A stretch of DNA of 40,758 nt from a virus (taxonomy: Duplodnaviria; Caudoviricetes): the IMG/VR virus record IMGVR_UViG_3300022863_000016, positions 1 to 40,758 of that record. One strand, given 5' to 3'. Below the pieces are notes generated by a model. That model ran no database searches and was not told the DNA's origin. It saw only the letters and a list, made by a program, of their open reading frames with translations. How positions within the stretch are numbered: the first letter of the stretch is position 1; each line of letters begins with the position of its first letter. Below are positions 1 to 40,758 of this stretch, piece by piece. A program made the position numbers and the translations under genes.

Positions 1-87
1 CCTATTGGGATGGCATCGCTGTCGAAGAAAAAGTCAGTTTCCACAAGCCGACCTGCGAACCACAAACCTGGTAAGGAGAACACATTA

Positions 88-489
88 ATGACCATGACTA
101 TCGAGCAGTGGCGAACCCGTGCAGATAATGCGGAAACCGAGCGCGACAAATATAAAAATGCCTGCATCTGCGCGGGTGTGTGCATGTCATGCGTGCTTGG
201 CCTTCCCGAACCTTATGGTTGCACCGACTGCCTCAATACCGGATGGGACCAAGGAGCACCTTACGAGGCTCGCGAAGCCCTCGCTGAGATTGCTAGGTTG
301 CAAGCTGAGAATTTTGCTCTTGCTGCGAACCAATGTCACGACGGATATAGTGACGAAGGTGGCAGCCATAGATGCAAGGAAGTTGACAATGCCAACAAAG
401 TGAATAGGCGCAACCACGCTACCTGGTTTGTAAGAACACTAGTACTAGTGGTCACTCTCCCGATCATTGTTTTCATGCTCCTATGGTAA
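88..489 (+). CDS. hypothetical Cys-rich protein with C-terminal transmembrane segment
   Basis: AAGGAG RBS before ATG88, in frame with ORF 10..489; CxxC clusters; hydrophobic C-terminus. Confidence 0.7.
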   Translation: MTMTIEQWRTRADNAETERDKYKNACICAGVCMSCVLGLPEPYGCTDCLNTGWDQGAPYEAREALAEIARLQAENFALAANQCHDGYSDEGGSHRCKEVDNANKVNRRNHATWFVRTLVLVVTLPIIVFMLLW

Positions 490-501
490 TCACACATTTC
501 C

Positions 502-549
502 AGATAAAACGGGTGTATAACTCAATGTAAAATGTGCCCGTTTTTATCT
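502..549 (+). terminator. hairpin with T-tract, probable intrinsic terminator
   Basis: AGATAAAACGGG...CCCGTTTTTATCT inverted repeat just after the stop at 489. Confidence 0.55.
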
Positions 550-707
550 CTGATATGCCTCAATCTACACAGACCATGTTTGTGTAACCCAGTCCATTAA
601 ATATTGGACAAATCCAAAAACTAGGAAATAAAGCTAATGGACGGAAATTATCACGCGCCAACACATTGGCATCCGCTTCCCACACCTCCCAAACAACAGG
701 AGCCGAA

Positions 708-1115
708 ATGAGCAAGCCGCACAAGTCTGTCACTGTCAGCCTTGACGGCGACGCATTCCTAACAATTGAAACGAATTGTCTTTCCGGCGGCGATATTGGC
801 GAGCGCGAGGAAGAAGCGATCCGATGGGCGATTGACCACCTGTCGGCATTCATCGCCGACAAACGGGATGCGGACGCCATCGCCGCCGCCCATCTCGCCG
901 GTCGCATTGAGCAGGCCCGCGAGGATGCGAAAATTCTAGCCGAGCAACTGGCCGAAGCCACTCGCCCCGATCAGCGCATGACGCTCGCCATTGCAATCAG
1001 AGCAATTGAGCGCGGGCGAAACCTTACTGATACTGAGAAGATGAAAAACCTCATGGCCGCGCTTGCGGAATTTGACTGCGAAGAAGCCGCCCACGACGGC
1101 AAGGATGGGAGATAA
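708..1115 (+). CDS. hypothetical protein
   Basis: AGGAG RBS before ATG708; GC-rich coding; TAATG overlap with next gene. Confidence 0.7.
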   Translation: MSKPHKSVTVSLDGDAFLTIETNCLSGGDIGEREEEAIRWAIDHLSAFIADKRDADAIAAAHLAGRIEQAREDAKILAEQLAEATRPDQRMTLAIAIRAIERGRNLTDTEKMKNLMAALAEFDCEEAAHDGKDGR

Positions 1116-1498
1116 TGGGCGAGACGCGCTTTATCCGACTCGGTGGAGTTTTTGGGGATGCCTTCGGAAACCCTGTCGTTGAAATCGAAGGCCCCTTTGC
1201 CGATGATTTTAGCAACCTCCCTTGGGTCTATACAGAGCATTGGTCAGGAACAACCGCGCGATATCGCGCCGCCGGGTATAATCTTTATGTCCGGGATTAT
1301 GATGGAGACGATGCCGGTTGGGAAGTTTCTCGACACGGCGTCAAAATAGCGTCCGGTTATTGCCGAGAGTTCTACCCGGCTCTTGCCGAATGTGAAAAGG
1401 CCATGCGCGCCCATATACGCGCCGCCATCGATGCCAACGCCGCCAAGCTGGCCGCGAACAATGATGGGAAACTCGCCGATGAAAGATACGATGGCTGA
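1115..1498 (+). CDS. hypothetical protein
   Basis: 127-aa ORF, GGGAG RBS, translationally coupled to the upstream gene. Confidence 0.7.
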   Translation: MGETRFIRLGGVFGDAFGNPVVEIEGPFADDFSNLPWVYTEHWSGTTARYRAAGYNLYVRDYDGDDAGWEVSRHGVKIASGYCREFYPALAECEKAMRAHIRAAIDANAAKLAANNDGKLADERYDG

Positions 1499-1568
1499 TC
1501 AGCTCTGTTCATGCTCGGCGGACTTGGCCAATCGCCTTTCTATACAATTTATAACAAAGGAGTGAGAC

Positions 1569-1730
1569 ATGCAAGCCTTCATACAAGGTCTCTTATACCT
1601 TATCAAGGCCATCTTTGTACTGATCTTCTTCGCCGTGTTGTTCTCATTCGTCTATGGGACCTATGTGTACTCCAACAGTACACCACAGAAGATCATCAAG
1701 TGGGAAGACATCCACCCTAACGGAGAATAA
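1569..1730 (+). CDS. small membrane protein (53 aa, not in ORF track)
   Basis: AAGGAG RBS; MQAFIQGLLYLIKAIFVLIFFAVLFSFVYGTY... single TM helix. Confidence 0.65.
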   Translation: MQAFIQGLLYLIKAIFVLIFFAVLFSFVYGTYVYSNSTPQKIIKWEDIHPNGE

Positions 1731-1731
1731 A

Positions 1732-2022
1732 ATGGAGCTTTCCCGTCGGAAACTTCTCGCTGGTTTGATTGTGGCGCCAGCTATCATTAAAGTAGCCACT
1801 TTAATGCCAATCAAACCTGAACGATATAGGCTGATTAGTTGCCATGATATCCACTTGGCAATTACCGATGATCTCGATATGTTTGCCGCCGAGTACGGCA
1901 TAATCAGAAAAGAATGTGAGCTTATTGCCACAGTTGACGATAAGGATTGGGGCCTCTTTTCGTGGTCCGAATCAGATCATGATCTCCGCAATCGAATCTT
2001 AAAGGAAATCCAACGTGCCTAA
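1732..2022 (+). CDS. hypothetical protein with twin-arginine-like N-terminus
   Basis: GGAG RBS before ATG1732; MELSRRKLLAGLIVAPAII. Confidence 0.65.
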   Translation: MELSRRKLLAGLIVAPAIIKVATLMPIKPERYRLISCHDIHLAITDDLDMFAAEYGIIRKECELIATVDDKDWGLFSWSESDHDLRNRILKEIQRA

Positions 2023-2224
2023 AGACCTTGAACTCAAGACTAAAGATCAACTTGCCATTGACAATGTCAAGATGGTCGGCGCCGCTCTTCGCCATATGAT
2101 AGAGTCGTTCGCAGAACCAAGCAAGCAAGGAGCCATTTACACATTCACCACAACTTTCAGACTCGAAGGTGAAGAGACCGTTCTTATCTATGGCACCAGT
2201 CTATCTGAGGTAAAGCAAAATTGA
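2015..2224 (+). CDS. hypothetical protein
   Basis: 69-aa ORF, AAGGA RBS, overlaps both neighbours. Confidence 0.6.
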   Translation: MPKDLELKTKDQLAIDNVKMVGAALRHMIESFAEPSKQGAIYTFTTTFRLEGEETVLIYGTSLSEVKQN

Positions 2225-2526
2225 TAAGCTTTTACAGACGCAAGTCACAAACCTCTGTTGGAGACAAACTAAGGTTTATGCTTGCCGAAGAGTTGTCTCA
2301 GTTCTTTGGAACAACTGTTCAAAGCTTGGACATTGATCTGTACTTCTCCAGAGGGTATTGGACGCACATAACACAAGATGTCAAGGCCATTACTGGCTAT
2401 ATTAGAGTGTCTGGAGTCGGCACTGGTTCGATTGGTTGCTGGGAGTCAGCCTCTCAGTGCGTAAAGAAAGGAATCACGGTTTTCCGTGATTTTCACGGTG
2501 ATCTGATGTTTGCTCCGAAGGATTAG
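2221..2526 (+). CDS. hypothetical protein
   Basis: 101-aa ORF, GAGG RBS, followed by a terminator. Confidence 0.65.
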   Translation: MISFYRRKSQTSVGDKLRFMLAEELSQFFGTTVQSLDIDLYFSRGYWTHITQDVKAITGYIRVSGVGTGSIGCWESASQCVKKGITVFRDFHGDLMFAPKD

Positions 2527-2556
2527 CCAAAAGTTTAATCGCTTCGGCTAATTTTT
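2522..2556 (+). terminator. intrinsic terminator
   Basis: ATTAGCC...GGCTAAT stem followed by TTTT. Confidence 0.55.
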
Positions 2557-2559
2557 CAG

Positions 2560-2588
2560 TTTCATCTTCAATAAAAATGTCGTACATT
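2560..2588 (+). promoter_or_regulatory. putative sigma70-type promoter for the non-coding region
   Basis: TTTCAT-N17-TACATT, with TCGGC upstream at the same spacing as in the other promoters. Confidence 0.4.
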
Positions 2589-2594
2589 AATAAT

Positions 2595-3065
2595 GTCAAG
2601 AGGTTGAGAGTGCTTCTTGAATTGATTGAGACCTCCGATGTGAGGCCTCGCTTTAATCGTCATACTGGAGGAGCAGCCTCACATGACCTGGCCGAGGTAA
2701 AGCAGGAGAGTCGCCGCAAAGACTTAAAACTGCGCTTCAGTAAACCTCTGAAGATTTAGAAACTAGCAACCATGGATGCAATACCATGATAATTAGAAAA
2801 CAAACGTGGAAGTCCGTCGTGCCGGTTGGAGACCGGCCCTATCACAGACAGATCATAGGTTTGTAGTGAAACAGATTTGTAGCGCAAAACCCTTAACTGG
2901 GTAATTTAAGTCTATTCCAGCATTAGCCTAAGTACGTAAGTCGCACGTCCCATAGGGAAGCGCATTGCACGGCAGACGTGGAACGACCATAGGGATAGCA
3001 AACCCGATGATAAAGTATGGGTGAAAACTTCTCCCGCATGACTCTGGGCGGTTAACCGAGTCACC
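2595..3065 (+). ncRNA. candidate long structured non-coding RNA
   Basis: About 470 nt with no credible gene; at least 9 hairpins plus nested long-range stems; lies between a terminator/promoter and the next RBS. Confidence 0.5.
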
Positions 3066-3096
3066 CTTTCCTTATAAAATAGAGCGAAGAACCGAT

Positions 3097-3246
3097 ATGG
3101 ACAAGCAATGGATGGTTGTTGCAGCTATGTATCTGAGCCTGCACTATCCCTATGACTGGGGTTACGGCAATAAGGTAGTGAGCAAGTATATCATGGGTCT
3201 TTATTCCAATGAAGACCTTGGTCTTGAGAGCCTTGTTTGGTGCTGA
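3097..3246 (+). CDS. small hypothetical protein (49 aa, not in ORF track)
   Basis: AGAGCGAAGA leader resembling other early leaders; MDKQWMVVAAMYLSLHYPYDWG... Confidence 0.5.
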   Translation: MDKQWMVVAAMYLSLHYPYDWGYGNKVVSKYIMGLYSNEDLGLESLVWC

Positions 3247-3261
3247 GAACAGGAGTTTCCC

Positions 3262-3612
3262 ATGCTTACATCAGAAGTCCTCGTCAAATGCCTCCACAAG
3301 CTCGACCCCGAAGAGTGTCGCACCCACAGCTACAGTGGGCGCGCGGCCTTCGGTCAATTGTGTGTTGGAGTCCAAGGGTCAACTGTCAGTGAAGCGCTGG
3401 CGATTGCTTTCAAAGCTATCAGCGACGGCATCGAAGATGCTGACGAGTGTGTGGACGCCATGACTCTACTCGCACAAAACCTGCGCTATGATAACATGGG
3501 TCTCGGAATGATGGTCTATTTTCCAAGATTAAAGTGGACCGAAGAATGCCAAAGAATCCTTGATAGTGAGGAGAGTGGCAATGAAGGAGAGAAAACAGAT
3601 GAGCAAACTTGA
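3262..3612 (+). CDS. hypothetical protein
   Basis: AGGAG RBS; 116 aa. Confidence 0.75.
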   Translation: MLTSEVLVKCLHKLDPEECRTHSYSGRAAFGQLCVGVQGSTVSEALAIAFKAISDGIEDADECVDAMTLLAQNLRYDNMGLGMMVYFPRLKWTEECQRILDSEESGNEGEKTDEQT

Positions 3613-3877
3613 CATCGTGGTGGACGAGAAGACCGACACCCTGATGGCCGTCCTGAACAAGGGATGGACAGAGCAGTATCAGAAAGACAAAGCTTCTCTC
3701 ACTCCTGAGAGTCGCTACCTTGCCAAGGTTCTGCATATCGTCGCCAATCCTGCGGGCGATCCGCAGACTGCCGAGGACGAGTTCGAGCCGGCGCCCCTTT
3801 ACGTGATCCAAGCTTCACGCTTGGCTCACAATTATGAGTTGGTGGATCAGCTGATGCATGCCCTGGATAATCTGTAA
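3599..3877 (+). CDS. hypothetical protein
   Basis: AAGGAGAG RBS before ATG3599; followed by a terminator. Confidence 0.75.
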   Translation: MSKLDIVVDEKTDTLMAVLNKGWTEQYQKDKASLTPESRYLAKVLHIVANPAGDPQTAEDEFEPAPLYVIQASRLAHNYELVDQLMHALDNL

Positions 3878-3890
3878 ATCAGAAATATTG

Positions 3891-3920
3891 GCGCCTCCCC
3901 ACCTGGGGAGGCGTTCTTTA
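3891..3920 (+). terminator. intrinsic terminator
   Basis: GCGCCTCCCC-ACCT-GGGGAGGCGT followed by TCTTT. Confidence 0.7.
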
Positions 3921-3941
3921 TTTATAGCAAGGACTAATGTT

Positions 3942-4211
3942 ATGCAGCCGGAAGACATTCTTAGAGAACTGACAATTATTAAGGCAAGACTCGGTAAAAA
4001 GACCGATATTTTTGTGGGCCTTGGCAGTGATACTGAGACCCCTGCAGGCATCATTAATGGCACTCTTTATCCAGATGGGTGGGGTTCTTCTAAGAGTGCG
4101 GTGTTTTGCTGGGCAAATACCTGGGAAGACATTATCGAGTGTTTGCAAATTGAAGCCAATAAGATCTACACCAAGAGACTGGCTTTGCGATTTACCACAA
4201 ATCTTCAGTAA
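3942..4211 (+). CDS. hypothetical protein
   Basis: AAGGA RBS before ATG3942. Confidence 0.65.
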   Translation: MQPEDILRELTIIKARLGKKTDIFVGLGSDTETPAGIINGTLYPDGWGSSKSAVFCWANTWEDIIECLQIEANKIYTKRLALRFTTNLQ

Positions 4212-4258
4212 AGTCGGCACTTTAATTAGTGTACTTTTATTGAGGCTTGCGCTACAAT
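4212..4258 (+). promoter_or_regulatory. phage promoter with upstream box
   Basis: AGTCGGCA-N10-TGTACT-N17-TACAAT, then an AGAGCGGAGA leader. Confidence 0.7.
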
Positions 4259-4317
4259 AGTCTCTATAAATAGAGCGGAGAATAAAAAATGGTGAACACT
4301 GTTTACATGTTGGAGGA

Positions 4318-4632
4318 ATGACTGTGGCCAAATATGATCCCGTAATTCCTCACGAACACCTCGAAGTCGTCCCCAGGCATACGCTCTGGAAGATAGGTGA
4401 ATATGTCACATTCATCGAAAATGAGTGCATCCTTGGTGATGACCATCAACCCTTGGCTGTTGGTCAGTACTTCACCCGGCTTTATGACACTCGCACTGGC
4501 CCGAAACTCTTCAAGATTGAGGAAATAGTCCACGAGAGTGTCTATTGGACCAAGTATATTGGTTATGCGATCATCGGCAGCGACATGAGGTCGAAGATCG
4601 TCGATGATGATGGCAACGAAATCCATGTATAG
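4318..4632 (+). CDS. hypothetical protein
   Basis: GGAGG RBS; 104 aa. Confidence 0.7.
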   Translation: MTVAKYDPVIPHEHLEVVPRHTLWKIGEYVTFIENECILGDDHQPLAVGQYFTRLYDTRTGPKLFKIEEIVHESVYWTKYIGYAIIGSDMRSKIVDDDGNEIHV

Positions 4633-4719
4633 GAAACTAGATATGAAGGTCATTAATGCCACTGTTCGCAATGGCGCTTTGTATCTAGCTCGAGACCTTT
4701 TTGTAAGGGACTATGATTT

Positions 4720-4908
4720 ATGCGCGAAGAAACCCCCAGAGAAGCCCTAGAGCGCATTCACCGTAATGTGGCACCTGCTCTAGGTGAAATGTGTATTCGC
4801 CTGTCAGTGTGCAAAGTTGGTCCATCCACCATTCGTGCGTGGGCCAATTCGCTTGAGTATGGTGTTAATGAGTTGAGAAAACTCGCCGACAAACTTGAAA
4901 CCAAGTAA
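4720..4908 (+). CDS. hypothetical protein
   Basis: AAGGGA RBS; 62 aa. Confidence 0.55.
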   Translation: MREETPREALERIHRNVAPALGEMCIRLSVCKVGPSTIRAWANSLEYGVNELRKLADKLETK

Positions 4909-4945
4909 CATTAATGTAATCAGTCAAGGTATCGGACTTTCGTAA

Positions 4946-4992
4946 AGTCGGCACCTTTTTCCATGTACTTTTTAGGCCCACTATTATAAGAT
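4946..4992 (+). promoter_or_regulatory. phage promoter with upstream box
   Basis: AGTCGGCA-N10-TGTACT-N17-TAAGAT, then an AGAGCGGAGA leader. Confidence 0.7.
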
Positions 4993-5021
4993 GATCTTAT
5001 AAATAAAGAGCGGAGAAAATC

Positions 5022-5312
5022 ATGTCAATGTTCGTCACCTACGAAGACATTTCCAACGAAGGTCAACCACCTTTGTTCAAGATATATCGGCGAACTGAGA
5101 GCACCACTTATTACTATGTGATCAATCGCTGTGTTTTTGGCGAACAGGCCTTAATGATCCCGACTCTCAGTGACCGCTATGTTATGGAGTGGGATCATGA
5201 TGCTCAGGCCTGGTGGATGATTGACGTCTGGTTCGATCTTTTCAAAGAGATTGGTAACTTTGATGAAATCAAAGAGCTATGCGTCAGAGCCAACTACAAT
5301 CACACTAGCTGA
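5022..5312 (+). CDS. hypothetical protein
   Basis: GGAGA RBS; 96 aa. Confidence 0.7.
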   Translation: MSMFVTYEDISNEGQPPLFKIYRRTESTTYYYVINRCVFGEQALMIPTLSDRYVMEWDHDAQAWWMIDVWFDLFKEIGNFDEIKELCVRANYNHTS

Positions 5313-5321
5313 GGAAAAGCC

Positions 5322-5591
5322 ATGTCTTGCAGTATGGACATTACAGTCCTTGGAGGACTCCCGGTCACGGTCGAGTTCAACATTCAAGGAGCGGAACCCG
5401 ACGTTGGCATCATGAGTTCCTACATCGAGGAATGGTGGATCACACACATTAATGGTCGCAAATGCAAGAAGCATCCTCAATGGCTGCAAAACCGCATTGA
5501 CGCCAAGAAAGGTGAGGATGATCAGATCATCGAGCAGCTCAATGAATATGAGCTGTATGAGCCAGAGTATGACGATCGTGACAACGACTGA
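5322..5591 (+). CDS. hypothetical acidic protein
   Basis: GAGGA RBS; 89 aa. Confidence 0.7.
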   Translation: MSCSMDITVLGGLPVTVEFNIQGAEPDVGIMSSYIEEWWITHINGRKCKKHPQWLQNRIDAKKGEDDQIIEQLNEYELYEPEYDDRDND

Positions 5592-5602
5592 GGAGAACTA
5601 GA

Positions 5603-5899
5603 ATGTTGGCAAAAGTCTACAATATCAAACACTATCGCAGGTCCAAACAGACCTCTTCGGCTTCAACTTTCGGTTACCTTACCTACAACTTCGTAGACAA
5701 GGACCCAGAAATCGACCGCCTTCGCACTGAGATACAGCGTCAGAGAATCAGTTACAAAGAAGTGGCTGACCGTTCTGGCGTCAGTCTTGCAACCCTGCTG
5801 AAGTGGTTCAACAAGGACACCAAACAACCGAGACACTCCAGCATCATGGCGGTTTGGGCTGCTCTGGGTTACAATCTGGTTCCGAAAAGAATTCGATAG
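5603..5899 (+). CDS. XRE/Cro-family helix-turn-helix regulator
   Basis: ISYKEVADRSGVSLATLLKWFN...PR...ALGY HTH pattern; GAGGAG RBS. Confidence 0.8.
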   Translation: MLAKVYNIKHYRRSKQTSSASTFGYLTYNFVDKDPEIDRLRTEIQRQRISYKEVADRSGVSLATLLKWFNKDTKQPRHSSIMAVWAALGYNLVPKRIR

Positions 5900-5918
5900 C
5901 CCGGCACGTTTGTTCGTC

Positions 5919-5966
5919 AGCCCGGCATAAATAATCGTTTACAGTAGGCTATCTCTACTGTAATAT
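5919..5966 (+). promoter_or_regulatory. promoter for tRNA-Ser
   Basis: GCCCGGCA-N10-TTTACA-N17-TAATAT. Confidence 0.65.
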
Positions 5967-6009
5967 AGCTCAAAGAGCCGAGAGCATTAGACAGAGGTTT
6001 ACCAAGACT

Positions 6010-6098
6010 GGAGGGGTGGCCGAGAGGCTTAAGGCAGCGGTCTTGAAAACCGCCGGGGCCCCTGGCTCCCGTGGGTTCGAATCCCACCCCCTCCGCCA
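6010..6098 (+). tRNA. tRNA-Ser(UGA)
   Basis: GGAGGGG/CCCCTCC acceptor; GCGGT-CT-TGA-AA-ACCGC anticodon arm; long variable arm; GGTTCGAATCC; CCA end. Confidence 0.95.
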
Positions 6099-6116
6099 AC
6101 CGAAGGAAAAGAACGC

Positions 6117-6212
6117 ATGTTACAAGCTTTAACTATATTTGCCATTTGGACTACACTCGCTTTTGGTGCAGGTTTCGCACTGGGTTCATTCCTTGATGAT
6201 AGAGATGACTGA
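6117..6212 (+). CDS. small membrane peptide (31 aa, not in ORF track)
   Basis: AAGGA RBS; MLQALTIFAIWTTLAFGAGFALGSFLDDRDD. Confidence 0.45.
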   Translation: MLQALTIFAIWTTLAFGAGFALGSFLDDRDD

Positions 6213-6348
6213 CCCGCTAGGTAGGCGAAAATCCTCACATAATAAGGACTGAGACTTTGTCAATCGTCGCAATAGGGATAATCTAATATAGCTAATAATG
6301 TATTGGTATAGTTAAATATGCTAATCTAACAAGAAAGGTAACTGAGCA

Positions 6349-7041
6349 GTGACAATTGCTATAATCCTAGACGTAGAAACAACCGGACTTAACCTGACAG
6401 ACTCTGACAGAATTGTTGAGTTTGCCGGCGTTAAGATCGACCATCTCGGTGAAGTTCTCGACACCATTGAGTTCCTTGTGAACCCTGGAATGCCTATTCC
6501 AGCTGAAGCTTCGGCGGTTCATCATCTCGTCGACAACGACGTTAAAGACGCTATTCCATATAATGAGGCCATGGATCGCATTAGAGAGTGGTGCTCTGAC
6601 GCGGAGTATCTAGTTGCCCACAATGCTCCATTCGATCGCAAGTTCCTCCCTGACATGGGGATACCTTGGATTTGCACCTTGAAGATGGCGAGGCAGTTTG
6701 TTTCTGGCGCCTCATCATACTCCAACCAGGCTCTGCGTTACAAACTTAACCTAAAGCCTGAGCTTCCGCCGCATCTCGCTCCACACCGTGCTTTGTATGA
6801 CTCCTTGGTGACAACGGAGTTGTTCAAGCACTTAATGGAAGCCGCCGGAAGCATGGAAATACTTGGTGACCTTAGCAGTAAGTTCACCCTCATGAAAACC
6901 ATCAGCTTCGGCAAGCACTCTGGTCAACAGTTTGAGAACTTGCCGCTCCACTATCTGACTTGGCTGCAAACGCTGACAGGCAAGGATGATGGCTTTAAAG
7001 CAACTGTCCAGTATTGGATCAACAAGAAGAGCAGCCGATGA
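6349..7041 (+). CDS. DEDDh 3'-5' exonuclease (DnaQ/ExoX-like)
   Basis: LDVETTG, VAHNAPFD, HRALYD motifs; C-terminal FGKH...YLTW module. Confidence 0.9.
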   Translation: MTIAIILDVETTGLNLTDSDRIVEFAGVKIDHLGEVLDTIEFLVNPGMPIPAEASAVHHLVDNDVKDAIPYNEAMDRIREWCSDAEYLVAHNAPFDRKFLPDMGIPWICTLKMARQFVSGASSYSNQALRYKLNLKPELPPHLAPHRALYDSLVTTELFKHLMEAAGSMEILGDLSSKFTLMKTISFGKHSGQQFENLPLHYLTWLQTLTGKDDGFKATVQYWINKKSSR

Positions 7042-7205
7042 GCATTAAATACTATCGTCGAGATGAAGGTGGAAAAGCAAAACACAAAGTCCCTTCAAAA
7101 GAGGGGGACAAAATTGTGTTTGTTCCAATAACGCGCGTAATTGCCGTTTCTACCTCCAAGTATACCGGGGAAGCACTGCGGGAAATCCGCAAAAATCACA
7201 GATAG
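7038..7205 (+). CDS. small basic hypothetical protein
   Basis: ATGA overlap with the exonuclease stop. Confidence 0.55.
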   Translation: MSIKYYRRDEGGKAKHKVPSKEGDKIVFVPITRVIAVSTSKYTGEALREIRKNHR

Positions 7206-7216
7206 GAATAAGACTG

Positions 7217-8119
7217 ATGACAACTATCAGCGCCCGAGTCATTAAAGACTCTATTGGAGAAACAGCGCCCCGGCTCACAACACTTCTACTTCGTTATCCT
7301 CGGTGTATACATTCTGAGCTAATGACTCACAGAACGTTTTCTAGGAACGCCTCGAGTTCACGGGCAATCCCTGTTGAGAGACTTATCCAGGATATTCTGG
7401 ATGATCCCTTCGTACCTCTTCACTGGGGTAAGAATCAGAAAGGAATGCAAGCCCATGAGGAATGTAATGAAGAAGTATTCTTTGACGTTCCAGAATTAAA
7501 GGGAGCCTGTGGCTACAGTCGAGAAACAGCCTGGCTAGGCCACATGAAAGTAGCTGTGGAAACAGCTAGAGCTTTCTCCAATTCAGGCTACCATAAGCAG
7601 ATCGTCAACCGTCTGCTTGAACCCTGGTCACATATTAACGTGCTGGTGACTGCGACTCAGTGGTCCAATTTCCTCACTCTCCGTGACCACAAGGATGCCG
7701 AACCCCACATCCAGATTTTGGCTCGCGAAGTTCGCAAGGCTTTGAATGGGAGTGCCCCAGAGCATCTGGCTCCCAATAGTTGGCATCTTCCCTTCATCGA
7801 AGACGACGACATTATTGCCGTCATGAACCAGCATGGCAAACTCGTAGCTGATGGCGAAGACCTTAACTGGCCCTTGGCGCGTATCAGTGCTGCTCGATGC
7901 GCTCGCACGTCATATCTTACACATGACGGCAAAATACCGTCAATTGAAGAAGATATGGCTTTGTTTCACCGTCTTATGGGTGGAAATCCGATCCATGCTT
8001 CCCCCGTCGAGCACCAGGCCTGGCTTACCTCAGGCTTTTGTGTCAATCAAAAGCTTCATGGCAATTTTGCCCCGGGTTGGGCGCAGTTCAGGAAGACCTT
8101 TGAAGGCGAGTGCCAATAA
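7217..8119 (+). CDS. thyX: FAD-dependent thymidylate synthase (ThyX family)
   Basis: ELMTHRTFSRNASSSRAIP matches the (R/T)HRx7-8S signature; SAARCARTSY and HASPVEH motifs in permuted order. Confidence 0.85.
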   Translation: MTTISARVIKDSIGETAPRLTTLLLRYPRCIHSELMTHRTFSRNASSSRAIPVERLIQDILDDPFVPLHWGKNQKGMQAHEECNEEVFFDVPELKGACGYSRETAWLGHMKVAVETARAFSNSGYHKQIVNRLLEPWSHINVLVTATQWSNFLTLRDHKDAEPHIQILAREVRKALNGSAPEHLAPNSWHLPFIEDDDIIAVMNQHGKLVADGEDLNWPLARISAARCARTSYLTHDGKIPSIEEDMALFHRLMGGNPIHASPVEHQAWLTSGFCVNQKLHGNFAPGWAQFRKTFEGECQ

Positions 8120-8334
8120 TGGCAAAGAGTTCAAATGTAGTGGACCTTAAGTTGGTCCTGTTCCACGAAACCCCAAAGGCTTGGCTTGTCGGACTCCTTG
8201 AAGACAAGGACGAAGCTGTTTGGGTTCCCAAGTCTGCAGGCGAAATCTACGACAAGGTGGGGATTGCCGCAGGTTATCCGATTCATGAGTTCACACTGAA
8301 CGAGTGGATTTGCCTTGAAAAAGAACTTATTTAA
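8119..8334 (+). CDS. hypothetical protein
   Basis: TAATG overlap; HETPKAWLV...VWVPKS pattern typical of small phage proteins. Confidence 0.7.
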   Translation: MAKSSNVVDLKLVLFHETPKAWLVGLLEDKDEAVWVPKSAGEIYDKVGIAAGYPIHEFTLNEWICLEKELI

Positions 8335-8340
8335 CCGCTA

Positions 8341-8411
8341 GGCCTAAATAGCTATTTACAAAGTCCATAGCCGGTGCTAATATGGCCTAGTTTCACTGGA
8401 GACTAGGCCAT
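8341..8411 (+). promoter_or_regulatory. promoter plus RBS/ATG-sequestering hairpin of the homing endonuclease
   Basis: TTTACA(8355)-N17-TAATAT(8378); stem ATGGCCTAGTTTC-ACTG-GAGACTAGGCCAT covers GGAG and the start. Confidence 0.7.
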
Positions 8412-9066
8412 GTTACATTTTATAGAGCCTTTTACTGATATTGATCTTTATTGGATAGGCTATTTACAAGCAGACGGATCAATAACGCGCAATAGCAGTA
8501 GCATTCGGTTTGCGCAAAAGTACTATGAACCTGTTTATGAATTCGCACAATATTTTAAAGGTGTAACACACGTCCATCAATCGATTGCAGGAACCAAGCA
8601 TATTTGTCCAGGCTATGTAAGCTATCATGCTAGTGCACCATTTAATAAACAAGGTTCTCTTAACAACATTGGTTTAAAGAAAGAGCTTAGAGCCGATATT
8701 TATAAGTCAAAGCATTTTTGGAGAGGTATGGTAGATGGTGATGGTTGTATTTCATTATCCGGAAGTGTACCAGTCATCGGGTTATGCGGAAACCATAATG
8801 ACATGTCTATGTTTGCTAATTACGTCGAAAGCCTAGGTTTGTGTAAACCCAAGATAGGTATAGCTCGTTCTATATTTCAAGTACGGATAAGTGGAGAAGC
8901 GGCAGCTTATTTAAGCAAAGAGTTATACCTTGGAGAATATAGTGCCTTACCAGTAAAAGCAGAAAAAGCAAAAGTCTCAATGAAGCATAGAGCTAAAATA
9001 AGTTCTAAATCAAAGCTACCTGACAAATTAAAAGCAGAGTTTTATGACTCAGCACTTCTAGAATGA
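8410..9066 (+). CDS. free-standing double-motif LAGLIDADG homing endonuclease
   Basis: YWIGYLQADGS and FWRGMVDGDG motifs; AT-rich coding. Confidence 0.85.
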   Translation: MLHFIEPFTDIDLYWIGYLQADGSITRNSSSIRFAQKYYEPVYEFAQYFKGVTHVHQSIAGTKHICPGYVSYHASAPFNKQGSLNNIGLKKELRADIYKSKHFWRGMVDGDGCISLSGSVPVIGLCGNHNDMSMFANYVESLGLCKPKIGIARSIFQVRISGEAAAYLSKELYLGEYSALPVKAEKAKVSMKHRAKISSKSKLPDKLKAEFYDSALLE

Positions 9067-9083
9067 TTCCTGGTCCCCAAATG

Positions 9084-9119
9084 AAAATGCCCTGGATTTT
9101 AACAACCCAGGGCATTTTT
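9084..9119. terminator. bidirectional intrinsic terminator
   Basis: AAAATGCCCTGG...CCAGGGCATTTTT between convergent genes. Confidence 0.8.
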
Positions 9120-9197
9120 GTGTGACCAGATGATCATCTCTATTAATCTACGGGTATATTTAATGTGAGAATATACTCCATAATTACCCGTAGAAAT

Positions 9198-11471
9198 TTA
9201 AAATGGTATATCATCAATCAGTTCAGGCTGAGTAGGTGCCTTATATGAGACGTCTTCAATCTCAGGCCAATCGACCTCGCCCGCGGTAACCTTAAAGGCA
9301 TCCCGGTGTTTCTTTAAGGTGTCCAATTCGTAAGCCCAAATTTCTGCTTTGACCTTATACCCGTTGCGATCATTACGCTCTACGTGAGCCTTGATCTTCT
9401 TCAGGTGTCTGTTGGGCCATACCTTCTTTAATTCCTTGCCGAAGGTAGGGATGTCCACGCGCCTGCGCTCTCCCCAATCCTCTGAGCGCTTAATGTAGGA
9501 CTCATATAGATCGTCGATGCATATCATCGTCGGCCACTCTTCAGAGCGACCTGGCAAAATCTGACCTTGGTGAAGACGCTCATACCAGAAGCGCATTACA
9601 CCATCGAGACTGTGTAGCTTCTGTTCTTGTAGAGCCGAGGTCTCTGGAATTGTTGTCACATCCGTTGTTGTAAGGTCTAACGTTTGCAAATGGTGAAGCA
9701 ACCCGCCAAAACCGCCATTCTCTAGTTGGCGCCATAGCGCTCTAAAGAATGGCTTGTCTTGAATGCGGGCGTCACTTGTATCAAGAACGGCGAAGCGCCG
9801 CTCCTCAAAGGCAGCGGGCATAATGAAGTCATTATTTGATGTAACCAACAGTCTAATGTAGTTACTGACTTCAAAAGTGTCCTTGCCTTTCATTTCTATT
9901 CGGTGGGTGTCACTGGTGACCATGCCTTTAAGTTTTCCAATGTGTCGTGGGTCACCTGCAAAGAAAGCCTCATCGGCGTGTAGTAGCAGTGTAGAAGCCA
10001 TATGGCTATTGAATTGTCCAATGACGTATCTGGAGTCTTCGACAAGGACGTAGTGGGGCTTATACAGGGCTCCCATGGCTTTTCCAATGATGGTTTTGCC
10101 GGTTCCTTGTTTTCCTCTGAAAGCCAAGGATGTGCCGGACTTTTCATCGGGGTGCTGGATGATGTGAGCAAACCATCCAAGTATCCATCTGTAAAGTGAC
10201 TCGTCACCTTTAGCAAGATTTTCTTTAATATGCTCATCGAGTAAACTCCAATCACCTGTTGAGTCGGAATCGACAGAGAACCCTCGCCACAGATTGTAGG
10301 CATCAGGCTCTCTCGCCCTTGGTTCAAACATGACGCTTGTATATGATCTCCGCTCTTCGTGCTTTAGCCAATAGGCACTTTCAGGAATTTGTTGCTTGCC
10401 AACCATGACTTGGCGGTTGCCATAAAATTCCTTGAAACCTGCAATGGACATATACTTAATGTCCACGCGTCCGTCAGATACTTTACGGTCTTCTTGAAGG
10501 ACAATTGCTTGCCCGCCAATCATTACCAAGGCAAAGTCTTGGTTGAACTTATCAACAACAGAATCGCCCTGTGGCTTGTAGTCAGGAGCCATTCGTATGA
10601 GTGTCTTGGGATCAAACTTCAAGTCTTCTGGAATTGGATCAGCTAAATCCCAGCCCCCTGCTTCTGTTTGTCCTGCCAAGACTGTTTTGTAAAGTTCACC
10701 AGGTAAGGCAACGCGGCGAATACTTCTTACGCCAACATCGATAAGTATCTCGGCAAGCCAACGCATTGCCATGTCACCAGGCTCATCTGCATCAGGCCAA
10801 AGAATAACATCGCGACCTTTAAGCTGTGCCCAGTTGGCGCGCTTGACCGCTTTACTTCCACCCGGCCACGTCATACATAGGTAGTCGTCTCCAACTATCT
10901 TCTGCGCGGCATCACATGACTTTTCACCTTCGACAATGAGGATGGGTTTGCTCTCACCCAATCTATACTCATTGTATAGGCAACGAGGTTCGGGCATCTG
11001 CTTCCACCAGAAGCGTTGCTCACCTTCATCAGACATGCACCACGAAACCGGTATGGTCTCTTTGTGCGGTTTGCCATTAATGACTGTATTGAAACGGCAA
11101 ATCATGCCTGCAATCAAACCAGCCCTGTTCTTATAGAGCCATGTGTTTGATGGTGTCCCAAATTTTGGGTGGCACATTCCATTAGGCTCACGTGTTCCTT
11201 TCGGAGCATGTGCCTTAGAGGCCCAGGTTCTTGCTTTATTTTTAGGCCATAAGTCACGATCCTTTAATGCATCAATAACAGCATCTTGAGGACATCCAGA
11301 ATGGCAATAAAAGATGATCTTGCCATTCTTCTCAGTAACTGTAAGAGCAGGAGTATTGTGATTGTTATGAGCGGGGCAAAAAGTATTATATGAACCCGGG
11401 CCTAACTTAACCTCTTTACCTTGTCCTAGCTCTCTTGCGATTTCTTCGCAGCTATATCGTCCATCAGACAT
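9198..11471 (-). CDS. DNA primase-helicase (Zn finger + TOPRIM + SF3/D5-like NTPase)
   Basis: CPAH...CHSGC zinc finger; IVEGEK and WPDAD TOPRIM motifs; Walker A GKQGTGKT; LHADE Walker B; VTSN sensor. Confidence 0.9.
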   Translation of the reverse strand: MSDGRYSCEEIARELGQGKEVKLGPGSYNTFCPAHNNHNTPALTVTEKNGKIIFYCHSGCPQDAVIDALKDRDLWPKNKARTWASKAHAPKGTREPNGMCHPKFGTPSNTWLYKNRAGLIAGMICRFNTVINGKPHKETIPVSWCMSDEGEQRFWWKQMPEPRCLYNEYRLGESKPILIVEGEKSCDAAQKIVGDDYLCMTWPGGSKAVKRANWAQLKGRDVILWPDADEPGDMAMRWLAEILIDVGVRSIRRVALPGELYKTVLAGQTEAGGWDLADPIPEDLKFDPKTLIRMAPDYKPQGDSVVDKFNQDFALVMIGGQAIVLQEDRKVSDGRVDIKYMSIAGFKEFYGNRQVMVGKQQIPESAYWLKHEERRSYTSVMFEPRAREPDAYNLWRGFSVDSDSTGDWSLLDEHIKENLAKGDESLYRWILGWFAHIIQHPDEKSGTSLAFRGKQGTGKTIIGKAMGALYKPHYVLVEDSRYVIGQFNSHMASTLLLHADEAFFAGDPRHIGKLKGMVTSDTHRIEMKGKDTFEVSNYIRLLVTSNNDFIMPAAFEERRFAVLDTSDARIQDKPFFRALWRQLENGGFGGLLHHLQTLDLTTTDVTTIPETSALQEQKLHSLDGVMRFWYERLHQGQILPGRSEEWPTMICIDDLYESYIKRSEDWGERRRVDIPTFGKELKKVWPNRHLKKIKAHVERNDRNGYKVKAEIWAYELDTLKKHRDAFKVTAGEVDWPEIEDVSYKAPTQPELIDDIPF

Positions 11472-11538
11472 AGAGTCCTGGCCCCATTCCGGCAGAAAAG
11501 ATTACCTTCCCTTAGTATTGGAAGGCCTGTGTCTGTTT

Positions 11539-12237
11539 TTAGAGATTTTCGCTGTGATCTTCAACTTTGTTGCGTTTGCCAGGATAATAGAGCATCCGGT
11601 GATCGCCAATCATTGGAGCATAATAACAGAAAATTCTCCAAGGGTCTTGCTTGGTCTTCATAACACGATCGGCAACCAACTTAATAACAAGCCGCTGCAG
11701 ATCATCTTCAGCCATGACTGACTTGCCATTCCTTATTAAAGCTTCGATAATCTGTCGAGCTTGCTTGGGGAATTTACTCCAGATGGCTTTGCCTTCTTCT
11801 GAGGTCATGCGATCAATTCTGATCTTATACATGTCCTCGTTGCTATCAGATATTTGAGCTGATCCTCTACACTGGTCACCAACAATCTGGCAGATTTCCC
11901 AGAGTTCGTCGGCTAGTTCAGTCTTACTAAACTGATCCAGATTGTCTGGTGGGACAAGTATCTTGTCGCCGAGTTCAGCAGTTTTGTATCTCCAATAAGG
12001 ATCATCAAATTGTGCATAAATGTCATTAATGTACTTGGTTAACGTTTTGGGTGAGTGGCGATGAGCCATTTCACCAGCATTTGAATAAATTACCAAGGTC
12101 CGCGTGGACTTGGCATAGCGAAGCAAGGCCATATCCATCGAAGGAAACAGTCTTACATCAGAATAGTTCTTGTGGGCATTTGTAGGAAAAAAGGCAACAA
12201 CCCAAGAACCTTTGGGTCTTTCCTCATGGGCAAGCAT
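11539..12237 (-). CDS. hypothetical protein with putative C-terminal winged-helix-like domain
   Basis: 232 aa; AGAGCGGAGA leader; C-terminal part resembles 12545..12925. Confidence 0.7.
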   Translation of the reverse strand: MLAHEERPKGSWVVAFFPTNAHKNYSDVRLFPSMDMALLRYAKSTRTLVIYSNAGEMAHRHSPKTLTKYINDIYAQFDDPYWRYKTAELGDKILVPPDNLDQFSKTELADELWEICQIVGDQCRGSAQISDSNEDMYKIRIDRMTSEEGKAIWSKFPKQARQIIEALIRNGKSVMAEDDLQRLVIKLVADRVMKTKQDPWRIFCYYAPMIGDHRMLYYPGKRNKVEDHSENL

Positions 12238-12270
12238 TTAAATTCTCCGCTCTTTATGCTCTATATAAGG

Positions 12271-12299
12271 ACTATACAAATTTTTCCGGTTTTTGTACA
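12271..12299 (-). promoter_or_regulatory. leftward promoter
   Basis: TGTACA-N17-TATAGT on the minus strand, followed by an AGAGCGGAGA leader. Confidence 0.7.
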
Positions 12300-12347
12300 T
12301 ATAAAAAATGAAGCGATGGCGTGTTTTATATTGCCAATGATACTAAA

Positions 12348-12401
12348 GTGATACAAGCAGTTCAAAGGTGATATATGAGCAGTTCATTGGGATAAACAGT
12401 T
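12348..12401. repeat. three imperfect direct repeats between divergent promoters
   Basis: GTGATAcaAGCAGTTCA, GTGATAtatgAGCAGTTCA, GGGATAaaCAGTT. Confidence 0.55.
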
Positions 12402-12407
12402 AGCGCA

Positions 12408-12451
12408 TGGCACATTTTTCTGTTTACATTCTTTTTGTTACGACATATATT
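12408..12451 (+). promoter_or_regulatory. rightward promoter
   Basis: TGGCA-N10-TTTACA-N17-TATATT. Confidence 0.65.
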
Positions 12452-12544
12452 CTATAAGTACGCTGAATGAATGACTGAAACAAACCCAAGACCAACTTGA
12501 CCGCAGAGACGGCAAGTTCAACCAGAGCAAAAAAGGAACACAAC

Positions 12545-12925
12545 ATGAGCAAGACCATTACCCTCGTCAAGGAACTCACTGAAGAAGTCAAGACCCCGCA
12601 AGTGCGCGCCATGCTTTCGATCCTCAGTGAAAAGGTCGGCTTGAGCAATGCGGTCGTTGCGAAAGACTTCTTCCCCGTTATCGAGGCCGATCCGAGCTTC
12701 GTTTCTCGCCAGGGCGCCGAGCGCGTCTGGAAGTTCTACGAGAAGGCGATGGTCGAAAACGGTTTCATCGAGATCGCCGGCATCGACGCGAAGCCCGAAA
12801 AAGCGGCCAAGGCTGCGACGACCGAAGACGCTCCCAAGGAAGAGCCCAAGCGCACTGCTTCCAAGCGCACGAAGGAAAACCACGAGACGGCCGGCGAGCA
12901 CGGACACGCTCACGAAACCAAGTAA
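12545..12925 (+). CDS. hypothetical, probably abundant DNA-binding protein with K/A/E-rich tail
   Basis: AAGGA RBS before ATG12545; strongly GC3-biased codons; own promoter and terminator. Confidence 0.8.
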   Translation: MSKTITLVKELTEEVKTPQVRAMLSILSEKVGLSNAVVAKDFFPVIEADPSFVSRQGAERVWKFYEKAMVENGFIEIAGIDAKPEKAAKAATTEDAPKEEPKRTASKRTKENHETAGEHGHAHETK

Positions 12926-12994
12926 GTTTGGCGCAACTCAGTAGAGTGGCGCCTCCGTTGGAGCAGCCACTTTACAGGAGTTCAGTCGGCTGAC

Positions 12995-13033
12995 AAAAAG
13001 GCCCTGAGTCTTTAATGACTTGGGGCCTTTTTT
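12995..13033. terminator. bidirectional intrinsic terminator
   Basis: AAAAAGGCCCTGAGTC...GACTTGGGGCCTTTTTT. Confidence 0.85.
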
Positions 13034-13721
13034 ATTCTCCATACAGAAATCGTTGTTGTTCATCGGTAAGTCTCGATAAAGTTCTTTTGGCTGTTTTCCA
13101 TTTTAGTATTTCCAAGGCACGTTTATGCTTTATAGGCAAGGCGCTATAAGCATCATTGCCGTAGAGTAGTTTTGTAAGATAAGCAGCAGGTTCCCCATTA
13201 AGACCCACTCTAAAGATTGATCTGGCAACTCCAACCTTTGGTCTTTTAAGTCCTGTGCTTTCTATCCAGTCAGCACATTTGACCATGTCATATTCATTGC
13301 CACACCACGCGATAGCTGGATAGGTTCGGCCTGAGTTCACTACAAAGTTTATGGAACCGTCACCGTCGAGTAGTCCGCGCCAGAAATCAAAGCTTAGGTA
13401 AATGTCGTCACGGAGTTTTGACTTGCACCCAAGAGCTTCTAGAGCGTAGTAAGGTTTGGACGACGAGAAGAGAAACATAGAGTGGTTTTCTTTAAAACCA
13501 GTATTTTTGTGAATGCGCTCTTTTACAGCACCTTGTCCCTCAACATAAGTGTGCAAGGCTATTACAGGCTCCTCGTGTATTTGGCCAAAGACCAAATACC
13601 CACCTTTCTTTCTATACAGCCCAGGGCTATATTCTTGACCAACCTTAGATACAAGTGAACCGTCAGCTTGTATATAGCCCAGCCAATAAAGATCAAAATT
13701 ATTCAATGGGTCGGCGAACAT
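13032..13721 (-). CDS. free-standing double-motif LAGLIDADG homing endonuclease
   Basis: YWLGYIQADGS and FWRGLLDGDG motifs; paralogue of 8410..9066. Confidence 0.85.
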   Translation of the reverse strand: MFADPLNNFDLYWLGYIQADGSLVSKVGQEYSPGLYRKKGGYLVFGQIHEEPVIALHTYVEGQGAVKERIHKNTGFKENHSMFLFSSSKPYYALEALGCKSKLRDDIYLSFDFWRGLLDGDGSINFVVNSGRTYPAIAWCGNEYDMVKCADWIESTGLKRPKVGVARSIFRVGLNGEPAAYLTKLLYGNDAYSALPIKHKRALEILKWKTAKRTLSRLTDEQQRFLYGE

Positions 13722-13747
13722 TTTCGTTTACTCCTCATGATAACTAG

Positions 13748-13791
13748 AATATAGTGCATCTATATACCCCTGTAAACAAAGGAATATGCCA
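13748..13791 (-). promoter_or_regulatory. promoter for the second LAGLIDADG gene
   Basis: Minus strand TGGCA-N10-TTTACA-N17-TATATT; GAGGAG RBS. Confidence 0.6.
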
Positions 13792-14753
13792 TGGCCAATG
13801 CTAGAGGAAAACACATTGATGGAACACACCTATCAGCCGATGCTGCAGAAGAAAGGGTCATCATCCATCGCGACCTAATCGCGCACGTATTTCGCTGGAC
13901 ACACGTGGCTAAGTATGTCGCCGCCAACATGCGTTACAAGAAAGCCAAGGTCCTCGATGCCGGATGCGGTGTTGATCTTCCGCTTGCTCGCATGATGTAC
14001 TCCAATCGTTTCATTGCATTGGACTACGCCGGCGTGGACTACAACAAGAGTGACAAATTCAAGCTGGACATGTTCAAGTCTGGCAAGTTCCCGATGAGTG
14101 CTTACGGAGGTGTAGATTTTGCCTCCAAGCAAGTTCTTGTTCGGTCTCCTGAGTTTGATAGCAAGGAAGATCATGTCGTCTATATCGATGGCGACAAGGA
14201 AGAAGGCGAACACGACCTTCCAAACATCATCACTTCATTCGAAGTCATTGAGCACGTCGAACCTTCACATGCTCGTGCAATGCTTCGTAAGATTGGCGTC
14301 ATCATGAGGCATGCCAAGGAAGCAGGCGAAACGCCTGTCGCCTTCATCTCGACGCCTTGCTATGATCAGCACACAGGCGCCGCCGACAATCACGTTAATG
14401 AAATGACCTACCTTGCTTTGGGCGGGTTGATCGAAGACCTCGGGTTCGAGATTGAGGCACATTATGGCACGTTCGCATCCATCAAAGACTACAAAGACAA
14501 AATGCTGGAAAGCAACCCCGAGGTTCGATGGCTTTGGGAGAAGCTGCGCGGTTACTATGACTCTAACGTCCTCGCAACTATCTTCGCTCCTGTGTTTCCT
14601 CAGCATGCTCGTAACGTTCTTTGGACGCTTCGGATTGCGCCTCAGTCTTACAGCCGTAAATTTGCCCCGCTGATCGAAGCACCGAAGCCTTGGTCAAGCT
14701 CAGAACTCTGGGAGCAGCTTGCTTCTGACGACCACTACAAGATGGAAGTGTGA
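13791..14753 (+). CDS. class I SAM-dependent methyltransferase (small-molecule type)
   Basis: VLDAGCG motif I, YAGVD motif II, SFEVIEHV motif IV, ISTP; no DPPY/NPPY or PCQ motif of DNA MTases. Confidence 0.85.
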   Translation: MANARGKHIDGTHLSADAAEERVIIHRDLIAHVFRWTHVAKYVAANMRYKKAKVLDAGCGVDLPLARMMYSNRFIALDYAGVDYNKSDKFKLDMFKSGKFPMSAYGGVDFASKQVLVRSPEFDSKEDHVVYIDGDKEEGEHDLPNIITSFEVIEHVEPSHARAMLRKIGVIMRHAKEAGETPVAFISTPCYDQHTGAADNHVNEMTYLALGGLIEDLGFEIEAHYGTFASIKDYKDKMLESNPEVRWLWEKLRGYYDSNVLATIFAPVFPQHARNVLWTLRIAPQSYSRKFAPLIEAPKPWSSSELWEQLASDDHYKMEV

Positions 14754-14813
14754 GAAGGTTATGTCTAGGAAAAAGGCATACTCGAGTCTATAACCAGAAA
14801 AGGAGTCGAACTC

Positions 14814-15296
14814 GTGGATAGCGAAAAGATACACATTAAAGCAGGCTTTGATCCTGTCCGTGACGTCGAAGAGTTCCACAAGAAATTTGGCTTGGAATAT
14901 GTAGGCAAACCACGCGGTCTGCCTCCTGAGTTTGCTCAGTTCAGGCAGAAGTTCATCCAAGAAGAACTGGACGAATATATCACCAATCACGTCAATCTCG
15001 AATTCGAGCTTGGTTTGAAAGAGCCTCAGAAGATTGACAAGTACCTCGAAGAGCAGCTCGATGCTCTTGTCGACCTTGTCTACGTCGCGCTTGGTAATGC
15101 TCATCTTCATGGTTTCGATTTCAGAGAAGCCTGGCGCCGCGTGCATGCCGCGAATATGGCGAAGGTAAGAGCTGAGAAAGCATCTGATAGCAAGCGCGGT
15201 TCAACTTTTGATGTCGTCAAACCTGCTGGCTGGACGGCGCCGTCGCATGCTGATCTTGTGGAGGACAATGTCTATGCCAATGGAAATAAAGCCTGA
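14814..15296 (+). CDS. MazG/PRA-PH-like nucleoside triphosphate pyrophosphohydrolase
   Basis: VEEFHKKF, FIQEELDEY, LDALVDLVYV, VHAANMAK, KPAGWTAP. Confidence 0.9.
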   Translation: MDSEKIHIKAGFDPVRDVEEFHKKFGLEYVGKPRGLPPEFAQFRQKFIQEELDEYITNHVNLEFELGLKEPQKIDKYLEEQLDALVDLVYVALGNAHLHGFDFREAWRRVHAANMAKVRAEKASDSKRGSTFDVVKPAGWTAPSHADLVEDNVYANGNKA

Positions 15297-15546
15297 GGTT
15301 TCAGAACTTGAGTGCAGGTGCTCAACTGATCCAAACCAAAAAGAAATGGTCAAAGCCATGAGTGGCGGACTTTTTGCTATTCTTGAATATAATCTGCGAA
15401 TGCATGATCTATGCGGTAAAGTTGGTCTAAAGATTTTGGCCAAGGCTACTGCTGAGATCATAAAAAGAACTGATACCAACGATCGACCGAAGTTGGAGGA
15501 ACACTTTAAAATGTTCCTTGATGCAGAATTTGCGGAGAAATCATGA
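15268..15546 (+). CDS. hypothetical protein
   Basis: GGAGGA RBS before ATG15268; overlaps both neighbours. Confidence 0.6.
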   Translation: MSMPMEIKPEVSELECRCSTDPNQKEMVKAMSGGLFAILEYNLRMHDLCGKVGLKILAKATAEIIKRTDTNDRPKLEEHFKMFLDAEFAEKS

Positions 15547-16511
15547 GCCAGCATCCTATCTTGGTACTTGACGGGCCTGACGGTTCAGGGAAAACGACGC
15601 TAGCTATGAAACTGTGCGCGTCGATGGGAGCTAAGTATATCCACCTGACGTTCAGGTGGAAAAATGCCATGTTCAACTACCACACAGCTGCCATAGAATT
15701 GGCGCTGAAATATGCTGAGAAACAGCCTGTGGTTATCGACCGCTGGTGGCCGTCAGAACTCATCTATGCAAATGTCTTTCGCCACGGCTCCAACATTAAG
15801 CATAGCGGAAGATTTCTTGACCGTGTGGCATTAAAGCATGGTCTGACATACGTGTTCTGTAACCCATCAAATGAGGCGAAGTACTTTAGTCGCTTCAAAG
15901 AACTTGAAGCTACCGGGCGCGAAATGTATACCTCTATGGAGGGCGTCTACCAAGGTTACCAAGAGCTCTACAAGAAACTGGGTTCGCGCCTTGATTGTGT
16001 GCATTACGACATAGACACAGACGGCAAAGACCTTGAAGGCTTTGTAGAATGGCTAGAGTCTTACTCCTACTCTGTTTGGGGCAAGGTTCCTCCTTTCTGG
16101 TCGGACAACAGCAATCGAATGGTGGCTGGCAGTAGCAACCATCCTGACATTCTTTTTGTTGGCGACGAGAGCCCAACAAAGACTCGACGCAAGGTGTGGC
16201 CATTCTTCGAATATGACCATAGTTCTCTGTGGTTCACTGAAGCTCTGGCCAGGCACAAAATCCCCGAATATAAGTTGGCTTGGGTCAATTCAGCTGAGAA
16301 AGGCATACCGAACTTTGCTATGGTTCGAAAGGCTATTCTCACTGCTAGGCCTAAGCATGTCGTCATGCTTGGTCACAAAGCAGCGGGCCGAGTTACAATT
16401 GACCGTAACTCACCTACTCAGTACCACTTCATGAAGCATCCGCAATGGTATAAGCGCTTCTCGCCGTCAGAGCAGGTGGACATCATTAACTTGAAGAGGC
16501 TCCTAGGATGA
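15543..16511 (+). CDS. dNMP (thymidylate-kinase-like) kinase fused to a UDG-superfamily-like domain
   Basis: LDGPDGSGKTT P-loop and IDRWWPSELIY; C-terminal ILFVGDESP..WPF..WVN..PKHVVMLGHKA..HPQW. Confidence 0.85.
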   Translation: MSQHPILVLDGPDGSGKTTLAMKLCASMGAKYIHLTFRWKNAMFNYHTAAIELALKYAEKQPVVIDRWWPSELIYANVFRHGSNIKHSGRFLDRVALKHGLTYVFCNPSNEAKYFSRFKELEATGREMYTSMEGVYQGYQELYKKLGSRLDCVHYDIDTDGKDLEGFVEWLESYSYSVWGKVPPFWSDNSNRMVAGSSNHPDILFVGDESPTKTRRKVWPFFEYDHSSLWFTEALARHKIPEYKLAWVNSAEKGIPNFAMVRKAILTARPKHVVMLGHKAAGRVTIDRNSPTQYHFMKHPQWYKRFSPSEQVDIINLKRLLG

Positions 16512-17311
16512 TAGGCACTTATGCGACTGCCAACGAAGCTTGGCTCGAGACAATTCGAGAAGTCAACATGTATGGCCATGAGGTAGCTCCTCGTGGCATG
16601 CCATGCAAGGAACTTCTTGCTTACAAATCAACATTAATGATGCGATACCCGATCGTGTCTATTCCGGCGCGCAAGCTGGGTTACAAGTTTCAAGCGGCTG
16701 AGGCTGCTTGGATTTTATCGGGAGACAATCGTGTTGAGACGATTGCTCCCTATAGCAAAGCAATTGCAAGGTTTTCTGACGACGGCATTAGGTACTTTGG
16801 AGCGTATGGTCCACGCGTTATTGACCAAATTGCTGGAGTGGCTAAGGCGATAGCCAATGATCCAGACACCAGACAGGCCGTCATGACTATCTGGCGGTCA
16901 AATCCACCCGCGACAAAGGATGTTCCCTGCACTGTCTCTATTCAATGGCTTGTAAGGGACGGAAAACTTCATTGCATTGACACAATGCGCTCTTCCGATA
17001 CATGGCTGGGATGGCCTTACGATGTCTTCAATTTCAGCATGCTTACCGGGTATCTGGCCTTGTATCTCCGTCGTGTTTACGGTGTTAGCTATGATCTCGG
17101 GTCTCTTAGCCTTGTGGCTGGGTCGCAGCATATCTACAAGACTAATGAAGCTGAAATTGCACTTGCACTACAATCGACTGAAAACCCAGTCGCTTATGAG
17201 CCATTTGACCCACTTACTTGGTTCGTAGAACCCGATGAGTTGACAGCCGCTTTGTGGCAAGCAGCCGAGGGCAAGGGCTCGCTGTATGCTATGTCAGGGA
17301 GAGAGCTATGA
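16508..17311 (+). CDS. thymidylate synthase homologue, predicted dCMP hydroxymethylase/methylase
   Basis: GAYGPR, TRQAV, DVPCT catalytic Cys, MRSSDTWLGWPYD with Asp at the E. coli ThyA Asn177 position, GSQHIY. Confidence 0.85.
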   Translation: MIGTYATANEAWLETIREVNMYGHEVAPRGMPCKELLAYKSTLMMRYPIVSIPARKLGYKFQAAEAAWILSGDNRVETIAPYSKAIARFSDDGIRYFGAYGPRVIDQIAGVAKAIANDPDTRQAVMTIWRSNPPATKDVPCTVSIQWLVRDGKLHCIDTMRSSDTWLGWPYDVFNFSMLTGYLALYLRRVYGVSYDLGSLSLVAGSQHIYKTNEAEIALALQSTENPVAYEPFDPLTWFVEPDELTAALWQAAEGKGSLYAMSGREL

Positions 17312-17790
17312 GACCATCAGCTGACGACTACTTCATTGACATGGCAAAGCTTGTTGCCACACGAGGAACATGCATCCGACGCAAGGTCGGATGTGTTCTC
17401 ATAAACAAGCGAAACCACATCACTGCAACAGGCTATAATGGAGTGGCGGCGGGCTTTACTCACTGCCTTGATCATCCATGCTCTGGAGCAGATCAACCAA
17501 GTGGTCGTGGCCTCGATATGTGCGAAGCTATCCATGCTGAGCAAAACGCTCTTCTTCAGTGTCGGGACGTTTACGAAATCCACACTCTCTATTCTACGAC
17601 GTCGCCTTGCATTCAGTGCATTAAGTTGTTGCTGAATACAAGTTGCCAAAGAATAGTCTTTGCCGAGGAATATCCTCACGGCATTTCAAAGCAACTGTGG
17701 CTGTCAGCCGGCAGGGAATGGGTACAGCATGGCGCCGAGATACAAGAAACCAATACTCAATCCGAACCAACTGCCATTATTCGTACCTGA
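17308..17790 (+). CDS. dCMP deaminase
   Basis: TCIRRKVGCV, TGYNG, HAEQNA, SPCIQC zinc motifs; ATGA overlap. Confidence 0.95.
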   Translation: MRPSADDYFIDMAKLVATRGTCIRRKVGCVLINKRNHITATGYNGVAAGFTHCLDHPCSGADQPSGRGLDMCEAIHAEQNALLQCRDVYEIHTLYSTTSPCIQCIKLLLNTSCQRIVFAEEYPHGISKQLWLSAGREWVQHGAEIQETNTQSEPTAIIRT

Positions 17791-19720
17791 GTCAAAGTGG
17801 AAAGCTCCCGAGTCTCTGCCATCACTATCGATGGCAGAGTTCATTGCAGTGGATACGGAAACCTATGACCCAAGACTTAATGAAGCAGGGCCGGGCTTTA
17901 TTCGAGGAGATGCTCGAGTCTGTGGTATCTCGATCGCCACAGACTGCGGGAAGAATTTCTACCTCCCAATTGGCCACCGAGAAGGAAACCTTGACAAACG
18001 AAAAGTTGTTGAGTACCTTAAAAAAGAACTTGGAAGACCTGGACAAGCTAAAGTCTTCGCAAATGCCATGTATGACCTTGAGGCACTCTGGTCATTGGGG
18101 ATTGACGTTCGAGGAACTATTCACGATATTCAGATTGCAGAACCCGTACTCGACGAGGACCGAGATGGCGGCTATTCTCTCGAAGCACTTTCCAAAACAT
18201 ACCTAGGCTATGGTAAGGATGAACAGCTTCTTAAGGAAGCTGAGATAGCCTATGGTGTTGAGCATAAGAAGGGCATGCATGAGTTGCCTGCCTGCCATGT
18301 GGGGCCTTATGCTGAGATCGATGCTGATAACACCTTGCAAGTGTTTCTCCTCCAACAGGAGGAGTTGCTTGCTGACGAAGTTATGGACATTTATCAGCTT
18401 GAAACGCAGTTGCTTCCTGTTTTGTTCAAAATGCGTCTTAATGGTGTTAGAGTTGATCTGGATAAAGCTGATATACTATCAAAGAAGATTGCGCTTGAAG
18501 AGACAGAGTTACAGAATTATCTCTTCAAGCTAGCTGGTTGCCAGTTCAGCACGAGTTCTTCAGCTGACATGGAAGACATCCTCATAGGGCGAGGGTTAAC
18601 AGTTCCAAGGACAGCAGCTGATGGTCCATCAGTTACCAATGAATGGCTTGAGAAGCACAGCAAAGATGACTTCTGCAAAGGTCTCGTTAAGTTACGTAAA
18701 ACAAAGAAGATGCGTTGTGACTTCATCGATGGGTTTATCATAGACCTTAACGTTAAAGGTCGTCTGCATACCCAGTGGCACCAGCTAAGGGATTATGATG
18801 ATGAAGCGGGTCGGTCAAAGGGAACTCGATCTGGTCGTATTGCCTCTTCAAAACCAAACCTCACTCAAATTCCAGCGCGCGACCCTTACTGGGGGCCTCT
18901 CATCAGGTCACTATTCATTGCCGACGAAGGTGGCTTTTGGACAAAGGCTGATTACTCTCAGCAAGAACCCCGTATTCTACTACACTTTGCCTATTTGATG
19001 AAACTCGCCGGGGCTGCTGAAGCCAGGCAAAGATATATTGATGATCCAGATACTGATTACCACCAGCTCGTAGCTGATCTGATCCACGAACGAGCTGGTC
19101 TGGACATTGGTCGTAAGAGAGCTAAAGGCATTAATCTTGGTTCGGCATATGGAATGGGCAAGCACAAGATGGCCGCCCAGCTGGGCGTCAGTCTTGAAGT
19201 AGCCGAGGAATTACTTAAAGCCTACCATGAAGGCGTGCCTTATGTTAAGCTCCTGGAGACTGCCTGTATCGATCGTGTTCATCAGCGTGGTTCCATTAAG
19301 ACTATTCTTGGCCGCAAGCGTAGGTTCAAGGAGTGGGAACCCACTGAATGGCATCGCAAGATGGGAACTCGCCCAGTTAAGTCAAAGGAAGAAGCTGAAC
19401 GCCTGTGGGGCAAAGGCCAGGTGTCGAGGGCGCATGCTCATAAGGCCTTGAACTCGCTTGTCCAAGGATCAGCCGCCGATCAGATCAAAAAAGCCTTGAT
19501 CATGATGGATGCTGAAGGCATTCCGCCTTCGATCCAAATCTATGACGAATTGAATGCCACCTACTTTGATCATAAGCAAGTTCGTCGCATGCAAGAAATC
19601 ATGGAGAACGCCATTCCAGAATTTACTGTGCCCTTTACTGCTGCTCCTGATATGGGTCGGTCGTGGGGCGAAGTCAAAGCCTACAAATGGACGGGAGCTG
19701 AATATGCTCTTGCTGCCTGA
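17729..19720 (+). CDS. polA: family A DNA polymerase with 3'-5' exonuclease
   Basis: DTET, NAMYD, YAEID exonuclease motifs; SGRIASSKPNLTQIP; ADYSQQEPR (A); RKRAKGINLGSAYGMG (B); QIYDEL (C). Confidence 0.95.
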   Translation: MAPRYKKPILNPNQLPLFVPESKWKAPESLPSLSMAEFIAVDTETYDPRLNEAGPGFIRGDARVCGISIATDCGKNFYLPIGHREGNLDKRKVVEYLKKELGRPGQAKVFANAMYDLEALWSLGIDVRGTIHDIQIAEPVLDEDRDGGYSLEALSKTYLGYGKDEQLLKEAEIAYGVEHKKGMHELPACHVGPYAEIDADNTLQVFLLQQEELLADEVMDIYQLETQLLPVLFKMRLNGVRVDLDKADILSKKIALEETELQNYLFKLAGCQFSTSSSADMEDILIGRGLTVPRTAADGPSVTNEWLEKHSKDDFCKGLVKLRKTKKMRCDFIDGFIIDLNVKGRLHTQWHQLRDYDDEAGRSKGTRSGRIASSKPNLTQIPARDPYWGPLIRSLFIADEGGFWTKADYSQQEPRILLHFAYLMKLAGAAEARQRYIDDPDTDYHQLVADLIHERAGLDIGRKRAKGINLGSAYGMGKHKMAAQLGVSLEVAEELLKAYHEGVPYVKLLETACIDRVHQRGSIKTILGRKRRFKEWEPTEWHRKMGTRPVKSKEEAERLWGKGQVSRAHAHKALNSLVQGSAADQIKKALIMMDAEGIPPSIQIYDELNATYFDHKQVRRMQEIMENAIPEFTVPFTAAPDMGRSWGEVKAYKWTGAEYALAA

Positions 19721-20174
19721 AACTGCTTCAGTAGACCTTAAGGCGAGGCTCATCATAGCTTCTGCCTATCTCTACTATCGCCGATTTTCACCTATATGGC
19801 CGGATGGTTACTATGATAGAATTTCCAGAGAAGTCGCCTTGGACTGGACTGCTTTATCGTCTTTTAGACGATGGCAACTTGGAAATCCCGATGAGCTTAG
19901 GGCGACTGGCCATCACATCAAAATTACTTGTGCCGCTGAGTTCGGAGCTATTGCCTGGCACAGAGACAGTACTGGCAATTTACCCACTGGCTACCCTATT
20001 AGAGACAATGAATGGGCTGAAGGAGCCTGTCGATGGGTCACCGCCGAACCTACTGGATTTGAGCTGAAAAAGCCAAGAGCTCCTGTAAAGCACCAAAGCA
20101 TCTTCAAGCCTGTCCAAACGGATATGTTTTCATTAATGGGGCTTGAGCCAGTTAAGAAAGGGAGACGAAAGTGA
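19704..20174 (+). CDS. protein resembling the N-terminal Ia domain of NAD-dependent DNA ligase
   Basis: AYLYY...PIWPDGYYDRI resembles YY..P.(I/V)SD..YD; GGGAG RBS. Confidence 0.55.
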   Translation: MLLLPETASVDLKARLIIASAYLYYRRFSPIWPDGYYDRISREVALDWTALSSFRRWQLGNPDELRATGHHIKITCAAEFGAIAWHRDSTGNLPTGYPIRDNEWAEGACRWVTAEPTGFELKKPRAPVKHQSIFKPVQTDMFSLMGLEPVKKGRRK

Positions 20175-20743
20175 ATAATTTGCTATACAAACTAACGTTT
20201 CCAAATGGTAAAATTTACTTAGGTATGACGTACAAAACAGCGGAAGAAAGATTTAAAGACCATACCTACTTTGCCATTACTAACAAATACGATTATATGC
20301 TTCACAGAGCTATTAGAAAATATGGTCCAGATTCAGTTAAGATAGAAACATTGGCTGTAGGTAGCAGAGAATATATAATGGAGCTCGAAGTAAGAGCAAT
20401 CGCTTTATTTAAAACACAAGATACCAACATAGGGTATAATATACACAAAGGCGGTCCTGGTACAGCTTTCTACGGACCACATACAGAAGAGGCAAAAGCC
20501 AAGATAGCTAAGGCAAGTACTGGAAGAAAACATACAAGCCAAGCTAAGCGTAAGATGACCACTCACCTGTTTGAGTATGCTGGAGAAATAAAATCAATAC
20601 GTGAACTTAGCGATAAATATGGAATACCGGCTGGTACTCTTAACAATAGAATACTTAAATATAAATGGTCCGTGGAAAGAGCTATTACTCAGCCTTGGAG
20701 TGGAAGGTCTATTATGCAACCCAATAAAAGACCTACTACATAA
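20171..20743 (+). CDS. GIY-YIG homing endonuclease
   Basis: LLYKLTFPNGKIYLGMT..ERF..H; LEVRAI; GYN; NUMOD-like HTEEAKAKI; C-terminal HTH. Confidence 0.85.
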   Translation: MNNLLYKLTFPNGKIYLGMTYKTAEERFKDHTYFAITNKYDYMLHRAIRKYGPDSVKIETLAVGSREYIMELEVRAIALFKTQDTNIGYNIHKGGPGTAFYGPHTEEAKAKIAKASTGRKHTSQAKRKMTTHLFEYAGEIKSIRELSDKYGIPAGTLNNRILKYKWSVERAITQPWSGRSIMQPNKRPTT

Positions 20744-20759
20744 CATTGGAATAAAAGAT

Positions 20760-21185
20760 ATGATTACTGAAGCTGATTTCTACAGACTCCACGTCAGACC
20801 TCACCTTGACCAATGGGGTGACCACTGTCGCGTCGAAAACACGGCTGAGTCTGGCACCCCCGACATTTCATATGCCATTAATGGTATACAAGGGTGGATT
20901 GAGACAAAAGTAGTGCGCCATGGCAAAATGCACTTCGAGCGCTTTCAACCTGCTTGGATGAAAAAGAGACTCAGGCATTCTTTGGGAAATGTCTGGGTCT
21001 TTGCTGCTGATGAAGCTGCAGAACAGCTTTTTATCTACAGAGCCGATGATATTGTAAAGGCGCCTAAGTCAAAGTACAAAGACTGGCTGGTTGTTGAAAC
21101 TAAAGACGTTCAACCATACGTCTACAGTGCAACCAGACCCTGGCCGTGGGGGCGTGTTCTTTTAGCTCTAGTCGGCAAACTTTAA
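20760..21185 (+). CDS. PD-(D/E)xK nuclease (VRR-NUC / Holliday junction resolvase-like)
   Basis: RVEN...GTPD...WIETK...Q..W. Confidence 0.8.
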   Translation: MITEADFYRLHVRPHLDQWGDHCRVENTAESGTPDISYAINGIQGWIETKVVRHGKMHFERFQPAWMKKRLRHSLGNVWVFAADEAAEQLFIYRADDIVKAPKSKYKDWLVVETKDVQPYVYSATRPWPWGRVLLALVGKL

Positions 21186-21216
21186 TATGTACAACCATTT
21201 TGAAATAGAGTACTAT
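21170..21216 (+). promoter_or_regulatory. phage promoter with upstream box
   Basis: AGTCGGCA-N10-TGTACA-N17-TACTAT, then AGAGAGGAGA. Confidence 0.7.
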
Positions 21217-21239
21217 AATAATCAGAGAGGAGAGTCTCA

Positions 21240-21575
21240 ATGAGTACAGTTTTCGTAATTCAAGAACAAGCCAAATTCGACATTAGCCCCGCAAGAAAGT
21301 TTGGTCAGATCAAGACCATTCTTCCTGCAGGTGATACCAACTTTTCTTACCAGTTTGTAGTCGAGAAGTTGTTGGCTGCTTTCAGCGATATACAGCCCGA
21401 CGATTACATCCTGCTGTCAGGTGATCCTGTGGCAATCGGGCTGGCAACAGCTATCGCTTTTCAAATGAGCGAGGTGAATGCTCCACTTAACTTCCTGAAG
21501 TGGATGCCACGAGAGCTTCAATATTTGCCAATCACGGTGAATATTGATGAGATACAGGAGGGATTGGATGGATGA
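21240..21575 (+). CDS. hypothetical alpha/beta phage protein
   Basis: GAGGAG RBS; DYILLSGDP; 111 aa. Confidence 0.75.
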   Translation: MSTVFVIQEQAKFDISPARKFGQIKTILPAGDTNFSYQFVVEKLLAAFSDIQPDDYILLSGDPVAIGLATAIAFQMSEVNAPLNFLKWMPRELQYLPITVNIDEIQEGLDG

Positions 21576-22137
21576 CGTTCTACAGGCAGCATTAGCTGAC
21601 TCTGCAGAAATCAAAGTTGAAGAGAAATCTTTGACGGCGATTTCAAAGATGGCTATGCGCCACGTTGAACTGCAAGCTTGGATTGGGCTCAAAGAGAAAG
21701 AGCTCAAGGACCTGGTGGACGAGGCCAAGAAGATCGAAGAGATTGATCTTCCAAATGCCATGCTTGAGATTGGCATGCGCACATTCAGGTTGAATGACGG
21801 GGCCGCGATCAACGTCAAGAAGTTCTATGGCGCCAGCATCAAGGTAGAGAATAGGTCTGCGGCCTATCTTTGGCTTGAGGCGCAGGGTCACGAGTCCCTC
21901 ATTAAAACCAAGGTTGTGACAGACTTTGGCAAGGGTCACAATGAGCGTGAAGAAGCCAAGAAGTTCAAACAAGACCTGCTCGCCGATGGCTTTAATGCAA
22001 GCCTTGACGAGTCAGTCCACCATTCTACTCTGAAGGCCTTCGTGAAAGAACAGATTGAACAAGGTGTTGTTCTGCCTGATCTGTTCACGGTGTTCATCGG
22101 AGAAAGAGCCGAAATCACTCTTCCGAAGAAGAAGTGA
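21568..22137 (+). CDS. replication-module phage protein (coiled coil + VHHSTLKAFVKE)
   Basis: GGAGG RBS; lies upstream of the SSB-like gene. Confidence 0.75.
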   Translation: MDDVLQAALADSAEIKVEEKSLTAISKMAMRHVELQAWIGLKEKELKDLVDEAKKIEEIDLPNAMLEIGMRTFRLNDGAAINVKKFYGASIKVENRSAAYLWLEAQGHESLIKTKVVTDFGKGHNEREEAKKFKQDLLADGFNASLDESVHHSTLKAFVKEQIEQGVVLPDLFTVFIGERAEITLPKKK

Positions 22138-22191
22138 TGATTTGGAGAGCTGCGCGCCATTAACAGCAGATTGATCTAACGGAGATTGTAT

Positions 22192-23040
22192 ATGAGCAAG
22201 GCAGCATCAAAAGGACAGGAAGTTGCCCCTGTCAAGGAAAGTGGTCTTCCGGCCGGTTTGGACTTGGCCTATCTGACGGCTGACTCCGGTCTGGGCGTCT
22301 CCAACATGGGTGTGGGCGATGTTGCTCTTCCATACCTCGGCATTCTTCAGGGTCTGTCGCCGCAGGTCAATCCTGGGCGCCCCGAATACGTCGAAGGTGC
22401 ACAAGCCTCGATGTTCTACAACAACGTCTCTCAGGACGTTTTTGACGGTCGCACTGAAGGCCTTCTGTTCGTGCCAGCCCACTATGAGCGTAAGTTCGTT
22501 GAATGGATCGATCGCGACAAAGGCGGCGGTTTCGTTGCCGACTACGACATCGACTCGGATGTGATGAATTTCACTGAGCGGGACGATAAGAAGCGGCTCC
22601 GCATGAAGGGGTCAGGCAATCTGCTCGTCGAAACCGCTTATCACACGGGTCTGTATTTTGATCCCGAGCTGAAAAAGTGGCTTCAGTGCGTGGTGACATT
22701 AAAGTCCACCGGCTTGAAGGTCAACCGCCGCTGGAACAACGAACTCACCACGGCGGTTATTCCCGGAACTGATCTCCAGGCGCCGCGTTGGTTGTTCCCG
22801 TACCTTCTGACGACGAAACTTGAAACGAAGGCCGGCAACTCTTGGTGGCAGCTGAGCATCGAGAAGCAGGACAACCCTGTGACCAAGGCTGTCTATGACA
22901 AGGCGAAGGGCTTCTATCAGCTCCTCGAGTCTGGCCAGCTTTCGCGTGCTCCTGAAGTTGATCTGGGCACAGTTGAAGAGGGCAGTACAACGGAGCGTCG
23001 TGAGACTCGTCAGGGAGCTGATGTCGACATTCCGTTCTAA
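22192..23040 (+). CDS. putative ssDNA-binding / annealing protein
   Basis: LPYLGILQGLSPQV N-terminus; acidic tail ending DVDIPF; replication context. Confidence 0.65.
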   Translation: MSKAASKGQEVAPVKESGLPAGLDLAYLTADSGLGVSNMGVGDVALPYLGILQGLSPQVNPGRPEYVEGAQASMFYNNVSQDVFDGRTEGLLFVPAHYERKFVEWIDRDKGGGFVADYDIDSDVMNFTERDDKKRLRMKGSGNLLVETAYHTGLYFDPELKKWLQCVVTLKSTGLKVNRRWNNELTTAVIPGTDLQAPRWLFPYLLTTKLETKAGNSWWQLSIEKQDNPVTKAVYDKAKGFYQLLESGQLSRAPEVDLGTVEEGSTTERRETRQGADVDIPF

Positions 23041-23047
23041 GCGGTTC

Positions 23048-23119
23048 GCCCCTTTATCCTTAGTGGTAGAGGTCCTGCCTTGTAAGCAGGGTGCGTCAGT
23101 TCGATTCTGGCAAGGGGCA
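23048..23119 (+). tRNA. tRNA-Thr(UGU)
   Basis: GCCCCTT/AAGGGGC acceptor; CCTGC-CT-TGT-AA-GCAGG; no encoded CCA. Confidence 0.9.
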
Positions 23120-23120
23120 C

Positions 23121-23196
23121 GGGGTCATAGCTCAGTTGCGAGAGTGTCTCGTTTGCAGCGAGAAGGACGTCGGTTCGATTCCGACTGACTCCACCA
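23121..23196 (+). tRNA. tRNA-Ala(UGC)
   Basis: GGGGTCA/TGACTCC with G3:U70; TCTCG-TT-TGC-AG-CGAGA; CCA end. Confidence 0.92.
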
Positions 23197-23286
23197 AGTT
23201 AGCATACTGATGGTGGGGGACACAAGTATGCTGGCGGCGAGAATTCCTCTCACTCTCGCCGCTCTCTAAACATAGAGAGCACTATA

Positions 23287-23856
23287 ATGATAAACCATAC
23301 CTTGTATAAGATTGTGTTTCCAAATGGTAAGCTCTATATTGGTGCCACGTCTGCAAAATTAGAAAGACGTCTTAAGCAGCAGATTAGATTTGCCCTTGAC
23401 TATTTTCAAGACTATCCTGTACATAGAGCCATTAGAGAGTGTGGCGCAGAGTCGATTAAAATAGAACCCTTGGTAGTTGGCAACAAACAATATATTTCTG
23501 AGTTAGAAAATAAAGTTGTAGCTTTGTTTAAAACACAAGATAGAGAATTTGGTTATAATGTCGCCGATGGTGGCTATAACTACGCTATGTCAAACGAAGT
23601 AAGAAACAAAATATCTGAAACTTTGACAGGGACTAAACAAAGCAAAGAGCATAAAGAAAATGTAGCCAAGGCTCGTCAAAATAAAGAACATAAAGCAAAA
23701 GTGTCCATATCTCTCTCAAAGAGATTTATAGAATATAGGGGAATAACTAAGTCTCTGAGACAATGGTCTGAAGAACTTGGCATAAACTACTGGTGTCTAC
23801 ATCGTAGAATATACCGAAGTTCTTGGACGGTTGAAAAGGCCTTTACAACTAAGTAA
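23287..23856 (+). CDS. GIY-YIG homing endonuclease inside the tRNA cluster
   Basis: TLYKIVFPNGKLYIGAT; GYN; paralogue of 20171..20743. Confidence 0.85.
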   Translation: MINHTLYKIVFPNGKLYIGATSAKLERRLKQQIRFALDYFQDYPVHRAIRECGAESIKIEPLVVGNKQYISELENKVVALFKTQDREFGYNVADGGYNYAMSNEVRNKISETLTGTKQSKEHKENVAKARQNKEHKAKVSISLSKRFIEYRGITKSLRQWSEELGINYWCLHRRIYRSSWTVEKAFTTK

Positions 23857-23864
23857 CGATAAAT

Positions 23865-23940
23865 CTCGGTGTAGCTCAGTAGGTAGAGCGGTAGTTTTGG
23901 GTACTACAGGTCATCAGTTCAAGCCTGGTCACCGAGACCA
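23865..23940 (+). tRNA. tRNA-Pro(UGG)
   Basis: CTCGGTG/CACCGAG acceptor; GTAGT-TT-TGG-GT-ACTAC; CCA end. Confidence 0.92.
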
Positions 23941-23945
23941 AATTG

Positions 23946-23991
23946 ACGGGTAATCCTGATGATAAATCCATCATTAGGGTTACCCGTTTTT
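23946..23991 (+). terminator. intrinsic terminator after the tRNA cluster
   Basis: ACGGGTAATCCTGATGA...TCATTAGGGTTACCCGT followed by TTTT. Confidence 0.7.
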
Positions 23992-24021
23992 ATATCTGAA
24001 TGACATAAGGTCACACAAACA

Positions 24022-25461
24022 ATGAGCGAAGAATATAAATTCCGAAATACTCCGTATGCCCATCAATTAAAGATTTGGAATGAAACCAAAGATAAGATTG
24101 GCTGGGCTTATTTCCTTGAGATGGGCACTGGGAAGAGCTTTATAGCTATTAATGTGTTTGGCTATCTCTTCGAGAGAGGAAAAATCGACGCTGTTGTTGT
24201 AATGGCCAAGAAAGGTGAATACGCGAACTGGTCTCGTTATGAGATACCAGCACATCTGCCAGACTTCATCGAGCGAGAAGTCCTGTTGTTCCAAGGAGCT
24301 AAAGCAGCTTCCGCTTCACACAGAGACGCTTTCAAGTCTCTGATCCGCAATGACCCGAAGCGCCTTCCAATCCTAGTCATTAATGTGGAGTCTTTGATCC
24401 ACGGCGGGAAGAAAGCTCTCGAGGCTTTTTACAAAGCTCATCCTCGCGTTATGCTTATAATGGACGAATCTACTTGTGTTAAGCACTATGACTCTAAACG
24501 CAGCAAAGAGGCTTATTTCTGGGCGGCTAAAAGTACCTATAAACGCATCATGACAGGCACCGTTGTTACGCAAGCTCCGATGGATTTGTGGGGCCAATGC
24601 ATGATCCTGGCGAAAGGCATCTTGGGCTACACCAGCTATTTCTCATTCAGAAATACCTACTGCAAGATGACGACCGAGTATCTTGGCAGTCGCAGCTTCC
24701 AGAAGATCGTCGGTTATCAGCACCTTGAAGACCTTGCAAAGAGAGTGAAACTCTTTTCCACGCAGGTATTAAAGGAAGACTGCCTTGATCTGCCGCCGAA
24801 GATATACACAAAGCGCGTGGTGCCACTAACGCCGAAGCAGGAAGCAATCTACAATCAGCTTCGTGATGAAGCCATGCTTGAACTCGAAGGTCATGAGCTT
24901 GAGGTCGTTAATGTATTGGCCATGATTGTCAAGCTTCACCAGGTCGTCTGCGGCCAGCTCAAGGTCGGAGATGATGAGTACATTTCCATTGAGAACGAGC
25001 GCCTCGATACCTTGGTAGAGTTGCTCGAAGACTTCAATGGCAAGGCAATCATCTGGGCGACTTACCGTCAGACCATTGTTGACGTGATCAAACTGCTCCA
25101 AGAGAAGTTCGGCCGTGAGTCAACCGTCGGTTACTGGGGTGGAGTCAAAGACAAGGAAAGAGCAGAAAATGTCGAAGCCTTCAAACACGGAAAAGCCCGC
25201 TTCATTGTGGCGAACCCTGCTATGGGTTTTGGCAACACATGGACTGAAGCTACCCTCGTCATCTACTATTCAAACAGTTACAATCTCGAGCACCGCCTAC
25301 AATCAGAAGATCGAGCTCACCGCATTGGACAAACACGGAGCGTCACTTACGTGGATTTTATTACGCCGGGAACCGTTGACGAAAGAATAGTCGAGGTCCT
25401 GCGTGCAAAGAAAAAGATGTCCGATCTGATCATGGACAGACCTTTAAAGGAGTGGCTTTAA
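24022..25461 (+). CDS. SNF2-family DEAD/DEAH-like helicase
   Basis: EMGTGKS, MDES, MTGT, QSEDRAHRIGQ. Confidence 0.95.
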   Translation: MSEEYKFRNTPYAHQLKIWNETKDKIGWAYFLEMGTGKSFIAINVFGYLFERGKIDAVVVMAKKGEYANWSRYEIPAHLPDFIEREVLLFQGAKAASASHRDAFKSLIRNDPKRLPILVINVESLIHGGKKALEAFYKAHPRVMLIMDESTCVKHYDSKRSKEAYFWAAKSTYKRIMTGTVVTQAPMDLWGQCMILAKGILGYTSYFSFRNTYCKMTTEYLGSRSFQKIVGYQHLEDLAKRVKLFSTQVLKEDCLDLPPKIYTKRVVPLTPKQEAIYNQLRDEAMLELEGHELEVVNVLAMIVKLHQVVCGQLKVGDDEYISIENERLDTLVELLEDFNGKAIIWATYRQTIVDVIKLLQEKFGRESTVGYWGGVKDKERAENVEAFKHGKARFIVANPAMGFGNTWTEATLVIYYSNSYNLEHRLQSEDRAHRIGQTRSVTYVDFITPGTVDERIVEVLRAKKKMSDLIMDRPLKEWL

Positions 25462-25607
25462 TGGTAAATTGCAATCATTGCCGACACTATCCAGGCAAAT
25501 GCTGGGGCAATTTCAGAGGGTGTAATATGTTCAAACCGCATGATTGCAAGATGCTTTTGGTCTTCTTGGCCATTGCCCTAGTGCTTGCAGTTTTTGCTTG
25601 GTTCTGA
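25461..25607 (+). CDS. small Cys-rich membrane protein (48 aa, not in ORF track)
   Basis: AAGGAG RBS, TAATG overlap; MVNCNHCRHYPGKC...LLVFLAIALVLAVFAWF. Confidence 0.5.
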   Translation: MVNCNHCRHYPGKCWGNFRGCNMFKPHDCKMLLVFLAIALVLAVFAWF

Positions 25608-25611
25608 AACT

Positions 25612-25648
25612 AAAAAAGGCCCCTAGCTACCGAAGTAGACTAGGGGCC
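25612..25648 (-). terminator. terminator of the late (minus-strand) operon
   Basis: Minus strand GGCCCCTAG..CTAC-TTCG-GTAG-CTAGGGGCC followed by TTTTTT. Confidence 0.85.
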
Positions 25649-25678
25649 AGTCATCCAAACCGCTGAGCTACGGCTGGT

Positions 25679-26080
25679 TCATTGATGCGTTGAGGTTGTC
25701 CCTGAAAAGAAGTGGGTAACCATAAAAGTAGCAAGACCAGATACAACCCCACCAATTACAGCTCCAATTGACGCAGCTACTCCAAGCAGCGCATTCATAC
25801 CGCCCTTAACCTGAGCGTGTGTTAGTTCTAATTCTCCCGCTCTTTTATCGATGCTCTCGACTTTTGCCAAGATTGTTTTTGTACTTTCCAGTGTTGCCGT
25901 GCTAGTTGTTGATAACTTAGCTATGTCGACGTTTACTTGGTTCAGCGCTGTTTCTGTCCTTCCAACAGCTTTCCACACATTGCTGATGTTTGACTCGTTG
26001 GAGTCGCCTCGTTGTTCAAGTTTCGAGATTCGTTCAGCGTGTTCTCTCGCCAAAGTTTCAGCTGTTTCCGTACCAGGCAT
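25679..26080 (-). CDS. coiled-coil protein with C-terminal TM (lysis-associated)
   Basis: Heptad-rich N-terminus, hydrophobic Gly/Ala C-terminus; last gene of the lysis cassette. Confidence 0.7.
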   Translation of the reverse strand: MPGTETAETLAREHAERISKLEQRGDSNESNISNVWKAVGRTETALNQVNVDIAKLSTTSTATLESTKTILAKVESIDKRAGELELTHAQVKGGMNALLGVAASIGAVIGGVVSGLATFMVTHFFSGTTSTHQ

Positions 26081-26152
26081 TTTTGCATTCCCCATACACG
26101 CATGCAATGAAAGTAGACAGTAGGGAACTTAATGCCCCCAACTGCCAGAATT

Positions 26153-26263
26153 TTATTTGCCGTTAATGGTCGTGCCGACTTGCTGAGAGAGCTTGGCCCA
26201 GTCAGTACTGGGCTGAGCACATCCCGCTACAGCCAGGAGTAGGACGAGAGTAAGGACTCTCAT
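26153..26263 (-). CDS. small lipoprotein, o-spanin (Rz1-like) candidate (36 aa, not in ORF track)
   Basis: MRVLTLVLLLAVAG|CAQPSTDWAKLSQQVGTTINGK; lipobox VAGC; TAATG overlap. Confidence 0.6.
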   Translation of the reverse strand: MRVLTLVLLLAVAGCAQPSTDWAKLSQQVGTTINGK

Positions 26264-26799
26264 TATGACGCCTGAGTTTGAACCGAGGCCTGGACCGGAA
26301 CAACCTTTGTAACAGCCTGGATCATGTTCGCAGCGGTGATAGCAGCTGTGGTGACAGCCGTCACTGAAGCTGAACTATGGACAACGGCCGTAACGCCAGC
26401 AGCGATAGCGGCTGTGTCATTGACCAGATCGCCATTTCCAGCCGCCTGTGACGCTTTCAGAGCGGCGCCAGAAGCGTTCATGGCCGCCACTGAGGCTTCA
26501 GCAATGGCCATAGCCTTATTGATGACTGTCAGGGCTTCACCAACAGCAACACCAGCTGCTGGGTTTCCTGTCGCAGCCACAGTGGCCATGACACCGATTT
26601 CACTGATGATCGGGGCGGCCGCTGTCAGACCAGCCGCGATCTTCGTTTCGTTGTCGGCGCCCCACTTGATCAGCGCAGCGAGTTCGTGTTCGCCGAGCTG
26701 AATGCGGGTGATGGCTTTCGCGATCACGGTATTGACGTCGACCTTAATGACGCCGAATTCAGTTTCAATGGAGTGCAGGGGGTTTGTCCAAAAGCTCAT
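26263..26799 (-). CDS. Ala-rich hypothetical protein in the lysis cassette
   Basis: 178 aa; coupled to both neighbours. Confidence 0.75.
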   Translation of the reverse strand: MSFWTNPLHSIETEFGVIKVDVNTVIAKAITRIQLGEHELAALIKWGADNETKIAAGLTAAAPIISEIGVMATVAATGNPAAGVAVGEALTVINKAMAIAEASVAAMNASGAALKASQAAGNGDLVNDTAAIAAGVTAVVHSSASVTAVTTAAITAANMIQAVTKVVPVQASVQTQAS

Positions 26800-27026
26800 T
26801 ACTTCTTTCCTTCTTCGGGGATGGGACGAGTGACCTTGGAACCTTCATTCAGAAGTACCAAGGTTAGTGAGACAATGGCCAAAATGACCTGAGTCAGTGC
26901 GCCATTGAATTGCGCTGAGAACTGCAAATGCAGCTGGCCAGCAACCCACAGGAGAATGCCACCGATGGTGGAAGGCTCCTGCAGTTTCTTGAAAATATAG
27001 TCTTTGGCGACAGTCGGAATGTTCAT
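26799..27026 (-). CDS. putative holin (2 TM)
   Basis: GAGGAG RBS; KLQEPST then two hydrophobic helices and a charged C-tail. Confidence 0.65.
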   Translation of the reverse strand: MNIPTVAKDYIFKKLQEPSTIGGILLWVAGQLHLQFSAQFNGALTQVILAIVSLTLVLLNEGSKVTRPIPEEGKK

Positions 27027-27039
27027 GCTGTTCTCCTCT

Positions 27040-27483
27040 TTAGATTTGCATCTTTTTGAAATAGACGGCCCAATGCTCTGCAGTGTTGCCACGTTTGGCA
27101 TACTGCAGTACTGAGGCAGGGCGTTCCCAGTAGCGACAGGCCGCATAGCCAGCTTCATAGGCTGTTTTTGCGGCCATGATGTGAGTTAAAGCAACTCGCT
27201 CCGTATGTTTGAGTTCCCACAGAGCTGCTTTAAGTTGATCTTCCAGTGGAGGAAGCTTTCTCAGGTCAACTCCACAGCCTTTCTCAATGGCATCGCTACG
27301 AGAGCCATGCCATTGGTCTAGACCAAAAGCTTGGTCATGATCACCAATGGCCTTGGTGTTGAGTGAGGATTCAGCATCGGCCTGCGCCAGAAGCCCGCAA
27401 GCTTGGGCCGAAGTGAAGCCTGGAACAGCCATCCAGAATTTGTAGATTGTAGCGGCCGTTTGATAGTAGGCACTGGGCAGCAT
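27040..27483 (-). CDS. phage tail-type lysozyme (Phage_lysozyme2-like)
   Basis: GLLAQADAESSLN, AFGLDQW..SR, QL....WEL, YWERPA. Confidence 0.8.
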   Translation of the reverse strand: MLPSAYYQTAATIYKFWMAVPGFTSAQACGLLAQADAESSLNTKAIGDHDQAFGLDQWHGSRSDAIEKGCGVDLRKLPPLEDQLKAALWELKHTERVALTHIMAAKTAYEAGYAACRYWERPASVLQYAKRGNTAEHWAVYFKKMQI

Positions 27484-27486
27484 TGT

Positions 27487-28038
27487 TTATCCTTCCTTCA
27501 TGTAGGCTTTGATGCGAACGAGCATGTCCGCCTTGTCGACATTCTTGCCTGGGCAGTCATGGTGATCTTTAATGCACTCTTTGTGGAAGTGCAAAGTATC
27601 AGGGTCGATGCCAAGAGCCTTGTGCAGAATGGCCATTGCAGCCACTGCGTTGTCTCTGACCTTGGCCCCATTTCCGCTGGTAAAAGACTCTGTTGAGTAG
27701 TCACCAACCATTTCCACGCCGATAGAGACACTATTGTAGCAAGAGGCATGGACGCCATTGGCTGTCAGATCACAGGCCTCCCAAATGAGGTCTGGAGCGA
27801 TAAACAAGTGTGGACCAGAGTGCCACCCTTGATCATTCTGGTAGTAGTGGTTGAGGTTACGAATGCGGTGTTCACCCGCAACCTCTCCAAGACCAGAGTA
27901 AACCCACTGAACCAAGTTTGGCTCAGCTGTATTGTGTAACACAATGAACTGAGGTTTCCACTTAGTCCAGTGCAGTGAACCTACGTGCTTCTTGAATGAA
28001 GACGGGTTATAACTATTCGGCGTTGATAGGAAGCTCAT
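27487..28038 (-). CDS. N-acetylmuramoyl-L-alanine amidase (Amidase_2) endolysin
   Basis: IVLHNTA, GPHLFI, HA...NSVSIGVEMVG, HKE...DCPG zinc ligands. Confidence 0.9.
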   Translation of the reverse strand: MSFLSTPNSYNPSSFKKHVGSLHWTKWKPQFIVLHNTAEPNLVQWVYSGLGEVAGEHRIRNLNHYYQNDQGWHSGPHLFIAPDLIWEACDLTANGVHASCYNSVSIGVEMVGDYSTESFTSGNGAKVRDNAVAAMAILHKALGIDPDTLHFHKECIKDHHDCPGKNVDKADMLVRIKAYMKEG

Positions 28039-28043
28039 GGTCT

Positions 28044-28388
28044 TTACAACCTTTCCACTGTTACTCTGCCGACACCCGCTTTTGTCAGGCCGATAGCTGA
28101 AGCTGCACCACGAGAGAGGTCCAAAGACCTGCCAGTATAGGCGGCAGGTCCTCGGTCAGTTATTCTCACAATAGTACAGCTTTTAAAGCAGACCTTAAGT
28201 CGTGTTCCAAATGGAAGTGATCGGTGAGCCGCCGTTAATGCAACTGGGTTAAATCTCTCGCCATTGGCTGTGTGCTTGTTAAGATACTCTCCTTTAGCTC
28301 CATACCAGCTAGCTTGAACGGTTTCAGCCAAAGAAGGGCTAGTGAAAAGCAACGCAACAATCAGCGCTGCGGCCTTGTTAGGTCGCAT
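28044..28388 (-). CDS. RlpA-like double-psi beta-barrel lytic transglycosylase with signal peptide
   Basis: ASWYG, TANGE, TAAHRSLPFGT, ITDRGP, RSLDLS; N-terminal signal peptide. Confidence 0.9.
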   Translation of the reverse strand: MRPNKAAALIVALLFTSPSLAETVQASWYGAKGEYLNKHTANGERFNPVALTAAHRSLPFGTRLKVCFKSCTIVRITDRGPAAYTGRSLDLSRGAASAIGLTKAGVGRVTVERL

Positions 28389-28399
28389 TAGATTTCCTT

Positions 28400-28816
28400 T
28401 CATGAGTATGGTTGGTTTGCGAGAATAGCTGTGGCTCGTGCTTGCGTCAGTATTCCGATAGAAACAAGGTAATTAACGCCTGCAATAACTTCAGGATTGT
28501 TCAAATCAAGTAGACCTGCACCAGCTCCTTTCATAATGAAGATTTTTATATTAACGTCCGTGGAACCAATGGCAGCAACCTGCTCAGCTTGAGTAAACAA
28601 TTCCATAAACTGCAGGAAAGATATGCTCGTTTTTGGTGGTGGCATATTTTCAATCAAAGCTTGAGCTTGGATCGCTTGGGCCTGGCTGACGGACACAGTT
28701 GCCCAACTAACATCTGGCAATGGCAATCCTTGCATCTTAGCATTGACTTGGTCTTGCGCAGATAGAAAATGCAGCCCACCAGTTGTGTCTGTGTAGTATT
28801 GATCAACGTAGTCCAT
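28400..28816 (-). CDS. tail fibre assembly-like protein
   Basis: Directly downstream of the fibre gene; GAGG RBS. Confidence 0.55.
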   Translation of the reverse strand: MDYVDQYYTDTTGGLHFLSAQDQVNAKMQGLPLPDVSWATVSVSQAQAIQAQALIENMPPPKTSISFLQFMELFTQAEQVAAIGSTDVNIKIFIMKGAGAGLLDLNNPEVIAGVNYLVSIGILTQARATAILANQPYS

Positions 28817-28827
28817 AACATACCTCT

Positions 28828-30462
28828 TTAGCGAAGTTCGGTCCAGATAGTTGAACCAATAGCTCCAGCAGCTACAATGGAATAACTATTCCCAGGCGGA
28901 ATAATAAGCGTTATATTAATAGTCCAGTTTCCCGTTGATTGATCATAAACCCCGCTATTTGCTATTGTCATACCATTCACATAACCTGTGAGCGCTATGT
29001 TATTAGTTGCAACAGAAGCCGAAGCACTACAACACACCATTATAGGACGCCCAGTGGTATTGTAGTAGACTGTAGAATAAGCATTGGCTGTGGTTTGCCA
29101 TGTTTGGCCATAACCAATTGATTGTATAGCGGCCATTGCAACACCGCCGCCACCTTGCACAAGAGTTGGGGCAGTTGACCAAGCGCCTGGTGTAGTTTCA
29201 GCGATAACAACGTAGCCAATAACTCTGAATGGAGAGTTTGTCGACACTGCCGACGCTGAGTATATGGTCGTTGCAGAAGAGGCACCAGCACTAATGGTGG
29301 TAGGACTAATAAGTGTGGTTTCATCAAGATTTGGGCCACCATTCATATTAGCGCAGCATAAGACTGGTGATCCACCATTATATGCAACAAGCAGTGCTAT
29401 GCTTGTTGGATTACCCGATAGCATTCCAAGTGTGGCTCCAGATGGAACCACCAATGAAAGAGCTCCCATGCCTTTGATTACTGGAACGCCACTGGTCAGT
29501 GAGGCATTACGAAAAGCCATCGCAGGCGTACCAGCAAAACCTAAAGTCAAGGCATTACTGGCAACGCTAGCTGAAATGGAATTCATGGAAATGGCGGGAG
29601 TAAACCCAAGCCCACTTGAAGCTATGGCTGTCCATTTGGTTGATGATACACGCGTTAGAACAACACCGGCGTAGGCATAGTTCAAAACATAGGATGCACC
29701 GCCATTAATGGTATCTGAACCACTGCGATTAAGAGTGATGGTATTTGTTGTAGAACAGTTGCCGCTTTCATCGAATATGAAGATAGATTGACCAACATTC
29801 AATGTTGAAGCGGCGGGCAAAGTACCAGTACGCGCCGCTGTAATTGAAGTCCAAACAACAGACTCCATAGCGTTGGTGATGATTTGGTTGGCATCAGCCA
29901 CGACAGTTGCTTGGTCAATGTTCAAACTCACTCTCTGTGCCAATACTGAAGCAGAGTTAAGTAGAGCACGACCAACTGCTGTTGAGTCTGAAATCTGAGT
30001 TGAAAGTATCTGTGTCAGAGAACCATCAAACTTATCCCAAGCAGTTCCGTCAAAGGCAATCAGATCATTAACAGCCCATGATGAACAGCCGTCAATCAAT
30101 GTCGTACCAAGTGTGCCTACCTTATAGTAGTAGCCCTTGGTTCCCACTCCAGAAGCTAGAGCAGGATTGTTGGTTGAAGCGTTCCAAGTTCCCTGGTAGT
30201 TCATACCACCAACAGCAGCGGCTGTAAGTTGAGAGGCAGGCAACTTGCCTGCTCCATCAAGCGTCGCAAGACCATTGGCAAAACCTGGAGCCGCAGCAGG
30301 TAAACCAAGAGCTGTAAACCAAGCTGCTTGTGTTGCACCAGACAATAACCCCGATGAATACGTCGAGATATTGCCCGAAGGATAGCACTGCGCAAACAGT
30401 GCTGTCCATTGATTGGCTGTCACAATTGTGCCAGTGCCATAACCGAAGGTAACGCCAGTCAT
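28828..30462 (-). CDS. tail fibre / receptor-binding protein
   Basis: ATLDGAGKLP, YQGTWNAS module, IGYGQTWQ...YYNTTGRPI...WTELR fibre C-terminus. Confidence 0.8.
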   Translation of the reverse strand: MTGVTFGYGTGTIVTANQWTALFAQCYPSGNISTYSSGLLSGATQAAWFTALGLPAAAPGFANGLATLDGAGKLPASQLTAAAVGGMNYQGTWNASTNNPALASGVGTKGYYYKVGTLGTTLIDGCSSWAVNDLIAFDGTAWDKFDGSLTQILSTQISDSTAVGRALLNSASVLAQRVSLNIDQATVVADANQIITNAMESVVWTSITAARTGTLPAASTLNVGQSIFIFDESGNCSTTNTITLNRSGSDTINGGASYVLNYAYAGVVLTRVSSTKWTAIASSGLGFTPAISMNSISASVASNALTLGFAGTPAMAFRNASLTSGVPVIKGMGALSLVVPSGATLGMLSGNPTSIALLVAYNGGSPVLCCANMNGGPNLDETTLISPTTISAGASSATTIYSASAVSTNSPFRVIGYVVIAETTPGAWSTAPTLVQGGGGVAMAAIQSIGYGQTWQTTANAYSTVYYNTTGRPIMVCCSASASVATNNIALTGYVNGMTIANSGVYDQSTGNWTINITLIIPPGNSYSIVAAGAIGSTIWTELR

Positions 30463-30490
30463 TTTATCACCATTTCTATCTCAAGAAGGT

Positions 30491-32446
30491 TTAGAGTATC
30501 TGACCACCAGTCGTAGTTATACCGGCAACACTTCCAGGCCAAATCGATGCTTGACCGTTTGAGTTAATAACGCCATTCAAAGAGATGTTGTAGCGATAGC
30601 CACTGGCGTTTGAACCGTTGTTGATGGCAGAATAGTAACCAGTTATCAGTCCACCACCACTTACGGCCGCAAAACCACCTGCGAATGACACGACCGCATT
30701 AACGTTCAAGATAGGCGAACCAATCACAACAATGGAGTTCGCATTTGGCGACACGTGAGCCGCGGCACTTCCTGAGATATTTATAAAAGCAGAGGAATAA
30801 GCTGAGCCACTCGTTGATCCAAGGATATTGACAGTGGCACCACCTTCACCGTGTATATGATACCAGCTACAGGCTCCAAATTCAATATTGTAGATTGACA
30901 CATTACAGGATGACGAACGTAAGCCAGAACCATAATGAGGTGAAGCACCGTTTGCGGCGGAGGCTACTTTAATGCCTTGCAACAAATAGCCACTGTGACT
31001 GATCCAGATAGCTTCTCCAGTTGTTGCGCTGATAAAGCAGTTAGCAGGTGTTGTCAGATTACCTGAGATGATAACTGATCCAGAACCGTTAAGAGGCACT
31101 GAAGTAAAAGGAGCATACGTGCCAGTGGCCAAGTTAATGGTAACGTTATAACCATTCATGTTGTAGCCAGCAGTGGCAGTTAGAGCACGCTGGATTGTTT
31201 GAAATGCAGTGCCAGCGGTCAAGCCATTGTTGGTGTCAAGGCCTGTTGATGGATTAACATAGTAGTTGAGAGGAGCATTCAGTGTTGGGAAAGGTAAAGC
31301 TGCTGTAAGATTAGCGACTAACTGCGCCCAAGACTGCACGCGATGGTGCCCGTCAGCTTGCGAATAAAAAGACCAGAGATCGATTGGAGCTACAGCTGGT
31401 TCAACAGTCAGTGATGGGTAGTTCAGCGCAACGACAGCTGAACCATTGACATTAACACCTTCGCCACTTGAAGCGGTAAGAGAGCCAACCGCTGTTGATA
31501 CAGGAGCATCCATCCACCGCCAAACAGTTCCATCAAACTTAAGGCCAATCAAGACACCTGCATTCATAACCACAGTGCTGGACAGAGCAGAACCATCCAC
31601 AGTCGTTACAGTGGTAGCTGAAGCTCCATTGATAGTGATGGTAACGCCACTTGTTGATGTTACAAGCTTCTTAAACCATACTTCGAAGCCTGCTGTAATA
31701 GATGCAGGCACAGGACTAAGAGTCACATTGATGGCATTAGCTGTACCAATATCCACACCCCAGGCGTAGGTTCCGCCTTGGACCCATGATGGGAGCAGAG
31801 GAAGCTTGGCTGGGATGAAAGGAGCGGCTGAGTATTGGCTGATCTGTGTTAACGTAAGCTGAGTAGCTCCATTAGCTACAGTCACGACATATAGACCAAC
31901 GTAACCAGCAGTTGGTGTGGGGGTTGTTTGAGAACCGGCAGTTGCCGCCGTTCCAGCCAACGCTGACAGAACAACTGTGCTTTGACGAACAGTTGGTTGT
32001 GAAACACCAGAACCCGCTGGGCCAGAGAAAGGAACCAAAGGGGAGGCTGAATTAAAGTAGCTCAAAGCCACGGCGTTGGTGTCGATTTCAACAAGCTGAG
32101 CTTGGATCAGGTAGTTAATAGCCTGACCAGATGTGCCTGGAGGAGTCAGTGTTAATGATGTATATCCAAGGATGATACCTTGTTTGATGATCTGATCAAC
32201 GGTGTCTGTGCCAAGTGTACCGTAGGCAACATTGTCAACGGCCGTTTGTGAGTAGATAGAACCAGGACCAACCTGAACGCTCAGAGAAGCTGGCACTGTC
32301 GGAATGCAGCTAAAACCATCAACGATGGTTCCTGTTCCCAGAATAGCCTGCGCAAGGTAACCCAAGGCGATTACCTTAGCACGCTCAGCTGTGAGAAACA
32401 TGGTGTCAGTGGGCTGCTCAGATGGGTAGAAAAATTCGCGATCCAT
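30491..32446 (-). CDS. baseplate-attached tail fibre / tailspike
   Basis: N-terminal baseplate anchor; YYVNPSTGLDTNNGL..AFQTIQRA..GTY start of a parallel beta-helix. Confidence 0.8.
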   Translation of the reverse strand: MDREFFYPSEQPTDTMFLTAERAKVIALGYLAQAILGTGTIVDGFSCIPTVPASLSVQVGPGSIYSQTAVDNVAYGTLGTDTVDQIIKQGIILGYTSLTLTPPGTSGQAINYLIQAQLVEIDTNAVALSYFNSASPLVPFSGPAGSGVSQPTVRQSTVVLSALAGTAATAGSQTTPTPTAGYVGLYVVTVANGATQLTLTQISQYSAAPFIPAKLPLLPSWVQGGTYAWGVDIGTANAINVTLSPVPASITAGFEVWFKKLVTSTSGVTITINGASATTVTTVDGSALSSTVVMNAGVLIGLKFDGTVWRWMDAPVSTAVGSLTASSGEGVNVNGSAVVALNYPSLTVEPAVAPIDLWSFYSQADGHHRVQSWAQLVANLTAALPFPTLNAPLNYYVNPSTGLDTNNGLTAGTAFQTIQRALTATAGYNMNGYNVTINLATGTYAPFTSVPLNGSGSVIISGNLTTPANCFISATTGEAIWISHSGYLLQGIKVASAANGASPHYGSGLRSSSCNVSIYNIEFGACSWYHIHGEGGATVNILGSTSGSAYSSAFINISGSAAAHVSPNANSIVVIGSPILNVNAVVSFAGGFAAVSGGGLITGYYSAINNGSNASGYRYNISLNGVINSNGQASIWPGSVAGITTTGGQIL

Positions 32447-32466
32447 TTGTAAGTCCTTTAAGGCAG

Positions 32467-33243
32467 CTAGTTTAGAGGTGAGACACCAATTGCGAATGTA
32501 CTACCAATACGGTAATATGTTGGAGGTACGGGTATGATACGGGCCCAGCAAGTCACACCAGCTGCTCTATTTGCATTAATGGTGTCATAGATGTTTTGGC
32601 TTGTTACAGTTCCAGTTATCAGTGCTGCATCTGACAAGCCAAAGTAACTTGTGCCAAAACCAGATTGTGTGTTGTTTAGCCCCGACATATTAGGAACGCC
32701 AGAGCCATAAGGATTTACAATGGTAATGAACATTGTAAATGGAAGACCGCTAGAACCTATGAATGAAGTTGGTTCGTTAAGTGCCCATGTTTTACCAAAA
32801 CCGCCTGTGTCATTTGCATTCCAAGGTTCAAGAATAGTAACGCCGTTCCCTGTTAGGTCAGTTACAGCCTTTGCAATATTTTGTCGAGTTACGCGTCTGC
32901 GAAAAATCTCATTTCTGATAGTTTGACTAAAAACTGCGTCAAGTTCATTGGGCAGACGCTGCACACGAAGACCAAAGAAGTCGTAGGCCGCAAGATCAAG
33001 CCAAAAACCAGTAGCTGTTGCCAATCGAGTCTGGGTCGCAGCATAGACGATTAGCGAATATGCATTAGCTAAAGAGTCTCCGATACCTCCAAGAACAGCG
33101 TCTCTAAGAGGAGCTGTATATGAAAACCATCGACTTGGTAAGAGACTCTTTAGCCTTGACAGCAGGTTAGATGAACTTCCAACTATTACCTCATTAGCTT
33201 GTGCAAAGTCAGTAGAAAAATCTGAGTTGAAGTCACCAGTCAT
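32467..33243 (-). CDS. baseplate wedge protein (gpI-like)
   Basis: TATGFWLD..AYDFFG..R..E.D..F; follows gpJ. Confidence 0.75.
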   Translation of the reverse strand: MTGDFNSDFSTDFAQANEVIVGSSSNLLSRLKSLLPSRWFSYTAPLRDAVLGGIGDSLANAYSLIVYAATQTRLATATGFWLDLAAYDFFGLRVQRLPNELDAVFSQTIRNEIFRRRVTRQNIAKAVTDLTGNGVTILEPWNANDTGGFGKTWALNEPTSFIGSSGLPFTMFITIVNPYGSGVPNMSGLNNTQSGFGTSYFGLSDAALITGTVTSQNIYDTINANRAAGVTCWARIIPVPPTYYRIGSTFAIGVSPLN

Positions 33244-33267
33244 TGCGGCACTCTTACACCCATATTG

Positions 33268-33960
33268 TTAGTAGACCCATGAATAGGTCGTGCCGTTATA
33301 TGTGCACGACACTGGCCATTGGCCCGTTCCTGTTGAAGACACGGCAAGATGATAGGTCGGCGCCGTCACGCCATTGTTGATGAAACGCTGGTCGCCAACG
33401 GCGACCGAACCCGTCCCGCTCGCGGCCACCGTCGGCATGGTGTTCGTGGGTGGCTTCTTGAACATATAGGCGGCGGTCGACACGTTCTGCGAGCCGGTCG
33501 AGGCGTTGGCGGTGTTGAACTGATTGGAAAGAAATGTCCATTCATAGCCGGCGTTTGCCGGATTTCCCGTGCTGAAAACGCTCAAGGCCTTGTAGGTATT
33601 CCCCGTCAGGCCGGTGCCGGAGTTCACGTGGCGGTCGACGCGAAAGGTTTCCTGGCTATCGAAAGACCCTGGCTGGTTCCAGACGAACCAATGGCCGCCA
33701 TCGAGGCCGGGAACGCCCGTGCCTTCGACGTTCGATGACAAATTGGGAAACTCCGGGGCCGTGATCGCCCCGTTCACCGTCACAGTGCCAGAAAATATGT
33801 TTGTTCCAGTCCAAGTGTTATTGCCACTAAGAGAACCGTAAAGAGCGAATATTCCAATAATTGATGAAAGAACACCAGCCAGAACAGTAGCTGTGACCTT
33901 GCCAGAATAATTGGTGGTTATCTGAGCATTGACTTGGTTTTGTGCATCATTCGGTGTCAT
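33268..33960 (-). CDS. mosaic virion/tail-associated protein
   Basis: 230 aa, GAGGA RBS; GC-rich internal block. Confidence 0.6.
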   Translation of the reverse strand: MTPNDAQNQVNAQITTNYSGKVTATVLAGVLSSIIGIFALYGSLSGNNTWTGTNIFSGTVTVNGAITAPEFPNLSSNVEGTGVPGLDGGHWFVWNQPGSFDSQETFRVDRHVNSGTGLTGNTYKALSVFSTGNPANAGYEWTFLSNQFNTANASTGSQNVSTAAYMFKKPPTNTMPTVAASGTGSVAVGDQRFINNGVTAPTYHLAVSSTGTGQWPVSCTYNGTTYSWVY

Positions 33961-33973
33961 ATTATTTCCTCTA

Positions 33974-35098
33974 TCAGGAGATGCTAAGCGATTTTAGCTT
34001 TATTACATTTCTCGGCGTCGCGACCAGATCAAAGGTTGTTCCATTTAGTGCTACAGTAGCATTAGTTACGCCTTGGACAGACCAAACGACTGAACTTATT
34101 TGGGAATAAGGCAGACTGTTACCGAGAGGCAGTGTGTTGACGAAAACCGTAATAGCCGCGGTTACTAGAGCTATGACGTTATTGTGATCGTATCCTGGAG
34201 CCGTAACAATGGTGATGGCTATATTGGCGCTAAGAACAACCGGAGCAAATACACCGACGCTGATTGACCCTGCTCTTGCACTATTTGCGACCACAGCTGC
34301 TTGGCTAATAACTGTTGATGAAGGGTAACCAGAACCATCATCGACAGTTATGCAGAGAAAACCTGGCTGACTAACAAAAGCTGCCGTTAGGTTTTCCATG
34401 ACTGTTGATTGCATGCCCAGCTTTAATGAAGCAATAGCATACTGAATAGCAGCTACTGTTCCTTCAGACAGTGATGCTATATATGCCCAAAAGCGTGCTC
34501 TGAAGGCTGCGTCTGTCTCCGATGATATACCACCGGTAAATTGACTGGTATTAACTACATTATCAACACCCGTTATTGGTGTCGTCATCTGCGTGACGGC
34601 TCCCGCCAGCACATTGCCTCCAGCTCCAGGAGTAACGGCAGTAACCAAAACAGTTATTGAAGCAACCATTGCAGGTAGAGTAAATCCACCCAAGATAGAT
34701 GAATAGAATGGGTTAGAGGTATCAGCTGTAACGCTAAAGCTCTGTATGCCGTCATTCGACAGCACAGTAGCGCCGACAGGAATAAACGGAGTAGAAGAAC
34801 TTGGTGACAGACGCGTATATGTTACAGAGCCAGTAGCATATGTGTTACCAAGACGATAGAAATAAAAGTCGGCGTAGAAAGAGTCGAGATCACTTCCCTG
34901 TGAAGTAGCTGCGCGTGTTGTGGTAAGAACCTGCAAGATAAAGCCTTGCATCCAAAGCAGAACACCCGCAACGCTTTCAGAAATAGCTCTTAGAACTGAG
35001 CCTTCCTTAAAGTCACATAGAACTGCTGCTCTTCCTTGGATGCCTGCCGCGATTGTCTGGACAAGGGCCGTGAGTGATTGAACTGGTAAGTTAGCCAT
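33974..35098 (-). CDS. baseplate J-like protein
   Basis: GSVLRA, A.TPGAGGN, GG...ETDAAFRAR, VDDGSG. Confidence 0.9.
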   Translation of the reverse strand: MANLPVQSLTALVQTIAAGIQGRAAVLCDFKEGSVLRAISESVAGVLLWMQGFILQVLTTTRAATSQGSDLDSFYADFYFYRLGNTYATGSVTYTRLSPSSSTPFIPVGATVLSNDGIQSFSVTADTSNPFYSSILGGFTLPAMVASITVLVTAVTPGAGGNVLAGAVTQMTTPITGVDNVVNTSQFTGGISSETDAAFRARFWAYIASLSEGTVAAIQYAIASLKLGMQSTVMENLTAAFVSQPGFLCITVDDGSGYPSSTVISQAAVVANSARAGSISVGVFAPVVLSANIAITIVTAPGYDHNNVIALVTAAITVFVNTLPLGNSLPYSQISSVVWSVQGVTNATVALNGTTFDLVATPRNVIKLKSLSIS

Positions 35099-35103
35099 TG
35101 GCC

Positions 35104-35472
35104 TCAAACCGTAAAGGAGAATGATGTGGTTTCGCCTGTCGCATCATCTGTGTAAGAAATAAAGATGATCTGCGTGGCGAGGTTATTTGGGTTTGATGAA
35201 ACATTAATGATTGGTGGAGGATTGTGTGCAACCGAACTTTCCATCGCAATCTGCGACATGATGATTGCTTTAATGGTTGAAACTTGCCAGGTTCCGCCAA
35301 TCTTTTGTGGAAGACCAGCGCCATATGGGAGATGGAAGATATACCCTCTAACAGCTGTGCATATCCTACGGATAATACGCTGCTGCGTTAAAAGAGCTCC
35401 TTCAACTGTAACTAAATCTCCTGTGGCTGAGACCTGGAAGTCACTATTCCAGTTGAGTGAAACGTCTGCCAT
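35104..35472 (-). CDS. baseplate wedge / sheath initiator (gp25/gp46-like)
   Basis: SATGDL, QQRIIRR, YIFHLPYGAGL; position between spike and gpJ. Confidence 0.75.
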   Translation of the reverse strand: MADVSLNWNSDFQVSATGDLVTVEGALLTQQRIIRRICTAVRGYIFHLPYGAGLPQKIGGTWQVSTIKAIIMSQIAMESSVAHNPPPIINVSSNPNNLATQIIFISYTDDATGETTSFSFTV

Positions 35473-35473
35473 A

Positions 35474-36049
35474 CTAAGTACCAAAGGTTGTAGTAGATGG
35501 TCCACTTGCCAGCATTACTGGAGAACTAGCAGAAGCTGAGCCTAAGTACACTTTGCCACCAGCCTGGTGGATGACTCCACCTGAGCTGTCCGTGTGTGTA
35601 ATATTCCCAGAAGCATCATGAACTGTTGAAGAACCACCAGACCCTATCATTGTAAGCTTTTTATCTGCGCTAAATGATATTTTAGAACCAGACTGGTGTT
35701 GAAGAATTATTTCACCTGACTGCGCAGCTGGCGGCTTGTCCTGTTCTGAATGCACAACACCTACGATTGCTAGTGTTTCAGTGTCACCTTCTTGTGGCTG
35801 AAGCTCTACTTGATCACCAGTCGTTTTCCCATCACCTGGAGTAAGACCAACGACAATACCCCAGCCATTACCAATATGCTTGGTTTTGATGGTTAACCAT
35901 CCTGTTTCTTGTCCCTCAGGCTGCAGTGTCACCTTCGCAAGATGATTAACTGGATCATAACTTGTAACCAACCCATATCTTTTTGAGTGGCGACCTGCCA
36001 TGACTCGTTCGACTTCTCGGCGAATAATATTTAAGAAATCGGCACTCAT
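35474..36049 (-). CDS. baseplate central spike (gpV-like)
   Basis: GLVTSYDP..AKV..ETGWL OB-fold followed by beta repeats. Confidence 0.85.
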   Translation of the reverse strand: MSADFLNIIRREVERVMAGRHSKRYGLVTSYDPVNHLAKVTLQPEGQETGWLTIKTKHIGNGWGIVVGLTPGDGKTTGDQVELQPQEGDTETLAIVGVVHSEQDKPPAAQSGEIILQHQSGSKISFSADKKLTMIGSGGSSTVHDASGNITHTDSSGGVIHQAGGKVYLGSASASSPVMLASGPSTTTFGT

Positions 36050-37065
36050 GTTGCAGACCTTCCTTTTTTAGGACCTTTGGAAGTGATGCACATTCTGTGG
36101 CCTCCCATACCAAAGTGATGTACGACATTCTCCATATCGTAATCTTGATCAAAGTAAATAGTTCCGCGAAGTCTAAGCTTCATTGAAACGTCAATGTTTA
36201 CGTCGCCAGCACAATCAACTGTTAGGTGAAACTCATGCTTGCAGTGTTCAAATGCCTTAGATTTAGCATGCTGAAAAGCGTGGTCTTGTGTAAGACCTGG
36301 AACATGGTAGTTATATTCAGTTGTTCCACCAACACCTTCGACAGTTGACGTAGCTATGAAAGCTTGTTTCTTGCGAGTGTTCCAACTGCTGACTTTTACT
36401 TTCACAGTTTTGCCAGCCTGAACGTTTCTGGAAATAACAAGCTTTAGGAAATCCGCCGACTTGGTTGGACCTGGAACATATACTATTGGATAGGCGGCAG
36501 CATCACTATCACTATTCTTAAAGTGCAGTGTTCCTTTACTTACCCACCAGCGGCAACCTTCCATCTCTGCGATTTTATGTATGATGGAAGCAAACGAAAG
36601 GCCATCAGTAAGTTTAGTCCAGTCAATCTGGACCATCTTGCCAGCATTGAGTTTACTTTCGTCAACATCAGCACTAAGACCTACTCTCTGCGCTAGTGTC
36701 TTAACAACATCACTATTTTTCTGGTTGATGAACTTCTCTGATGATTTAGTAGCATGTAACTTGGCTGACTTGTCGCGACCACTAAAGTTAATCACACCTT
36801 CAATAAAACCGAATTGCACATTATCAATTTCGCCTTCAAGCAGTGTGACTTCGCCATTGCCTGACATAACTGAAATAGTGGTACTATTCTCACCTAGCGT
36901 TGTGAATAAAGCCATGGCCCCTGGCAAATCCATTGGAAGGTCGCCAGAGAAAGTAGAACTTTTCTTCGCTGCAGTCTGCGTAGCCGACCCAGATTTTAAC
37001 AGAAACTTTTGGCCATTAACGGTTACCCAAGCGGCGTGGGCTCTGACTGCTTGAGAGATGGCCAT
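36046..37065 (-). CDS. baseplate hub (gpD-like)
   Basis: GEID...SGRD; VKVSSWN; position. Confidence 0.75.
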   Translation of the reverse strand: MAISQAVRAHAAWVTVNGQKFLLKSGSATQTAAKKSSTFSGDLPMDLPGAMALFTTLGENSTTISVMSGNGEVTLLEGEIDNVQFGFIEGVINFSGRDKSAKLHATKSSEKFINQKNSDVVKTLAQRVGLSADVDESKLNAGKMVQIDWTKLTDGLSFASIIHKIAEMEGCRWWVSKGTLHFKNSDSDAAAYPIVYVPGPTKSADFLKLVISRNVQAGKTVKVKVSSWNTRKKQAFIATSTVEGVGGTTEYNYHVPGLTQDHAFQHAKSKAFEHCKHEFHLTVDCAGDVNIDVSMKLRLRGTIYFDQDYDMENVVHHFGMGGHRMCITSKGPKKGRSAT

Positions 37066-37298
37066 TACTGCCCCAATATTCCGCCATTACTGACAAGATT
37101 GGTTGAAGAGATAGGAATCTGTAAACTGGTAAGCTCACCAATCCACGGGTCTTTAAGACCATTCATGTCTGCGATGACGTACCAAAGTGTGACGTCGCCT
37201 AAGTGAGTTGCGGCAACATCAAATAGGTTGGTATTTGAAACATAGATTTGCTTGGTACCAACAACCTCAGCCATGTAACCCGTAGTCGTCGTTGTCAT
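37065..37298 (-). CDS. LysM / tail X-like protein
   Basis: NLFDVAATHLGD..LW..IA..NGLKDP..LQIP. Confidence 0.8.
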   Translation of the reverse strand: MTTTTTGYMAEVVGTKQIYVSNTNLFDVAATHLGDVTLWYVIADMNGLKDPWIGELTSLQIPISSTNLVSNGGILGQ

Positions 37299-37612
37299 CA
37301 GACTATCACCTGCTTAAGATTATAGACAACTCGCCCGATAAACCCGCGCATCTGCGAAAGATTGCTCTGGTCTATAACACTTTGTTGAAGACCGAGTAAT
37401 GCGTCTGGCAGTGAAGCAATATTGGCAGGTTGCATAAACGCATCAATGGATGGGCTTATACTTGTGTTTGAAGCATCGATTGCACTTACAAGATTTTCAG
37501 CTTGACTTTGCAATGAAGTGACGGCTGCTTTGCCTGCTGAGTTTAGAGGGTCAGCTATGCCAAAGTCCATAGACAGAGCCGTCAAAGCATCTGAGATGGC
37601 AGTTGGGATCAT
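37298..37612 (-). CDS. tail-associated hypothetical protein
   Basis: 104 aa, coupled within the tail operon. Confidence 0.7.
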   Translation of the reverse strand: MIPTAISDALTALSMDFGIADPLNSAGKAAVTSLQSQAENLVSAIDASNTSISPSIDAFMQPANIASLPDALLGLQQSVIDQSNLSQMRGFIGRVVYNLKQVIV

Positions 37613-37613
37613 C

Positions 37614-38054
37614 TTAAGGCCCTAGTGATAATGCTGAAGAAATGTCTGAAGCAATCATGCTGCCAACTGCAGAAATTGCGCCCACAATACCAGACATTGG
37701 GTTAAAGGCGATCATGCACGTTACACTATATTCCACGTAGTTTGGATAACGCACAATATGGGCAGTGAACTCAGCTATGATGACGTTGTAGAACATTCCA
37801 CCGAAGATCAGTGGAATTTGAGCTCCGGACTTTCGCATGCCATCCAAGATCATACAATTCGTCATGGCATTATCATCAAAGAATATGCCATTGAAAGTGA
37901 TGTCGTGATCATCAGGACCAAGAAGATCGATCACGCGAGAACCGCCAGGCAATTTGTGGATTGCCATGGCTTGCTTACCACCGAATGGTATTTTGTCCGG
38001 TGGAGAGAAGTTATTAAACACCACTCCACCGAGAATCAGTGTATCGGTTGACAT
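37614..38054 (-). CDS. tail tube initiator (gpU-like)
   Basis: PFGGKQ..HKLPGG.RVID.LG; follows tape measure. Confidence 0.7.
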   Translation of the reverse strand: MSTDTLILGGVVFNNFSPPDKIPFGGKQAMAIHKLPGGSRVIDLLGPDDHDITFNGIFFDDNAMTNCMILDGMRKSGAQIPLIFGGMFYNVIIAEFTAHIVRYPNYVEYSVTCMIAFNPMSGIVGAISAVGSMIASDISSALSLGP

Positions 38055-38060
38055 GATCTA

Positions 38061-40271
38061 TCACCCTGTGCTAAACTGCATGTCTGGCGAAGCCCAGGCA
38101 AGCTCGCCATCAAAGTGTGGGGCACTCGTTGGAAAAAGGCTTTTGGCAACCATTCTACGCTCAACTGAACGATGAACGACTTCCCCATCCAAGTGCATCA
38201 CATTATTGATTTCGAAGGCCTGTCCTGACGCATTAGGTGAACGTGAGGCACTCGCGGATAAACGGGCAATACGATTATTGGGCTCAATGTACCCGTGATT
38301 ACTCGGAACAAAGAGCTCAGGACCTCGTTCACCAACAAGGTAACTTGAACCACTACGTACCGGTCCACCAAGAGCACGCGCTCCCGCTGGGGCAGCAGGG
38401 GCTCCTCCGCCAAATGAGAACAGACTGGCGGCTTTGCCTTTTACATAGTCTACCGCACTTGATATGCCTGCCAATATGGCGTTGCCGAGACCTTTCATAA
38501 TGCCAATAACCTGTGAAGCCGTAGGTATGGCATCACTGATAGCTGTTGATATGTCACTTCCAAACTTAGCTAGTTTAGGACTAATTGCAGCCCAAGCATC
38601 ACTAAGCATTTTAAGCAGCCCATCAGTAAGTTCTTTGTCAAACTTCTGAAAGTTTGTGCCTATCTCAGAGAAGCCCTTCATCATTTTGCCAAAGTCTAGT
38701 GTAAATAGACCCTGTACTGCGTGCCAGACGCCTTTCATCATTCCGCCAAAGTGACCCATGGAGGCGCCAAGGGTCTTGAAAGCCTCTGGACTAAGAGCTT
38801 TAAGATTATCCTTAAATAAGAAAAATGCAGCAGCTAATCCTGCAACGGCGGCAACAGCCAACCCTATAGGACCAAGCATAGCTGCAACAGCCACTGTAAA
38901 GGCTATAAGACCACCAACGAGAAGAGATGATCCTAGGATTACAAGAGCCTTACCAATGGCTGAAATTGTACCTGGATTGGCCATGGCGAATTGAGATATA
39001 GCACTGAGAATCGGGTTCAAAGTCTGTAACAAGCCGATCTTTAATGGCACCAAAGCTGCACCGAGTGACTCCATGACATTTTGAAGCTGAGCTTGGTTTT
39101 GACGCAAGACCGTTGTTGGGTCTTCATCATTAATCAGAGAGACAGCATCATCACCAACTTTATTGATGTTGCCAACATGCTTATTAAGCTGGGCATTTGT
39201 CTGAGGAATTAAAGACTCGTCGAGAAATTGCTTCAGGAACTTATTGCCACGTCCTATTTCAGCAGCAACCAACTGCATTTGTTTAGAGTCATTAGTGTCA
39301 ACACCTTGTTCTTTGAGGTGTTCCTTGAACTTGTTGGCCCACTCAAGCGGGTTTTGCCTGAATGTGTCCGCTTCCCACATGGAACCAGGTTTGAAACCTT
39401 GGAACTTGTTATATGCATCATGTATTTCATCTTCTTTCTTGTGCAGACCCCACTTTTCTTGGAAGTCAGCTTGCAAATTAGATGATTTGACGCCACCCCA
39501 CATATTGTTGTTGGCTTGGTAGAGAACAGCACCTGTACGATCACCAAGACCTGAGTTGATGTAGGCTGGAAGACCTTTGGTTAAGAAGTCGTTGTTCCAA
39601 CCATATCGAGCATCAGCACTTGTTTTAATGTTGTGCAAGAAAGATTCACCTGTGATGCGCCCTCTCAGAGCGATCATCATAGGCAAAAGGTCTTTAGCTG
39701 CCTTGCTTGCGGCTTCTTCAGTGACGCGTCCAGACAGTTCGATGCCTCGCGCAAAAGAACCTTTCTGGTTCGTGTCGGTGGCACTGCCTACTTCAAAACC
39801 TTTATTCTGAGCAGCGGCGGCCACTGTACTGAGTGTATTGAAAGCAGGCAGGAGTTTTGCAGCCTCACCAACATCATTAACGATGTTGTAGAGATCATGC
39901 ATGGCCTCAATGTTGCCGGAAATGGTGGTATTGAAGTTCTTGCCAGCTTCAATGGTGGCTTGCTGTGATATGAAAGCTATGTCTGAAGCTCTCGACAAAG
40001 CCGGAAGAGCTGACTTGAACATAACCTGCGCGTGGACGAGTTTTTCGCCAGCCTTTTCAATGTGATTGGCCATTGCAAGGATAGCTCCACCAGCTACCGC
40101 TCCAACAATGCCAGCCCCAAATAGAGACTTCTGCGCAACGCCCATTGAACTGAATTTTTCAATGAGATGCGAAACGTGGTAATTGAGACCGATGAACTCA
40201 CGCGAGAGCAAAGCCAGCACTGGTGACACAGCATTATGTGCCTCAATGTCTATGCCTACTTTGTAAGTCAT
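38061..40271 (-). CDS. tape measure protein
   Basis: Long helical Ala/Gly-rich protein with hydrophobic segments; RALGGPV..YLVGERGPELF. Confidence 0.9.
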   Translation of the reverse strand: MTYKVGIDIEAHNAVSPVLALLSREFIGLNYHVSHLIEKFSSMGVAQKSLFGAGIVGAVAGGAILAMANHIEKAGEKLVHAQVMFKSALPALSRASDIAFISQQATIEAGKNFNTTISGNIEAMHDLYNIVNDVGEAAKLLPAFNTLSTVAAAAQNKGFEVGSATDTNQKGSFARGIELSGRVTEEAASKAAKDLLPMMIALRGRITGESFLHNIKTSADARYGWNNDFLTKGLPAYINSGLGDRTGAVLYQANNNMWGGVKSSNLQADFQEKWGLHKKEDEIHDAYNKFQGFKPGSMWEADTFRQNPLEWANKFKEHLKEQGVDTNDSKQMQLVAAEIGRGNKFLKQFLDESLIPQTNAQLNKHVGNINKVGDDAVSLINDEDPTTVLRQNQAQLQNVMESLGAALVPLKIGLLQTLNPILSAISQFAMANPGTISAIGKALVILGSSLLVGGLIAFTVAVAAMLGPIGLAVAAVAGLAAAFFLFKDNLKALSPEAFKTLGASMGHFGGMMKGVWHAVQGLFTLDFGKMMKGFSEIGTNFQKFDKELTDGLLKMLSDAWAAISPKLAKFGSDISTAISDAIPTASQVIGIMKGLGNAILAGISSAVDYVKGKAASLFSFGGGAPAAPAGARALGGPVRSGSSYLVGERGPELFVPSNHGYIEPNNRIARLSASASRSPNASGQAFEINNVMHLDGEVVHRSVERRMVAKSLFPTSAPHFDGELAWASPDMQFSTG

Positions 40272-40281
40272 GCTCAGACCT

Positions 40282-40695
40282 TTACGTGTGTGTCAGATGC
40301 TGCCAAAATCTCTTTATTAGAAGAGCTTTTACTTCGGCTTCTTTTGCATGATAAGCACCACCAATAAAAGGTCTTGGTGGCACGCGACTGGTACCGAACT
40401 CATGCCATTCAGCTTTTGGATCATCTGAACCAATAGAGGCTTTATGGTCAGTTACTGAATATTCGATACTATCTCGCAGAGCTCCTGTTTCAAGAAGTGG
40501 AGAGTCCCCGGTAGTTTTTCGAGCGACAGTAGCCTCTTTAAGAGGTGTCCATCCATAATCATAAGTACCGAGAACTCTCTTAGCTTCTGTTTGATATATG
40601 ATAGCCGCTTCTGTCAAGGCTTCATGCTCGACATGATCAAAGCCTTTTCTCAAGGCGGTAAGTTTGGCAGCAAACCCAAGTAGTGTGAAAGCCAT
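40282..40695 (-). CDS. virion morphogenesis / tail completion protein (gpS/gp10-like)
   Basis: W.PL...T..RK, PLLETGALRDSI, HEFGT..PPRPF. Confidence 0.85.
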   Translation of the reverse strand: MAFTLLGFAAKLTALRKGFDHVEHEALTEAAIIYQTEAKRVLGTYDYGWTPLKEATVARKTTGDSPLLETGALRDSIEYSVTDHKASIGSDDPKAEWHEFGTSRVPPRPFIGGAYHAKEAEVKALLIKRFWQHLTHT

Positions 40696-40696
40696 G

Positions 40697-40758
40697 CTAG
40701 TCTTTCCTTACCCACCCAAGGGAATTCCAATCAAACTCGCCACCTTCAAGTTCCCCAA
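40697..40758 (-). CDS. partial gene, probable tail assembly chaperone C-terminus
   Basis: ...GELEGGEFDWNSLGWVRKD*; truncated by the window edge. Confidence 0.5.
   Translation of the reverse strand, partial: GELEGGEFDWNSLGWVRKD

Follow-up and report, generated by a model that had tools for sequence, protein, structure and literature searches.

The 40,758-base virus record IMGVR_UViG_3300022863_000016 (Duplodnaviria; Caudoviricetes), analysed over its whole length as the window, carries a run of seven genes that raises the question of which base this phage builds into its DNA in place of cytosine, and what the SAM methyltransferase at the head of the run might do to that base. In phage T4, the glucosyl-5-hydroxymethylcytosine (glucosyl-5hmC) pathway consists of the gp56 dCTPase, the gp42 dCMP hydroxymethylase, the gp1 kinase, and alpha- and beta-glucosyltransferases. 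The run in the window comprises, in the order given in the preliminary description and with all ORFs on the + strand and tightly spaced or overlapping, the methyltransferase (MT), a pyrophosphohydrolase, a small accessory ORF, a fusion of a dNMP kinase with a UDG domain, a TS homologue, a deaminase, and PolA. Judging from gene overlaps and purine-rich stretches upstream, the true starts of the accessory ORF, the deaminase and PolA are probably 15268, 17308 and 17729, respectively. The record is probably a fragment, because its nearest relative is complete at 63,909 bases. A second, independent peat sample yielded an 871-base contig that corresponds to positions 16703-17573 with zero differences and spans all three diagnostic codons of the TS gene.

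The TS homologue (16508..17311, +; PF00303, E=6.6e-20) is a predicted dCMP 5-hydroxymethylase. Compared with E. coli ThyA, it has D138 (L143 in ThyA), C141 (C146), D164 (D169) and D172 (N177), and the Asp codon at 17021-17023 from which dCMP specificity was originally argued is GAT, encoding Asp172 in RSSDTWLGWPYD. A published and tested rule, as given in the accessible part of PMC13326640, associates N177D with dCMP, L143D/E with a non-methyl product, and D169N with a 5-hydroxy product. The catalytic Cys (C141) and the Asp at ThyA 177 (D172) are the residues expected for dCMP preference, the acidic D138 at position 143 is that expected for a non-methyl product, and the enzyme is predicted to make 5-hydroxymethyl-dCMP rather than 5-methyl- or 5-hydroxy-dCMP. 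The best PDB match is the CMP hydroxymethylase MilA (E=6e-28; E. coli ThyA, 2e-11). In a quick tree, the homologue falls within an 84-row clade (SH-aLRT 93) that includes TS proteins linked to T4-type glucosyltransferases (loci L096, L099, and L106) and to a carbamoyltransferase (L093). Glucosyltransferase and carbamoyltransferase caps both require a hydroxymethyl group.

Several of the neighbouring genes are of kinds that T4 also uses. The MazG/PRA-PH-type NTP pyrophosphohydrolase (14814..15296, +; PF01503, E=1.1e-12; phrog_671), a putative dCTPase and/or dUTPase, has counterparts near 53 of 58 distinct MTs, and NUDIX or dUTPase-fold genes take its slot in relatives. The fusion of a P-loop dNMP kinase (residues ~1-180) to a family-4-like UDG domain (~190-322; 15543..16511, +; phrog_761, E=2.6e-15), recognised in the preliminary description, is backed by its fold: Foldseek matches of the model (pLDDT 93.8) include YorR/thymidylate kinases and family-4 UDG/UdgX, among them the T. 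maritima and T. thermophilus UDGs, and the kinase domain has a PDB profile match to YorR (E=1.6e-13). The kinase is found near 53/58 and the UDG domain near 30/58 distinct MTs, and PolA (17729..19720, +; PF00476, E=2.7e-55; PF01612), a family A DNA polymerase with 3′-5′ exonuclease, near 47/58 MT loci. The dCMP/dCTP deaminase family protein (17308..17790, +; PF00383, E=2.8e-20) is 53% identical to the deaminase of Stenotrophomonas phage AXL3 and would supply dUMP to ThyX or host ThyA. The accessory ORF (15268..15546, +; ~92 aa) had no match in Pfam, PHROG or NCBIfam and has relatives at 2 distinct loci only; by these comparisons it does not appear to be a conserved part of the pathway. Outside the cassette, a flavin-dependent thymidylate synthase, ThyX (7217..8119, +; PF02511, E=9.9e-8; phrog_85, E=4e-81), which had been overlooked, offers a separate route to dTMP; ThyX is present in only 5/48 MT records.

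Judged from genes alone, the T4-type set of pyrophosphatase, hydroxymethylase, dNMP kinase and own polymerase is present, and with Asp172 of the TS homologue it supports the reading of the locus as a cytosine-replacement cassette. The cassette has in common with T4 the logic of replacing cytosine before replication, and the TS homologue and gp42 both carry D143/D169/D177. It differs in having a family A polymerase, a UDG domain joined to the kinase, a TS of another lineage, and, in the capping slot, a SAM methyltransferase with no glucosyltransferase. The preliminary description knew of no characterised phage pathway with this architecture. That holds for the MT step, which is the sole new element within the cassette, but not for the core of TS-Asp, deaminase, PRA-PH and PolA, already described, in the accessible portions of bioRxiv 2024.12.05.627091 and PMC8670742, as a marker of C-modified phages.

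The MT (13791..14753, +; 320 aa; PF13489, E=5.6e-9) is a Hen1/UbiG-like class I enzyme with the SAM motif DAGCG (D56, G58, G60). The EHV motif reported earlier is present, and the predicted metal ligands E151, E154, H155 and H201 are invariant in 61/61 rows and in 27/27 rows of a distant subfamily. The model (pLDDT 92.4) is a class I Rossmann fold. The best 11 PDB profile matches are all HEN1/Hen1 or UbiG O-methyltransferases (E 7e-13 to 3e-9), the bacterial Hen1 profile alignment spans ExxEH and the downstream His, and by sequence alignment and invariance the MT has the E-x-x-E-H and distal His ligands that characterise HEN1/Hen1, whose Mg2+ is bound by E796/E799/H800/H860 in HEN1 (PMC10781085, accessible part). 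A window-centred MT profile matched HEN1/UbiG weakly (E 0.03-0.04), and ExxEH-type motifs are frequent in small-molecule MTases (PMC1397878). In VIA-align comparisons of the model, HEN1 (Z 15.3, rmsd 2.8, 185 aligned) ranks 8th, below ChlM, a carboxyl O-methyltransferase (Z 17.5, rmsd 2.7, 191 aligned), as well as 4htf (Z 17.3, rmsd 4.5, 212 aligned), and many N-methyltransferases follow closely; Foldseek matches are generic (E ~1e-7). The structure search with the predicted model does not pick out Hen1 as nearest.

An MT of O-methyltransferase type is supported. The hallmarks of C5, N4 or N6 DNA base methyltransferases are lacking: Pfam and NCBIfam gave only PF13489 and a weak UbiG match, the motifs PC and (D/N/S)PP(Y/F/W/H) are absent from the invariant columns, and no DNA base methyltransferase is among the fold matches listed. 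Of the earlier label, a small-molecule methyltransferase lacking DNA-methyltransferase motifs, the second half stands; a small-molecule substrate is not implied, because the nearest solved relatives, the Hen1 enzymes, act on RNA. The MT has in common with HEN1/Hen1 and UbiG the ExxEH...STP...H-x-x-E motif with its four metal-ligand positions, but differs from them in a structural identity of at most 18%, in its virus-specific distribution (307 clusters at 50% identity, E up to 1e-30), in being a single-domain protein with no dsRNA-binding or other RNA-binding domains and no Pnkp partner among its conserved neighbours, and in adjoining dCMP hydroxymethylase-type genes.

Phylogeny and gene neighbourhoods tie the MT tightly to the TS in related phages. 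A TS lies within 7.5 kb of the MT in 57/58 distinct cases, and the remaining locus ends 1.1 kb downstream of the MT. With residues given in the order ThyA 143/169/177 (D/D/D being Asp at all three), the 77 MT-linked TS rows comprise 74 D/D/D, one N/D/D, and two extra canonical ThyA copies. Among AXL3-type and MAG loci, which are not dereplicated, 76/86 MT loci have a TS, always D/D/D (76/76); each of the 10 remaining loci breaks off within 1.6 kb. In the distant MT subfamily a D/D/D TS is found at 42/44 distinct loci; one exception has its TS ~14 kb off, of an hmU-synthase-like sequence type yet with Asp at 177. The partners of the MT come from several distinct lineages of the TS, among them relatives that are sister to T4 gp42 (L124, L142), and these pairings occur at three points of the MT tree; the MT therefore tracks a chemistry rather than a single gene lineage. 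No MT with an Asn-type hmU synthase was seen across three MT subfamilies, and one MT locus (L330) additionally holds an hmU-type hypermodifier domain.

Glucosyl- and carbamoyltransferases cap the hmC hydroxyl in other phages. Some TS relatives without the MT carry one of these caps instead, and in Xp15 a carbamoyltransferase occupies the MT's slot. PF09198 (T4-type glucosyltransferase, the one glycosyltransferase family searched in whole records) and PF02543 (carbamoyltransferase) were each found in 0/48 MT records, 17 of the 45 viral ones being <90% complete, with both controls positive in each search; the MT was found in 0/7 glucosyltransferase or carbamoyltransferase records (0/2 for carbamoyltransferase records taken alone). 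The window, probably an incomplete genome, is as first described in having no glycosyltransferase among 29 ORFs scanned with Pfam, and glucosyltransferase, carbamoyltransferase and DHFR seeds run against all its ORFs of at least 60 aa also returned no glycosyltransferase. The 5-carbamoyloxymethylcytosine pathway, in the accessible part of Yang et al. 2021 (PMC8670742), places a carbamoyltransferase alongside TS, PRA-PH and dCMP deaminase, a layout seen in Xp15 and in L093, whose TS belongs to the same clade as that of this record. The cassette differs in that its capping enzyme is a methyltransferase, a word absent from the main text of that paper.

At a probability of roughly 0.55, the cassette swaps cytosine for 5hmC and the MT O-methylates the hydroxyl, giving 5-methoxymethyl-2′-deoxycytidine. 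In this pathway the MazG-type enzyme would clear dCTP from the pool, the TS homologue, as its three diagnostic residues predict, would turn dCMP into 5hm-dCMP, and the kinase would phosphorylate this product for incorporation by PolA, as in T4. dTMP would come from the deaminase acting together with either ThyX or the ThyA of the host, and the UDG domain may clear uracil-type errors. By analogy with Hen1, the MT with SAM and a metal held at E151/E154/H155/H201 would activate the CH2OH oxygen, on either the nucleotide or DNA, and so fill the capping role held elsewhere by glucosyl- and carbamoyltransferases; the purpose is probably resistance to host restriction enzymes. 5-Methoxymethyl-C as a DNA base was not found in the literature searched. 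The broader proposition, that a widespread, virus-specific Hen1-like family puts 5-methoxymethylcytosine in place of C and includes the first 5hmC O-methylating enzyme, stands at about even odds.

A less probable outcome is a SAM-derived 5hmC derivative other than the O-methyl ether, such as N4-methyl-5hmC, which has the same mass, or a base carrying another SAM-transferred group. The MT was seen only with Asp177-type (cytosine) partners and never with an Asn-type hmU synthase, which a cytosine-specific target such as N4 fits equally well; N4 adjoins the CH2OH, so a metal could bind both, and in the MT fold search CmoA and N-methyltransferases come out with similar scores. Set against this, the best 11 profile matches are hydroxyl O-methyltransferases, the (D/N/S)PP(Y/F/W/H) motif of known DNA N4-cytosine methylases is absent, and the glucosyl- and carbamoyltransferases that also accompany hmC, and replace the MT, act on hydroxyls.

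Somewhat more doubtful is that the base is plain 5hmC, with the MT engaged in Hen1-like 2′-O-methylation of RNA ends, removal of a nucleotide by-product, or the like. The nearest solved relatives work on RNA 3′ ends, and the Hen1 metal binds a ribose diol that deoxynucleotides lack (PMC10781085, accessible part). The TS can do without the MT, which is missing from 24/62 TS-anchored loci, and uncapped hmC appears viable because many such relatives have no recognised capping enzyme. However, an RNA-end enzyme has no cause to follow hmC synthases through several TS replacements, such a role does not account for the MT missing from glucosyl- and carbamoyltransferase phages, and neither a Pnkp nor an RNA-ligase family is conserved in MT neighbourhoods.

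It is improbable that the TS makes 5-methyl-dCMP, as in Xp12, or 5-hydroxy-dCMP, leaving 5mC or 5-methoxy-C as the base. Demonstrated 5mdCMP producers do occur among like cassettes (5/7 tested), and the Xp12 system, with its 5mC-selective deaminase, has TS-Asp, deaminase, PRA-PH and PolA in common with the cassette (bioRxiv 2024.12.05.627091, accessible part); yet position 143 is Asp here, whereas Xp12 has Asn and ThyA has Leu, Xp12 lacks an MT of this family, and the DHFR that adjoins the Xp12 TS gene was found in 0/48 MT records and in no window ORF of at least 60 aa. As for hydroxylation, an activity known in the TS family, RB69/DLP3 likewise use a TS homologue to install a hydroxyl at C5 as the attachment point for a cap, giving arabinosyl-5-hydroxycytosine, but that pathway requires D169N (PMC13326640, accessible part), whereas Asp is retained in this TS (Asp164) and in all MT-linked TS rows, and the RB69 gp48 row shows Asn. 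The Xp12 and RB69 enzymes are both distant in the tree, RB69 on a long branch of unsure placement. Of the two bases named in the preliminary description, 5-methoxymethyl-C is thus the leading candidate and 5-methoxy-C, which needs a 5-hydroxy-dCMP synthase, is now unlikely.

Cultured relatives offer a view of the cassette in other genomes. Stenotrophomonas phage AXL3 (gp27-31) has the same five-gene order of MT, PPase, kinase/UDG, TS and deaminase, and Pseudoxanthomonas phage PW916 (ORF58-63) has the MT, PPase, TS and deaminase; their TS is ~50% and their MT 30% identical to those of this record, and both are siphoviruses whose genome layout differs from it. AXL3 DNA was cut by 2/37 enzymes, both with A/T-only sites (PMC7504290, accessible part), a pattern equally expected from plain 5hmC or another C/G modification. 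An ordinary thymidylate-supply operon in canonical DNA, which database gene names suggest and the AXL3 and PW916 papers adopt (PMC7504290 and PMC9414467, accessible parts), is very improbable given Asp at ThyA 177, a separate ThyX here and in AXL3, a further, Asn-type ThyA in both of the nearest relatives, and the resistance of AXL3 DNA to 35/37 enzymes.

If true, 5-methoxymethylcytosine would represent a third 5hmC cap in phage DNA, after sugars and carbamoyl groups, and would account for the restriction resistance of AXL3, a cultured therapy candidate. A SAM-using 5hmC alkylator could label or protect 5hmC in epigenome sequencing, beside T4 beta-glucosyltransferase. For the phages themselves, a small ether cap might evade both sequence-specific restriction enzymes and the type IV nucleases that read 5hmC and glucosyl-5hmC, and such capping would occur in a large family of phages from metagenomes of peat and numerous other sources.

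The record is a virus contig of 40,758 bases that carries baseplate and tape-measure genes, and nearly the whole of it is contained in peat metagenomes, a habitat statement that leaves out sequencing runs with small shares. In the RNA sequencing run X4, 18 of 30 bins are covered, as contigs only, which is no demonstration of transcription. The closely packed gene run of the preliminary description was recovered as seven + strand ORFs at 13791-19720, in the order methyltransferase (MT; PF13489; 13791-14753), PRA-PH/MazG pyrophosphatase, a small ORF assigned to no family, kinase, thymidylate-synthase homologue (TS; 16508-17311), dCMP-deaminase-family protein and PolA. The kinase had been read as a fusion with uracil-DNA glycosylase (UDG), and its C-terminal half is indeed modelled with a UDG fold. 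The Asp codon of the TS lies at 17021-17023, where it had been placed, and the segment 16703-17573 is repeated without any difference in an independent sample. The reported lack of a glycosyltransferase in the window was borne out, and neither a carbamoyltransferase nor a DHFR gene was found there. The record is probably a fragment of a larger genome, as judged from its closest relative (MT 67% identical), a complete genome of 63,909 bases that is likewise without glycosyltransferase, carbamoyltransferase and DHFR.

Four homing-endonuclease genes are present in the window (13032-13721, 8410-9066, 20171-20743 and 23287-23856), two LAGLIDADG-like and two matching GIY-YIG/HNH PHROGs; a related strain in run X5 is without the one directly upstream of the MT. 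Two paralogues at 11539-12237 and 12497-12925 belong to an unnamed, possibly DNA-binding domain family of about 100 amino acids (motif KT[KR]Q..RI..YY) that precedes the cassette, frequently as multiple copies, in 34 of 58 MT loci. This family was rejected as part of the pathway because it is missing from AXL3 and from MT loci of the gp42 type, as was the accessory ORF at 15268-15546, which occurs in 2 distinct loci.

The core of the cassette is already known, as MetaGPA work describes C-modified contigs in which TS, PRA-PH, deaminase and PolA adjoin one another. Five of seven tested TS genes from such cassettes yield 5mdCMP (bioRxiv 2024.12.05.627091), and the product is therefore not fixed by the cassette alone. 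PMC13326640 reports tests of three markers, numbered as in E. coli ThyA: N177D for dCMP selection, an acidic residue 143 that accompanies a non-methyl product, and D169N for 5-hydroxy-dCMP synthases. The window's TS has D138, D164 and D172 at positions 143, 169 and 177 (hereafter D/D/D), and under this rule its product is therefore predicted to be 5-hydroxymethyl-dCMP. Among solved structures, the CMP hydroxymethylase MilA matches it best (E 6e-28; ThyA, 2e-11). A quick maximum-likelihood tree with 108 TS rows (thinned by similarity from 205 ORFs; SH-aLRT only, no bootstrap) places the window's TS in an 84-row clade, some members of which adjoin T4-type glucosyltransferases or a carbamoyltransferase. 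The presence of a second synthase, here ThyX (7217-8119, outside the cassette), was rejected as a general argument, as ThyX occurs in only 5 of 48 MT records; it is valid only for the window's genome, the cultured phage AXL3 and the closest relatives.

The MT family is large and viral, counting 1,167 proteins with E no higher than 0.001 and 307 clusters at 50% identity (E up to 1e-30). Its Atlas neighbours are 95-100% viral by their features, and only 7 loci, all MAG records, were found among 185,579 prokaryotic genomes. The TS phylogeny and neighbourhood co-occurrence suggested in the preliminary description link the MT to a D/D/D TS in three sets and across several TS lineages, including sisters of T4 gp42, with partner swaps mapping to three places in the MT tree. 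In the first set, a TS lies within 7.5 kb of 57 of 58 distinct MTs, and 74 of 77 MT-linked TS rows are D/D/D, the others being one N/D/D and two additional canonical ThyA genes. In the set of AXL3-type and MAG loci a TS, always D/D/D, is present in 76 of 86, and the remaining 10 end within 1.6 kb. A distant MT subfamily has a D/D/D TS in 42 of 44 distinct loci; one exception lies on a fragment that is 17% complete, and in the other the TS is distant and of hmU-synthase-like sequence type, with Asp at 177. That TS gene, resembling SPO1/PaMx11 (locus L383:1303-2514, complete genome G071), has Asp replacing Asn and may represent a change of substrate from dUMP to dCMP.

With the TS as anchor the association is looser, and 38 of 62 such loci contain the MT. 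Two of the 24 loci without it have an MT across the record's ends; five carry a T4-type glucosyltransferase, one a carbamoyltransferase and one a TET-associated glycosyltransferase-like gene, two are of the hmU type, and the remainder are truncated or show no visible capping enzyme. Conversely, PF09198, the sole glycosyltransferase family searched, and the carbamoyltransferase family PF02543 were each found in 0 of 48 MT records, many of them partial, and the MT in 0 of 7 glucosyltransferase or carbamoyltransferase records. Five T7-like Pelagibacter phage loci (L004, which is HTVC200P, L070, L071, L074 and L092) have only the kinase and a D/D/D TS belonging to the same clade. No capping enzyme was seen in them, and they are candidate uncapped 5hmC genomes.

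The MT is modelled as a class I Rossmann fold (pLDDT 92.4). Fold searches gave generic matches, with ChlM and 4htf placed above HEN1, and sequence profiles are sharper on the type of enzyme: when 27 distant members were aligned to form the profile for a PDB search, the top 11 matches are HEN1, bacterial Hen1, HENMT1 and UbiG (E 7e-13 to 3e-9). The bacterial Hen1 alignment spans the E-x-x-E-H motif and the downstream His, and E151, E154, H155 and H201 are invariant. The four equivalent residues of HEN1 hold Mg2+, which binds substrate hydroxyls (PMC10781085). The metal-ligand motif is not specific to Hen1 (PMC1397878), so that these matches support O-methylation but fall short of proving it. 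The median pI of 241 family proteins is 6.0. A route by an oxygenase to 5-carboxy-C followed by ester methylation, prompted by fold matches to carboxyl-methyltransferases, was rejected because the conserved neighbours of the MT include no enzyme family of that kind.

Replacement of C by 5hmC is well supported for the cassette. Set beside the observed gene content, residues, folds, linkage and exclusivity, the pathway would begin with removal of dCTP by the pyrophosphatase and synthesis of 5hm-dCMP by the TS, as predicted under the rule of PMC13326640; the modified nucleotide would then be phosphorylated and incorporated, and O-methylation by the MT would yield 5-methoxymethyl-C. We assign this final base a probability of roughly 0.55, so that one of the two options named in the preliminary description is favoured. 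Transfer of another SAM-derived group to hmC, for instance N4-methylation, is a less likely outcome, and plain hmC with an MT active elsewhere is slightly less probable still. That the base is 5mC or 5-methoxy-C seems improbable: DHFR adjoins the TS in Xp12 but is found in 0 of 48 MT records, and the Xp12 5mC synthase is placed away from the window's TS clade; 5-methoxy-C, the other option of the preliminary description, is disfavoured because the TS keeps Asp (D164) where D169N marks 5-hydroxy-dCMP synthases (PMC13326640). Canonical DNA is very improbable. Palindrome avoidance proved uninformative: A/T-only and C/G-containing 4-mers show no difference in the window (O/E 0.94 vs 0.94) or in the MT loci (1.04 vs 1.02), in a comparison that had no unmodified control.

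Fusions point both ways as to whether the MT would act on nucleotide or DNA, before or after replication. In P0264 it carries a C-terminal PRA-PH domain; at locus L367:7356-8804 it follows an N-terminal P-loop kinase-like domain, recognised from the motif alone, and UDG is encoded separately upstream; and at L298:5771-7780 it is fused to a C5-cytosine DNA methylase-like gene. Such methylase-like genes adjoin the MT in loci L298, L075/L165, L098, L291, L292, L294, L295 and L301, in cassettes of genomes predicted to be without C. Other neighbours include a SAM-synthetase N-terminal domain gene (PF00438, E 2e-10) between MT and TS at L340:9323-10138, a placement that would agree with a large need for SAM, and a 5-hmdU DNA kinase helical-domain gene (PF18723) between MT and an Asp-type TS at L330:9651-10901, where two hypermodifiers are possibly combined. 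At L101, L103, L104, L333, L041 and L323, Asp-type TS genes have small neighbours that encode DUF6378 and DUF1599 ('nucleotide modification associated domain 1').

Two cultured phages, Stenotrophomonas phage AXL3 and Pseudoxanthomonas phage PW916, carry the MT system. AXL3 DNA resisted all but 2 of 37 enzymes, the two being A/T-only, and the paper on that phage (PMC7504290) does not name the modification. The 5mYOX preprint names O-methyltransferases near T-dioxygenases as candidate hypermodifiers, there untested. Among the papers listed by literature searches, whose scope excluded most subscription journals and all supplements, none deals with this MT or with phage DNA that contains methoxymethylcytosine; the MT-TS linkage may be named in a 2013 NAR survey by Iyer of predicted systems for base modification, also outside that scope. 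In its working the cassette resembles the T4 and carbamoyl-5hmC pathways, yet it belongs to neither, because its capping enzyme differs, and the tightly linked MT probably makes a base not previously described.
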